Shown here: positions 1 through 64,000 of the stretch, in pieces
How the letters are laid out: every line of letters begins with the position of its first letter
Numbering within the stretch: the first letter of the stretch is position 1
Source of the DNA: Cyanophora paradoxa CCMP329
Lineage: Eukaryota > Plantae > Glaucophyta
Length of the DNA: 64,000 nucleotides
Reading direction: 5' to 3'
Assembly: GCA_004431415.1 (NCBI GenBank)
Contig: QPMI01000637.1
Span: 1 to 64,000, forward strand
The notes under the pieces: model-generated
What the model was told of the DNA's origin: nothing
The model's database searches: none
The model's input: the letters and a program-made list of their open reading frames with translations, nothing else
Translations under genes and position numbers: made by a program

Positions 1-2143
1 CCCCTGCCGACAGCCACGGAGGTGCCTGACGCGCCCCTACCCCCTTGAACTCTCCCCCTCACCCGGGTACAGCTCAAGTCGGAGATCGCGCGCGTCGTGA
101 CGGCCCTCCAGGCCCAGTCCGCCGCGTGCGCCCGCGAGCCCCTCCTCCCCCCGCCCCCCTCCCCCTCCCCCCCCCCTCTCACCCTCCCGGCAGGGGCTCG
201 GAGCTGCCGGAGGACTTTGTGGAGGAGCTGGTGCGCTCCTGCCAGGGCCTCTCCCTCGACCGCGTCCGCAAGGTGCGCCCTTCGAGGCGAGGGGGGAGGA
301 GCCGCGGGGGTGCACGCGGCCGACCTGACGGCGCTCGCCCAGGTCCTCTCCCGCGCCCTGGCGACGCACGGCTCCATCCGCGTGGAGGCGCGTACCCCTT
401 CGCCCTCCCCCCCCCCCCCCCCCCCCCCCCGAGCGTTGCGGCAGGACCTGGACATGATCCTGGAGGAGAAGCGGCAGCTGATCCGCCAGACCCAGATCCT
501 CGAGTACGTCCCCACCTCCGCCGAGGTCCCCGCCCCTCCCCCGCCCGCCTCCACCGCCGCCCGCGCTCCTAAGAGCCCCACAGCTGGACGACATCGGCGG
601 CCTCGAGAACCTGAAGGAGTGGCTCGTCACCCGCGAGAAGTCCGCGTACCCCCCTCTCCCCCTTCCCCCTCCCGTGGCCGACGGCCCTCCGCAGTGCCTT
701 CAGCGACGCCGCCCGCGCCTACGGGTGGGCCCGCCTACCCCCCGCCCCACCTCGACCCCCGCCCCCCACCTCCCCTCCCCCCCCCCCCCCCCCCCCCCCC
801 CCAAGGCTGCCGTTCCCTCGGGGCCTGCTGCTGGTGGGGGTGCAGGGGACGGGCAAGTCCCTCTCCGCCAAGGCCATCGCCCACCGCTGGCCCGCCCCGT
901 TCCGCCCCGCCTCGGCCCGCCCCGCCTGACCCTCCTGCAGGCGGCTGCCGCTGCTGCGGCTGGACGTGGGGCGGCTCTTCGGGGGCGTCGTCGGCGAGTC
1001 CGAGGCCCGCACCCGCCAGATGATCCAGGTGCGAGTCCCGTGCGGGGCGACCCAGGCGTGCTCGGCGGGGCCCGACCCCCCCGCAGACCGCCGAGGCCCT
1101 CGCCCCCTGCATCCTCTGGATCGACGAGATCGACAAGGCCTTCTCGGTGCCCCCGACCCCGCCCTCCGGCGCTGCCTACCGCATCCTCACGCGCCCGCCC
1201 GCAGGAGAAGTCCCGCGGCGGGGACGGGGGTACCGCCTCCCGCGTCTTCGGCTCGTTCATCACGTGGCTCGGCGAGAAGAACTCCCCGGGTACCCCGATT
1301 CTCTTCCTCCAATCGGCCCGGGCCATTTCGAGCGCGGGGCGGGGGTACGCACACGCGCGCAGTGTTCGTGGTGTCGACGGCGAACCAGGTGCAGACGCTG
1401 CCGCCCGAGCTCCTCCGCAAGGGCCGTTTCGACGAGGTACCCCCCAAACATATCCCCCCCCTCGCGCCCTTAAATCCCTCCCCCATCCCAGGTCTTCTTC
1501 GTAGGCCTTCCCAGCGAGCGCGAGCGGTGCGCCCTGCGGGGGGGGGGGGGGGGGGGGCGCGAGTCGTGAGGCCGCCCCGCGTTGAATCGGGGGTACAGGC
1601 GCGCCATCTTCGAGGTCCACCTCCGGAAGCTGCGCCCCGAGCGGGTGCGCCGGTACCCCCTCGCCGCCGCGCCCCGGGCGGGGGCCGAGGGGGTACGCAG
1701 CTGCCGGAGTTCCGGCTGGACGAGCTGGCGGCGCAGACGCCCGAGTTCTCGGGCGCTGAGATCGAGCAGCTCATCATCGAGGGCGCGCCCCCGCCCCGCC
1801 CGCCCCGCCCCCGGGTCTCGGCGCGCGTACGGCCCTGACGGGGGGCGTGGGGGGGCGGGGGGCAGCGATGCACGTGGGGTTCACGCAGGGGCGCGAGTTC
1901 ACGACGGAGGACGTGCTCGACGCGATTCGCGACGCCGTGCCCCTCGCCCGCACCGCCCGCGAGGAGATCGGTCCGCCCCCGGTCCCCCCACGCCCGCGCC
2001 GGCGGCTGACCCTCGCGGGGCCGGCAGGCGAGCTGGAGACGTGGGCGGCCTCGGGGCGGGCGCGCCTCGCCTCGCGCCGCGTCGCCAGGTCGACCCCCGC
2101 CGACGAGCGCAGGAGCCCCAAGGCCGACACCCCCGACGAGTAG
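1..2143 (+). CDS. ycf46: Ycf46-family AAA+ ATPase, multi-exon, 5' end outside the window
   Basis: Spliced exons give LVRSCQGLSLDRVRK..ILEEKRQLIRQTQILEY..DIGGLENLKEWL, Walker A GLLLVGVQGTGKSLSAKAIA, LPLLRLDVGRLFGGVVGESEARTRQM, Walker B CILWIDEIDK, TANQVQTLPPELLRKGRFDE and FSGAEIEQ. These match cyanobacterial/red-plastid Ycf46 as I recall the family. TAG at 2141-2143. Confidence 0.9.
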
Positions 2144-2819
2144 ACGCCTCTAGATCTGGTAGATCAAGACGCCTTCATATTGCAATTGCAAGACGGGCCC
2201 CCGCGCCGCGCTGCGCCGGGAACTCGCGATACCACTTGATATTATGTAATTTGAAAACACGAACGTCGATGACGAGGTCACGCGTATACGTATGCCGCCC
2301 CCCGCCGCGCCTCCATCCCGGCTGCAGCTGCCCGGCCTGGCGAGCTCGAGCTCGAGCCGCGCGCGCGTCCCGCAGCAGACTCCCGCTCCGCGGCCGCGGC
2401 CGCAAGCTAATTGCTAAAGAACGGACCTCCTGCGCTGCTAGGCTGCGCATGCACGCCGTTGCACGGTTGAAGCACCGCGAATTTTGAGTCTGAAAAGACT
2501 TAAAAGCACGAACGTCAACGTCAACGAAACGGCCGTCATTGCGGACGTGTAGGGTGTACCCCTCTGGTACCCGCTTCTTCGGAATCGGAGGTGCCATGGT
2601 CACGCGGCCGCGGCCGCGGCGGCCCGCGGCTCACGCCTGCCAGGCTGCGGTATGCCAAGCACTGCCAGTCGAGTCGGGAATTCGAAGTCCAGCCCTGTAG
2701 TGGCTGCTGCCGCGGTTAGCTACTAGGATAGGATAGGTAGAACGAGCCGCAGCGGTCTTGATCGCGCTCGCGGGCGCATTTGAAGTGCGCGCTCGTAGGG
2801 GCCACGCAGCGTGGGCAGA

Positions 2820-5402
2820 ATGGCGGACGACAGCCGCTCGCCGCTGCTGAGACCGCGGCCTGGCCATGGGCTCGGGCCCGACGCAGCAGCTGAGCTCGAG
2901 CGCCGGTACTCCAAGCTGTCGAGCAGCGCGGTCGGCGGCGGCGCGTCGGACTTGCCTCCCATCCGCGTGCTCTCCATCGGTGCGCCCGCGCTCGCGCCGG
3001 CGCCCGCGACCAGATCAGCCGAGCCCATATCCGGCCCCGCGCCGCTCTATGCGGGCCCTAACCGTTAAACCGCCCGTACGCTTGCCGCAGATGGAGGAGG
3101 AGGTGATCTTCCCCCGTCCTCGCCTGCGCCGGCCCGCGCTGACGCGCGCCGCGCGCCGGCGCCGCGCAGCCAAGGGCATCATCCCAGCGAAGCTCATCGA
3201 GTGCGGCCTCGCGATCGCCCGCGCGCCCGACGCGCCGTCGCCCCTGCCTGACGCCCCGCTCGCCCAGGTACATCTCCGCGAGGGCGGGGCGGGTGCGCGC
3301 GCGCACGGAGCCCCGCGGCCGCGCAGCGCCGGCTGGGGCCGTTGAGCGCGCACTCGGCCGCGCCTCACGCGGGGCCTGTGCCGCCCCGCGCGCGCCGCAG
3401 CCGATTCACGAGCTCTTCGACGTCGTCGCCGGTGCACCGCACAACCGTCGGCGCGCCCGTGGGCGGCCCCCTGCGTCCGGCTGACTGCGCGAGCGCGGCG
3501 CGGGGGCCGGGGGCGCAGGGACGAGCGCGGGGGCGCTCATCGCCGGCGCCTGCTTCGGGCTCCGCGACGGGAGGCCCCTCATCCCCGCCGAGAGCCTGGC
3601 CCGCCCGGCCCCAGCCCCCCGCCCCTCGCGCCCGACCGAACGAGCGGGGCCGCGCCCGCGCAGGTCGCCACTTTGATGAAGAAGTGGATACAGGCGTTCC
3701 CGAGCTACTCCGCGCCCGTCGCCCTCGCCCGCGCCATCCGCGGGCCCATCTTCAGCGACGTCCGTACCCCCCGCGATGGAGCCCCGTACCCCTCCTTCGC
3801 ATGAGACCCGTACCCCCAGAGCACCGTCCTCGGAATCCTCAAAGAGTTCGGCGGAGACTGCCGCCTCGCCGACACCGGCGCCTTCCTTGTGGTACCCTCG
3901 AAGTCCCCGGCCCGTATCCTGTACCCCCCCCTTTACCTCGATTGCACCCCCCCTTCCCCCTCCCCGCAGATCCCGACCTACGATATCGAGGAGAGATGCC
4001 CGGTCTACTTCTCGACGGTGACCATGAGCGGCGTGTGCGTACCCCCCTGGGACGCCACCCCCAACGCGTGGGGCCTTCGCAGTCGCAGGCGCTGGCGGAC
4101 CCCGACGCGCACAACTTCCTGCTCCCCGACGTCGTCCACGTGCGCTCGTACCCCTCACGTGGAAGCCTCGCCCCCGCCCCGCGCACATGACGCGGCGCCG
4201 GGGGCCGGGGCGGGCAGGCGGCGGTGGCGGCGCCGGCGATCCTGGCGCCGGTGCGCCTCCACTGCCCGGGCGTCTACGCCCACAAGGACTACAGCACCTT
4301 CGTCGACGGCTGGTGCGCGGCCTCGGTCCCCGCCCGTCGCCCCTCGCCCCTCGCTCCCCTCAGAGCGCCCCGGCAGCCTCACACAGAACAACCCGGCGCT
4401 GATCGCTCACGCCGAAGCATCCCGCCTCTTCCCGGGTACCCCGGGGGAGGGGGGGGGGGGCGACGCCCCGAGATCGCCCCGCGCGCTCTAATCGGCGGCA
4501 CCTGCACCCCAGGGCGGAGGATCCTGATGGTGTCGCTGGGCACCGGCTCGGCCGACGTCCCCATGAAGCGCGCCCGCCGCACCCCCGCCCCTCGCGATCC
4601 ATCCCAGACCCCGCTCCTGCGCCCTCACTTGACGCGCGCGCCGCAGCTCGCAGGCCGCGAGCAGGTGGAACGCGTTCAAGTGCGCCGCACCCTCCTCGAG
4701 AGCTCGTCCTCGGGCGCTGACGGGCCGCATCAGGTGGCTCGTCCCAGCGATCGAGTGCATGCTGGACGGTGAGGCAGAGACCCGCGCCCCTCTGCGCTCG
4801 AGCCGAGCTCGAAGCGCGACGCGGCCCGACCCGCCCGCAGGCACGGGCGACTGCGCGACGGACCTGGCGAGCCGCCCGCGGGCCTCGCCTGGCCTCGCCT
4901 CCCCGGTTCTCACGCGGGCGCGGGGCGGCAGGCGGAGAGCCTCCTCGGGGACAACTTCATTCGCCTCTCCCCGCGCCTCCCTCCCGGCCTCGACAGGTCC
5001 CCGCCCCGCGAGCTCTGCTCACCCCAACCGTCTCACCGCCCCTGCGCAGCGTGGCGGACGCGCGGCCGCAGCAGCTGCAGGCGCTCTGCCGCACCGTCGA
5101 GAAGCAGGCCCGCCCCGCCTTGTGCGGCCCCGGCCCCTCCCCGGAGCTGACCCCGCGGGGGCGGGCGGCAGCTGCTGAGGGGCGAGCCGAAGCGCCGCCT
5201 CGACGCCTTCATCGAGCGCCTCGTGGCCGCCTCTGACCACCCGCGCGCCCTCCCCCGCCCCTCCCCCGCCCTCCTGCCCCCGGTGCCGCTGCTCCCACCC
5301 CGAGGCCCTCGAAGGGGACAGAGGCGGGGGCTCATCACGCCGTCCGCCCAGGACTTCGTGGTCGTCCCGAAGCAGCCCGCCGTCGGCTCCCAGCCGGCCC
5401 AG
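2820..5402 (+). CDS. Patatin-like phospholipase A domain, multi-exon; probably the N-terminal part of a fusion with the downstream ABCG transporter (stand-alone stop would be at 5480)
   Basis: ATG at 2820. Spliced motifs: IRVLSI-DGGG-AKGII (oxyanion loop, with DGGG on a 12-nt micro-exon at 3091-3102), LFDVVA-GTSAG-ALIA (catalytic Ser), FVDG-SLTQNNPA (catalytic Asp) and ILMVSLGTG. Confidence 0.88.
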
Positions 5403-5493
5403 GTGCCCGCCCCCGCCGCTTCCGCTGATCGCATAGCGTGCTTCGTCGCGCCGCGTCGACGTCGCGGGGTCGACGTCTGAGCCGCCGGCCCAG

Positions 5494-8400
5494 GTCTTGT
5501 CGGACATCGAGACCTACGGCACCTGCCACCTCACGTTCGGTCCGGCGCCATTTGTGTAATTTTGGCACGGTCAACGGCGAGCGGGCGCTGGCATCGATTG
5601 CAGACAACGCGAGCTTCTCGGTGAAGGAGGCGCCGCCGCCGCTGCATGCACAGGGCGCCGCGGAGAGGGCCCGCAAGGCCGGCGCCGCGCTGGCGAGGCG
5701 CGCCCGCCGCCCGCTGGCCCCGCCCCGCCCTCGGCTCGCGCCTGACGCCGCGGACAGGAGCGTGAGCGAGAGCATCGGGCTGGTCAAGCACTGGCGCCAC
5801 GTCCTCGCCCCCATCTCCGGCGAGCTCCGCGTGCGCACCCCCGCCCCGGGCCCGCGTCGCACCCCCCGCCCCCCTCCCCGCCCCCCCCCCCCCCCCCCCC
5901 CCCCCCGCCGACGCCGACGCCGCCGCCGGCAGCCCGGCACGATGACCTGCGTCCTCGGCCCCGCTTTCTCCGGCAAGGTCCGCCGCCTCATTGCAGCAGC
6001 TGCAAAACGCAGCGGCGCGCGCGGCGCCTCGCTCCGGCATCTACTCAAACGCCGCGCAGACGGCGCTGCTGCAGATCCTCGCAAACCGCGACGAGGAGCT
6101 GCGGCGGGCGGGGCGCGTGGGCGGGGCCGTGCGGCTCAACGGGGCGCCAGCGCGCAGCAGCGCGGCCTTCGCGCGGCGCGTCGTGCTCGTCCGACAGGAC
6201 GACGCGAGCCACTACCGTGCGCTGCGAGCGCTGTTCGCACTCAGGCGCCTGGAGCCGCCCCGAGCCGGAGGCGGGGCGCAGCGCAGCTGACGGTGGAGGA
6301 GGCGCTGAGCTTCGCGGCGCGGATGAGGCGGCCGAGCGGGGGCGAGCGGGACGCGGCGGACGTGCGGGACGCGCACGCGATGACCCTCACCGCCGCCATG
6401 GTCGTCAACCTCGTCCAGGCCCGCCCCGCACCGCCCCCCGCCCCTCCGCCCCCCGCCCCCCTGCCCCGCCGCTTCGCGCTCCGCTGCTCGGTTGGCAGAG
6501 CCGTGCGCGTGCGCGCAGGCGATGGACTCGCTGGTGGGGGACCAGAACGTGCGGGGCATCTCCGGCGGGGAGAAGCGCCGCCTCACCGTCGCCGTCGAGC
6601 TCGTCGCGGCGCGCCCTCTGCCCCGCCCCCGCCCCCGCCCCCCGCGAGCGCCCCCCCTGGCCCCGGCTCACGGGCCCCGCAGGGCGGTAAGGGCGTCGTG
6701 CTGCTGGACCAGCCCACGGACGGTGCGCGCAGGGGGCCCGCCCGCCCGGTCTCCAGCTCATCCCCTGACCACGCCGGCAGGGCTCGACGCGGCGGCCAGC
6801 CTGGACCTATGCAGGGCCCTCCGCAGCCTCGCCGAGTCCGGCGTCGCCGTCATCTGCTCCCTCCTCCAGCCCTCCTGGTGCGCCCACGCGAAGGCACCTC
6901 TCCAGCGGCTGCTGAGGCGGGGCGCGGGCGCGCAGGGAGGTCTACAGCCTGTTCGACGAGCTCATCCTCCTCGCCCCGGGCCGCTGCGTCTACCAGGTCC
7001 GATCCCCCCTTCCATTCATGTCCACCCGCCTTCGTCCGGCGTTCGACGGCGCGCGTGCGAGCAGGGACCGGGCGGCCTCGCCCCCGTCCGCCACTTCGAG
7101 GGGCAGGGGCTCAAGAACGTCGACGCTCTCAGCCCGCCCGTGCGCCACGGATCAGGAGCCGATCGCGGACCGCTGCGTTGCGCCTCTGTCGCTTATCGGG
7201 CCTCAGGACTTCCTCGTCTCGGTCGCGTCGACGGGCCGCGCGCAGCTCGCCACGTCGCTCTCTTCCAGCGACGCCCGGGTGCGCAGAGGGCCGGCGCCTC
7301 CATCGTCCATTTCGTCGATTTCAAGCCCTGAGGCGCCTCGCGCTTCATCGGCCGGCGCCGCAGGTGGCGCTCAAGGTCGAGCCCACACGCGCTCCCCTCT
7401 TCGATGAGGACCCGAGGGCGCCAATCGCGAGGTGCTTCCGCGTCTCCCGCCCTCCCGCAGCCGAGCCGCCGCTGACCACGCCGTGGCCGGCCCTTGCGCG
7501 CGCCCCGCCGCAGCCGAGCGCCTCCCGCGGGCGCCCTCGTGTCCGCCTCCAGCGTCGACCTCAACGTCGCCCCCGAGGCGAGGCCCCGCGGCGTCGCCTC
7601 CCCCGCGCGCGCCCGCGCTGACGCCGCCGGCGCAGATCGACCTGCAGCGCCAGTACGCGGCGCCCGCCAAGAAGCAGGTGCGAGCTCGGCCGCTGGCCTC
7701 CGGGCGCCGCCAGCGCTCAGGCGGGGCGGGGCGGGGCGCGCGCAGTTCGACATCCTGTACGAGCGCTTCAACACGCTGCTCTTCCGGAACCGGCGGCCCC
7801 TCATCTCCCGCACCGTCCAGTCCCTCGCCATCGCTTTCATTCTTGGAACCCTCTTCTGCCAGGTGCCTATTAATATTCCGCCCAGCCCGCTCCCGCCCCC
7901 GCCCGGCCCCTCTTCGCCCCCTCGCCTTGTTCTCCAATTTTAACCCGGCGCCAGATGCCGGCGACGGCGAGCGGCGCGGTCAACCGCATCTCCTTCCTGC
8001 AGGCGCGCGCGGGCGGGGCAGTGCCGAGGGCGCCGCCGCCCGAGCCGCGCGGGTCTCACGCGGGCCCCGCGGGCCGGGCGCCGGCAGGCGTGCCTCCTCG
8101 TGTACGCCTTCATGGCCCTCTCCAAGGTCCCCGGGCCCCGCGCGCCGCCCCCGAGCCCGAGGCGGACCGGGCTCGAGCCCCAGCTGACGTCCGCTGACGC
8201 CCGCCGGCGCAGATCGACATCAACTACGAGAACCGGCGGGTGATGCACGCGCAGACGCAGGAAGGCGCCTACCGCCCCGAGCTCGTGCGCCCCGGCCCCG
8301 AGCTCGCATCCACTCCCGCCCGGCCCCGACGCCGACGGGCGCTGGGGCAGTGGCTCGCGGCGAACGTCGCGTCGGAGGTCCCCCGCCTCTTCGTCGAGGT

Positions 8401-11400
8401 GCCCCCGCCCCGCGATCCTCTTCCCCGCTCGCAACCGCCCGCGCCGGATCCTCATCGGCGCCGGCGATCCCAGGTGACCCTCTTCTCGCTGGTGGCGTAC
8501 CACGCCGCCGGCCTCCAGGTCGTCGCCACGCACCAGCGCTTCGCCCGCTTCCTCCTCGTCCTCTTCCAGGCCCGCCCCCCCGCCCCCTCGCCGGCTCCGG
8601 CGCGAGCCCGGGCGGCCGCGTCGCTCACGGGGGCGTGGTGCGCGCGGGCGCAGATGTCGCTCGTCGCCGACGCCTCCGTCCTCGCCCTCTGCCAGGTCTT
8701 CGCCGTCCGCGAGGTCCGCGGGGCGGGGGCCCAGGCTCCGAGTCGATTTAATTTCGCACTGTGACGCGCCTCGCGTTGCGGCAGGTCTGCTCCTCGCTGG
8801 CGCCCATCCTGCCGGCCCTTTCGTTCATCTTCGGCGGCTTCGTCGTGCCGCGCCCCTCGCTGCCCTCCTGGTGGAAGTGGGCCCGCTACTGGTCCTACTT
8901 CTCCTACCCCCACGAGGCCCTCTGCCTCAACGGTGCCCCCCACGCCCCGCCCCGCCCTTCGCGCTCTGACGGCGCCGGGGGGGCGGGCAGAGCTGTGGGA
9001 CCTGGCGGTGGACGGGCGCCCGGGGGGCGGCGCCGCCGTCCTCGAGGCCTTCGGCATGAGCGCCGACCCCGCCTGGTACTGGTGCGAGGGCCCCCGCCCC
9101 CGCCCCCGCCCCGCTTCATTAAGTTCTTCTCGGCCGCTGCCCGGCTGATCCCCGGCAGGTACAACGTGCTCATCTCCCTCGCCTACTGGCTCGCCTGGCT
9201 CGCCGCGGCGCTCCTCGGGGCGCGCTTCTCGCGGCCGCGGCGCGCCTTCCCCTCCGTCATGGGCGCCGACGCCCACGCGCACGCCCCGTCGCCGTCGCCG
9301 CCTCCGGAGGGCGAGGGCGCGTGGAAGGCGCCCCCGGCGCCGGCGCCGGCGGAGCTGGAGATGCGGTCGCGGGGCGCGGCGGGCAGCGCGGGCGAGGGCA
9401 TGCTGGTGCACGTGGTGACGGTGGAGCGGGCGCACGGGGCGGGGGGGCTGGAGAGCCCGGGCCACGGGCAGCCGCGCGCGGCGGCGCTCACCTTCCGCGG
9501 CCTCTGCTACGACGTCCCCGCCGAGCGCCCCGGCGCGCCCCTCCGGCCGGCGACTCGCCCCGCCTCGTCTTCTTCTGACCTTCCGTGCAGGGGAGCCGCC
9601 TCGGCGTCTGCTGGAGAACGTGTCGGGCTTCGTGCGGGGCGGGGGCCTGACGGTCCTCATGGGGGCCTCCGGGGCGGGCAAGACGACGCTGATCGACGTG
9701 CTGGCGGGCCGCAAGACGACGGGCACCGTCACCGGCGAGATCCGGCTCAACGGGCGCCCGCTGCCCCCCAACGGCGCCTTCGCCCGCGTCTCGTCGTACG
9801 TCGAGCAGTTCGACCTCCTCTTCCCCACCATGGCCCGCCCCCGCCCCCGGCCCAAGCCCCCTCGCCCAGCTGAGGGCGGCCTCAGACGGTGCGGGAGGCG
9901 GTGGTCCTCTCCGCGATGGTCCGCCTCGACGCCGCCGTCCCCCGCCGCGAGAAGCTCGCCGCCGTCCGCCCCCGCCCCCGCCCCCCGCCTTCTCTCTGCG
10001 AGCGTCTTTGAGGCGCGCCTCCGCGGCGGGCCGGGCAGGCGGAGTGGGCGCTGCGGGAGCTGGACCTGGAGGCGGCCGGCGGGCTCGTCATCGGCACCCT
10101 CGAGGCCGGCGGCATCCCCGTCGAGGCCCGCCCGCCCCCGGCCCCGGCCCCGGCCGGGCCCGCGCGGCGGCGGGCGGCCTGAGGCGGGGCGGGCCGGGGG
10201 CGGCAGATGCGGAAGCGGACGTGCATCGCGATGGAGCTTGTCCCGCGGCCCCACGTCCTCTTCCTCGACGAGGCGCCCCGCCTCCCTCGGCCCCCCGCGC
10301 CCCGCCGCCCCTCACGCCCCGGCCCGGGCCCCACAGCCGACCACGGGCCTCGACTCCACCGCCGCCCTCCGCGTCGGCAAGGCGAGCCAGCGCCCCGGCC
10401 CCGGGGCCGGGCCCTCGCTCGCCTGACGGCCCCGGGCAGCTGCTGCGCCGCATCGCGAGCGGCGGGCAGGCCACCGTCGCCACCATCCAGTGCGCTTGCG
10501 CGGGGCGCCCGCGCCGCCAGCTGCGGCTGACGGGCGGCGGGGCGGGGGGGGGCGCAGCCAGCCGTCGCAGCCGCTCTTCGCCCTCTTCGACTACCTGATC
10601 CTCTTGAAGCGCGGCGGCGTCCCCGTCTTCTGCGGCGCGCCCCCGCCCCCGCCCCCGGCGGCTCGCGGGCGCTGCGGCGGCTGCGGCTGACGAGGCCGCA
10701 GGGGAGCTGGGGGAGCGCTGCTCCGGGGTCCTCGCCTTCTTCGCCCAGCTCGGCTCGCCCCCGGCCCCCTCTGCAGACCCCGGGGCTCGCTGAAGTTGAC
10801 GCGCACCCGCAGGCTACGACCTCCCGCCCTTCCGCAACCCCGCCGACTTCGTCATCGAGGTCCGGAAGCAGAGATTCGAACATCAATCGAGGCCTGCAAC
10901 CTCTTAGCTCGTCGTTCGGCGGCGCAGACGGCCGGGGGGCGGTCAGGGCGGCGGGCGGCGGGCCAGGCGGCGCCCCGCGCGACGCCCTCCGTCTCCGTCC
11001 TCTCCGAGGCCGCCGCCGCCGCCGCCGCCGCGCCGCCCTCGCGCACCCGCATGAACCGTGCCGCCGAGGAGATCGCCGCCCAGTTCAAGGCGCGCCCCGT
11101 CCCGCCGCACTCGCATTCAACGTTGCCGGCTTGAATCTGACTCCGGGGCTCGCGCGCAGGCGAGCCCGCTGGCCGCGACGCTGCAGGCGCAGCTGTCGGA
11201 GCTCGAGGCCAGCCGTGCGCCCCTCCCCTCAGCTCTCGAGGCTGCACCGCCCCCTGGGCCCCTGCTGACCCCGCCCCGCCCCGGCCCCCGCCCAGTGTCG
11301 GCCCAGGAGGCGCCCCGCATCCCCCAGCGGCCGGGCTTCGCTCGCCAGGTTGGCCCGCCCCCGCTCCGCGCTCCACACTCGCCCAACTTCGCGCCGCGCC

Positions 11401-13102
11401 CCGGCGGCAGGTGGCGCTGCTGGTGGGCCGCAAGGCGCGCTGGCTCGTGCGCGAGCGGCAGCGCTTCTGGGTCAGCGTCCTCAGGCGAGCGCCCTCCCCT
11501 GCCCGCCTCCAGCGCGCCCCCGCTCGGCCTGAGGCCCTTGGACCGCAGCAACCTGCTCGTCGCCCTCATCGCCGGCACCACCTGGTGCTTCACTTCCCGC
11601 CTCTCTTCCTCCGCCTTGCGCCCCCCCTTCCCCCTCCCCCCTCTCCCATGCCCCACCCCCTCCTTCCGCCCCTCCCACCGCCCCCGTCCCCCCCCCCTCC
11701 CCCCTCCTTCGAGCGTGCGGCGTGGGGGCAGGTACCAGCTGGGGCTCGACCAGCCCTCCGCCCGCCTCCGCCTCTCCGCCATGTACTGCATGTGCGCGCC
11801 GCCCCCGCCCGCCCGCCCGCATCGCCTGCCGCTGAGCGCGCGAGGCGCCGTGCAGAACCCTCTACTTCTACTTCCGGTCCGCCTCGCCCGCTCCGGCCCG
11901 CTCCGGGCCGCTCCGAGATGACGGCCTCGCCCCGCTCGTGCAGGGCGATCGGCGACATCACGAGCCACTGCGCCCTCCGCGAGGTCTACTACCGCGAGCG
12001 CGCCCAGGGTCCGACTCCCCCCGCCATGTGTGCCGGAGCCGGGCCGGGCTGCGGCGCCCTGACCACCGCTGGCCCCCCGCGGCCCGCAGGCCTCGTCAGC
12101 CCCATCGCCCACCAGGTACCACGATGCACACCCCTCCACGAGTGATCCGTGTACCTGGAGCTCATCCCCCCCGGCAGGCGTCCAGCCTCATCGTGATGAC
12201 GTCGTTCCACGTGCTCAACGCCATCGCCTTCGTCGCCATTGCGTACCCCCTCTGCGGGTTTCAACTCCAGGGGTACGCGCACGGCCCGCTCGCGCGCTTC
12301 TTAAAGACATCACTCGCCACCCGGCGCGCAGGCGGATGGGGTACGCGGTGCTGCTGGCGTGCCTCTGGACGCTCGTCAACAGCGCCTTCATTGAGTTCCT
12401 CGCCCTCGCCCTCCCGGTACCCCCCAACCCTCTCCCCTCCCCCCGCCCTCCCTCGACCCAAGTGGGCCGCGCTGCAGATCCCGCCGGTGGTCTTCTCTGT
12501 CGCATCCGCCATTCTCGCCTGTGGCGCCTTCTTCACCGGCTTCATGGCGCGTTTCCACGCCCCGCCCCGCCCCGCCACGCGCCCCCCGCTTGCTCTGACT
12601 CGCCGCAGATCTCGGGCTCGGACATCCCGCGGCCCTGGATCTGGTTCTTCTACCTCCTCTGGTTCCGGTGACCCCGCCAGCCTCGCGGCCCCGGACCCCC
12701 CTCACGCCCCGTCGGACCAGGTACCCCTTCGAGGGCCTGGCCGCGAACGAGCTCTCGAACATCGCGTTCGCGGGCTGTCCCCCCCAGTGCGCGCGCATCG
12801 TACCCCCTTCCAATCCCCCCCACCCCCGGCCCCGCGGTCGCGACCCGCGCCACCCGCAGGGCGGCCGCGGCGGGGCTCTGCTTCCCGACTGGCGCGGCCG
12901 TCCTCGCCCGCTACGACCTCAGCCCCGACCGCCAGGTCCGCCTTCCTTTCATCCTCGCCTAGAGCGCCCGGGCTCCAGATCTCCGCGAGGCTGAGGGGGC
13001 GGGGCGCAGTGGGCGAACCTGGGGATCCTGGCGGCCTTCTGGGCCGCCTTCGAGGCCGGCAAGGCCCTCGCCCTTCACCGCATCACCCACCTCCGCCGCT
13101 GA
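5494..13102 (+). CDS. Full-size ABCG/PDR-type ABC transporter (NBD-TMD-NBD-TMD), many exons
   Basis: NBD1: [40 protein letters not shown]1 includes [25 protein letters not shown]2: [42 protein letters not shown]2 includes [18 protein letters not shown]. Ends [11 protein letters not shown] at 13100-13102. Confidence 0.93.
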
Positions 13103-14849
13103 ACCCCGATCGCGACCCCGGTCGTATGTATACCTAAGAAGGAATCTATCGCCAGTTGCCGTCGCAAGCTTATTGTAAGTACATGCATGTGCATTAAACA
13201 TTAGTAATATTTAATGCGCGCTTACAATGTCGCTTTAAAAATTTTCACTTGCTGCATATGCATTTCGCTGATATCGATTACGACCGTGCTTGCTTCGTAC
13301 GACGTCATACTGCAGTAGGCTTCTCAGAATTTTCTCGTAGTTCAGTCACCGGTACCTGTCCTGGCTGTCCATTATGAATTCGAAGAAATTCGAAGCTTGA
13401 GGAATTCGAAGAAATGCAGAATTTCAGAAGGCAGCCTGGCAGTGGCTGGGCGAGCCGTCCGACGGGCTCCGAGGCGGGCCACATGGCAATGCGAGCTGTC
13501 TTCGAGGCCAGAGAAGAGGTAGGGCGCGGCGCGGGGGGCCGGGAGGTGTATGCATATGGCTTGCAAACCTTGCAATTGTGTGCTCCTGCGCTTGTCCCGC
13601 GGCCGTCGCGTGCGTGAGCTCGAGGCGCGGCGCGCCCCGAATAGAACCAAGAGGACGCGGACGTGCAAACTGATCGACTCGCGCGACATCGACGTCCTTA
13701 GCTTAAGAGGACGTCGACGAGAAAGTACCGGTAGCCTAGCTACCCCGGACCGTCGGACTCCGATCGCGAGACTCCCGACTTCCGAGTCATCGATATCGGA
13801 CCGACCGTCGGACGAACTCATCACGTGCACCGCGGCCGAGCCATGCCATCACTGAGTCATGACATTCATGGCATCATCATCGATCATCGGATACCGTCCC
13901 ACTTCCCCGTCCCGGCCCTGCTGCTGGCCCCTGCAGCTGGGGCCTGCATCAGGCTGCATGCATATGGGCCCCCGGGATACCCGTATCTGTCTCAGTCTCT
14001 CAGAGTACTAGTCTGTATATACAGGCTCAAATATACAGCATATACGTGCAGTATATACGAAGACTCAGGCAGCAGTCAGGCTCAGACGTTACTAAGTACT
14101 TACTCAGTAGGCCGACACAGCGGTGACTCCGGTGAGTCGCCGGCGACTCATCGATATGATATCATGATATGATCAGCATTCAGGAGTCGATCAGTTTCAG
14201 GAGTCATGATCAGCCTGGCAGGACTCTGAGGAGTGAATCCGAATTACAGTAGTACTACCGCCGTCTACCGGTAGTTCGAATTCGCAGCTGTACATGTCGC
14301 CTCTATGCAAGTTTTCCAGTCCACAGTCCACTAGTACTAATTTCCGGCCCACTATTTTCCCACTATTTTCCGATAGTCCACGGACCACGGTATGATCGAT
14401 CCGAATCATCCGATGATCGATACCGGTAATATGGTCCGGTATCACTCCGTATCAGTGTCCGCCGCTGTCCGGACTCCGGAGTCCGGACTCCGGAGTCCCA
14501 GTCTCCCAGAGCCTGGGCCAGAGGGCCCTGGCGGACCCGAGGGCCGAGGGCCGAGTCCCGGAGTCCGCGACTCCGCGGCCGACGGAACTTTGGTCCGGAA
14601 GGTTCGGAGTCTTCGGACGGACTGCCGGGAGCCCGGGACTGGCCGGAAAAACGATTGCATGCGGATTATATATTAAATATAATATGATAAAGATCTCAAG
14701 GACCCGGAAATTGGGCCGGAATTCCAGATGAGATTTTTTGGATTTCGCGCATTCAATCGAAAAACAAATGCGGTTTTCAATATTTTTAAAGAACTGAATT
14801 TTTCGACCTTTTCATCGAATGAAAATTCTTAAATTCTTAAAAGTCGGCC

Positions 14850-14986
14850 TCTCGGCAGTTTACGGCAATTGCCTGTATACGCCCCCGCAGTGCTGGAGTA
14901 GATTAGAGGCTGTGGCCGGTAATTCACCAAAAAAAAAGTTTACGGCAATTTAAAACTACGGCTAAAAAAGCCGTCCTACAGTAGTG
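14850..14986 (-). mobile_element. Probable CACTA/EnSpm transposon terminus (single end)
   Basis: The reverse complement reads CACTACTGTAGGACGGC from 14986, followed by repeated TACGGC/GCCGTA subterminal motifs (GTTTACGGCAATT at ~14858 and ~14938). No matching second end found. Confidence 0.4.
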
Positions 14987-15553
14987 AGCTTGCGACTAGG
15001 GCACTGGCCGGCGGCCAGGCCGACCAGCTGGCCGGCAGGTTTAAGGCTTTTGGGCTGGCCCAGCCTCTGACTCGGCTGAGGGCTGGGTTCAGTGCCCGAA
15101 TCATGGTGGAGCCCCCGGGTCCACTCAGTCAGTGAGCTTTTTGCGTCAAACTCACTCATGACTTTTGTTTTGTTTTTGCGGGGGTACGTGTTCTTTTCCT
15201 CGAAAAACGACCAAAAACGACCTAATTCTAGCTGAGCTTCAAGGCAATACGTGCCTGAACTGTTTCCACGGGCATTCGATATGTTTAGAGGTCATTTGCA
15301 ACGCAGGCATTAAATATATTGTCAGAATTGCAGTGCTTCTCGACGCTGCACACTCTTCGCGCCGCGGCCTGCGGCGCTCCGACCGTCGGACGCTAAGTAG
15401 CCCCACGACGTTCCACCTAAATCGCTAGGTGGCGAATGGGTCCTAATTTTTTGGCGCCGGATACCCACCCCCCCCCCCCCCCCCCCCACGCAGCGCTGGC
15501 TGAGGTCCGGCTCACTGGCCTCCTACATTTTTCTTTGTGCGAGTGAGCCAAAG

Positions 15554-16162
15554 TAGGGGCGGGGCACGAGCCGAGCGCGCTCGAGCGAGCCCGAGCGAGC
15601 GGGCCGTTTTTCACGCTCGAGCGAGCCCGAGCCGAGGTCCCCCTGCTCGGCTCGGAGCCGGCTCGGCGAGCCGAGCCGAGCGACCCGCGGCTTGACCCCC
15701 CATACAGCAGCGCGAGCACGCCCATCATGACCAAGCAGGGTCAGAAGCGGGCAGCGCCCGACTCCAGCGCGGCTCAGCGGCTAGCTCCAGCAAGAATGCG
15801 GCTGAGAAGCTGAAATCAGCCTTTCGGAAGATGCGGCGGAAGACTAAGCTTAAGCTTTTCATTCGCAATATGATTCTTGCAGGCTTTGATGCTTTCCCTG
15901 TCGGCGATTGTGTGAAGCGTAGGCGTCTTCAGACTGCTTGTCCGGCCCCTTGTCCTTCTAAAATGTAATACGAGACCTTGTGACCGCTTTTCGCCTTGGT
16001 TTTCTATGGGCGAGCCGGGTTTTGTATGGGCGAGCTATGGCGAGCTCGAGCGAGCGGGCCGAGCCGGCTCGAGCTAGCTCGGCTCGGACGAGCCGCGAGC
16101 CGAGGGGGAGCCCGAGCGAGCGAGTCGCGAGCCGGAGGGTCGCGGCTCGAGCCCCGCCCCTA
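15554..16162. mobile_element. Non-autonomous hAT-type DNA transposon (MITE), 609 bp
   Basis: 20-bp TIRs TAGGGGCGGGGCACGAGCCG / CGGCTCGAGCCCCGCCCCTA with 1 mismatch. Perfect 8-bp TSD AGCCAAAG at 15546-15553 and 16163-16170. Dense GAGCC/CGAGC subterminal repeats at both ends. Confidence 0.88.
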
Positions 16163-16530
16163 AGCCAAAGTGCAGTGGGACCCTCGACCCTCCGCTGGTC
16201 TCACTGCCAGAGTCACTGGACCCAGGCGCCGGCTCACCCAGCCCTACTTGCGACTCAGTTGCGAGTCGCGACTCGCGAGCCGCGGGCCGCGGCCCGCGGC
16301 GCCCCCGGGCCGGCGCCCCGGGCCCCGGGGCCAGCGCCCCGGCCCGGCCGCGGCCGCCCGCTGCGCCGGCCGGCGGCCGCTGCCACGCCGCCAGCGCTAT
16401 AGCCTACCCGGGTATAGCTACGTATACCGCGCCTGATCATCGATCTCGATCTCCCCGCCGGACCGGGCTTGTGCGCATGCAGCGCTATCGATATCTGCCG
16501 CTGCAAAACGTATAATCGTGCTTGATCACC

Positions 16531-19500
16531 ATGTCTACGTACGATAACGTTAGATCTCGATCAGCGCGATCGCTTCACCGGGCTTCCCCCAAAGCCTCCG
16601 TCCTTTTCACGACTGCAGCTGCCCTCACGATCATCGCCGTTCTCTGTCTCGCATGCCATGTCTCGGCCGTGGTGGTCACGGAGGTGAAGTGGGGCGGCCT
16701 CTACGACAGCGTCAATGACGAGTTCCAGCCGGTGGCTGGCTTCGTCGCCGATGCCAACGTCGGCTCGGTCGGGCCCGGGCAGGTGCGCAGGCGCTTAAAG
16801 CATAAGATGATCGAGAAGCGGTTCAACGGCCGCGGTTTCAGCAATGAATGCGCCTACAGCCGCGCAACTCGGCGTCATCTGCCGTATTAAAGTTAATCAT
16901 GCATAGCATATGATCATGACCATATGCATTTTGCGTGCAGCACAAGCTCCCATCTTCGGGCGAGACGCTGAAAGTCCAGTTCTCCGATGGCGGCGGCACC
17001 CACATCGTCCTGTGCGCATGCGCGACTGTATATGTGCCGCAGTGCTCGCCTTCGATCGCGAGATGCCGGGCACGTGCTCGCGCGTGCATGTCTGACCTGC
17101 GCCGGCCCGTACTCATCTGCAGGAGCACGATGGCGACCACCGGGTTCACGGCGGGCACTGCCCCCGACAGCAACAACGGATGGATCAGATTTCGGTTCAC
17201 GAGTGGACCCGCAAAGAAGGGGCACGAGATGGATATGAACAATCAGAGTAAATGCAAGATGGGGCTGTCCTTCTTCGGCGAGGATTCCACGAAGTGCAGG
17301 CTGACCGATGTGCCCGATCCCGTCGCGTACATCTGCGGCGTCGTGCGTCTCACGTTTGAATATGCTTCTGCTTACGTCTACGATGCATCTGACCACGACG
17401 ACCTCCCAGGAAATCGTGGCGGGGCGGGACGACGGGAACGACAACACGGACCTCAAGATCGACGTCGTCTTCCAGAACTACCAGAACCAAGCATACAACC
17501 CGTACACGAGCGCCTCCAACGGCATCCCGAACCCGCCCTTCGTCCTTGGCACCATCGACCTGTCAGCGGCCACGAAGGCTGACCCAGTCAAGTGCGTTCG
17601 CCGATCGTGATCCGCAAGCTTGCAATTGATTCTGCCGCTCACTATCCGCGCGTTAGCTTCACGAGAACCCAGGCGGACTTCCCCGTCATCGACGACTACC
17701 TCACCTCGTCGAGCCAGGATGGCGGTCAGCAGGCATACTCGCAAACGCGCACTGGCGTGAAGGGTGGCCTCCGCGGAGCCTACTCCGGATCCGCCTTGGG
17801 GACGTGGGGGCTCTGGCTCTTCCCCTACGGTGCGCTGTCAGTGGATGCAAGATCTGTAATTATACCTCGGATGCTCCTGGGGTACCGGTGCTGATTGTGC
17901 TGCCTGGACGGTGCGCTTTCCACCAGGACCCGGCGCTGCGATGACGCAGAAGATCGCAATCGACCACGTCAAGCTCGACATCCGCTCCTGCTCGACCTGC
18001 GACTGCGTGCCGACCCCGGCGCCTTCCCCGACGCCATCCCCGTCTCCGACGCCGAGGCCGGAAGTGAAGTGGGACGGCCTGTTCGACAGCGTCAACGACG
18101 AGTTCAAGCCAACAGACTCTGTTCCACCGGCAAGCGTGACGTCCGTCGGTGTTGGCGCGGTGCGCTCAATAATATAATGTATAAGTTTCCTGTCAGATTA
18201 GGTTCAAATTCGGATTCGGTCTTGAATGCGATATCGATTTGCATGCAGCGCAAATTTCTGGCGGTGGGCGAGACTTCGAACATCGAGCTCTACGATGGTG
18301 GCGGCACCCACATTGTCATGTACGCACCTACAGCTTGCAATTGCAGGCGGCTGCAGCTGTGTGATTGTGCATTTCATGACTTTGTACACACCCGCAGGGG
18401 CTCTTCGGCGACCTCCGGCTTCACGGCGGGCACCAACCCCGAGAACAACAACGGATGGATCAGATTCCTGTTCACGAGTGGACCCGCAAAGAAGGGGCAC
18501 GAGAAGGATATGAACAATCAGAGTAAATGCAAGATGGGGCTGGCTTTCTTCGGCGAGGATACTACGAAGTGCAGGCTGATCGATGTGCCCGATCCCGTGG
18601 CGTACATCTGCGGCGTCGTGCGTCTCACGTTTGAATATGCTTCTGCTTACGTCTACGATGCATCTGACCACGACGACCTCCCAGGAAATCGTGGCGGGGC
18701 GGGACGACGGGAACGACAACACGGACCTCAAGATCGACGTCGTCTTCCAGAACTACCAGAACCAGAACTACAACCCGTACACGAGCGCCTCCAACAGCAT
18801 CCCTAGCACCCCCGTCGTTGTCGGCACCATCGACCTGTCAGCGGCGACGAAGGCCGATCCGGTCATGTGCGTTTCCTGAACGTTAACTATAACGTGCACG
18901 TGTTTATGCCATGATGGTCATACGCATGATCCGCAAGCTTGCAATTGATTCTGCCGCTCACTATCCGCGCGTTAGCTTCACGAGGACCCAGGCGGACTTC
19001 CCCGTCATCGACGACTACCTCACCTCGTCGAGCCAGGATGTCGGCCAGCAGGCATACTCGCAAACGCGCACTGGCGTGAAGGGTGGCCTCCGCGGAGCCT
19101 ACTCCGGATCAGGCTTGGGGACGTGGGGGCTCTGGCTCTTCCCGTACGGTGCGCTATCATTGCAATTGGATACAATCGCAAGATATGTAAGTATAACTCA
19201 GCTGCTCCTGGGGTACTGATTGTGCTGCCTGGACGGTGCGCTTTCGATCAGGAGTCGGTGCGGCGAAGACGGAGAAGATTGCGATCGACTACGTGGAGCT
19301 CGACATCCGCTCCTGCTCGACCTGCGACTGCATCGAGGGCCCTGCTGTATCCGAAGCTCAGATTGCCGAGCCTTCCCCTTCGCCTACACCTGATTCAGAA
19401 GCGAGCGCTCCATATACGCCGACACCACACCCTAATCCGATTGACGAATCAGAAGCGTCCTTCACGCCGCGTCCGGATCCGCCAAGCGCGACCCCTACGC

Positions 19501-22500
19501 CCAGCCCCACACCAACGCCGACCCCGACCCCATCCGTAGTGGTCACGGAGGTGAAGTGGGACGGCCTCTACGACAGCGTCGAGGACGAGTTCCAGCCGGC
19601 GGCTGGCTTCGTCGCCGATATCGATGCCAACGTCGGCTCGGTCGGACTCGGGCAGGTGCACAGGCCTAGCTTGGGGCCCGGGCTTCTAGAAGCGGTAGCA
19701 TGCGCAGCTATAAACGCGCCTAAATCTGCTGATGATCAATATTTAATTCGGCGTCATCTGTCCTCAAAGTTGATCACGACCATTAATATTTCGCGTGCAG
19801 CACAAGTTGCCGTATCAGGGCGAGACGCTGAACATCCAGTTCTACAACGGCAGCGGCACCCACATCGTCCTGTGCGCACCTTTTGCTTAACGCCGCGCTG
19901 CCGCGCATGCGCATGCTTGTATGTCATGTATACGGATATCGATGCGCGTGCTTGTTCTGACCCGACCCGTACACACCCGCAGGGGCTCTTCGGCGACCTC
20001 CGGCTTCACGGCGGGCACCAACCCCGAGAACAACAACGGATGGATCAGATTCCTGTTCACGAATGGGCCCGCAAAGAAGGGGCATCACGAAGACTTGAAC
20101 GCGCCAGGCCGATGCAAGATGGGGCTGTCCTTCTTCGGCGAGGATTCCACGAAGTGCAGGCTAACCGATGTGCCCGATCCCGTGGCGTACATCTGCGGTG
20201 TCGTGCGTCTCGTTTTCCATTAGGCTAGCGCGTTAGTGCTCATTGATCATGGCCACGACGACCTCCCAGGAAATCGTGGCGGGGCGGGAAGATGGGAACA
20301 CCAACACGGACCTCAAGATCGACGTCGTCTTCCAGAACTACCAGAACCGGAACTACAACCCGTACACGAGCGCCTCCAACAGCATCCCCAGCTCGCCCGT
20401 TCATCTTGGCACCATCGATCTCACAGTGGCGACGAAGGCTGACCCGGTCATGTGCGTTCGCCGATCGTGATCCGCAAGCTTGCAATTGATTCTGCCGCTC
20501 ACTATCCGCGCGTTAGCTTCACGAGAACCCAGGCGGACTTCCCCGTCATCGACGACTACCTGACATCGTCGAGCCAGGATGGCGGTCAGCAGGCATACTC
20601 CCAAACGCGCACCGGCGTGAAGGGCGGCCTCCGCGGAGCCTACTCCGGATCCGCCTTGGGGACGTGGGGGCTCTGGCTCTTCCCTTACGGTGCGCTTCGT
20701 TCACATGTACAGCGCTCCAGTTGCAGATCCCGTTCTTTAGAGAACCTGCTATGCATTAAATTCGGTCGTCCGGCCCTCCAATATATCTATAGCGCCGAGA
20801 GATGTATGTGCGTGAGGGTGCACTGATTGTGCTGCCTGCACGGTGCGCTTTCGATCAGGAACCGGCGCTGCGATGACGCAGCGGATCGCGATCGACCACG
20901 TCAAGCTCGACATCCGCTCCTGCTCGACCTGCGACTGCGTCGAGGCGACCCCGTCCCCGACGCCGACGCCGCCGCCTCCGCCCCCGCAAAATTGCTACCG
21001 GCCGCCCGAAAGCGCTCGGCTTACGATGAAGTACAAGGTCCTCGTCCCGAGCTTAGAAGACGCCGGATCTGATCATGACCTCCATCGATATCGCTAGCTT
21101 TGCTCGACCTGACGCGCACGCATGCGGCCCGGCCCGCGCCGCAGATTTCCTGCCCTCCGAACGTGACGATCGCGCGGGTGGAGCCCGTCGACGTGACCGT
21201 CAACGGGGACGTGAGGCGCCTCTGCGGCGCTCAGATGCCCGACCTCCGCTACCTCATCGTCGGTCCGCGCATGCGCATCTCCCGCCGGCGCTCCACCGAT
21301 GCGCTCGCGATCGAGTCGCCGACGGCCGCGCGCGGGCGGCAGGCAACTGGTCCGACGCGCGCGTGAACTTCACGCAGCAGCCGAGGCCGGGGACCTTCGT
21401 CCCCGTGCACACGGACACGGCGCCGACCAGCCGGGACTGGATCAACGCCGGCTTCGACGTCCCGGCCCCCGCCGATGGCTTCCGAGTCCGCATCGACATC
21501 GACAACCCGACTGACGCGGTGCGCGCGAAAGCTCTCGAATTCGCCCTCGCTGCCTCATGATCACGCGGCGCGCAGGGTCCGGAGGGCTCCTGCTCCTTCG
21601 GCCTGATTGTGCGGGAGCCCGGTCCGCCCCTCTGCCCGGGGACGTGCCCCAAGCCCGTCATCGCCCTCCCCGTGGATCCGGCGACCTGCTCGGCCAGGAT
21701 CCCCGACGCGAGGCAGAACCTCACGCTGCCGGCCCCGGAGTGCATCCCCCCTATGGCCGTCTCCACGGCCGACTACGTCATGGAGAGCGGCGACCCGTCC
21801 GTGCATCCGGGCGGGCAGTGGGCCCTCGCCGGCCCGCCGCCGTACGTCAAGGAGGCCCGCATCCGCCACAGCCGCTTCCCCGACGGCCCCTTCTGCCCTC
21901 TCCGCTTCGTGGTGCGACATGCGGCCGCGAAGGCTTTGATCTAGGATTTCGGGTAGGCCTAGGCCTCATGATCAGAGGTGACGTCGACGGCCGCGGGCGC
22001 AGGCGCACATTCCGCCGGAGCCGCGTGTCTCGTGGATCCCCTCGCTGCTCTTCGGGGCCGGCGCCCTCAGCGCGTCGGCGGTCGGCGCTCTAGATCTGGG
22101 ACCCAGCCCGCAGCCCGCGGACTGGGCCCGACGCTTCCAAGCCACGTGCGCCGCCGATCGCGACCGCGACCGTCCCGTGTGCGGACCGCGACAGCTGAGC
22201 GCCGCGCGCGCCGCAGGGTCGATGGCCCCTGTGCGGGCAGCTCGGTGCTGCTGCGGCACTGCAGGCCGCGCGTGCGCGTGGAGATGAACGCGAAGCTGGG
22301 CCTGGCGGGGCCCGACGTGGGCCCCTCCGGCAACTTCACCTTCGCGCCGGGCAGGCGGGCGTGGGAGTTGCAGCTCAGCCAGGCCGCCCCCGCCTCCGTC
22401 CTCGGCGACTTCAGCCGGGAGGTCCCCGACCACTACCTCGCCCTGCCCGCGTGCGCCGCCGCCCGCACGCCTGCCCTGCTTCCTTCCTTCCTTCCCCTCC

Positions 22501-23025
22501 CGCTCCCGCGCAGCCCTCCTCCCCGCGGCCCCCCCCCCCCCCAAAAAAAAAACAATTCTCCTTCTTCCTCCAAAGCTCCCGCCCCCTCCCCCATCCTTCC
22601 CCCTTTGCCTCCCCCCCCCTTCCTTCCCCTCGGCCTCCCCCCCCATCCTTCCCCTTGGCCTCCCCCCCCTCCTCTGACCACCGGCCCGGCCCAATGCCTT
22701 CACTCCAAAAGCCGCCATCCATCTCCCTCCCCCCCTCCCCCTCTCCTCCCCCCCCCCCCCCCTCCCCACCCCTCTCCCTCCTTCGCTACTAAGTTCCGGT
22801 TCCTACGCTCTGCAGCATCGCTTCCGGCGAGGCGCTCCGCACATACATCGTCTCACTGGCCTGTGCGTCGGTCTCTAAATTAAAATACATCGTCATCGTC
22901 GTGTGGGGCTGGCGCTGACGCCACCGCGAATGCTCGCAGGCACCCTCAATGCGGGGCTCCCCGAGCCCGCCCTCGTTACCATGTTCTCCATCAACCCTGT
23001 CCGCATCGAGATTCAGAAGCCGTAA
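16531..23025 (+). CDS. Secreted/extracellular protein with a signal peptide, three tandem ~240-aa domains separated by (PT/SP) Pro-rich linkers, and a Cys-containing C-terminal region; function unknown
   Basis: Hydrophobic segment AAALTIIAVLCLACHVSA|VVV. Three copies of EVKWxGLxDSV..NNGWIRF..PDPVAYICG..DLKIDVVFQNYQN..GTWGLWLFPY..LDIRSCSTCDC. Linkers such as PTPAPSPTPSPSPTP. Consistent GT-AG introns. The last exon (IEIQKP-TAA at 23025) is less certain. Confidence 0.75.
16669..20945 (+). repeat. Intragenic triplication, units ~16669-18010, ~18060-19335 and ~19537-20945
   Basis: Long near-identical exon stretches and shared introns. For example, the intron GTGCGTTCGCCGATCGTGATCCGCAAGC...GCGCGTTAG is identical in units 1 and 3. 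Confidence 0.92.
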
Positions 23026-24114
23026 CCAAGGCAGGGCAACAATTCGATAGCGATTTCCAGTCTGAACTGCTGTTTAAATTAGGATTTTTCCTTCAATTTT
23101 AGCATAGATAGAGAGTCACATTTATTATTGGTTGAGTTGAACAGAACTTCGGACCGCGTTGGTTTTCATCGAATGCCCGTATACGTGTACGTACGTATAC
23201 GCGTACGCGTTGCGTTGCAATTGCAATTGCGTTGCCGAAGTCCCAATTGCAACTCGGCTAAAATGATTTTTGGACCGGTAGGCTATATATATGTATACGT
23301 AGTATAGCTGCAGAGAACCGGGACTCGCGATCGATTAATTGAAGGGCCAACGACTTCACGTAAAGGATTTTCCACGTGCCATGATTTACATGTCTCAATT
23401 CAAGTGGTTCGAGAATCGCCATGCCACTGGCCATGGGCCACGAGCTTGCACTCCAGTGAGCTAGATCTAGAGCAGTCAACTTGTCGAATCGCGAAATCTC
23501 AATCTGGTCGCGGGGGACGCGTGTGCCCAACTTCTCCAGCTCGTGCGGACATAATTGCACCTCTGCCCTCCTGCGCCCCTATAGCTAGCCTGCCCGGCAC
23601 CCTTCGAATTCGAAATTATCGGTACCGCAGTGTCATACTACAGCTTATTATATAATTATAATCACGGGCCCCCGGCCCTAATGACCTCCTAGCCGCGGCC
23701 GTTCGGGGATCCTAACATCCAAGTGGCGAATTCGAATTTTCGTACTCAAGCAATCGCAGCACATCACAGCAGCTAGCCGCTGAGCATAATCCAATGATCA
23801 AGCACATACTATGATAAACTAAATTATAAAATACTGAGCTCGAGTTTGAGGCTGGTCATGTTGCTAGTTACAATTACAACTGGATCATTATTAGCATGAA
23901 TAGACAACGATACTTTCGCGAACTTCGCTGCTGCTAGCTGGTATCTGACTCCCGTAATCTAACCTGAAACAACTATCAAAATTACACGCATATAATCTCT
24001 CATAATAACATTCTAAAGCTACGTACACCAATCCAGTCTAGAAACTCGAATGAGTGAGGGAGGAGCCGCCGAGCGTCGAAATGAAACGAAGGGCCGGGCG
24101 GCCTCTAGCCGCAG

Positions 24115-27100
24115 CTAGGCCTTGGCATCGTCGGCGCGGCCGTTGGCCACGGCTGGAGCGGGCTCCGGAGGCGGCGCTGGTGCCAGCGTGGTCACCGTTG
24201 CCGGGGCCGGGGCCGGGGCCGGAGCGGGCGGGGGCTCCGGGGCGGGCGCCTCGAGGAGGGCGTGCCAGTGGGCATAGTTGGCGCCGGCGCCGGCGACGAG
24301 GGCGGCCCCCGCCGCGGGGAAAGCCTCCGCCAGGGCCCCGAGCAGCGGCAGCACGATGAAGTCGCAGAAGCTGCGGGGCCGCGCGCGCGGGGTGAATTCT
24401 CGCGAAGAAGCTGTCGGGGTCTGTCCTGATCATAAGGAGCACCCGACTTGGGACTTGGGGAGGTTGGCCGTCGCCCGGTCCATGAAGGCGCTCACGGGAA
24501 GCCCCGCCGCCCGCTCGCGGTCCCCCTGCCACCGCCCCGCGCACTTCAGAGGGGGGAGCGAGGTCGAAGGGGGTCGGGGGCGCGCGGGGCTCGGACCTGG
24601 GCGTAGAACTCGGCGGCGACGCGCTGGCTCCAGTCGAGGTGCAGCGGGAGGGGCCGCGCCGCGTGCCCGATGTCCGCCGCCTGCGCTGGGAATTCAAATA
24701 AATTCAAGGGAGCGAGGGGCGGGGGCGCGGGTACGGGCGCTGGCCTTTATGGCGACGCTGAGGAGGAGGCGGCGATCCTCCGGGGCCAGCCGCCCCGCCC
24801 CCGGCCGCGCCCCCCCCGCCGGGGCCGGGGCGGGGGCCTCGGGAGGGGCTTCCGGGGGCGGGGCGGGGGCGAGGGCGCCGGCGGCGACGCGCTTGCGGAA
24901 GGCGCCGAGGACCTCGAAGTGCTGCGCCTGCGCTCCCTCGGGTCAGAGGGACGGCGGCGGGCGCGGGCGGCCCGGCCGCGATGCGGGGGCGCGTGCGCGC
25001 CATGTCCGTCGCGAGGACCATGTCGATGACCGTGCGGCGGATCTCCTTCACGCTCGCGCTGCGCGGGCGAGCCGGGGCGTCGGCGCGCGGGGCGCTGCCG
25101 CGCGGGGCGAGCGGGGCGGACCGGGAAGGGCGGCGAGGAAGTCGAGCTCGCCACGGGCGCCGTCATCGCCGTCCACGCTGCCCCAGCCGCCCGCCTCACG
25201 CGCCGGCCGGCGGGGGCGGGCCGGGCGTGCGGGGCGGGGCGGGGGCCGGACCGGCGGAGACGTGGTGGGACTCGAGGGGCGAGCGGTCGTTGTAGCGGAG
25301 GGCGAGCGGGTCGGAGACCGCCACGAGGAAGTTGTTGTTCACCCCGGGGTGCTCGAAGTCTGCCCCCCCGCCCCCGTCACACCCGCCCCGATGAATCGGG
25401 GTCTCCGGCGAGCCTCGGCTTCGTCTAGATCGCGGCGGGGGCGCGGACCGTGGACGAGGGCGGCGAGGAGAGCGGCGAGGCGGTCCTCGTCGGAGAGGGC
25501 GGCCCCCAGCCCCCCCCGCGTCAGCAGGAACGCCATGCACTGCGCCACCTCCGCCGCGTGCGTCCCGCTGCGGCCGCCGGGGCCTCAGGGGGGGAAGGGG
25601 GGCGCGGGGCGGGGCCGGGGCGGGCTTGTGGTAGGGGTTGTCCCTGTAGCCGGCCTCGACGCGGGCGGCGAAGGCGGCGAAGCGGGCGGGGTCGATGCGG
25701 AGGCGGGCGGGGAGGCCGAGGGCCTCCAGCGCCGCGAGGGAGACGGCGAGCAACGGGCGCCCGCCCGAGCGCTGCCCCGCCTCGAACGCCGAGAAGGCCT
25801 CCCAGTCGCCAGGAGCGGCGCGAGCGCGCGCACCGCCGCCTCGAGGTCGGCCGCGTCGGCGGGGCGGCGAGGGCGGGTCGGGCTCGAGGCGGAGGAGGGG
25901 CGGCGTGCGCCAGCCGCTGCCCCGCCAGGGCTTCCCGGGCTGCTGAGGCCGCCCCCGTGCGGGCTACCCACCTCCGAGCGGTCGCCGCCCCCGGGGCCCT
26001 GACTCGGGGCCACCTGCCGCGCCGCCCCGGGCGCGTGGGCTGGGGCGGCGGGGGAGGGGGGCGGGGCGGGGCGGGGCGTGGCGGGTACCTCGGAGAAGAG
26101 CCAGCGGGTGGTGTCGCGGTCAAGCTGGAGGGCGCCCTCCCGCACCTGCCGCCCCAGGTCCGGCACCATCCTGCACCCCCAAGGAGAAGGAGACAGAAGC
26201 CTCAGCCCCGCTCGCTCTGTTCAGGGGGCGGGGCGGGGCGGGGCGGGGCGGGGCGGACATCGAGCCGCGGCCGAGGAGGTGCGTGACGGCGCGGCTGAGG
26301 GACCCCTCCGCCCAGCCCCCCAGCGCCTCGAACCCTGCGCGGCGCTTGGGTGCGAGGCCGGGGGCGGGGGCGGGGGCGGGGGCGAGGGGCGAAGGCGGCG
26401 CACGGGGGTCGGAGCGGAGGGCGGCGAGGACGGCGAGGGCCTTCGCGAGGGGCGACTCGAGGTCCGCCTGCGAGCGCAGCCTCGCGGCTGCCCCGCCCCG
26501 CCCCCGCGTCAGCGCAGCCTCGACGATCTCGCGAGGACGGGGCGCAGGGCGCGGGGGCGGCGGGGCGGGCGGGGCACTCTGGAGGGTGTGGAGCTGCTCG
26601 CGCAGGTCCTCCCGTTCCGCGTCCGCCACGTGCAGCTGCGCGCGTCGGGCCCGAGCACGGGCGCGAGGGGCGGGCCGGGCGGGGCGGGCGGCGCGGGGGA
26701 CCTCGGAGCGGAGGGCGAGGGCCTGGCGCACGCTCCACTCCAGCCGCCCGATGCTCCGCTGCAGGTAGTACACCTGCCCCCGCCCGCCCGCCCCGCACCC
26801 TCAGCCCCCGCCCCCGCCCCGCCCGCGGAATCCGCGGCCACTCGCTCTCGGGGCGGGCCTCCTTGAAGTGGGAGCCGCCGGGGCCGGCGCCGAGGTTGAG
26901 GGTGCGGCGGGGGGCGCGGAAGCTGCCGGCGCGGGAGGCGGGGACGCCGGCGAGGTCGGCCAGCGACGCCTCCAGCCGCCGCGCGTCCCGCGCCTGCGCC
27001 CCGCGTCGAGGGCCCGCCCGGGGCCCGGGGGCGCGGGGGCGCGCACGGCCCTGTGGAAGGGGCGCATGCCTAGCCAGACGAGGCCGGTGAGGAGGAGCCC

Positions 27101-28896
27101 GAGCAGCGCCGACGCGATCGCCCCCGCCGACGCTGCCCGCGCGCAGCTCGACGCCCCGCCCCCGCGGCCTCGGGCGGGGCGGGGGCGGACCGTAGACGGC
27201 GGCGCCCTGGGGGATGCTGGGGGCGGGGCCCGCACGGCGACCACCCACTCGATGCCGCCCAGCCGCAGGAGCGAGCAGGCCGACACGAAGGACCCCTCCC
27301 GGCTCGGCGCCGGCCACCCCTCCTCGCTCACCACCGGCCGCCCCGGGGCCCCGCCCGCGCCCCCGCGCGCACCCCGGCGCCCGCGACGGCTGCCGGCGGC
27401 ACCGGTCATGCAGACGGCGCAGACGGGGAAGGCTGAGCTGAGCTCACCGCGGCGCTCTCCTTCCAGAGGGCGCGGTCCGGGCTCAGGAGCACCGTGTTGT
27501 CGGGGGAGTAGACGAAGAGCTCCGCTGCGCCGGCGTCAAGGGGGGGGGGGGGGGGGGGAGAGAGGGGTGGGAGGGGAGGGGAGAGGAGGGGGTATGGGGG
27601 TGCCGGGGGTGCCCGCACCGTTGGCGGCGGCGTAGACGGGGACCATGGTGCGCTGCTGCACGTCGCGGGCCCAGTCTGCGCGGGGCCGCGACCCCTCAGG
27701 AGGGGCCTCGGAGGAGGGGGAGGCCGGGGACGGCGGACCCCAGTGGAGGTGGATGCCGAGGACGTGCGAGAGGCTCCCGTTGGCCGTCATCACCGGCGCT
27801 GCGCGCGGGCGGGGGGGAGGGGCGTGGGCGATCGCGAGGGACGCGGGGCGGGGCGGGGCCGGGGGGGTACCGGCGACGTCGACGAAGCGGAGCGGCTCGC
27901 TCGCGTTCGGGGCCAGCAGCGTCTGCAGCAGCGCTGCGGAGAGAGGCCGCCGTCGGCGCCCGACGGGTGGGCGGGTGGGGTGGGGGGGGTGGCGCACTGG
28001 CGGTGTGGACGTCGCCGAAGAAGGCCCCCCGCGTGCCCCTCACCTGCTCGAACCAGGGCCGCCCCGACACCCCCCGCCCCTCCCTGAACACACCCGTCAC
28101 GCTGCGCGCGCGCCTGGCGGGCCGGGGGCGGCCGGCAGCGCACAAGAGGCCGTCGGAGGCGGCGAGGAGGGTCCCGCTGGTGTCCGCGAGGCCGACCCAG
28201 CTCGCGAACGGGATCTCCGACTTCATGAAATCCACCGTCGAGCGGTCGAAGCCGGCCCCGGGGGCGCCGGCCGCCCGCATCTTCGCCAGCATGTCTGCAC
28301 CCGAGCGCGCGCGTGAGCCGCGGCGCGGCGCGGCGCGGCGCCGGCCGGCGGGCAGCGCACGGGTCGTCAGTGACACCAGGCGCTGGCTCTCCAGGAGGCT
28401 CGCGCGCAGCAGGCTCGTCGCCTCCTGAGCCGCCCCCGACACGAGGAGCTGCCGATTTTTTAATTTGATGCGCGTCGGAAAAGGCCGGCGGCTCCCCCAG
28501 GAGCGCCAGCAGCGCGCCGCACCGCGCACCCGAACATTCTCGTCGAGGTCCTTCTTGGCGCGATCGGCGGAAAGCAGGACGACCTTGCGCGAGAACAATG
28601 TTAAATATGTGATCATGACGAGATGGAGATGAAATGGGCGGGGCGACTCGAATTACCGCGATTGAGATTGCGACGGAACAGACGAGGGCGATCGCTCCGA
28701 TTGTCACGTCGAGTCGCAATGCTCCGGGGCGACGGCAGCCGCCCGCCGAGCCCACCGACGAGTACGGAGATGCCGGAGAGCGGGGCGAGCGCGGCGATGC
28801 GCTCTGGAAGTCCCGGTGGCTCCCAAGACCCGCGTCGACGACGCGCGCCTCGGCAGAAGGCCTGCCGCAGCAGCAGGCAAGGGAGCGCAGACCCAT
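24115..28896 (-). CDS. Membrane-bound class I 3',5'-cyclic nucleotide phosphodiesterase with an N-terminal TM-dCache-TM sensor and a coiled coil
   Basis: PDEase motifs [56 protein letters not shown] and [29 protein letters not shown]1 [19 protein letters not shown]. Cache-like [41 protein letters not shown]2 [19 protein letters not shown]. Confidence 0.88.
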
Positions 28897-29779
28897 GTGC
28901 AGGCGCCGGCTACCTACAGCTGCCGCAGTCTGCTGGCATCGCGCAGACCGCGCACGCGCTTTCTAGCTGGATCGCGTTACTGCGAGCTCCTCCAAGACGA
29001 TGCCGGAGACGCTCGGAGGAGTCGAAGCGCGGGGCTCGCTATCAACAACGTTAACAATGCAGGTCAAAAATCCGTGCAAGCCTCCCGAGGCAAGCTAAGC
29101 TGCTGTCACTGCCTCCTATGCTCGCTACAGCTGTCTCCGGGCCGCGCGCGCGCCCCTGGATTCCGGGCTGGAATGACGAGCGGGCGTGACTAGTCGAAGC
29201 GCTGACGAGTCGGCGGCGGTGACCGGCCGCGGATAGTGCGGGATCCGATGAACCGAGCACGGAGATCCAGGCGCCGCAGCCGCCAGACGCTGGGGCTGAG
29301 CGTTCTGTTGAATCTGTTCGCGAGTAGGGGTACACACAAGTTCAGCAAAAAACAATTCAGCAGCCAAAAAGCCCTTTAGCTGATTCCCAGCGCCTAGCTG
29401 CTCGGTCAGCATTCACTTCACTGTTGCAGCAAGGTGCAACTGCAGCCCGTCCGTCACCCAGACGCCAGCTCATTCCTCGCCTTAGACCTTCCTCTCCGAA
29501 CGCCCTGCTACCTGCAACAGGTTTGTGAGCTCTGCTTCGTCCCGTCCGAGCGGCGAGCGCCCAGGCCCCGACGCCCGGCCGAGAAACGCGGAGTCCAGCT
29601 GAGATCAGTCCAGTTAAGATCCGCGCGGCAGGCATCGTCTTGGAGATTTTAGGCAGCAGTGGAGCGGTAGAAGCCAGCGCCGTCTGTCCCAGCTTCGTGT
29701 AAACGATGGTCTTTCTCAGTCGGAGCCCTGGCAGCTTAGCTATCGGGCCCGTGTTAGCTGTGGCTGCTCTGTTCCTGCT

Positions 29780-31125
29780 TTCTTTACCTGCAACGGACGG
29801 AAGCCCGGTGGCTTGCTGCAATCGAGGCGTGTGTGACCGCGGGGAGACGTGCTGCGGTGCGCGGATCGCCTGGCGATAGCCGGTGCTCCGCGTGCTTCTG
29901 ATTCCACTTCGAAGGAACTAATGGATTGGTCGCCTACTCCTGCTATTCCGGCACTGTCTGCGAGGTGCCACTCCCGCGCGCGCTTTCTGTGTCCTGCCCG
30001 ACCGCAACGAACGCAAATGCACACAGAGGTCGCGAATCGGCGGGAGCTACAGGTCCGCTCTCTATTTCGCGCGCTGCGCCGGCAGCGCCGCGCTCTGCTC
30101 GCGTTTGACTGGGAGTCAACCCGCCGCGCAGCTGCACGGCGAGTTCGGCGACGCGCGTCGCCGCGTGGGGCGTCATCGTCGCGATCTTCGCCGTCGATTT
30201 CGTCATCTCGACGTTCCTCGCGTGGGCGCTCTGGATCAGCCTCAAGCGGCGCGGCCTCGTCGACAGCGGGGGCGCCCCCCGCGGCTCCTGGTTCGCCCCC
30301 CTCCGGCCCCCGCGGCCCGGGCGGCCCGGCGTGACCGCGCGCCGGCGCAGCTGCGGCTTCTGGCAGTCGTCGGCGTTCTGGCAGCTCTTCGCCGGCGCCT
30401 TCCTCGCCGGCTTCATCGGGGTGCGCGCGCCGCCTCGCCCGCCCCTACGCCGGGGCCCCGCCCGCCCCTCCCCTCCGACCAGGCGGGCAGGTCCTCGTCG
30501 TCTACTTCTGCCTCGCCGCCCGCAAGCCCCGCTACGTCACCCCCGCCCAGGTCCCCAGCCCCCCGCCCCCGCCTCCCCCACCGCCCCGCCTCCTCTGACC
30601 CCGGGCCCCTCGCAGCCCTCCACGCTCGTCGTCCAGTCCACCATGTACGCCCCGCAGCCGTACCCCGGTATGCAGCCCTACGGCGTGCAGCCGTACCCCG
30701 GCGTCGCCATGGGGGTGCCCGTCCCCGGCGGCGCGGCCGGCCCCGAGCCCTACTACCCCGCCCCGGCCCAGCAGTCGGCCTACGGGCCCCCGCCCTACGG
30801 GCCCCCGCCCCAGCAAGCCCCGCTCCCGTACCCGTACCCTCCCCAGGGCCCCGCCGGCCAGCCGCAGGGGTACCCGCCGAACCCGTACCCGCCCCAGGGC
30901 CCCGCCGGCCAGCCGCAGGGGTACCCCCCGAACCCGTACCCTTCCCAGGGCGCCGCCGGCCAGCCGCAAGGGTACCCCCCGAACCCGTACCCTTCGCAGC
31001 AGCAGCCCTACCCCGCATCTCCGTACGGGCCGCCTCCGGGCACAGCGGCCATGGGTACATGGCAACACCCTATGGCCGGCCCCTCGGAAGCGGGGCCCTC
31101 CGGAGCCGCCGCGCAGAAGGTTTAA
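29780..31125 (+). CDS. Small multi-pass membrane protein with a Pro/Tyr/Gln/Gly-rich cytoplasmic tail; 5' end uncertain
   Basis: Hydrophobic exons VAAWGVIVAIFAVDFVISTFLAWALWISLK and FWQLFAGAFLAGFIGVLVVYFCL. The tail has 60-nt repeats encoding PYPPQGPAGQPQGYPPN. TAA at 31123-31125. Confidence 0.6.
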
Positions 31126-31589
31126 GTACCCGGCAGAGGGACGTGAGTAGTAGGTCGCTTGGTGCACGCAGTGATCTTGAGCTCGTTAATTAGAGGATGA
31201 TGTCGATCCTGTTTCAAGTTTTAAGCTAATGAACGGAACAGGGACACTGCTGTCGCAGTGGCCCTGTTGGAGGGGAAGGACCTCTAAGTTCTGAGCAGGA
31301 AAGGGCGCCGGCATGTTAAGGCTACAATTACAAAGTATACGTAGAGTCTGGATCACTAGCAGACCGCGCCCGCCCCTGTGCAAGTGCGCCAAGTGCGGGC
31401 CGCGGGTGCAAGGGGGGGTACTTGTACACAGTGCAGGGTACTGGGGCGGGGGGGGGGGGGGGGGGGGGGCGGGGCCAGAGAGGCGAGGCGGGCGGCCGGG
31501 CGAGGCGGGCAGGGTGGCGAGGCGGGCAGGGTGGCGAGGCGGGCGGGTGCACGTGGGGTGGCGAGGCGGGCGGCGGCGGCGGCGGGCGG

Positions 31590-32700
31590 GAAAGCGGGAG
31601 GAGAGACAGGTGGCGCCGGCGCCGGGCCCTGCGCATAGCCTGCACATACGCAGAGCCGAGGCGTCAGCTCGCCCCGGACAGAGGCCGGCCAGCGGTGGCG
31701 GCCGGGCCAGGTGCGCAGCAGCAGCGGCGGGGCGAACCTGGAGTCGGCGAAGCTGAAGCATCCGGCGGGCGGCGGGCGGGAAAGCGGGAGGAGAGGTAGG
31801 TGGCGCCGGGACCTGCGGATAGCCTGCGCATGCGCAGAGCCGAGGCGTCAGCTCGCCCCGGACAGCGGCCGTGCGGGGGCGGGGCCCAGCGGGAACGGCC
31901 GGGTCAGGTGCGCGGCAGCAGCGGCGGGGCGAACCTGGAGTCGGCGAAGCTGAAGCATCCGGCGGGCGGCGGGCGGGAAAGCGGGCGGAGGGGCAGGTGG
32001 CGCCGGGCCCTGCGCATAGCCTGCACATACGCAGAGCCGAGGCGTCAGCTCGCCCCGGACAGAGGCCGGCCAGCGGTGGCGGCCGGGCCAGGTGCGCAGC
32101 AGCAGCGGCGGGGCGAACCTGGAGTCGGCGAAGCTGAAGCATCCGGCGGGCGGCGGGCGGGAAAGCGGGAGGAGAGGTAGGTGGCGCCGGGACCTGCGGA
32201 TAGCCTGCGCATGCGCAGAGCCGAGGCGTCAGCTCGCCCCGGACAGCGGCCGTGCGGGGGCGGGGCCCAGCGGGAACGGCCGGGTCAGGTGCGCGGCAGC
32301 AGCGGCGGGGCGAACCTGGAGTCGACGACGCTGAAGCAGCCGGCGAGGCGGCGGGCGAGGAAGCGGGCGGAGGGGCAGGTGGCGCCGGGCCCTGCGCATA
32401 GCCTGCACATACGCAGAGCTGAGGCGTCAGCTCGCCCCGGACAGCGGCCGTGCGGGGGCGGGGCCCAGCGGGGGCGGCCGGGCCAGGTGCGCAGCAGCAG
32501 CGGCGGGGCGAACCTGGAGTCGGCGAAGCTGAAGCATCCGGCGGAGCGGCGAAGCTGAAGTAGCCAGCGGGGCCGCGGGCGAGGAAGCGGGCGGGGCGGC
32601 AGGTGGCGCCGGGCCCTGCGCATAGCCTGCGCAAGGCCGAGGCGTCAGCTCGCGCCAGACAGCGGCGGCGCGGGGGCGGGGCCCAGCGGCAGCGGCCGGG
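31590..32700. repeat. GC-rich tandem repeat, ~180-200 bp monomers organised as a 381-bp dimer
   Basis: The motif GCCGAGGCGTCAGCTCGCCCCGGACAG recurs ~6 times. Identical ORF translations are offset by 381 nt (31711/32092 and 31800/32181). Confidence 0.92.
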
Positions 32701-33919
32701 TGAGATGCATATGCGTAGCATGCGCAGCGAAGCTGATGCGGGGGGGGAAGTCGATCGAAGCGGGTGGAGCGGGAGGGCCGAGGCGTCAGCGCGCCCTGGA
32801 GAGCGGCGGTGTGGGGTCGAAGCCCAGCCCGGCGCGGCGTACTAGGAGCAGTACTAGTTGCGAATACTGTAACGCCGCCACCATCTCGGGTCGCTGGCCG
32901 CGCGCGGGTCAAGACACGCGGGTCAAGACACGCGTGCGTGCACGTGCACTGCGGCCTGCACTCGAGGCGCTTGAACGGCTTGAAGGGTTCTAGATGTGCT
33001 TGAACCGAAGCCCGTCAGAAACCGAGCTCGAGAGCGTAGGCGAAACGCCGCGAGCTCGCACCGGCCCGCGGCGTCGCGGGCGCGCGAAGTGCTTCCGGTT
33101 GCAAGGCGCGCCACCACCACGACGCGCCATGCTCGTGTACCCAGCAATCGCCACAAACTCTCAGGAGCACTTTTTTCGGGCGCCCGGTACAACAGGTACT
33201 TGAGGCGGCCTAGCGCGCCACCCTGTGCCCCTCCGGTCTCGGCATGTATAACATGAATCGTCGGGCTCATCAGGCGCATTCAGACGCACTTGGTCCGGCA
33301 GATATATCGCCACTTGGTGAGGCGCTAGATCACATTTTTGTAAAATGTGTTATTGCCCATTCCTGGCCCACCGGACGGGGCCCAGATGTCCCGGAACATG
33401 TTTCCGGGCTTCTAGGGGCATGCCTTGCGAGGATCCGGCGAGAAAACCAGGCTTTTTGGAGGTCGGGACATTTCATTTTGGCCTAGGTTGGGCACCCGAA
33501 CACCCCCAAGTGGGGGAAGGGGAAGGGGGTCCTTCCCCAATAACAACCGATCACGATCATGCATTGCAACGCGCACTTGCAAAGGCCCGCATGCGCAATT
33601 CCATGCACATATTGTAACGTTTACCGTAGTACCAGCTGCGGGCATGCAGCCCGCCGGGCGCCCGCCGCGCGGCGGCGGCGGAGGCTGAGCATCTCGTCGA
33701 GTCGGACGTAACTACTAGGCTATGCGAGCTGAGCAAGCTCCCGGGTCCAGCACCCATGATCATGATCCCAGTGCCACGCCGTTACGGTGGCTCGCGATCA
33801 AGCGCTCACTAGTAGTAGTCTGGTACTTGCCGGCGGCGGAGGCAGGGCGGTTCCAAGCGGCTTCTCCGTAGAATTCGGGAATAAAGGTCTAACATGCCAG
33901 CCAAGCAGGCGGGGCGGGG

Positions 33920-36900
33920 TCAGTAAAAGAGGCGGAAGGCGTCGTCCCGCGCGCCCGCCGCCGGCCCCGCGTCCTCCTCCACCTCCGGCAGCGACTCCAG
34001 CTGCCCGCGCCCCTCAGAGGAGGGGCGGGGGGGGGGGGGGGGGGGGGGGGGGGCGCACCTCCTCCTCCCTCGCGATGCGCTGCGCGCGGTCGGCCGCGAC
34101 GCGCTCCCTGAGCCGCCGCACGGCTGCCCCGCCGGCGCCCCCTCAGCCAGGGCCGGGCCGGGCCGGGGCGGCTCGCCGGTGGGGCGGGGCGGGCGGGGCG
34201 GACCGACGCGGGCGCGCCAGCCGCGGACGACGCGGGTGATGAGGGAGGCGGAGAGGGCGAGGCGCTCCTCCTCGATGGCGAGCTGCTTGGCCCGCTTCCA
34301 CCGCACCGCCTCCAGCGCCGCCCGCTTGCGCGTGCTGCGGCTCCGCCACGCCCGCTGGATCGCCCCCGCCGCGTGCTCCCGCGCCTCCCGCTCCGACTCC
34401 CGCCTCCGCCCCGTCCTCTCCTCCATCTGCGCCCCGCCCCGTCAGGCCCGCCCGCCGGCCGGCCGGGGGCGCGAGGGCGCGGGCGGGCGGGCCTTCCTGG
34501 AGCGGACGTGGCCGGCGGCGCGGCGCCGAAGGAGGTGCCGCCTCCACCACCGCTGGATGTCCCGCGCCGCCGCCTCCCGCCGCCCCATACCCGCCGCCGC
34601 CGCCCGCCGCCCCGCCAGATCCGCCCGCAGCTGCCCCGCGCCCCGGCGTGGGTGCGCGGCACGGCAGGGCCGGGGAGGGACAGCGGGGGGAGGGGGGACC
34701 TTTTGGACTTCGACGGAGGCGAGGCGTCTCCTGAAGGCGGCGAGCAGCACCTCGGCCGCGTTCTGGGGGGGCGTGAGGGGCGGGCCCGAGCGGGGTACAT
34801 CGAGGGCGCACGTGCTGCCCGACTTGCTCGGGGGTGAGCCCCGCGAGCGGCGCCCGGGCCCTCGCCCCGCGCCCCGAGGAGCGCGCCCGGTGGCCCCTGT
34901 ACACCCGCTGGATCGCCGTCGCCGCCGCGTGCGGGTCGCCCCCGGGCCCCCCCGGGGGCGGCGCCGGCGCCGACTCCTCCCCGCGCATCATCGCCTCGTT
35001 GAACTGCTCGTCGTCCTCCTCGTCCAGGGCAATCGCCTTCCCCACCGCCCCGGGCTGCCCGCCCAGCGAGCCTCAGGCCCAGGCGGGGACGCGGGTTGCG
35101 GGGGGACCGCACCGCGCGGGCCACCATGGCGGCCTCCCGCCCCCTCAGCGCCTCCTCGTACAGCTCTGACCCCGCCCCGTCAAAAAGAGGGGGGAGGGGT
35201 GGGGAGAGCGTTGGGGAGGGGTAGGACCTCGTGCTCGCTTGCGGGCCTTGGCGGCGCGCCAGAAGGCCTGGATGACCGCCGCCGCGTACGGCCGCCCCTG
35301 CATCTCCACCGCCTCCTCCCCCCCGCTCCTGCCGGCCCGGCGGCTCGAGGGGGGAAGGGCGGCGGGGCGGGGAGGGCGGGGCGGGGGGGCGCGCGCCTGC
35401 CCCCGCGGCGCCTGTCGGCGAGGGACTTGGCGCGGTTGCGCTCGAGCTTCTTGCGCCACGCGTGCTGGATCCGCAGGATCGCACTCCTCGCCGCCTGCGC
35501 GCCCCCTCGTCGGCCCGGCCCCCGCTCTTTCAGCAAGGTTGCGGGGCGCACCTTGCGGAACTCCTTCTCCTCCTTCCGCCGCGCCCGCTCCTCTTCCCGC
35601 GCCTTCCGCGCCGCCTCCCGGGCCGCCGGGTCCGTGCCCCCGCCCAGCGCGCCGTTCTGCCCGCCCCGCGGTGAGCCGCGTTCGGGGAGGCGGCACGCCT
35701 GAGCCCGGCGCGCCTCCTCAAAGTCTCGTATCCTCGCGTTCAGATCCTCGATCTCGGCCCTGCGCGCCCGGGTCGCACGGGTTGGGGGATACGACTCTCG
35801 GCGGAGGGGGAGGGGTACCGCACCGCGCGGCGTCCAGCTCCCTCCGTATCGCCACCGTCGCCGCCCCGCCGGCCTGTGCGTCCGCGAGCTGCCGTTGCAG
35901 CCTCCGCACCTGCGCGGGTGCCGCGTTCGGAGGCGTCAGGGGCCGACCGGGAGGCGGCGGGGGCGGGGGCGCTGGGCGGCTCGCCTCGTTGTAGTACGTC
36001 TTTGCCTCCTCCTGCAGCTCGATGACCTGCGGGTGCCGCGTTACAGCGGCGTGCGGGGGCGGAAGCCGGGCGGCAGGGGGCGGGGGCGCCGCTCGCCTGG
36101 AGGTATTCCGTGTCCACCCGCATCGCGTTGATCTGCGGGGGGCGAGGGCTCGCAAAACACGGAGGGGGGGCGCGAGGCCGAAGCGGGGTCGGGCACCTTG
36201 GCCTCCCGCTGCTCGGCGATCTCCTCGAGCTCGCGCACCCGGGCGCTGAGCGCCTTGTTGGCGGCCAGCTCGTGCTGCAGCCGGCCGGCCAGCATCGTGA
36301 TCTGGCCCGTCCCGCCCGTCTGCGGGGTACCGCGTTCGAAGGACGGCCTCGGGAGGGGAGGGGGTGCGCCGGGCGCGCCTTGATCGTCTCGAGGAGCTCC
36401 TGGATGAGCTTGGCGCTCTTCTTGGCCTCCCCGTCCGCCTTCAGGACTTTCGCCTTCAGGATGACCCGGTCGCCCTCCACCTCGGCCAGCTTCTTCTTGA
36501 GCGCCTGGCGCGGGCTCGGGGGGCGGCGGCGGGGCGCGGGGGGCCCGGCGCCGGCACCGTCATCTCGTCCTTGCGGACGGCGAGCTCGTTCTTGAGGCGG
36601 TCGACCTCGCCCGGGTTGCGCCCCGCGCCCTTGCCCGGCGCGGTGATCGGCGTGCTGCTCACGTCCTCCGTGATCTCGATCGCCGGCCCCGCGGTGCTCT
36701 TCTTCAGCGCGGACGGGCCTGGCGGGGCGGGGCGGGGCGGCTCAGCCGCGCCCCGCGGTGAGGGCGGCGCCTACGGCTCGCCTTTCAGCGCCGCAACGAG
36801 GTTGGGCGGTATCTTTAGCCACGCAGGGGCGCCGAACCCGATGCTCTCCGAGATTGCCCGCCCGGCGCTCCGGGCCCGCGGCTTCTTCTCTGGTGCAGAG

Positions 36901-37352
36901 GTCAGCGGCCGACCTTAGCACCCGTACGCGCCACAACGCACTCTCTGCGGCGATGGGGGACTGCGATTGGGCCCCTGCGGTGCTGTTTCGCGCGCTCAGC
37001 GCGCCGCCACCCGTCGCCGAGTCTCGCCTCGCCTTGAGAAGCGAGCGCATGCTGCTGCGGACGGGAGACTTGGGCCCTGCGTTGCCTGCTGCGTTAGATC
37101 CGCTGCGGTGCGCCCGTAGCTAAACCCAGCCGGTGCCACGAGCGCACCCATGCCGTCCTGCGAGTGGGCGGTGGAGTCAGCGCCTGGGAAGCAGGCAGGC
37201 AGAAGCTAGATGAGCATGAGCGGACCTCGTCCGACGCCATGTTCTCCTCCGGAGGCTGGGCGGCGCGTGGTTAATTCGGCGACGTGTGCCCATAGCCTCG
37301 TCTCATTCTGGCGTACCTCAAGCGTGGCCTCCGGGCCATCCTCACCAGACAT
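33920..37352 (-). CDS. IQ calmodulin-binding motif coiled-coil protein (IQCE-like)
   Basis: At least five IQ motifs: ILRIQHAWRKK, AVIQAFWRAAKARK, TAIQRVYRGHRAR, RDIQRWWRRH and GAIQRAWRSR. N-terminal coiled coil KDEMTALKKKL..ILKAKVLKADGE..IQELLE. Start MSGEDGPEATLE; stop after DDAFRLFY. Confidence 0.75.
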
Positions 37353-37550
37353 CCCTGCCGCTGGCGCTCCCTGTATGCGAGCTCAGTTCAGTCAACTTCA
37401 GCGCTTCAGCCGGGTACGTCGTTCGGGACCGGACCAGCCGCCAGGTTCGTCGTCCACGTAGCTAGTGCTGGTGTCGCAGCTCTGTGCTGACACGAAGGCT
37501 TTCACTAATCGCAGCTATCTCCTCGGCGTGCCAGCGGCGCCGTCGGAAAG
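37353..37550. promoter_or_regulatory. Probable bidirectional promoter region between the IQ gene and the ferlin gene
   Basis: The inferred divergent ATGs (37352 on - and 37551 on +) are only ~200 bp apart. Confidence 0.45.
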
Positions 37551-40500
37551 ATGGCCGGTGCAAAAGTGAAAGATTTCCAGGTCTGCCCGCGTATCGGTCG
37601 CTTGTAGTCGAGACTTAGTCTGCCGACCGAATTCCCCTCGGCAAACCGGCTCAGTTAGCTCGCTCCTAGCTCAAACTGCCTTCGACCCCTGCAAAGCCTC
37701 CCTGCTGATTTCTGCCCGCCGCAGGTTCGGGTGCACGTCATAGGTACGCATCGTCAGCGCCCCAGCCCGTCCGGCCGGGGCTTTTCCGGCCGCCGTTGGC
37801 GCTCCCGCCGGCTCTCCGCCTCTGAAAGGGGCGACGGGCCGGCGACCACGTCCTCCGCTAGCTCCGACGTGTCTGGTGTCGCGTGCGCCATGCCTAACCG
37901 GCGCCTGCAGAATGCCGCATCACACCGACGCAAGCTGTTACGACGGCCTTTGCGCCTGTGTGCTTTGTCAAGGCGCTCGGCAAGTCTCAGAACACGAAGA
38001 TCGTCAACAACACGATGACAGCCATGTGCGTCCACGCCCGCTCGCCGCTCGCCGGTCTGCACCACCAGCATTACGCCCCAGCGCTCACTCCGTCCCCGCA
38101 GATACGACCAGGTGCCCAGCGCTAACGCCGACCCCGCATTCCGGTTCTTTTACGCCCGAGCGCTCACTTCGGTCCCCCTCGCGCAACCAGCTGATGATCT
38201 TCGAGGTGCAGCGGCACTGCTCCCCGCTGCGTCCGCCTCTCCTCCATCTCACCGCGGCCGCGCTGCTGCAGGGCAAGGTCTCCGACGCCGACTTCATCAA
38301 CGAGCAGGTCTCCATTGAGCTGCGCAACGGCAACGCTGGCTTCCGCCGATTCGCCGCCGTCGGTGCGCCACGCGCGCGCCGCCGTCCCCGTCTCCAACAG
38401 CGGCGAAACGCGGGCGCGTGCGTAGGGACGAGCACGTTCCCGCTGAAGGACGTGTACGTCCAGCCGGGGCACGAGTTCTTCCGCAAGTGGGTGGGGATCA
38501 TCGACGGGCAGGGAAACGTCCAGGGCTACCTCAGGGTCACCATCCAGGTCCGCCCCTCCCTTTTCTCCCCTCTTCCCTCCTTTCTGCGGCTCACGGCGGG
38601 GCGGCCGGCAGGTGCTGGGCCCCGGCGACGAGCCGGTCACGCACTCAGGCGACGCCGACGAGGGCGAGGCCAGCGCCGACGGCAAGTCCCTCTCGGTCCG
38701 CCCTCCCTGCTCGCCCCGCCCCGCCCCGCCCCGCCCCTTTCTCTGAGCGTGGCCAACGCCTGCCCCGCCGGCGCAGGTGCTGCTGCCGCCGGACATCAAG
38801 ACGGAACACTGACCAGCCGAGCTTCAACACGGAGCTCGCCCTCCCCGTGACCCTCCCCTCCCTCTCGGACCTGATCCGCGTGGAGGTCTGGGACTACAAC
38901 ACGTGCGCCCCCCGCCCCGCCCCCGCCCCGCCCCGCCCCGCCCCGTCTCCTGCCCCGCCTGACCGAGCGGCAGCGGCGGCAACGACGAGCTCATCGGGCT
39001 CCAGGAGTTCAAGCTGAGCGAGATCCGCACTCGCAAGTTCGGGCCGCAGTGGGTGAACCTGTACGCGGCGACGGCCAAGGGCGGGCAGCCGTCGGTCTAC
39101 CGCGGGCGCGTCCTCATGGAGATCCTGGTGGAGAAGCTGCAGGGCCCCGGCAAGCCGGAGACGCGGAACATCTCGCCGCTGGCGGAGCCGCCGCTCAACA
39201 GGTACTTCCTCCGCATGGACCTCATGGAGGCGGCGGAGTTCCCGCAGACGGCCCTCACCGACCTCGTCGTCGAGGTCTCCTGCGGGCACGAGAAGGCGCC
39301 CGCCCCCGCCCGCCCGCCCCCGCCCGCCCCTGGGAGGGGCCGGCGCTGACGGGGCCGGGGGCCGGCTCGCAGCGCTCCTCGGCGAGCGCGAGCCTGAAGA
39401 ACGGCGTCGCAACGTTCTTCGAGTCCCTCCAGGACCTCTCGGTGCGCCCCGGCCGCCCGCCCGCGAGCGCCCTGCGTGCTCGAGGGGATGAGCGCTGAAG
39501 CGGCCGGGCCCCGCCGCAGATGATGCTGCCGGTCGACATCCGCGCCGTCCCCGACGTCATCATCTCCGTCTACGCCAAGCAGGCGCGCCCGCCCCCCTCC
39601 CCCTCCCCTCCCCTTTCCTTTCCCTTCCTTTCTGAGCGGACGGGGCGCAGGCGATCGCCTTCAAGAACCGGCTGGGGTACATCCGGATCCCGGCGGACAA
39701 GCTGGTGGGGAAGAAGGAGCCGCCGGCGTGGCGGATCATGACGACGGACACGCTGGGGAGCGTGGAGACCTTCCCGGGCTTCCTCTTCTTCCAGTGCCAG
39801 CTGAACACGGCGGAGCGCATGGACCTCGCCCGCTCCATCCTCCCCAAGCCCAAGTACCGCCCCTACGAGATCCGGTGCCCCCGCCCCGCCCCGCTCCCCG
39901 ACGCCCGCACCGCCCTTCCTGACGCGCGCCGGCGGGCAGGGCGCACATCTTCCAGGGGCGGCAGCTGCCGGCGGCGGACGACAACGGCGCGTCGGACCCC
40001 TACTGCGTCGTCCGCATCAACGGCAAGGAGGGCCGCACCAAGCGCAAGGACGTCACCACGGACCCCAACTGGCGCGGCCCCCTCGCGGCCCCCTCGCGCC
40101 CCCCCTCGCGGGCGCTGACGGGGCGGGGCGGGGGCAGGTACGAGACGGTCATTCTCAAGGACGTGCTCCTGCCGGAGGATCTCCGCTTCGCCCAGGAGAT
40201 CCAGTGCCTGGTACGCGCGGGCCCCCGATTGCCCCTCCGCCACCGCCTCCGACGCCGCCGGCCGGCAGGTGTACGACTTTGACCGGCTGGGCTCGGACGA
40301 GTACCTGGGGCGGGCGACCTTCCCCGTGGCGCCCCTGCAGGCGACGCTCCAAAAGCCCTCCTGGTCCGCCCCCGCCGCGTCCCGCCCCGGGGGCACCGGG
40401 CGGGGCCGAGGCTCGTGGGCGCAGGGCGCCGATCTACTTCGACGACCCGGCGGTGAAGGAGGGCCGCATCCTCGTCTCCTTCCAGCTCATTCCCGCCTCC

Positions 40501-43238
40501 CAGGCCAGCATGATACCCCTGCAGGTCCGCCCCCGCCCCGCCCCGCGCACCCCCCGCCGGCGCACAAGCCGACGCCGGCGCGGCAGTCGATCGTGCCGCC
40601 GTCGTCTCCGATGGTCTGCGAGATCCTCGCCCTCGGCTGCCGCAGCCTCCAGACCTCCTCCCTCCTCCCGCCCCAGGCCCGCCCCCGCTGCGCCCCGCTT
40701 CGCCTCGCGCGCTGCGCGCCGCCGCCGACGGGGCGGGGCGCAGGAGCCGTACATCGAGTTCGACGCGGGGGAGCGGGACCGGGCGACGGAGAAGGTCAAG
40801 CAGACGCGGCCCTCGAACCTGCCCACCGCCAAGAGCCCCAACTACCTCGAGGCCCGCTCCCCGCCCCGGGCCGGGCCGCCCCGAGCCGAGCCGCCGTGCA
40901 GGTCATCCGGGTGCCGGTGGACGTGCCGCAGGACCCAATCTTCGCCCCCTCGATCTCCTTCCGCGTGTACGACCGGCAGCTGGCCGGCATCTCGACGCCG
41001 CTCATCGGAGTGGGGAGCGTGGACCTCGAGAAGATCATCAACCCGCCGGTGGCGGCCAAGCTGACGGCGCTGGTGGCGCGGTCGGCCCAGGTCGCCTCCA
41101 ACTTCGGCGCCTCCGTCAGCAGCTTCATGTCCGGCCTCGGCTTCGGGGGGCAGGGCGCCCCGGACGCCCCCATCGCCGTCGGCATGCGGGCCTCGCTGCT
41201 CGAGGGCGCCCGCTCCGACGACCCGTCGCACGCGGCGGCCTCGGGCCGGCCCTCGCTCGCGGGGCTGCTCCCCGGCGGGGCCGGCGTGCAGGCCTTCGGG
41301 ACCGGCATGGGCGCCGGCGAGACGATGTTCAGCCGCCCGACCCTCGACGGCGAGCTGGAGGAGATTATGGAGGGGGCGAAGCCCTTCGAGTCGTACCCCC
41401 TCACCACGGGCAACATGCGCAAGATGCGGCTGGAGGGCAAGACCATCACCAAGGCGAGTCGCCACCGCGCTCGCCGCCGCCCTGCCCCCCGCCTGCTGAG
41501 AGCGAGTCGTACCCCCTCACAGGACGACATGGTCGTCGGCTACTTCAAGGCGAGGCGTACCCCCCCCCCCCTTCGCGCCTCTGTCCCCCCTCTAGCCGGG
41601 GCGCCGGTGACGATAACTATCTGATGCGGTTGTCTTACCGTCCTCGAGACGCGTGGTGATACCCTATTGTCCATTACCGAGGCCCCCGATCATTCCTTCT
41701 CCACCTCCCTTCCTCCTCCCGCCGCCGCGCAGTTTCCTGAGGCGCCGCGTCGCGCCGCGCAGGGCCGCATCAAGGTGGTGCACTTCCAGGACGCCGCGGC
41801 GATGCTCCGCGCCGAGAACGATAAGAACAAGCTCTTCACGGTTCGCGCCCCCCTCGGGACCTCCCCCGCCCGCCCCTGGCCCGCCGCCGCCTGACGCGGG
41901 GGGCGGGCAGCCGCAGGAGGTGGTGGTGCGCGTGTACGTGCTGCGCGGCCTCGACCTGACGCCCAAGGACGACCTGAACAACCTGAGCGACCCGTACCTC
42001 ATCCTCGAGCTCGGCAAGCACAAGGTCGACGAGAAGGCGAAGCACATCCCCGAGACGCTCCAGCCCGACTTCTACCGCTACTTCGAGTTCCAGACGACGC
42101 TGCCGGGCGCCGGCGACCTCAAGATCAGCGTCATGGACTACGACCGCCTCAAGAGCGACGACCTCATCGGCGAGACGACCATCGACCTCGAGAACCGGTG
42201 CGCCCCGCCGCGCCCCGCCCCGCCCCGCCCTGGGCTGAGGGGCGGGGCGGCGCGGCGCAGGTGGTACAGCGAGGAGTGGAAGCAGATGCCGGCGAAGCCG
42301 CTGGAGGTGCGGTCGCTGTGGAGCCCGTCATCGGCGACGGCGCAGGGCAAGCTGGAGTGCTGGGTGGACATCATGACCCCCGAGGTCGCCAAGCGCACCC
42401 CCCCGGTCAAGATCGAGAAGCCGCCGCCGGCGCGCTTCGAGCTGCGCGTCGCGGTCTGGGAGGTCACCGACGTGCCCGTGCGGGACGACCTCAACGGCGC
42501 CAACATCTCCATCGCCGCCGAGCTCCCCGGCGCCGAGGGCGCCGCCGGCCAGCCGCAGAAAACCGACGTGCACCACCGCTGCTTCGACGGGCGCGCCTCG
42601 TTTAACTACCGCCTCAAGTGGACCGTCGAGCTGCCGTACAAGGGCCAGCCGCGGCTCGCCTTCCGCCTGCGGGACCAGCCGGTGTCGGAGAAGCAGCCGC
42701 AGACGCTTCAGCCGCCGCAGACGCTGGGCGAGGCGGTCCTCTCCCTGCGCAACCTCTTCCAGCAGGCGCAGAAGGACCCTAACGGGGCGACGCTGGAGAA
42801 GCAGACGATCCCGCTGACGATCTACAACTCGAACGGGCGCTCGCAGGCGAAGCTCGTCGTCTCCCTCTCCGTCCTCTCCGAGATGGAGGCCGGCCTCCGC
42901 CGCGCCGGCTTCGGCCAGGAGGAGCCCAACAACGTCCGCCCCGCCCCGCCCCGCGCCCCCTCCGCGTTTCTCGCACTGACCCGCCCGCCCTCGCCCCGGC
43001 AGCACCCGTTCCTTCCCCCTCCGAACCGCGAGGCGCCGGCGCTGACGCGCATGCTGGGCCCCGCCGCGACCAAGTTCACGAAGGACAACCGCACGCAGGC
43101 GCGCCAGCCGCGCACCCGCCCCGGCCCCGCCCGCCGGCCCCTCACCGGGGCGCGCGCGCGCAGATCATCGTCCTGGTCGCCATCTTCGTGCTGGCGCTCA
43201 TCCTCTTCGCCGTCCTCGCGGCCGTCATCAAGCTGTAG
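37551..43238 (+). CDS. Ferlin: multi-C2-domain, tail-anchored membrane-fusion protein (type II/otoferlin-like, no DysF seen)
   Basis: DFQVRVHVI, IRVEVWDYN..FGPQWVNLY, YRGRVLMEI, VPDVIISVY, AHIFQGRQLPAADDNGASDPY, VRVYVLRGLDLTPKDD..SDPY, VMDYDRLKSDDLIGETTIDLENRW and QGKLECWVDIM. C-terminal TM IIVLVAIFVLALILFAVLAAVIKL-TAG. Confidence 0.92.
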
Positions 43239-43623
43239 TCGCCTCCGCGCGTGCACCCGCGTAGTATCGTAGGCAGTGTGTACCCCGATATCGATATGAT
43301 TCTTTTTCGTTGTGTACCAAACCAGACCTAGTGACAGGGCGGTGCGAAATGCTCGGCCTGCAGCTGGGCGGGCGGTGCGGATTCACGCGTGCGGATGTTG
43401 ACCTCATAAACATGTAATGAAATGCTAGCACACTTTAATTGTACATCACACGGGAGAGGGCTCGTCCTAAGCCCGAGGTGGGGCGGGAAGGGGCGAGGGG
43501 GTCTGCGGGCGGAGAGGCAAGAAACAAAAGAGAGGGCCCATGTGCGCTTTCGGAGGGAGCGGCGGCGGGTGCGGGCGCGGAGGGAAGGAAGGGGGAGGGG
43601 GGAGAACGAGGAGGAGGGGTACG

Positions 43624-45205
43624 CTAGAATTCGGCAAAGTAGTCGACGCCGGGCGGCATCGAGAAGGGCTTCGCGGGCTCCTCGACCTCGTCGTACTCGT
43701 CGAAGTTGCTCGTGTCCACCTGCGGGGAGCGGGTCCAGCCCGGTCGCCCCCGGGGCGCGGCGCCGCGAATCGGACGGGTCGAGCCGAGCGCGCACCTCTG
43801 ACCGCACTTCGATGCGAAGGGGCGCGGGCAAGCGGCGCTGGATCATGAGGTCCCAGTCGAAGCCCTGCGCAGAAGGGCCGGTTGCCAATCGGCTCGGCCA
43901 GTGTAGTTGGGGGGGGTGGGGGAGGGACGCGTTGTACGGAACGAACCCGGAACCACTTGTGCTTCTTTATGTCCGCGGCACCCGACTTGAAGCAGCCGAG
44001 CCGCTTGTGCTTGTCGGGCTCCAGCAAGTGCTGAATCAAATCGATGGCATGCCTGCGCGCGGCCGCGTCGGGCCGTGCAGGGAGCAGGGTCGCGAAAGGG
44101 CTGTCACGCACTTGTCGAAATGCCTCGGCCAGTCGATCTTGCCTCGCAGGATCTTCTGATAAATGCCGAACGGGTTTTCGTCGTAGAACGGCGGGAAGCC
44201 TTCAAGAGGGGTAGGCGTCAGCACAGAAAGGAAGGAAAGAGAGCGATGATGCGCACCGGCGAGCATCTCGAAGATCAGGATGCCCAGGGCCCACCAGTCG
44301 ACGCCATGATTGTGGCCCTTGGACTGGATAATCTCCGGGGCGAGGTACTCAGGCGTCCCGCACAGCGTCCACGTACGATCGTCGACTACTTTCGCAAAAC
44401 CGAAGTCAGCGATCTTCAGGTACCTGTGTGACGCACAGGCGCGGTTAGCACGGTTGGGTCCACCGCGGTGGCTGTGCAGCGCGGCGAGGGCCCTAGCGGA
44501 GGGAGGTGCGGCGTATGTTTGTGGCGCAGCTAGACGAACCCATCGCGATCCAGAAGAAGGTTCTCTGGCTTCAGGTCCCTGTACGCGATATGCATGCCGT
44601 GGAGGTATTCGAAAGCAAGCACGATAGACGCCGCAAAGAACTTTGCGGCGTCATTGCTGAACCGGCCCGCCTTTCGTAAGTGCGAGAAGAGCTCGCCGCC
44701 TGCAGGGAAGGCAGACTTCGTCAGGGGTGTGCTGCCGGAGGATGATGAACACTGGCCCGCAAGGAGGCAGGCGCACCCTGCACGAACTCGAACGCCATAT
44801 ACAAGTACCGCTCATCCTGAGACGTCGCGAAGAGGTTGACTGGCACGGGCGAGGAGGGAGGTGAGTTCAATGCCCTTAGCCGAAGCATCGAGGACGGCGA
44901 ACCTATAAACGGGTGCTCTATCCTGGCTAAGATGCCTCGTTCAGACTTGATGTGTTCTACTTGCTTGAGACGAATGATCTCGCTCTTCTCCAGGATCTTG
45001 AGAGCGTAGACCTGCCCCGTCGCAATGAACCTACAGACGCGCACTCTCCCAAACGTCCCCGTGCCAATCTGACGCCACGGATTCGTCAAGAAGATCGGAG
45101 GACGCGACGAGTCTCTCGGCGAACCGTGGCTCCTATCTGGAAGTCCTCGAAACGGAAGGCGCGTTTCCTTGGCACCGCGGCAGCGTTGCGCTCCGCGTCG
45201 CCCAT
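43624..45205 (-). CDS. pkaC: cAMP-dependent protein kinase catalytic subunit (PKA-C/PRKX-like)
   Basis: [93 protein letters not shown] and a C-terminal FAEF (FxxF) before the stop. Confidence 0.95.
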
Positions 45206-46082
45206 GGTGCCGCGCCGCCCGCCTGCTCCTGCTCCCTGGCCCGGGTCCTGCTTTCCAGAGCTCTCTTCGATGTGTACCCAGGCTCCACTCCATCCCCCCC
45301 TAAGAATTTGATCGAAGCAATTAGAGCTCGTGGCGCTAGCTAGGCGCCGCTAGCTAGCGTCTGCAGTTCGAGCTTCGCATGAGTGCGGCTCTGCATGCTA
45401 CTCACCGCGCAAACTTCTTGCCGAACTTACCCATCGCGCCATTCCGGCCGGTCGTGATGGGTACAATGACACAGGTCAAGTCGACCAGCTTCGATTTCGC
45501 GGTCGCCGGAGAGTCGCATCTCTAGTAATTTGTTCCGGCTCGGCTCTCCGGGCTCGGATCGAGCGCACAGGTTTAAGCGGCTACAAGTTTAAGCGGCCGT
45601 CACGCACGCAGCAGCCGGCCAGCAGCAGCTGCAGGGCACCGACCACGTTCGAGCAGCGGAGCGCCGGCCCAATTTCGACGGAAGCGCTAGCATCCGCGTC
45701 TGGAGCCAGAGTCGCGCGGAGATTCAACATTCGCAGTTGCCGGTGCGCGTGCGCAGCGCCGGGCCCGCCTTCCAGGGATCTGGGCGCGTCGCATCTGCGT
45801 CGCATCTGCGTCGGGCTTCGCGGCGGGGGCGTCCGCGGTTGCCGCTAGGTGGCGGAAGCACACTGCGCATGCGGGACGCTTAGATTCCTATATTCGCTTT
45901 CCCTGGCCCGGCTTCTGGACGCGCACGTCCGCCCCGTTGGGGTTGGGCCATGCTCAATCGCGTGGGCTTGTGCTGATCGGAATGCATGCGCAGATCGATC
46001 GTGTCCTCTGCTTCCTTTCGTCGACGTTTTCCAGCCTGACAACGAGGATCTCCCCTCGGCGCTCAATTTGATCGGCATCGCC

Positions 46083-47545
46083 ATGGGCGCCGGATCCAGC
46101 TCTTCCAGCCCGAGAGAGTCGCGGCGGGACCCTGGTGAGCTCCCCCGCAATTTTATCAATTCCATAAAGCTACCGCGATGGGCCCCTGGCGTCTTCCGCG
46201 CGGCTGACCCCTTATCCTTTTACCCTCTCAGCGGCGCTCGTCTTCGATCACGACGGCGTGCTCAACCTGAGCGTGACAAAGACGCGTGGGGGCGGTCCCC
46301 AGACGTTCCGCACGATCGAGGCGGCGTGGGCGGCCTCGGTCGCGGCCGGGGCGAAGCGGACGCGGATCACAGTGAAGGAGGGCGAGTGGCTCATCAAGAA
46401 GTGGATCGACATCGATGCCGAGGACAAGGAGCTCGCGATCTGCGGCGAGGGCCGCGCCGTGCTCCGCTCCGCGAAGCCCCTCAGTACGGAATGCATCGTC
46501 TTCACCGGCGATCGCGCCCGCGTCGCGCTGCGGAATCTCCACGTCGAGGGCAACATTAGGTGCGCCCCCTTCGGAAACCGTCTCGAGCCTCCTAGATTCC
46601 CCGTCCGAATCTTTCCGCGCCTGCAGTTTCCAGGGCAAGGAGAGCAGCTGGTGTGTGCGGGACTGCGACCTGGACGGCCGGGGGCACTGGTGCCTCCTTG
46701 CCTTCTCCAACTGCGACCGCTCGCGCCTTTCCGTGTCCAACTCCTACCTCCACCACTCCGGTTCGCGTGACTGCGCGCTCGCACCCCCCGAAGAGACCCT
46801 GACTATCCACGTTCGGCGAGCAGAGAAGAGGGACGCGATCATCTTCCGGGGCCAGGCGACGTCGCTGCGGGTTGTCGGCTGTGAGATCGAGCGCTGCCGC
46901 TCGGGCGTGCGGTGCGGGGACGCCGAGGACTCCCGCGTCGACGTGCGTGCGACCCGGGACCCCAGATCGATATCGACGGCCCCGCTGACCGGCCCCGGCC
47001 GCGAGCAGATCCGGGGGAACCAGGTGCACGACTCGGAGCGGGGCCTGCTGATCTTCAAGCCGGCGCGGGGCGTGGTGGCGGAGAACGCGCTCTGGTCGTG
47101 CCGCTGGAACGTGCTGCAGTGCGCGCGCAACGGCAAGGAGGTGGAGTCCCTCCCGGGGCTCCTCCTCCGCGCCAACGACGTCCACCCCGCCGCCCCGCGC
47201 GGCGTCGCCCCCCTCCGCACGGGGCCCCTCGCCGCCCCGCCCCCCGCCGACGACTTCGAGTGGGAGGAGGAGGACGGGAGCGAGTCGTGCGACTCGCCGC
47301 GGGCCGAAGGCGAGGCGGCCGGCGCGACCGGCGGCTCGGGCATGGTGCGGGTGGAGTCCTCCGACTCGGCGTCGGACATGGATTCCCTCTGCCCGGCCTC
47401 CTCCGCCTCCTCTGCCCTCCCCTCCCCCGCCAGCGACGCCGGCGCGACGCCCAAAGCCTCCGCCGCCTCGCCGCCGGCGGCCCGCAAGCTCGCCGCCGTC
47501 GACCTGAGCGACATCAAGCCTGCGCCCCTCGTCGTCTGCTCGTGA
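46083..47545 (+). CDS. Right-handed beta-helix (pectin-lyase-like fold) protein with a predicted N-myristoylation site and a low-complexity C-terminus
   Basis: N-terminus MGAGSSSS. FRTIEAAW..RITVKEGEW cap motif, then beta-helix-like strands LRNLHVEG, VRDCDL, VSNSYLHH, VVGCEIERC, IRGNQVHD and VAENALW. Confidence 0.7.
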
Positions 47546-48086
47546 CCGCGCGCCATCCGGCCCGTCCGCGGGGCCCACCGCGCCGTCCGCGTCGGCCCCG
47601 CTTTTCTACTCGTCAGTGTATTATTTGAATTCTTGTGCTTCCACTTGCAGAGAGCCGAAGAAGCTGACTTGATTCAACGTCGCGGCGTATTTTTCTTTCG
47701 AAGGCTGGTATATGCAGCTAGCGTTAGGAGCAGCTGTTTCATATGCGTAGTTTTAAATGTAGATCCTGCCGAGCCTTTTCTATTGAGATGAAACATTAAG
47801 TGTCCCCCAGCATCGGACGAATCCAGAGATTTTCTCCAGGAACATACGATAACGCAGCGCTGCAGCTGAGATGTCTATTTTACTCTAGCCTAGATGTCAA
47901 TTACTTTTTCATAGAAGCCCCCTGACTCTTATCAGAGATTCAAGCAAATGTATAGCCCAACCCATTTTGACCGCTTGACGGCCCCCGGCCCCCCGGCCCC
48001 CCTCATGATCGATGTGAGCCTGATGATGTTTGTGTCAGCCAGGATGTGATTTCGAAATGCTGAAACGTAAACATGGATAAGCAAAA

Positions 48087-51000
48087 TCAGACGTCGTGAG
48101 ACGGCCAAGTGGGGCGAGAGCTCGAACTAGGCGGGGCCGGGGCGGCCGGTGAAGGGGTTCGCGCCCTCGCCCACCAGCTTCGGTGGCGACGCCAGGTCCC
48201 GGTCCCCGCCGCCGGCGCTCTCGGGCCGGAGCGGCGAGTTGCCGCTGCATCCCGGTTAACAACGCTTGTCAGCAAGCGGAGGGGCCGAGAGGGAGGGAAG
48301 GGGGCGGACCAGGAGAGGCGACGGGGGGTGCCGGAGACACTGTTCGAGGCCGAGGGCGACGCGGAGGGGGAGGCCTTCACCTGGGGAACGAGTTTCGGGC
48401 GGCGTGCGGGGTACAAGAAGCGGGGGTGGCGGAGGGTACCGCGCGCTCCATGATGCCGCCGAAGGGGGAGAGGGACCGAGTCACGACCGTGACGGAGTAC
48501 CGCCTTTCGGGGATCGAATTCGCGGCGGGGCCCGGGTTGGGAGACGCCGAGCGGGGTACCGGAGAGGCGCCTGATTGGGGGGTGCGGGCCTCGGAAGGGG
48601 GCGTCGGGGAGGGCCCGGGCCGGGCCCGGGGGGAGGCGGAGGGGCCGGAGCGGGGCGTGCCGCGCGCCCCCTCGAGGTTGGGGGGGGGGGCGAGGCTCCG
48701 GAGCGGGGGGTACGGGCGCGCTCAAGCTCCGCGAGCATCCTCTCGAGATCGGCGAGGGGAAGCGAGCGCAGCTCAAGCTCCGAGAGCTCCTCGGAGGTCG
48801 CGGGGGGTACGCCACGCAAGCGAGCCGGCTCCGCGGGGCAGGGGCGGGCTGCCGGGGCGCGGGGCTCGGGCGGCGACGGCGGAGAGGGCTTCTGGGACGG
48901 GGGCGGCGGGGCCGCGCGGCGCGGGCGGGGCGGGGAGGGCGGGGCGGAGGCGGGGGGTGGACTCCCCGCCGGGGTAGGAGAGGGGCAGGGGGCGGGGGCC
49001 GGGCTGAAGGGAAGCGCGGCGGGCTGGCCGACGCGGCCGGGCGCCCTCGGCGCGCCCTGCGCCGAGAGAACGCGCAGCGAGGGGCGGGGCGGGGACGGCG
49101 GGACGGAGGGCGCATCCGGCGCGCGGGGGTACGCGCTCCGGGGAGGGCCGCCCGGGGCTCGAAAAGAGCGCGTCGGGAGAGCGGCGGGCCGGGGTACGGC
49201 CGCCGGAGCGCCTCCGCCGCGGTCGCCGCCGCCGCCGCAGGAGGCGCAGCGGCGGGCGAAGCGCTCGGTGCGGGGGTACAGGGGGTGGAGGCGGCGGGGG
49301 TCGGTGTGCCGGCGAAGAGGGCGCGGCGGGGGGCGGGCGGCGGGGCGGGAGGGAGCGCTGCGAGCTGGCGCGGGAGAGGGGCGGCGCGGCCGAGGACGAG
49401 GGGGGCCCGAGGAGGCCGGCGGCGCCGAGGCCGGCCGCGCCCCCGTGCTCGCCTCGGCGGGGGCGCGGGCGGAGGCGGAGGCGGGGGCGCGGGCCGGCGC
49501 CGGCGATGTGGCCCGTCGCACCGCGTCGGCGGAGAGGAGGAGGGGCGGAGGGGTGGCTGGCGCGCCGCCCCGGCGCCGGCGCGGGCCGAGGAGGCGGGTG
49601 GGCAGGCTCCTCGGGCCGCGCCGAGCGCCCCGGCGTGCCGAAGAGCCGTACCCCGGCCTCGGCGAGCAGCGGCGCCGCCAGTACCCGGGGGGATCGCGAT
49701 CGGGCGCGCGGGGGTACTGGCGCTGGCGGCGCGGGCGCGGCGGCGGGAGGAGGGGTCGGGGGCACGGGCCGCTCGCCGAGGGCCGCCCGCGCGGCCGCCA
49801 CAAAGGCGTCCCCGGCAGCCATCGCGCGGCCCGCCGGGTCCAGCGGCGCCGGCGCTCCCCGGCCCCGCTCGTCGCCGGGGCAGCCGCCCTCGTGCCCGCC
49901 CCCGTCCTCGTCCTCTTCGGCGTGCGCGCCGCCGGCGACGAGGAGCGACTTGACTGCGGCGGCGGTCTGGCGCCGGGCGGCGGCCATGAGCCGCCCCACG
50001 CGCTCGCCGTAGGCCCCGTCGCGCGCCGCCCGCACGCGCTCCAGCAGCTCCGGCGGCATCGGCGCCAGCGGCCCCGTCGCCCCCAGCACCTCCCGCATCC
50101 GCGGCGCCGCCCGCCCCCGCCGCCGCGGCGTCGCCACCGCGCTCGCCGCCGCCCTGCGCCGCGCCGGCCGTGAGCGCCGGGCGAACCAGGCGCTCCGGGA
50201 GCACGCGGCGCGCGGACCAGGCGTCGGCCTGCATGCGCTCCCGCCGGTCCGAGCGGCTCCGGTCGCAGCTGCGCGGGAGGCGCTCGCGGGCGGGACGGGA
50301 AAGGGGACGCGGCGGGGCCCGAACCGGAGCTCGATGGCCTCGAGGGCGGCGGGGCTGCAGGCCGGCGAGTTGCCCTCCAGCGCCAGCCGCTCCAGCGTCC
50401 CGTTGCTCCCCACCAGCGCCTCTGCCGCGCGGGCGCATCGCGCCCCGTCAGGCGGCTTGGCGTTGGGGGGCGGGAGGGGCTGGGCGGCACCGGCGAGGGC
50501 GAGTACTCCCCTGGGACCGATGTTGTTGTCCGAGAGGTCGAGGTCCCGGAGGGCTGCGGGGTACGGCCTCGAACGGGGGGGGTACAGGGCCGCGCGGGGC
50601 GGGGCGCACTGGTGTTGCGGGAGAGCGCCTCGGAGAGCTGCCAGGCGCCGGCGTCGTCGCAGCGGTTGCCTGCGGGGGCGCCGCCTGAGCGCGGGTGGAG
50701 AGGGGGCGCGGGCGGGGCGCACCGGCGAGGAGGAGGCGGACGAGGGAGCGGTTGGATGCGAGGGCGACGCCGGCGGCTAGAAATCCCTGCGGTCCAATCC
50801 CGTTGCTGTCCATCGCCAGCACCTCGAGGCGGATGGTCGTGCGGGCCAGGGCTATCGCGTTGAAGAGCGCGACCGCGCCCGCGTCGCCGAGGCCACAGCT
50901 GCCGACGTCCAGCTGCCGGCGGCGCCGCTCGACATAGGACGCGGAGAGGGAAGCGCGGCGCACGGCGCCGGCACCTGCCGGATGGAGGTGTTCCCCGGCC

Positions 51001-51383
51001 AGATGCGGGCGAGCGCGAGACCTCCGAGCGAGCCGAAGCCGCACCGCCGCATGTCCACCGTCTCTACCCTGCGGCGCGTTTCAGCATTCATTATTCCCGC
51101 CGCGAGGGCAGCTCGCTGACGTGGCGGAGGAGCGAAGGGCCTCCGCGAAGATGTCAATGTCGCGCGAGTCCAGCTTGAGCGAGCGCAGGTCCAGCCCCGT
51201 GCATGCGTCCAGCTGCGACTCGGAGTGAGCCCGAAGCTCGCCGCGAGGCTGCAGGCGCGGGGGGAGCAGGTTCTACTTCGCTGCCGGCCAAGCCGCGCGG
51301 ACCTCTAAGTTCCACCGCACATCGTTCAGCACTTCATCCAGCTCCCAGTCCTCCTCCTCCTCGATCGCCTCAAGCTCAGCCAT
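48087..51383 (-). CDS. Ribonuclease-inhibitor-type leucine-rich repeat protein with a long Pro/Ala-rich C-terminus; both ends uncertain
   Basis: LDLRSLKL, LDVGSCGLGDAGAVAL, LAMDSNGIGPQG, LRDLDLSDNNIGPRGVLALA and LERLALEGN. An alternative start Met lies at 51584. Confidence 0.72.
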
Positions 51384-51429
51384 CGCCTTCGGTTCAAGTT
51401 CCAGCGCCAGCGTACCCCGGTGGCTGGAC

Positions 51430-53433
51430 ATGGCTTTCGTTCCCGGCGGCATCCCCGCAGCCTCACGATGCGGCGCTCCGTCTGTCGGCAGCGCCGCGTG
51501 CTCGCTCGCCGGCCGGCCCGTGGCGCGCGGCGAGGATGACCGCGGCGACGGCCGCATGCGCACCCGCTTCGAGGCGGACGACATCGTCGCGTCCTCTTCG
51601 TTCGGCCTGCAAGCCGGTGAGCGCGCCCGGGACCCACCGCGGCCGGCCGTGACTGCACGTGAGACCGCCGGTCGGCGGCTGCCGCCCGCCTCCTGGCGCA
51701 GAGGGCGTGGAATTAGAGCGCAAATCTTAGCTAAAGATGACCGCGCCACCGCATACGATGCAGCCCACCTGCACGCACATGATTGACCGCTCCCCGCGGC
51801 CCGGCTTAGCTGCGCGCGCGCGCGTCCGCCCGCCAGCAGCTCATTCGACCCGAGCGCAGACGCGCCCCCTTCAGTACTGCGCGTGAACTGGGAGGACTTC
51901 TTTGACAAGCGGGTGCGGCGAGCCCGGCTCACGCGCCCGCGCCCCTCGGGCCCGCCGGCCGGCCGAGCGACGGGGCGGGGCGGGGCGGGCAGATGGGCCG
52001 CGGCGAGGTGTTCTACGGCAAGTCGAAGAAGCGCATCGCGGCGGAGCTCGCGGAGATGGGCTACGACCTCGACGCCGAGAAGGAGCCCATCCCGGACGGT
52101 GCGCCGGCCGCGCGCGGCGCGCGAACCTCGGGCGGAGCGGGCGGGCCGAGCGGGGGCGCCGCGCAGAGGAGCGGAGGCAGGGGGCAACCCTCGTGGTGGG
52201 CGCCACCGGCGGCGTCGGCCAGTGGGTCGCCCTCAAGCTCCTCAACCGCGGCGTGCCCGTCCGCGTCCTCGTCCGCAGCAAGGCCGGCGCCGAGGGGGTG
52301 CGCCGCTGCGCCGGGTCCTCGCTCGCGTACCCCCACGCCCCCCCTGTAAAAGATCTTCGGGCCGGACGGGGACAACCTCGACATCTTCCAGGGCGACCTC
52401 GCCGACCCCCGCTCCGTCCGCCGGGGTACGCGGTCGAGCCGCCGCTCCCCCCGCCCCCCGCCTCACCTTTCGCCGCAGCGGTGGCGGGCTGCGAGGCGGT
52501 CGTGATCGCATCAGGGGCTCGCTCCCCCCTCGGCGCCAACCGCCCCGAGAAGGTCCGGGGGCCCCGTACCCCCCGGATCCTGCCCCCCCTTGCCGATCGC
52601 TGCAGCCAGGTGGACTACGAGGGCGTGAAATCGATCGTGGCGGCGTGCAAGGAGGCGGGTACGGTGAAGCACGTCACCCTCGTCTCCTCCCTGGGTACAC
52701 CTCCGCGCGCGTCCGCCGGCCAGCCCCCCGCCCCGCTCAAAGCCTGTACCCTTCTTCAGGCACGACCCGCCCCGAGAAGTTCCCGCTCTACACTCTCTTC
52801 GGCGACGTGCTCCGCTGGAAGCGGAAGGTGCGGCCCTCGTCCCAGCGGGCATACGTGATTGGTTGGGTTTTGAGCCGTGTACCCCCGCAGGCCGAGGAGG
52901 AGCTCGCTGCGAGCGGCCTCCCCTACACGATCATACGGCCCGGGTTCGACCCCCCCGCCCCCCCTTCTCCTTCTCCGAAACCGATCGGGGTACAGCGGCC
53001 TGCGGGACGAGCCCGGGGGGCTACGGGAGATGGTCCTCGAGCGCGGAGACGCCCTCCCCACGTGCGCCCCCGCCCGTGCCCCCTTGCCCCCCCCCCCCCC
53101 CCCCCCCGCCCCCCTCACCGCGCCCGGTACCCCGGCCTCCAGCGGCTCGATCTCCCGCATGGACGTCGCCGAGCTCGCGGTCGAGTGCGCCGTCGCGCGG
53201 TACCCCTCCCTCGACTTCGCCGTGCGTTCGTCGCTGTACCCTCCCCTCCATTCTGGGCCTCCCTGAGGCTAACCGGGCGGCGCCGGCAGTGCCTGAACGG
53301 GCCGGGCTTCGCCGCGGGGTACGCCGAGGGGCTGGAGGAGGAGGAGGAGGGGGAGGACGGGGAGGAGGGGTACGAGCCCGGGCCGAGCCCCATGGCGGAG
53401 CCGCTGGCGCGCCTCGCGGGGGCGGCCCCCTAG
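51430..53433 (+). CDS. NAD(P)H-binding Rossmann-fold protein (atypical SDR, TIC62/Ycf39-like), probably plastid-targeted
   Basis: LVVGATGGVGQWV..VRVLVRS, FQGDL, VDYEGVKSIVAAC, VTLVSSLG, KRKAEEELAASGLPYTIIRPGGL and ISRMDVAE. Candidate transit-peptide exon MAFVPGG at 51430; its splice to the core is not resolved. Confidence 0.85.
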
Positions 53434-53798
53434 CGAGGCCCGCGGGCCCGTCCGCCGTCACCTCATCGCCGCTGCTCGCAACTTGCAACGCAGCTCTAAA
53501 ACTATAATCCGTTTTCCGTTTTTGGTTTTGCGAAACTGCACTTTTCATGATCAATTACATGCCACAATAAGGTCGATCTAAATTGCAGTCACTGAATGCC
53601 ACAATTGCATGTTCGACGGCTGATTCAAAGCAATAGCCACGAGAGAACAAATTAAACTAGAAATGAAATACCTGTGTAACTAGAAATCTAAGAGCTAGAA
53701 TAAACTATAGCTACGGCCCGCCGGGCCGGCCAGCTGCAGCGACCGTCGGACAGGCCTAGGGGCCCGGGGCTTTAAATTCGAATTTGAGGCTCCGAGGC
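52855..53798 (+). repeat. Copy A of a ~0.9 kb direct repeat (3' part of the Rossmann gene plus its 3' flank)
   Basis: Aligns by eye with 62321-63200, from GTGATTGGTTGGGTTTTGAGCC to GGCTCCGAGGC. Confidence 0.9.
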
Positions 53799-54463
53799 TC
53801 GGAGAAGTCGACGCGATGCGTATACGTATACTACTATGATACGTAGGACCCGTACGCGTAGGAACCCGCGGCCGGCCCTGAGATCTCGATCGATATCGAT
53901 CGCGATCGCGAGGCCTAGCTATACTACTACTATATGATAGCTATATATAGGCCTAGGCCCTAGGGCAGCTGCCAGGCTGCAGCCTGCAGATCTAGAGCCG
54001 GCCTGGCGCTGCGTGCGGCCCGCGGCGCCGGCTGCGCGCATACGCGTATAAGTATACGTACATAGCTATATATAGCCCCTTGGCTGCGCCGGCGACGTAT
54101 ACGCACGTAGCCCCCCCTCGAGCTCGCAAAAACAACTTGCAATTGGCAAATCGATTGGCGTAGCCCCCTCGCCCCAGCGGCCAGCGGCATAGAGCTCTCG
54201 ATGATCGTGCAGCGGCAAAGAGAATTCAAAGCTCAAACTAAGTACGTAGTAGCGCAGCAACGCGAATTCAAAGAAGGCATTCAGAACGAGCAGGCTTGCA
54301 GCTGCAGCCGCAAGCGCGAATTCCTCGCGCAAGAACGCGTCATTCTGAAACAATCCGCACACATAGGCCTGGTCCTTGCGTGCATCCGTCCGCGGCACTG
54401 GCACTTCAACACGACGCATTAGACCGATTCGGGCCGATTGCAACTCCGATCCGATTCCGTTCG

Positions 54464-57400
54464 ATGGGCTGCGCGTTCCGCAAGTCCCAGCCCCGGCAGC
54501 TGCAGCTGCAGCCTGTGCCTTGCCGCGAAATCGTCGTTGATGTCGTCGACGACAACGCTGGGCACGCCGGTGGCAGCAAGCTGAAGGCGGACTCAATCAT
54601 CGCCAAGGAATTCGATGGCCATATGCATGAGCACAGGCAGCGCACAAGTGGCGCGAGCGCAGCTGGCCGCGGGCGCACAGCTGCAGACGAGCTGGAGGCG
54701 AACGCGAGCTCGAGCGCCAGCAACCGGCGACAGCGAGCCGTCGTGATACACGGGATTCCTCTGCAGCTGGGCGACGACCCCTCAAGCGCCTCAATCCTTG
54801 CCCGCCTGCAGAGCGCCGCGCCGCCCGCTCCGTCGCTGCCAGTAGCCGCCCGGCCCGCTGCGGACGCCGCCGCGCGCGGCCGAACGCTCCGCATCTTCGT
54901 CTCTTCGACATTCCGTGCGTCGTCGTCTTCTTCCATCTTTCGCCTCGCCTCGCCCTCCCTCCCTCCCCCCCCCTCCCCCGCGCCCCCCCCCCCCCCCCCC
55001 CCCAGGCTCCCCGGCCCCGGCCCCGCGCCCTGCCCCCCCTTCTTTCAATCCTTTTCCTCCCCCTTACATTCAATCTCCGCAGAGGACATGATGATGGAGC
55101 GCGACGAAATCAGGGCGGCGGTTCACCCGCGGCTGCGGGCCCTTTGCGCGGCGCGCGGTCTCTTCCTCCACATCGGCGACCTCCGCTGGGGTATCCGCGA
55201 CGACGAGGTTGCCAGCGGCGAGGTGCACCCTGCATCCACACAGCGTACCCCCAGGAGCGGCTTGTCACTCTCTCCCTCTCAGGTTGTCCGGCTCTGTTTG
55301 AGAGAGGTGCAGCGGAGCCAGTACTTCGTCGGCCTTCTAAAGGGTCCGCCTTCTTCTAATCATTGCGTGCAAGCTCATTGCGCTTGAATTCAGGTCGCTA
55401 CGGATGGCACATCAACCCCAACGCGCCAGAGGACGACGAAAGCAATGCTCTTTTCCGCTGGCGCGCTTGTCTCTTTTCGATTTCTAAGAAATCTCTCCTT
55501 GAGCTTGCCTTACCCCTGAAACTAAACGAGCGCGAATTCGAACCCCCCTTTCCCCCCGGTCCCTCCCCGCCTCCCGGCCTCCGGGTTGTGCTCCCCCCCC
55601 CCCCCCTCAACCCTTCCCTTCCCCTGGACTCCTCCCCCTGGACTCCTCCCCCCTGCCCTTCCCCTTGCCCCCCCCCCCGCCCCCCCCCCTCCCCGGGGGG
55701 GGATGGAGATGAACGCTGCCGCAGGAACTTGCGGGTGGCCGCGGACGAGTTCCCTTGGGTGAACGAGGTGGCAAACCGCTCCGTGACTGAAATCGGTGCG
55801 CCGCTGCCAAGATCATGATGTTCTCTGCACATGTCTACATCTCTGATGGCCACGACCCGCAGAGATGCGCGCCGGGAGCCTGAGAGACTTGCAGGTAGAT
55901 TAACGAAGACTAGTGATCTAGATCTTCCGTTTTGCGCTTATTCGACTCCTCCACAGGCAGCCCGCGGCAAGGCGCTCTTCTTCTTTGCCGAGGCTGCTCA
56001 GCCAGATGAGAGGGAGGGCCTGCATGCGGTGCGGATGATGGGGGAGTTGAAGGACGAAATTCGCCGGTCGGGCCTCCCCGTGCAGCTTTACCGCGACCCG
56101 CAACAGCTCTCAGCCGTGATGTCCGAAGCGCTTGTTAAGGTGAGACTCCCGATCATGATCAGGACTGGATATCGTCCGACTCAAATCGCCCACTCCGGCT
56201 CTGTCTCCGATCCGTGCATTACGTGGAGCCGCGCTGAAATCGTCGGCAGATGGTGGAGCGCGACTTCCCAGTTGACCGAGAGCAAACGTGGCTGCAAACC
56301 CAGCGGGCTGCACAGGCCGCTTTCGCGGGTGTCCGTCAGCGAACATTTGCGGGCGATCCGGAGGACTTCGCCGCGCTCAATCAGTATGCCGAGGGAAACA
56401 GCGAGGAGATCTTCGTGCTCTTCGGAGAGGGCGGCTCGGGCAAAAGCTGTGCGAGGCATCTTTCGCCTTCTCTTGCGCGTATAGTCGATCTCAATGTGGG
56501 CGCAGCGTTGCTGGCGAACTGGACAGCACAGTGGAGCGCAATGCATCCCAGCGAACTGACGATTGTACACTTCGTCGGCGGCTCTCAGAGCAGCTCCACG
56601 TTGCCATCAATCGCGCGGTGCTTATCGCGACCGACAATCGTTTTCCTGTTCTGAAGATAGTGGGCGCAGACGTCTTGGAGAGGAGGTAAAAGAGCGCTGG
56701 CCCGAAGTAGAGGAGTTGGAATGGCGCGGCGATGACGTTACATTGGCTGGGCAAGTGCGGGCGTGGCTTACGGCGGGGGCGCAACGGTGGCCGGCGCGGG
56801 TGTTGCTGGCGCTGGATGGGCTCGACCAACTTCAGGGACCAACGGTGGTCCAATCTCTGGCGTGGCTTCCAGACGCTGCCGGCTCGCGCCTGCGCATTGT
56901 AGCTTCTTGCATCCCTGGTTCGCGTGAGACAGTTTTCTTCATTCGCTGTAATCAATCAATGAGATGCATCGCAGGCCGTGCACTCGATACGGTAAAGCAG
57001 CTTCCCCGTTTGACGACTCGTGAGCTGCTTCCGCTCGATGTGAAGAGACGAGAACACCTGGTGCAGCGCTTGCTGCACGAGCAAGGCAGATCCTTGAGCG
57101 ACGATCGCGTCAACCGGATCGTCCAGTCGGCTGCTTGTGGAAACCCGTGCGCTTCTCGTTCACAGCACTCATTGCGTATATGTAGAGCCATGCATATGGG
57201 AGCTTTCGACCGCAGACTCTACCTCCGCACGTTGCTCGAGGAGCTTTCTGCGGTAGCTGTGCACGCGACGCTCGACGCGGTTCTCGACGAGTGCCTCGTG
57301 TGCAGCGGCCCGCGGGACCTTTTCCGAGCAGTCCTCCGACGTCTCGTCGCCCGGCATAAGCTAAAGGGGGGCGCGGGGGGTGAGAGCCCTGTAGCGGAAG

Positions 57401-60400
57401 TCGCACGGGCCATTCTGTGTTCGCGACACGGTATGGCGGAGAGCGAGCTCGTGGAATTGTTGAGAGTCGGGAACAGCAGCGGAGTGACCGAGGTTCGAGC
57501 ACCTTCATCACATTCGTTCAATCACTTTTCACCTTTTCCAGTCTTATGTTTTATTTCCAGGTTGCATGGCAATTGCTCTGGTATGATCTATTGACGCTAC
57601 TAATTGATCGGGGTGATCGATTGATTTGACGCTACTTTCTGCGAATCTCGCGCTCTTCGTATGTAATTATAATCATATGCATCTGGCAGATGGCGTGTTT
57701 GGGTTTTTTCATCGCTGCGCCGCCGAGGTAAGCAGCCAGCTACATGCTTTTGTGGGATCTTCTGGGAGTTGTGCGTGCTGCTGATACGATCTTCGAATTC
57801 TGATTGCAGGCTGCGCAACTCGAGTTTGGGCTGTCGCGAGAAGACAGTAGTGGTGCACTGGAAGATCTTCGAGAAAATGGAGAGATCACTTTCCATCTTC
57901 TCGGAAACTTTTTCGCCAAGCAGGAGCCGTCAAAGCGACGAGCAGAAGAGGGCTCGTGGGCGCTTGCACACGCCGGTCCTGCAGCGAGCGATCAGCTGGC
58001 GAACTTTTTGACCTGCTCGGATGTTCTGCGCTATCTCGATTCCTCTGAGGTATGTGAACTCTGGCTTCAGAGCGGGCGCTCGGACGAGGCGTCAATTCGA
58101 TACGAGAATGGTCTTGAACTCTACGGCGCCTCTGGGCCGCTCGAGTCAGCGGGACCTGATGGCAAATTTGGAGATCCGAAGGCAGTGTACCTTTCTCGAG
58201 CCGGTTGGGTCTTGCACACGATCGGTCGATCCAAAGACGGCCTGCCATTCCTCACGGTAAGTCAGAATCATATATATGTGCATGTAATCGCGCATTACGG
58301 ATGCCGTGTCTTTAGCTTCTCTGCGATTGCAAATTCATACCATTCTGTGCAGCGCGCCATCGACATTTGCGAGAAAACGCTTGGTCCGGAGCATCCAGTC
58401 ACAGGCGCCATCATAAATCAGCTCGCTTCACTTCATAAGGCAATGGCTAACTACGAAGCAGCTCTGCCTCTGTTTGAGGTCTGTCTCTCTTTCTCTCTCT
58501 CGCCGCACGCTGACGCGATCGCGCGAATTTGGAATGCAACGGCTGATTATAAAGTGACCGCCACAGCGGAGCCTCGCAATCAGCGAGAGGGCGCTTGGCT
58601 CTGAGCATAAGTTCACTGCGAAAATGCTGCACGAACTGGCCTCACTGCATCTGGCTCGACTCGATCACAACGCCGCGTTGCTGATGTACGAGGTGCGCCA
58701 GAGAAAGCGTGGCCATGGGCAACCTCTCCGTTTCTCCAGTTTTAATTAGGACTCTCGCAGCGGGCTCTCGCCATCAGGGAAAAAGCTTTAGGCCCAGACG
58801 ACCCAGGGACAGCAGCGACACTGCACGATATGGCAATATTACACCAGATGCGAGGCAACTACACGACTGCCATGCAACTTTGCGAGGTGCATGCGCATGT
58901 GCCCATGGTATAGAAAACAAGGGATCGAAGTCTGGAAAACGTTAATTTGGCGCAGCGAGATCTAGCGATTAAGGAGAAGGCACTCGGCCCGGAGCATCCT
59001 CACACAGCGTCGACTTTGCACAACCTCGCAGCTCTACATGTAACACGAGGCCAATACGCTGCGGCGCTGCCGCTGTTTGAGGTTCGATTCTAGCTATAGG
59101 GCGCAGCATCCTAGCTATAGGCCTCGCGAAATCGATCGCGATTGCGATCGGGGCAGATAAAAGCGGTCTAACTCAGCCGCTCGCAGCGGGCTCTCGCCAT
59201 AAGAGAGAAGTCAGAAGGCCCAGAGCACCCGAACACGGCCGCAACGGCAAGCGATCTGGGGCAACTACACCGGTACATGGGAAACCACGCGAAGGCGTTC
59301 GAATTGTACGAGGTGCGCATGCCTCAAATCTTGTGTTTTGTGTTTTTGCCTCCGAACCGCTCACATGGAATGATCTCATGCCGCAATACGCGTACGCAGC
59401 GGGCTCTCGCAATCAGAGAAAAAGTGCTCGGCTCGGACCATCCACAGACCGCTTCGACAGCGAGCGATCTGGGGCGACTTTATCAAGATCAGTGCAATTA
59501 TGCTGCAGCGTTGCCTATATTCAAGGTGCAAATCGCTCGACGGTTTTTTTTATCATGATCAAAACTCGCAAGGCTGACGTACAGCCGTCGATGAGAAGCG
59601 AGCACTCGCGATCAGAGAGAAGGTTTTCGGCTTGGAGAATGCTTTTACAGCGGCGGCGCTGCATGATTTGGCGATGTTGCACCGGGCTCAGCGCGAAAAT
59701 AAGACTGCTATTGAACTATATGAGGTGTGTACGAGTCCAACTACGCATACCAACTACGAGTCCAATTACTTATAATATAAATGGAACCGCAGAGAGCACT
59801 CGCAATTTTCGAGAGAACTCTCGGACCGGACCACGCTCGCACAGCTGGAACGCTCCACGAATTAGCACAGCTCCATCTTAGCTGCGGCAACTTCAAACAT
59901 GCGCTTCCGCTTTACGAGGTGCGATTTCGATAACGCGTTCGTGTGCCATGTACATGCACATGTATGTGTTCGGGTCCGGCAGCGGGCGCTGGCTATCAAA
60001 GAGAAGGCCCTCGGAGCAGAACACGTCAACGTAGCGGCAACTCTGAACGATCTGGCTCATGTTCGTTTGGAGCTTGGAGACCGCGATGCGGCTCTGTCTC
60101 TGTTTGAGGTGCGCAAAAAGAAGTAGGACGTTGAAAAAGAAGCAGACTGTAGTTGGAGACTGCACGCGGGCGCAGCGGGCGCTTGCAATCAAGGAGAAGA
60201 GTCTCGGGCCGGAGCACGCAGACACAGCGGCGACACTGCTTGGGCTGGCCCGCCTTCATCATGCACAAGGCAACACCGCGGCCGAGCTACCTCTGTACGA
60301 AGTGCGCGACCATTGACTTCAGGATGAGGGTCGGCTGACCACGAGTCGATTTATCCATTCTTTGCAGCGCGCGTTAGTAATCTTTGAGAAGGCGCTCGGC

Positions 60401-62104
60401 CCGAAGCATTCCAGCACGGCTACGACGTTGCACAGACTCGGACGACTTCATTTAGATCTGGGAAATCATTCTGCCGCTCGCCCGCTGCTCGAGGTTTGTC
60501 GAAGCTTTTAACAGCAGCTCCAATCGATATCCTGCAGGCGGCCTCCGTCCCGCCTCACGCGGCGGCAGAGGGCTCTAATGGCGCGGGAGGAGTTGTTGGG
60601 TCACTCGCATCCTGACACTGCGGAGACCCACGACGCCCTCGGCCGTCTCGAGTCCGCATGCGGGCGGCGCGAGGCAGCCCGTCCTCACCTACAGGTGCGC
60701 CTCCCGCCCCGCTAGCGCGCTGCGGCAGCTTGCGATCGCGCGCTTGATGTTCCTCGCGCGCAGCGGGCCTTCTCGGTGAAAGAGAAGGCGCTCGGACCGG
60801 ATCATCCGAGCACGGTGTCGACGATGAGCGAGTTGGCGCAATTGCACCAGGCGGAGGGGAACTTCGCTGCGGCCGTGCCTCTATGCGAGGTGAGCACGCG
60901 CATAATTTTTTCGCAAAAGTGGACGTCTCATTAAGAACACCACGGCACATGTCCTAATGAGCACGCGCAAAAGAGCACTGCTCGCCACGCGTACGGATCG
61001 GGAGAAAGCGATCGAGAAAGCGCGAGCACGAGAGCCAGCTGAACTGCTCGCAGCGCGCCCTCGCCACCATCGAGAAAGCAATGGGAAAGGACCATCCGAG
61101 CGCGAGGGCGACGCTGCACCAGCTGGCGTCGCTTCACTTGGCGCAGGGCAACTACGACGCGGCGCTGCCGTTGTATCAGGTCCCTGCACTCGACTTGAAG
61201 CCCTCGTTGCGACGGCTGACGGCTGACGCCGACGTGGCCCTGCAGCGGGCCCTCGCGATCTGCGAGAAGGGGTTCGGTCCAGAGCACGCCAACACGGGAG
61301 TGATGCTGCACGAGCTCGCATCTCTGCACCTAGAGCGGCGCGATTACAGCGCAGCACTGCCGCTTTACGAGGTGGGGGCAGCGAAGAACAGTTTTCCGGA
61401 TTTACTCGGTCACACGCCGGCGTTTTAATTTCGCGCGCGAGCGCAGCGGGCCCTCTCGATTCTCGAGAAGTCCTTGGGTCCGGACCACCTCCACACGGCA
61501 GCGGCGATGCGCTGGTTCGGCCGTCTGCACATGGAGCGCGGCGACCTTCCGGCCGCCCGGTCCATGCTCGAAGCGAGCTCTCTCTCTCTCTCTCTTTTTC
61601 TTAGGATGCGTTCTCTTTTTCTTAGGATGCCCGCAGCGATCGCTCGCCATCCGGCGGGCGGGGCTGGGCGAGGGTCACACCGCCACAGCCGCCAGCGCGA
61701 CGGCGCTCGCTGAGCTTCGCATGGCGGAGGGGGAGCACGGAGCGGCCCGCTCCCTCCTCGAGGTGCGCGCGTGCTGGCCTCCTCGTCCCGGCCGCGGGCC
61801 GCCCGATCGCGAGCTGCCGGCAGGGCGCGCTTGCAGCGCGGGAGGCGGCTGTCGGCCCCGCGCACCTCGACACCGCCGAGACGCTGCACGCCTTTGGGCG
61901 CCTCGAGGCTGCGTGCGGGCGTCCCGACGCGGCTCGCGCCCGCCTCGAGGTTTGTACCGCGCCTCGAGCTTGCGCTCGCCACCCCCCACGCGTACGATCA
62001 CCGGCCCGCAGGCGGCGCTGGCTGTGCGACGGGAGCGGCTCGGCGAGATGCACCCCCTCGCTCAGGAGACGGCTGCCGAACTTACCGCACTTCGAACTTA
62101 CTAA
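54464..62104 (+). CDS. NLR-like STAND protein: DUF4062 (TIR-like) - NACHT/AAA ATPase - ~19 TPR repeats (nephrocystin-3/TEP1-like architecture)
   Basis: MGC start. LRIFVSSTF..ERD..DLRWG..LCLREVQRSQYFVGLL.GRYGW (DUF4062). Walker A GEGGSGKS, HFVG, Walker B LLALDGLDQL, WLP and GNPLYL. 42-aa repeats RALAIxEKxLGPxHPxTAxxLxxLAxL. Confidence 0.9.
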
Positions 62105-62320
62105 CTATAAGTTGAACGTACAGTGGTATTAGCCGTAAAAAACTTTCCAACGAGTTCAGTGTACTTGTGTGAAGTGCTCTTGATCATGAGCTTGTTCATG
62201 TAATTGAGATACTAACGACCTTTGTCAACATGAATCATACGTATATACGTATGATTCGCATTGAGTCGCATTGTCGTTCTTCTGTAAATCCGGACAGATA
62301 TAGGCCCACGACACTGGGCA

Positions 62321-63200
62321 GTGATTGGTTGGGTTTTGAGCCGTGTACCCCCGCAGGCCGAGGAGGAGCTCGCTGCGAGCGGCCTCCCCTACACGATCAT
62401 ACGGCCCGGGTTCGACCCCCCCGCCCCCCCTTCTCCTTCTCCCGACCGATCGGGGCACAGCGCTAGCGGCCTGCGGGGCGAGCCCGGGGGGCTACGGGAG
62501 ATGGTCCTCGAGCGCGGAGACGCCCTCCCCACGTGCGCCCCCGCCCGTACCCCCTTACCACTCCTTCCCTCAACATGTTCGGTACCCCCCAGCGACTCGA
62601 TCTCCCGCATGGACGTCGCCGAGCTCGCGGTCGAGTGCGCCGTCGCGCGGTACCCCTCCCTCGACTTCGCCGTGCGCTCGTCGCTGTACCTCCCCTCCAT
62701 TCTGGGCCTCCCTGAGGCTAACCGGGCGGCGCCGGCAGTGCCTGAACGGGCCGGGCCTCGCCGCGGGGTACGCGGAGGGGCTGGAGGAGGAGGAGGGGGA
62801 GGACGGGGAGGAGGGGTACGAGCCCGGGCCGAGCCCCGTGGCGGAGCCGCTGGCGCGCCTCGCGGGGGCGGCCCCCTAGCGAGGCTCGGAGCCCGTCCGC
62901 CGTCACCTCATCGCCGCTGCTTGCAACTTGCAACGCAGCTCTTAAACTATAATCCGTTTTTGGTTTTGCGAAACTGCACTTTTCATGATCAATTACATGC
63001 CACAATAAGGTCGATCTAAATTGCAGTCACTGAATGCCACAATTGCATGTTCGACGGCAGATTCAAAGCAATAGCCACGAGAACAATTAAACTAGAAATG
63101 CCTGTGTAACTAGAAATGTATACGTAAGAACTATAGGTAGAATAAACTACGGCCCGGCCAGCGACAGGGGGCTTCGAATTTGAGCTCGAGGCTCCGAGGC
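62321..63200 (+). pseudogene. 5'-truncated duplicate of the last exons and 3' flank of the Rossmann-fold gene (copy B)
   Basis: Near-identical to 52855-53798, including introns. It starts inside an intron and lacks the GATGGVG N-terminus. It has small indels, such as a shorter Glu run. Confidence 0.85.
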
Positions 63201-64000
63201 GCGGACCCGCGCGAACTAGACGCGCGCGAAAACGGGTTCACAGGAATTCGAAGCTAGAAAGAAATCGCGAATTCGGTGATGCGGCCCGGCGGGTCTGAGC
63301 AGAAAATCGAAACAGGGTTCCGGGTCTGAGCATGCGCATGCATATGCGGCAAACATTTCCTAGAGCCGGCAATACTCCGGATGCAAGAAATACTACAAAT
63401 AGCACTTGAGCTAGACCCTCGGGCCTCGGATCAAAGCTAAGGGCTGAAAAATTGGAAGTCCAAGACTCCAGCCACTGGCACCGAACTTGGGTTGGGAAAG
63501 ATTTTTCTACCGAAGCTCGAATCATGATCTACTTGAGAAGTCATGATCATGATCAGGACCGGACCGGAGATGCACGTGCACGTATGCCGCGACGCGACGG
63601 AAGTATCCAAAGCTTAAGCGGGGTAGAAAATTTAGAACTGGTAAGCTAGCGGGAGGATCGATATTTCGAGAGCGGTATGAGCAGAAATGTACAAATTTGG
63701 AATGGCAGCGAAAAACCAAGCCAATTGAAATATTGCAAGTCTTGTGTATAGCTACTAGTACCAATGCGTATACTGCCGAAGCAAAAAAGGAAGAGGAGGG
63801 GCACATGGCCCGCCCGGACCCGTGGCCGGGCCGGGAAGGGCGCGCGGGCCGACTATGGTACAGTGTTCAGGACGAACTGAACAAGGTGCAGCTCGAGCTG
63901 GGGAGCGGGCTACCAGCCGGTGCCGGAGAGGCGCCCCTCGGGGAAGACGACGAGGGCGTCGGGCTCGGGCTCCTCCCCCCGCCGCCCCGGCCCCGCCGCC

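Follow-up and report, generated by a model that had tools for sequence, protein, structure and literature searches.

On the plus strand of a 64,000-nucleotide stretch of the genome of the glaucophyte Cyanophora paradoxa (the window), a patatin-like acyl hydrolase and a full-size ABCG/PDR pump are, with a probability that we put at roughly 0.8, encoded as one spliced protein and represent a real fusion. The locus spans 10,283 letters, from an ATG at 2820 to a stop codon behind the second membrane domain at 13100-13102. It would be a single gene whose transcript begins upstream of 2700 and is translated between these two points, with about 70 short introns taken out, among them one at 5403-5493 that carries a stop codon of the patatin frame. 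Removal of this intron would link Gln423 in phase to Val424 of an ABCG/PDR transporter of the order NBD1-TMD1-NBD2-TMD2. The product appears, according to the splice model, to be about 1,750-1,800 residues long. At its N-terminus would stand an acyl hydrolase of the patatin type, cytosolic and with both residues of the Ser-Asp dyad (Ser103 and Asp234) present. A Pro-rich, probably disordered linker of about 100 residues would follow, and then the pump, of the asymmetric PDR type, in which one ATP site is degenerate and the other canonical.

The RNA support comes from assembled contigs of three runs from two studies (X1, X2 and X3; Logan, 31-letter words), which lack the introns at 14 listed joints. 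Contigs of this kind are blind to transcript ends, strand and isoform ratios, and they drop rare variants. When the exons consistent with the RNA are joined in a script, they yield 2,850 nt, or 950 codons, between 2820 and 8569, and these form a single open reading frame with zero stops.

The patatin part

The patatin-like acyl hydrolase part, together with the Pro-rich linker, occupies 2820-5402 and consists of 18 exons (1269 nt, 423 codons) that end in phase 0 and are covered by spliced contigs of all three RNA runs. The first nine exons lie at 2820-2979, 3091-3102, 3170-3267, 3401-3431, 3519-3556, 3664-3759, 3820-3891, 3970-4017 and 4083-4139, and the remaining nine at 4218-4312, 4377-4435, 4513-4567, 4647-4679, 4734-4768, 4841-4866, 4932-4996, 5050-5107 and 5172-5402. 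Down to 4311 the exon lengths match the contig coordinates exactly (genome positions 2700, 3663 and 4218 correspond to contig positions 122, 580 and 854), and beyond this point the exons were set by splice sites and frame and give a stop-free translation.

The motifs of patatin-like enzymes are intact and stand in canonical order and spacing: DGGGAKG, GTSAG, VDGC..NNP and SLGTG. The oxyanion-hole motif IDGGGAKG (residues 53-60) is pieced together from exon 1, a micro-exon of only 12 nt at 3091-3102 and the exon at 3170, and the micro-exon letters ATGGAGGAGG are found between 2979 and 3168 in all three RNA runs. About 48 residues past the oxyanion hole, the nucleophile motif GTSAG (residues 101-105, with Ser103) is encoded by the exon 3519-3556, whose length of 38 nt follows from contig arithmetic and whose donor is a non-canonical GG. 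The catalytic Asp block, FVDGC-LTQNNP with Asp234, is spread over two exons within 4218-4435, of which the block 4218-4311 is present in RNA contigs with zero letter differences. Its third residue is Cys, versus the Gly or Ala of D-G-[GA], and the Ser-Asp distance is 131 residues.

Taken at the level of motifs, these features point to membership in the patatin-like phospholipases (PF01734). Pfam and NCBIfam profiles gave zero patatin matches on exon pieces (4 to 32 residues each) or on multi-exon stop-free stretches, and searching the window by tblastn with RssA and YjjU of E. coli returned only noise, with the best HSPs outside the gene. Zero matches likewise came from PDB searches with the GTSAG exon and one NBD1 exon, from a tblastn search of plasmids with two patatin stretches of several exons each, and from an ESM Atlas look-up.

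The junction between the two parts

The last patatin exon, 5172-5402, reads LLRGEPKRRLDAFIERLVAAS and contains the C-terminal helix LDAFIERLVAAS, followed by a Pro-rich linker stretch of about 54 residues that ends in QPAQ at 5402 (GC3 0.96 and 0.91, respectively). The first-pass annotation had described this passage from patatin into linker, with a GT donor at 5403 and a CAG at 5491-5493 that would render the TGA at 5478-5480 intronic, and each of these elements is confirmed on the sequence. They delimit a GT-AG intron of 91 nt at 5403-5493, with its GT at 5403-5404; the patatin frame is open up to 5402 and, if unspliced, stays open to the TGA at 5478. A dynamic-programming proposal of a further intron inside the linker, at 5223-5321, was dropped, as an unbroken exon fits both the lengths of the patatin contigs and the depth in bin 5064-5260.

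Downstream of the junction intron, the exon at 5494 begins VLSDIETY. The same annotation had placed its end at 5518, ahead of a GC-AG intron at 5519-5603, and here it has to be revised, as the RNA contigs put the donor at 5540. The corrected exon 5494-5539 is followed by a GT-AG intron at 5540-5603, which adds seven codons (GTCHLTF) and leaves the frame unchanged, while the next exon (5604-5697), the GC-AG intron at 5698-5757 and the exon from 5758 are as had been claimed.

Third-position GC content marks the linker (0.91) and the exon 5494-5539 (1.0) as coding and the junction intron (0.70) as non-coding. This contrast, the fact that the junction intron moves the patatin frame exactly to the ABCG frame, and the run of stop-free codons through the RNA-consistent exon set together argue that the fusion is more than a product of chance.

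The junction intron is flanked by a direct repeat of the 12-mer GCCGGCCCAGGT, at 5393-5404 and 5484-5495. Positions 5484-5493 repeat 5393-5402 letter for letter, this 10-mer occurs at only these two sites in the window, and position 5483 differs from 5392. In all three RNA runs the leftmost listed block of the ABCG contig starts at 5484 (joint 5538/5603, side 55), which, with the identity of the 10-mer and the mismatch at 5483/5392, is the pattern predicted by a splice from 5402 to 5494. By record arithmetic the contigs extend a further 13 (X2), 46 (X1) and 58 (X3) letters upstream of 5484. If all of the depth in bin 5261-5457 is assigned to the ABCG contig, it corresponds to about 28 aligned letters for X2 and about 75 for X3, and this difference of 47 agrees with the 45-letter difference in contig reach, as would fit if the upstream letters lie in the last patatin exon. 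From the block ends, the unique 10-mer and the depth arithmetic we infer the joint 5402|5494, which is absent among the 15 of 44 joints that are listed. One listed joint, 4231 to 5625 (side 21, depth 30), is probably a cross-match between low-complexity stretches and was set aside.

The exact 12-nt repeat at both ends of the skipped 91 nt raises the question of whether the junction is an artefact, either of a reverse transcriptase switching template between the copies of GCCGGCCCAGGT, which needs few bases, or of a de Bruijn collapse at the repeat. This is very improbable, as a 12-mer is unable to collapse a 31-mer graph, and the same block start recurs in three runs and two studies at full contig depth (14-16) rather than as a minor form. 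Moreover, the skipped segment has canonical GT-AG ends and a length typical of introns in this genome, and its removal gives an in-frame result between flanks with coding-type codon bias. On the DNA side, colinearity with the genome holds for run X10 also where it crosses the junction (5152-5681), so the assembly is sound at this place.

Zero contigs in X1, X2 and X3 span both the whole patatin part and the ABCG part. A low-complexity repeat is flagged at 5242-5274, and within it, at about 5249-5265, the patatin contigs end, while the ABCG contigs reach back to about 5335-5380, with starts that vary by run (about 5335, 5347 and 5380). About 70 nt of the shared exon are unbridged by the long contigs, the patatin ends lying some 70-130 nt ahead of the ABCG starts; zero contigs are listed in this gap, and the X2 depth leaves little room for a bridging one.

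This arrangement could be taken for a poly(A) site with a start site behind it, that is, for two adjacent genes with overlapping or read-through transcripts, in which the patatin mRNA keeps 5403-5493 and stops at the TGA at 5478, while the ABCG mRNA begins in the last patatin exon, uses a non-AUG start or the Met at 5942, and carries the spliced contig sequence as its 5' UTR. Genes lying end to end, many with overlapping UTRs, are indeed a property of the Cyanophora genome (PMC6704402). However, the low-complexity repeat is an expected break point for an assembly, and a patatin mRNA that ended near 5270 would lack a stop codon, the frame being open to 5478. The supposed 5' UTR has coding-type GC3 on both sides of the junction in exactly the frames that are joined, and the intron between them shifts the frame just as a fusion requires. 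The gap between the TGA and the exon at 5494 is only 13 nt, which counts for the fusion when set against a mean intergenic distance of 770 bp, in a genome where introns have a mean length of 86 bp (PMC6704402).

A separate ABCG gene would also lack a start. The earlier statement that there is no in-frame ATG between 5172 and 5942 stands, since within 5100-6000 the only ATGs are at 5646, which is out of frame, and at 5942, which is in frame and 8 residues ahead of the Walker A glycine. The ABCG part is hence without a usable ATG of its own, and a separate start would leave the conserved NBD1 strands ahead of Walker A (5758-5830) untranslated. Two genes are accordingly a distinctly unlikely explanation. 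The one polypeptide that had been proposed from sequence is supported by spliced contigs that reach back into the last patatin exon, the continuous reading frame, the missing ABCG start codon and the short gap, with the joint itself deduced as above.

A middle course would be that both forms are made, splicing leading to the fusion and retention to an untethered patatin of about 449 residues, terminated by the TGA at 5478, with the junction intron as a switch between a soluble and a pump-tethered lipase. With the intron retained, the message does read on in the patatin frame and meets a stop 26 codons later, and bins 5261-5457 and 5458-5654 are covered in X1 to a somewhat greater depth than expected from the long contigs. 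Against this, zero intron-containing RNA contigs are listed, among assemblies that lose rare variants, and the spliced contig of X2 accounts for nearly all of the depth in bin 5261-5457. We regard a dual output as a minority reading, doubtful yet deserving of attention; under the preferred reading, in which the fusion is the product, the 5402|5494 joint would be the main RNA form and the fusion protein would accumulate.

The ABCG/PDR part

Across 5494-13102 the coding segments follow one another in the order NBD1-TMD1-NBD2-TMD2, and by its sequence this part is a predicted full-size PDR-type ABCG transporter with the duplicated reverse topology. The pre-NBD1 segment and NBD1 lie within 5494-7000, where joints seen in RNA contigs were placed canonically and hidden joints were derived by contig arithmetic; the exons of this segment include 5494-5539, 5604-5697, 5758-5830, 5933-5977, 6060-6216, 6282-6418, 6519-6608, 6683-6722, 6781-6877 and 6936-6996. 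The NBD1 motifs are a Walker A, GPAFSGKT, at residue 507, a signature, ISGGEKRR, at about residue 620, and a Walker B, VVLLDQ, at residue 644, in which Gln replaces the catalytic Glu. An SGGE string at residue 580 (exon 6282-6418) is a chance match, the true signature residing in exon 6519-6608.

The first membrane domain, TMD1, is of the ABC-2 type (Pfam PF01061) and is placed at 7746-9260, with RNA joints up to 8569; the profile scores 33 bits at 8752-9870 (cut-off 26.9) and gives a weak match at about 7745-7875 to its positions 2-44. From 8569 onwards exons were taken from a free dynamic-programming splice model that recovered about half of the RNA-supported introns, and the model was used for this region and for rough domain limits only.

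NBD2, at 9480-10860, carries a Walker A, GASGAGKTT, a Walker B, VLFLDEPTTGLD, and a degenerate signature, GIPVEARKR; this second ABC motif set is located at 9599-10380, and ABC_tran (PF00005) scores 39.3 bits on 9419-10423 (cut-off 25). The best matches of the 75-residue exon 9599-9823 are the NBD2 of Cdr1 (E 1.8e-20) and of Pdr5 (E 1.3e-19), versus 1.6e-12 for the best half-size transporter, ABCG16, and about 1e-9 for ABCG5, ABCG1 and ABCG2. TMD2 and the stop codon occupy 11411-13102, with exon coordinates from the splice model only, and a weak PDR_CDR match at 12995-13099 (E 0.0085) is below the cut-off. At the level of single exons there were zero above-cut-off profile matches for NBD1 and TMD2. 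The two nucleotide sites are asymmetric, as the Walker B of NBD1 and the signature of NBD2 are degenerate, while the Walker A and B of NBD2 and the ISGGE signature of NBD1 are canonical.

Proposed function

Transporters of the ABCG/PDR type move lipids, sterols, wax and cutin precursors, and hormones, and to our knowledge the route by which such substrates reach the pump is mostly unclear. In the patatin-ABCG protein the tether would keep the lipase next to the pump, on the cytosolic side of the membrane, and fatty acids or lysolipids freed from glycerolipids might enter the ABCG membrane domains, to be exported or flopped. All of this biochemistry is read from sequence and is to be taken as a proposal. 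A lipase-pump fusion would reveal which reaction feeds a transporter and would offer a ready-made system for the study of enzyme-to-transporter hand-over.

Alternatively, the fusion may be real without the patatin feeding the pump, the domain being a lipid-sensing or regulatory module, or an independent membrane-anchored lipase. A disordered linker of about 100 residues imposes no fixed geometry and would allow for this, although the patatin part retains its Ser, its Asp and all of the glycines of the oxyanion hole, and we consider a non-feeding role unlikely. Broader, and put forward tentatively as a possible though not a favoured outcome, is the idea that glaucophytes possess a family of catalysis-coupled lipid exporters, in which a tethered active patatin cleaves glycerolipids of the cytosolic leaflet and passes the fatty acid or lysolipid directly to the lateral entrance of its own PDR pump, and in which intron retention could switch between free and tethered lipase. 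On this reading lipid deacylation and export would be one machine, with possible roles in membrane remodelling, in a surface or mucilage lipid layer, or in signalling lipids. There is also a consequence for annotation, in that gene predictors may split such genes at the intronic stop codon.

Comparison with known systems

The first-pass annotation held that this architecture was undescribed, and literature searches agree, the patatin-ABCG pairing being in no paper found. Neither the protein of this locus nor a relative of the same architecture was present in the protein and metagenome collections searched. Word-index protein searches with stop-free stretches containing ABCG or patatin exons gave zero matches, under a length filter that leaves out full-length ABCG or fusion proteins and with one query swamped by poly-Pro intron words. 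An exhaustive representative protein search with the 139-residue exon 9115-9531 as query gave two matches only, both to repetitive proteins that are unrelated. In metagenomes, a scan with the pre-NBD1 exons found zero relatives, and one with the NBD2 exon found 80 distant ABC loci with at most 63% identity (at most 54% for matches of at least 50 residues), none of the 80 having patatin motifs nearby.

With the full-size ABCG/PDR transporters, such as yeast Pdr5, Candida Cdr1 and plant ABCG36/PDR8, the locus shares the NBD-TMD-NBD-TMD order and the ABC-2 membrane domains, as well as an NBD2 exon that is closest to Cdr1 and Pdr5 and the PDR-type asymmetry, seen here as LLDQ in NBD1 and GIPVEARKR in NBD2. 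In Pdr5 the Walker A lysine of NBD1 is reportedly lost, whereas it is kept in the locus protein. The principal difference is the N-terminal enzyme domain of about 370 residues with its linker; described PDRs have, as far as we know and in agreement with literature searches, a short non-catalytic N-terminal extension only.

The patatin part resembles the patatin-like phospholipases, including potato Pat17, plant pPLAs and the animal iPLA2/PNPLA8-9 enzymes, in having DGGGxxG, GTSxG, DG..NNP and SLGTG in canonical order, a likeness at the level of motifs. In Pat17 the Ser-Asp distance is about 138 (Ser77/Asp215), against 131 at the locus. Unlike these enzymes, the domain described here would be covalently joined to a membrane transporter.

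ABC exporters that carry an enzyme are known from the peptidase-containing PCAT1 and from the peroxisomal ABCD protein Comatose with its acyl-CoA thioesterase activity. As in the proposed fusion, the cargo is prepared or released by hydrolysis, and this step is physically linked to ABC translocation. Yet PCAT1 and Comatose are members of different ABC subfamilies (type IV exporter fold, ABCB/ABCD) with other enzyme folds and substrates, and are analogues, not relatives, of the patatin-ABCG protein.

Gene layout

The locus at 2820-13102 on the forward strand is probably (at roughly 0.8) a real single gene, in which a linker of ~100 residues connects a patatin-type lipase with an ABCG pump of the full-size PDR type. 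All of its landmarks lie on the plus strand. From the patatin start ATG at 2820 the coding sequence reaches a last patatin exon at 5172-5402, which ends in QPAQ, and then crosses a junction intron (GT at 5403, TGA at 5478-5480, CAG at 5491-5493) into the first ABCG exon, 5494-5539, which opens with VLSDIETY and whose end is set by RNA joints. The Walker A motif of NBD1 lies downstream of the 5494 exons, reading GPAFSGK with the T supplied past the next intron, and the final coding segment closes with the stop at 13100-13102. Exon coordinates past 8569 come from a rough splice model made here, as does the 3' part of the exon set behind the total product length of about 1,750-1,800 residues.

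Very short exons and introns crowd the window, and G+C is 71-78% over the fusion gene vs 68% for the window as a whole. At the locus the median intron is 74 nt, exons are mostly <160 nt and genes stand in tandem, a structure that fits the published Cyanophora genome, with 9.2 introns per gene, a mean intron of 86 bp, a mean intergenic distance of 770 bp, and genes arranged end to end with overlapping UTRs (PMC6704402). An AAA+ ATPase gene of many short exons (480-2140, plus strand; motifs LDDIGGLENLKEW, GTGKSL, ILWIDEIDK and LDELAAQTPEFSGAEIEQL) lies in tandem upstream, ~600-700 nt from the patatin ATG, as against a gap of just 13 nt from the patatin 'stop' to where the ABCG exons begin. Further downstream, an identical translated stretch occurs at 17325-17477 and 18600-18752, ~1.3 kb apart (identical HSPs), apparently a local repeat or duplication.

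RNA and DNA evidence across the junction

Reads from four runs (X1, X2, X3 and X10) were aligned over 2700-8600, the assembled reads of each run being its contigs. The contigs of X1-X3, from two studies, leave out introns and these runs are therefore RNA, while those of X10 are colinear with the genome, which identifies it as DNA. The landmarks of the first-pass annotation were borne out on the sequence save for one exon end, 5518, where it had placed a GC-AG intron (5519-5603); RNA joints give 5539 and a GT-AG intron at 5540-5603, adding seven codons and leaving the frame as before. Its GC-AG intron at 5698-5757 was upheld by the RNA joints.

Only 15 of the 44 joints were listed and 5402|5494 was not among them, so that we infer it from block start, repeat and depth. 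In X1, X2 and X3 alike the left-most listed block of the ABCG contig spans 55 letters up to 5538 and hence starts at 5484; a contig without the splice would have aligned further left, and this start therefore speaks for splicing. The ten letters at 5484-5493 (GCCGGCCCAG) are the same as 5393-5402 and occur nowhere else in the 64 kb, and position 5483 is unlike 5392, so that a contig carrying the 5402|5494 splice has to align back exactly to 5484. Upstream of this block the contigs hold a further 46 (X1), 13 (X2) and 58 (X3) letters, counted from record coordinates and corrected for three masked letters at 5933-5935. If all depth in the bin 5261-5457 is credited to the ABCG contig, it amounts to ~28 letters in X2 and ~75 in X3, a difference of 47 letters vs the 45-letter difference in upstream reach, which fits a position of the upstream letters in the last patatin exon. 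Block start, unique 10-mer and depth together suggest that the splice is probably present in the RNA of three runs.

Both ends of the 91-nt junction intron carry an exact 12-nt direct repeat, GCCGGCCCAGGT (5393-5404 and 5484-5495), which may be a footprint of the origin of the intron or of the fusion. Such a repeat could also have given rise to the junction as an artefact, a reading we regard as highly improbable. One X10 contig spans 5152-5681 with zero differences, and the assembly across the junction is therefore sound. Other X10 contigs agree with the window only from 5448 on and carry different letters before it (...CCAATAAAGTCAGCGGCCCA), which points to a paralogue or an allele, a second genomic context in which the ABCG part starts.

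Reading frame

Exon ends were set so that lengths match contig coordinates (X1 anchors 2700=122, 3168=412, 3663=580 and 4218=854; ABCG-side anchors 6058=313, 6282=472, 6780=738, 7747=1219 and 8472=1540). On this basis the patatin part amounts to 1269 nt (423 codons), with phase 0 at 5402, and the exon set over 2820-8569 to 2,850 nt and 950 codons with zero stops, its introns being 29 GT-AG, 8 GC-AG and one GG-AG. The last of these types is intron 3557-3663, provided that the exon lengths derived from RNA contigs are right; its donor may be non-canonical, or the assembly may differ here from the strain that supplied the RNA.

GC3 reaches 0.91 in the Pro-rich linker (5241-5402), drops to 0.70 over 5403-5493 and rises to 1.0 in exon 5494-5539. 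A scan of 5100-6000 found ATGs only at 5646, out of frame, and at 5942, in frame and 8 residues ahead of Walker A, in agreement with the earlier claim that no in-frame ATG lies between 5172 and 5942; the strands ahead of Walker A are coding and reachable from the patatin-start ATG alone. The single patatin-ABCG polypeptide originally proposed thus gains support from a continuous frame across the putative joint and from the lack of an ATG proper to the ABCG part. In the unspliced form a TAG at 5434 closes the ABCG frame and no ATG follows it in that frame; an intron-retaining, patatin-only isoform alongside the fusion, with which it is compatible, is possible though rather doubtful.

The patatin contigs end, judging from their lengths, at ~5249 (X2) and ~5265 (X1), both within a flagged low-complexity stretch (5242-5274), and ~70 nt of exon 5172-5402 have no bridging long contig. 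We attribute this gap to assembly breaks at the low-complexity repeat, though it would also be compatible with two genes with overlapping transcripts, an unlikely arrangement. The same contigs include a 12-nt micro-exon at 3091-3102, read as ATGGAGGAGG between 2979 and 3168 in all three RNA runs, which encodes the patatin oxyanion-hole glycines and is likely to be missed by gene predictors.

Identity of the two halves

No relatives of the locus were found among word-index protein searches, an exhaustive representative search and metagenome scans. Intron 5831-5932, between the pre-Walker A strands and Walker A, is mostly a long C/G-rich homopolymer-like tract that would read as in-frame poly-Pro, and the poly-Pro from its translation swamped one of the word-based protein searches. 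No description of an ABCG transporter bearing a patatin domain emerged from the published literature searched, in keeping with the first-pass remark that the architecture is not known from any described family.

In the spliced frame the N-terminal half carries IDGGGAKG (residues 53-60), GTSAG (Ser103), FVDGC-LTQNNP (Asp234) and SLGTG (residue 263), in canonical order and spacing. A patatin profile search on the exon pieces gave no family score, and since pieces of 4-32 residues are too short for profile methods, the half is assigned as patatin-type at the level of motifs. A putative coupling of deacylation to export may reasonably be inferred.

The ABCG half, ordered NBD1-TMD1-NBD2-TMD2, scores above the Pfam cut-offs for both ABC_tran (39 bits) and ABC2_membrane (33 bits). 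Its 75-residue NBD2 exon best matches NBD2 of Cdr1 and Pdr5 (E ~1e-20), with half-size ABCGs behind, and the protein shares the asymmetry of PDR transporters, with LLDQ in NBD1 and a degenerate NBD2 signature, while the other site keeps canonical motifs.

Follow-up and report, generated by a model that had tools for sequence, protein, structure and literature searches.

A DUF4062-NACHT-TPR gene of Cyanophora paradoxa with 18 equal TPR exons spliced in order

The gene tig00021489_g21662 of the glaucophyte Cyanophora paradoxa, found in the stretch of 64,000 nt analysed here (the window), joins a DUF4062/NIR head and a NACHT domain to 18 TPR exons of identical length. Probably the gene is spliced constitutively, encodes a NIR(DUF4062)-NACHT-TPR switch protein and belongs to an expansion specific to Cyanophora, and it is likewise probable that its exons are neither recombined nor spliced combinatorially. 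The sequence-only reading had taken the array for a combinatorial innate-immune receptor system. For this gene such a reading is not supported, and the RNA contigs show one isoform with all exons.

The gene consists of 34 exons with an open frame of 1,636 aa and no internal stop (Table 1). Its public model retains intron 4, ends at 698 aa and is annotated as truncated. The introns from position 56351 on were checked against RNA contigs, and the eight 5'-most exons were placed by splice signals and homology only. The domain order is a possible N-terminal lipid anchor, DUF4062/NIR, NACHT, a helical domain and TPRs of the kinesin-light-chain type. Indeed, the NLR-like architecture proposed earlier is borne out by DUF4062 (PF13271, 47.4 bits, cut-off 24.7) and NACHT (PF05729, 36.8 bits, cut-off 26.7), both above their Pfam cut-offs, and by the TPR array. 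The Pfam search of the protein gave NACHT instead of NB-ARC, which was not found, and the residue following Walker B is Gln, not Glu. The helical-domain model NPHP3_hel is above cut-off in the closest paralogue and below it in this gene. N-terminal acylation is possible, judging from the first residues, and Arg at residue 6 makes the motif less than ideal for it. No Rfam match was obtained within 52000-64000, PADLOC gave a generic TPR model only, and a literature search found no paper combining Cyanophora, NACHT and TPR. On both sides the gene is flanked by a 0.8-kb copy of the 3' end of a neighbour; the two copies differ by substitution at 24 of 793 aligned nt (3.0%) and by 12 gaps.

Table 1. 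Features of tig00021489_g21662 and its flanks (positions in the window)
Feature	Position	Strand	Basis or remark
Left copy of direct repeat: last exons, stop and 3' region of NmrA-like NAD(P)-binding gene	52855..53690	+	Sequence comparison
Whole gene	54464..62104	+	Translated model; P0001 99% identical
Met-Gly-Cys start	54464..54487	+	Sequence; possible N-myristoylation and palmitoylation signal
DUF4062/NIR domain, about aa 140-345, exons 1-8, TIR/NDT-like fold	54881..56280	+	PF13271, model, structural matches, profile
Glu264 codon, split by intron 5; equivalent to TEP1 E1008	55795..55864	+	Alignment to 11GZ
NACHT Walker A, aa 394-401	56424..56447	+	Sequence; Pfam NACHT above cut-off
NACHT Walker B, aa 484-491	56803..56826	+	Sequence
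Helical/winged-helix region, exons 12-15, into first TPR	57216..58256	+	Weak sub-cut-off NPHP3_hel and HTH_NWD1 matches
18 TPR exons, 126 nt each, phase 0, one 42-aa period each	58353..61949	+	Sequence, RNA contigs, profile match
Array exon 12, internal copy of terminal-type unit	60569..60694	+	Closest to exon 18: 65% nt, 60% aa
GC-AG intron after array exon 16, with 21-nt tandem duplication	61573..61636	+	Sequence, RNA contigs
Terminal exon, capping unit and stop	62012..62104	+	Sequence; C-terminus of paralogue P0004
Right copy of direct repeat, fragment beginning inside an intron	62321..63120	+	Sequence comparison

A check of the sequence found all 18 exons where they had been predicted, each exactly 126 nt long, stop-free and in phase 0 at both ends, followed as described by a last exon of 93 nt that includes the stop. 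Every array exon could accordingly be skipped in frame, as had been pointed out. The equal length is not a matter of chance, since no two of the 15 upstream exons are equally long (32-451 nt) and their phases are mixed. The array introns are 61-164 nt long; all acceptors end in AG (AAG before exon 7). A GT donor follows 17 of the 18 array exons, and exon 16 is followed by GC (61573), a point absent from the sequence-only reading. That each TPR unit sits on its own exon holds in so far as there is one 42-aa period per exon, but each exon begins with the last part of one structural TPR and runs into the first part of another. Exon residues 17-42 align to positions 1-26 of Pfam TPR_10, and the introns thus cut inside helix B. 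The array profile matches kinesin light chain TPR structures (E 1e-49), and by profile and structure match the 18 units and the cap form C-terminal superstructure-type repeats.

The array is spliced in order. RNA contigs directly display GT..AG joints at introns 1-14 and at the intron preceding exon 1, and by contig coordinates exon 2 and the last exon are exactly 2,016 nt (16 x 126) apart in runs X1 and X2. Contigs of three RNA runs from two studies contain consecutive joints only, and X1 and X2 each yielded one contig with every array exon in order; the DNA run X8 contained no joints. The exon-skipping isoforms looked for did not appear in these contigs, which at a depth of 8-13 lose rare isoforms. 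The RNA extends past the stop to about 62219-62331. Among the sequencing runs compared, which cover the DNA of one strain, no differences in repeat number were found.

The repeats of the array are old, and so are its introns. Mean identity between repeats is 54% at the nucleotide and 46% at the amino acid level (maximum 67 and 64%, respectively), and fourfold sites are 32% identical against 27% expected, so that synonymous sites are near saturation and the dN/dS of the repeats is uninformative. Recent exon duplication or conversion was rejected, as the longest exact stretch common to two repeats is 14 nt and the introns resemble each other no more than shuffled sequences do, with CT repeats forming the top pair. 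For 13 of the 18 units the nearest neighbour lies within the same gene (about 1.8 expected), and the best identity of any unit to a unit of another gene is 67%. In trees of 42 columns, which are poorly resolved, the middle units cluster by gene and vary in number while the terminal units hold their position; the latter match the C-termini of paralogues in place, and the last 72 aa share 57% identity with the P0004 C-terminus. Array exon 12, an internal copy of the terminal type, is a trace of an old block duplication. A six-frame profile search of the window recovered only the 19 coding exons and no spare, dead or inverted TPR exons, and together with the age of the repeats and introns and the fixed terminal units this speaks against the exon shuffling that had been proposed. 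Exchange with other genes was also considered and rejected: loose contig ends at 59239 and 62039 (three RNA runs), one of them out of register, resemble short matches of another TPR transcript.

The variable residue pairs quoted in the sequence-only reading do occupy unit positions 22-23 and are the residues given there. Their supposed special variability was not confirmed, with an entropy of 2.46 bits against 2.32 bits at other surface sites. Among 51 close (non-independent) pairs of paralogue units, sites 22 and 23 changed four times each, and sites 26, 29, 30, 19 and 16 changed 26-44 times. The variability of helix-A sites is only 1.1 times that of other surface sites in this array and up to twice that in some paralogues.

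The fold of the head was modelled (pLDDT 81) from the public model P0001, in which intron 4 is read through and adds 88 aa. Its best structural matches in VIA-align are TIR and nucleoside deoxyribosyltransferase domains (Z 9-11), and Foldseek returned nothing for the head at E 0.001. The sequence profile matches TEP1 domain 11GZ at E 7e-44. In the numbering of the TEP1 preprint (R908, R954, R976, E1008), the catalytic glutamate E1008 corresponds to Glu264, whose column is at least 90% conserved in 100 homologues, and R976 is kept as Arg219. R908, which supports activity in TEP1 (TEP1 preprint), is replaced by Gln151, next to an exon junction placed by splice signals and homology. The head is predicted to be an NAD(P)ase because of its TIR/NDT fold and the glutamate matching E1008 of human TEP1. 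NADase activity of DUF4062 is known in TEP1 and bacterial defence proteins, and human NWD1, NWD2 and NPHP3, which have the same head, displayed none in vitro (10.64898/2026.05.01.722283, 10.64898/2026.09.04.749371).

A multi-gene family was confirmed: the same head is common to at least 33 other Cyanophora gene models, and repeat number varies between paralogues. The closest relatives by head have about 5, 7 and 10 detected TPR units compared to 18 here. Some paralogues contain young, near-identical repeats (P0009 with mean identity of 75% and maximum of 93%, P0154 with 78%, P0157 with 72%). Of 28 paralogue models, 10 start with Met-Gly and seven with Met-Gly-Cys. The family members tested form one Cyanophora clade in a FastTree tree, which took in no true NPHP3 sequence, as searches returned none. 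With at least 34 gene models, and those tested in a single clade, the gene is not a single-copy NPHP3 orthologue; single-copy nephrocystin-3 orthology was also rejected on the profile PF25022, which P0001 did not match at E 0.001 and a paralogue matched with 20 bits (cut-off 33). Outside Cyanophora, the nearest relatives are NIR-NACHT-TPR proteins of amoebozoans, bacteria and archaea. Rhizamoeba isoforms differ by 42 aa, which was considered as a skipped repeat and dismissed, the difference being N-terminal.

An NPHP3-like role outside immunity, in which a lipid anchor would hold a scaffold at the flagellar or plasma membrane, the TPRs would bind partners from within the cell like kinesin light chain, and NIR would be regulatory or weakly active, is rather unlikely. 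Myristoylation and a ciliary location are known for NPHP3, and Cyanophora is a flagellate; the shared domain order, the Met-Gly(-Cys) starts of many paralogues, the expression in ordinary RNA runs and the old, stable array would all suit such a scaffold. However, so large a single-clade family with differing repeat numbers does not resemble a conserved ciliary gene, the head is recognised by DUF4062 rather than the NPHP3-specific PF25022 and keeps the catalytic Glu, and the nearest outside relatives point elsewhere. A decaying or relaxed duplicate with little protein function, the exon regularity being a neutral by-product, is very improbable: GC3 is below that of the neighbours (0.58 in units 1-11) and the gene lies between copies of a duplicated segment, but 1,636 codons are free of stops, the framework residues are kept though synonymous sites are near saturation, all motifs are intact and the spliced transcript was found in two studies.

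That exon skipping or ongoing shuffling draws many sensors from this one locus is quite improbable, even though each exon is skippable in frame, repeat number varies among paralogues, some with young repeats, and repeat exons are alternatively spliced in brown-algal ROCO genes (PMC11378527). Against it stand the lack of skipping joints in the RNA contigs and of the spare or dead exons seen in Ectocarpus, the absence of near-identical DNA to drive recombination, introns too short for an exon reservoir, and the fixed terminal units. A broader version is doubtful as well, namely an NLR repertoire of more than 30 membrane-anchored, NAD-cleaving genes, with repeat-per-exon TPR sensors evolved independently of brown algae, diversified by exon gain and loss, condition-specific skipping that contigs would not reveal, and whole-gene presence or absence between flanking direct repeats; if true, it would mean functional innate immunity at the base of the plant supergroup.

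The domain types suggest an immune role for the constitutively spliced switch protein. By analogy with STAND biology, N-terminal acylation would hold the protein at a membrane and the TPR solenoid would keep NACHT off until a ligand in the TPR groove led to nucleotide exchange and oligomerisation; the clustered NIR domains could then cut NAD(P)+, giving a stress or defence signal or killing the cell. The equal phase-0 exons are probably left over from a single intron-containing repeat that multiplied by intragenic unequal crossing-over, and they would have allowed the sensor to lengthen or shorten in the course of evolution, yielding paralogues of different length. The gene is the long, old family member and no evidence of a combinatorial or adaptive system. 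It can serve as a stable reference for comparison with young paralogues such as tig00000241_g20969, which are likelier places to observe diversification; g18555 and g4933 also have young arrays.

Similar heads are found in NLR-like proteins including human TEP1 and bacterial Avs2-NIR, Swarozyc and Vulcan (bioRxiv 2026.05.01.722283, 2026.09.04.749371). Together with NWD1/2, TTC41 and NPHP3 these share with the Cyanophora protein an N-terminal DUF4062 with catalytic Glu, a NACHT/STAND module and a repeat sensor; unlike TEP1-type proteins, it has a 42-aa TPR sensor instead of WD40, Gln at the R908 position, a lineage-specific expansion and an NADase that is predicted. The amoebozoan and prokaryotic DUF4062-NACHT-TPR proteins (Dictyostelium DDB_G0287407-like; Acanthamoeba, Balamuthia, Pelomyxa) have the same domain order, 30-35% head identity and 42-aa TPRs, and one of these homologues also starts with Met-Gly-Cys, but the TPR introns of the amoebozoan genes are scattered and none of the five mapped has a 126-nt exon. 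Fungal NLRs with high-internal-conservation (HIC) TPR arrays resemble it in kinesin-light-chain-type TPRs behind a NOD and in repeat number variation; their internal repeat identity exceeds 85%, with polymorphism between strains (Dyrka et al., PMC4986451), compared to at most 64% aa identity here. The parallel drawn earlier with brown algae stands. The NB-ARC-TPR genes of Ectocarpus have 126-nt TPR exons, inactivated exons and dS below 2 (Zambounis et al., PMC3341825), and like the glaucophyte gene they combine 42-aa, phase-0 exons behind a STAND ATPase with a multi-gene family and local exon duplications. In this stramenopile, however, the ATPase is NB-ARC and not NACHT with a DUF4062/NIR head, inactivated exons lie in introns, and dS is below 2, against synonymous sites near saturation in Cyanophora. 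Since the 126-nt layout accompanies different ATPase domains in brown algae and in Cyanophora and is absent from the five amoebozoan homologues, its origin was probably convergent, and the expansion of TPR sensors in intron-rich genomes may give rise to repeat-per-exon layouts time and again.

The 34-exon model of the NLR-like gene under study (tig00021489_g21662, 54464-62104, forward strand) translates without stop codons into 1,636 aa. Its name comes from a search with the NACHT stretch, which returned a 99% identical EukProt protein, Cyanophora paradoxa tig00021489_g21662; the public model leaves intron 4 unspliced and comes to only 698 aa. The predicted protein starts with Met-Gly-Cys, followed by a low-complexity linker, DUF4062, NACHT with both Walker motifs, a helical domain and the TPR array.

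All 18 exons that the sequence-only reading had placed in the array (58353-61949) were borne out, each being 126 nt long with phase 0 at both ends and each encoding one stop-free 42-residue period. The terminal exon has 93 nt and contains the stop codon. Since the 15 upstream exons have 15 distinct lengths and mixed phases, the regularity is a feature of the repeat array only, and lies far beyond chance. Array introns range from 61 to 164 nt, and the splice-site exceptions are a GC donor after array exon 16 and an AAG acceptor before array exon 7. Profile comparison identified the units as kinesin-light-chain-type TPRs; exon residues 17-42 align to Pfam TPR_10 positions 1-26, and the introns therefore interrupt the structural TPR within its helix B. 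The intron after array exon 13 contains a 54-nt piece (see the table) to which several other contigs of greater depth align in the DNA run, as does a different transcript in the RNA runs; it looks like a small multi-copy element, which would explain the 164-nt intron length.

Identity among the array exons averages 54% as DNA (maximum 67%) and 46% as protein (maximum 64%); they agree at 32% of fourfold sites (27% expected from composition) and have at most 14 nt of exact sequence in common, and their introns resemble one another no more than shuffled sequences do. For 13 of 18 units the nearest neighbor lies inside the same gene, where chance would give about 1.8, and identity to units of other genes never goes above 67%, which indicates that the array grew by duplication within the gene. 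Over its last 72 residues the protein shares 57% identity with the C-terminal end of paralogue P0004, units 16-18 cluster with modest support with late units of paralogues P0003 and P0004, and unit 12, a unit-18-type copy, records a block duplication that took place long ago. The sequence-only reading held that any exon could be skipped, duplicated or swapped without a frameshift; all are indeed in frame, but the specialized last units and unit 12 mean that not all are interchangeable. GC3 is 0.58 over array exons 1-11 and rises abruptly to 0.80 over exons 12-19; CpG is not depleted.

At least 33 further C. paradoxa gene models have the same head (24 named as C. paradoxa and nine recognized by a matching naming scheme), mostly on separate contigs. 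A FastTree of 106 heads, subject to composition bias and built without true NPHP3 or other glaucophytes, has a branch of support 100 that sets apart the 30 Cyanophora rows together with one unlabelled row. The nearest paralogues have 52-59% head identity and about 5, 7 and 10 units; the others have 0-13, as counted on imperfect gene models. Three carry young arrays (P0009, tig00000241_g20969; P0154; P0157) with mean identities of 72-78% and up to 93%, and are the best candidates for repeat-number polymorphism. The neighboring, nearly identical P0008 and P0151 (tig00021037_g17428 and g17429) represent a very recent tandem duplication within the family.

The predicted head domain (pLDDT 81) best matches TIR and nucleoside deoxyribosyltransferase folds (Z 9-11), and its profile matches TEP1 structure 11GZ (E 7e-44). 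Aligned to 11GZ with the published TEP1 numbering, Glu264 corresponds to the catalytic E1008 and Arg219 to R976, and Gln151 occupies the R908 position. Two 2026 preprints show that the DUF4062 (NIR) domain cleaves NAD+ both in TEP1 and in bacterial proteins active against phages, that NLR-like proteins make up most of the eukaryotic NIR set, and that NWD1, NWD2 and NPHP3 had no activity in vitro (10.64898/2026.05.01.722283, 10.64898/2026.09.04.749371). NAD-cutting activity of this head is a prediction. We consider it reasonably probable that the protein is a constitutively spliced, probably lipid-anchored STAND switch, in which the TPR solenoid would sense a ligand and clustered NIR domains would cut NAD(P)+. 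Its symmetric exons would permit slow repeat gain and loss, so that diversity would be found between paralogues. A non-immune scaffold resembling NPHP3 seems unlikely, though it deserves some weight.

The sequence-only reading had favored active combinatorial splicing or shuffling, for which the in-frame exons would be suited. The stretch is contained in 13 public runs. Two studies supplied three RNA-type runs, in which every joint seen directly connects adjacent exons at GT..AG; splice joints are absent from the DNA run. In single contigs of two RNA runs (4,306 nt in X1, 2,738 nt in X2), array exon 2 and the terminal exon are separated by exactly 2,016 nt; this equals 16 exons of 126 nt, and the dominant transcript thus carries the entire array in order. 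This evidence comes from assembled contigs of depth 8-13, in which ten joints were not seen directly and rare isoforms would drop out. A profile search in all six frames detected no TPR exons beyond the 19 coding ones, and with only neighboring-exon joints in the RNA contigs we regard the combinatorial explanation as quite improbable. Eleven further runs with the same species label (X14-X24) contain 0-4% of the gene's words, which may reflect shallow sequencing, weak expression or a strain that lacks the gene. The residue pairs previously singled out as variable are unit positions 22-23, whose entropy (2.46 bits, against 2.32 at other exposed positions) does not set them apart. In the young paralogue arrays these positions rank with those that vary least, and change is greatest at sites 16, 19, 26, 29 and 30, the pairs compared being non-independent. 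The five changing sites belong to helix A, which lines the TPR groove. Selected sites of fungal TPRs map to the concave side (PMC4986451). The pattern hints at diversification within the family and shows nothing for tig00021489_g21662 itself, where dN/dS is uninformative because synonymous sites are too saturated. That this gene is a relaxed duplicate appears very improbable indeed.

The gene is lower in GC than its neighbors (70-79% GC) and lies between the two copies of a recent 0.8-kb direct duplication that takes in an NmrA-like gene's 3' end. The copies differ by 3.0% substitutions and 12 gaps; weaker similarity extends to about 53800 and 63200. Either insertion of the 8.6-kb block was accompanied by a long duplication, or the fragment was pasted downstream; under both origins the event is far younger than the TPR array. 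The repeats could be an insertion scar or an excision substrate, and the gene could be deleted through them.

Repeats and related features in and around tig00021489_g21662
Feature	Position	Remark
Tandem copies	16667-20986	three copies of a low-GC unit of 1.3-1.6 kb, parts of which are 71-97% alike; they lie in an apparent single secreted-protein gene with a Pro/Thr-rich linker
Tandem repeat	30825-30999	51 nt, three copies
Tandem array	31618-32850	184-198 nt, about seven copies
Direct copy, 3' end of NmrA-like gene, left of gene	52855-53690
Piece in intron after array exon 13	60906-60959	10-nt inverted repeat; flanked by 15-nt direct repeat
Tandem duplication in GC-AG intron	61608-61628	21 nt; 21-nt gap in DNA contig (collapse or allele)
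Hairpin, 3' region	62225-62264	perfect-spaced, 20-nt arms, 85% complementary
Direct copy, 3' end of NmrA-like gene, right of gene	62321-63120	fragment, starts within intron

The outside relatives of the family are amoebozoan, echinoderm, bacterial and archaeal proteins that share its domain order. Five intron-rich amoebozoan genes contain no 126-nt exon, their TPR introns lying at scattered positions and phases, and the layout is therefore lineage-specific and probably convergent with that of brown algae. The architecture and the exon design have each been published already; the literature searched contained no glaucophyte that combines the two. Ectocarpus loci carry inactivated TPR exons in introns (PMC3341825), whereas tig00021489_g21662 has none, and in brown algae the domain accompanying the 126-nt TPR exons is NB-ARC, whereas here it is NACHT.
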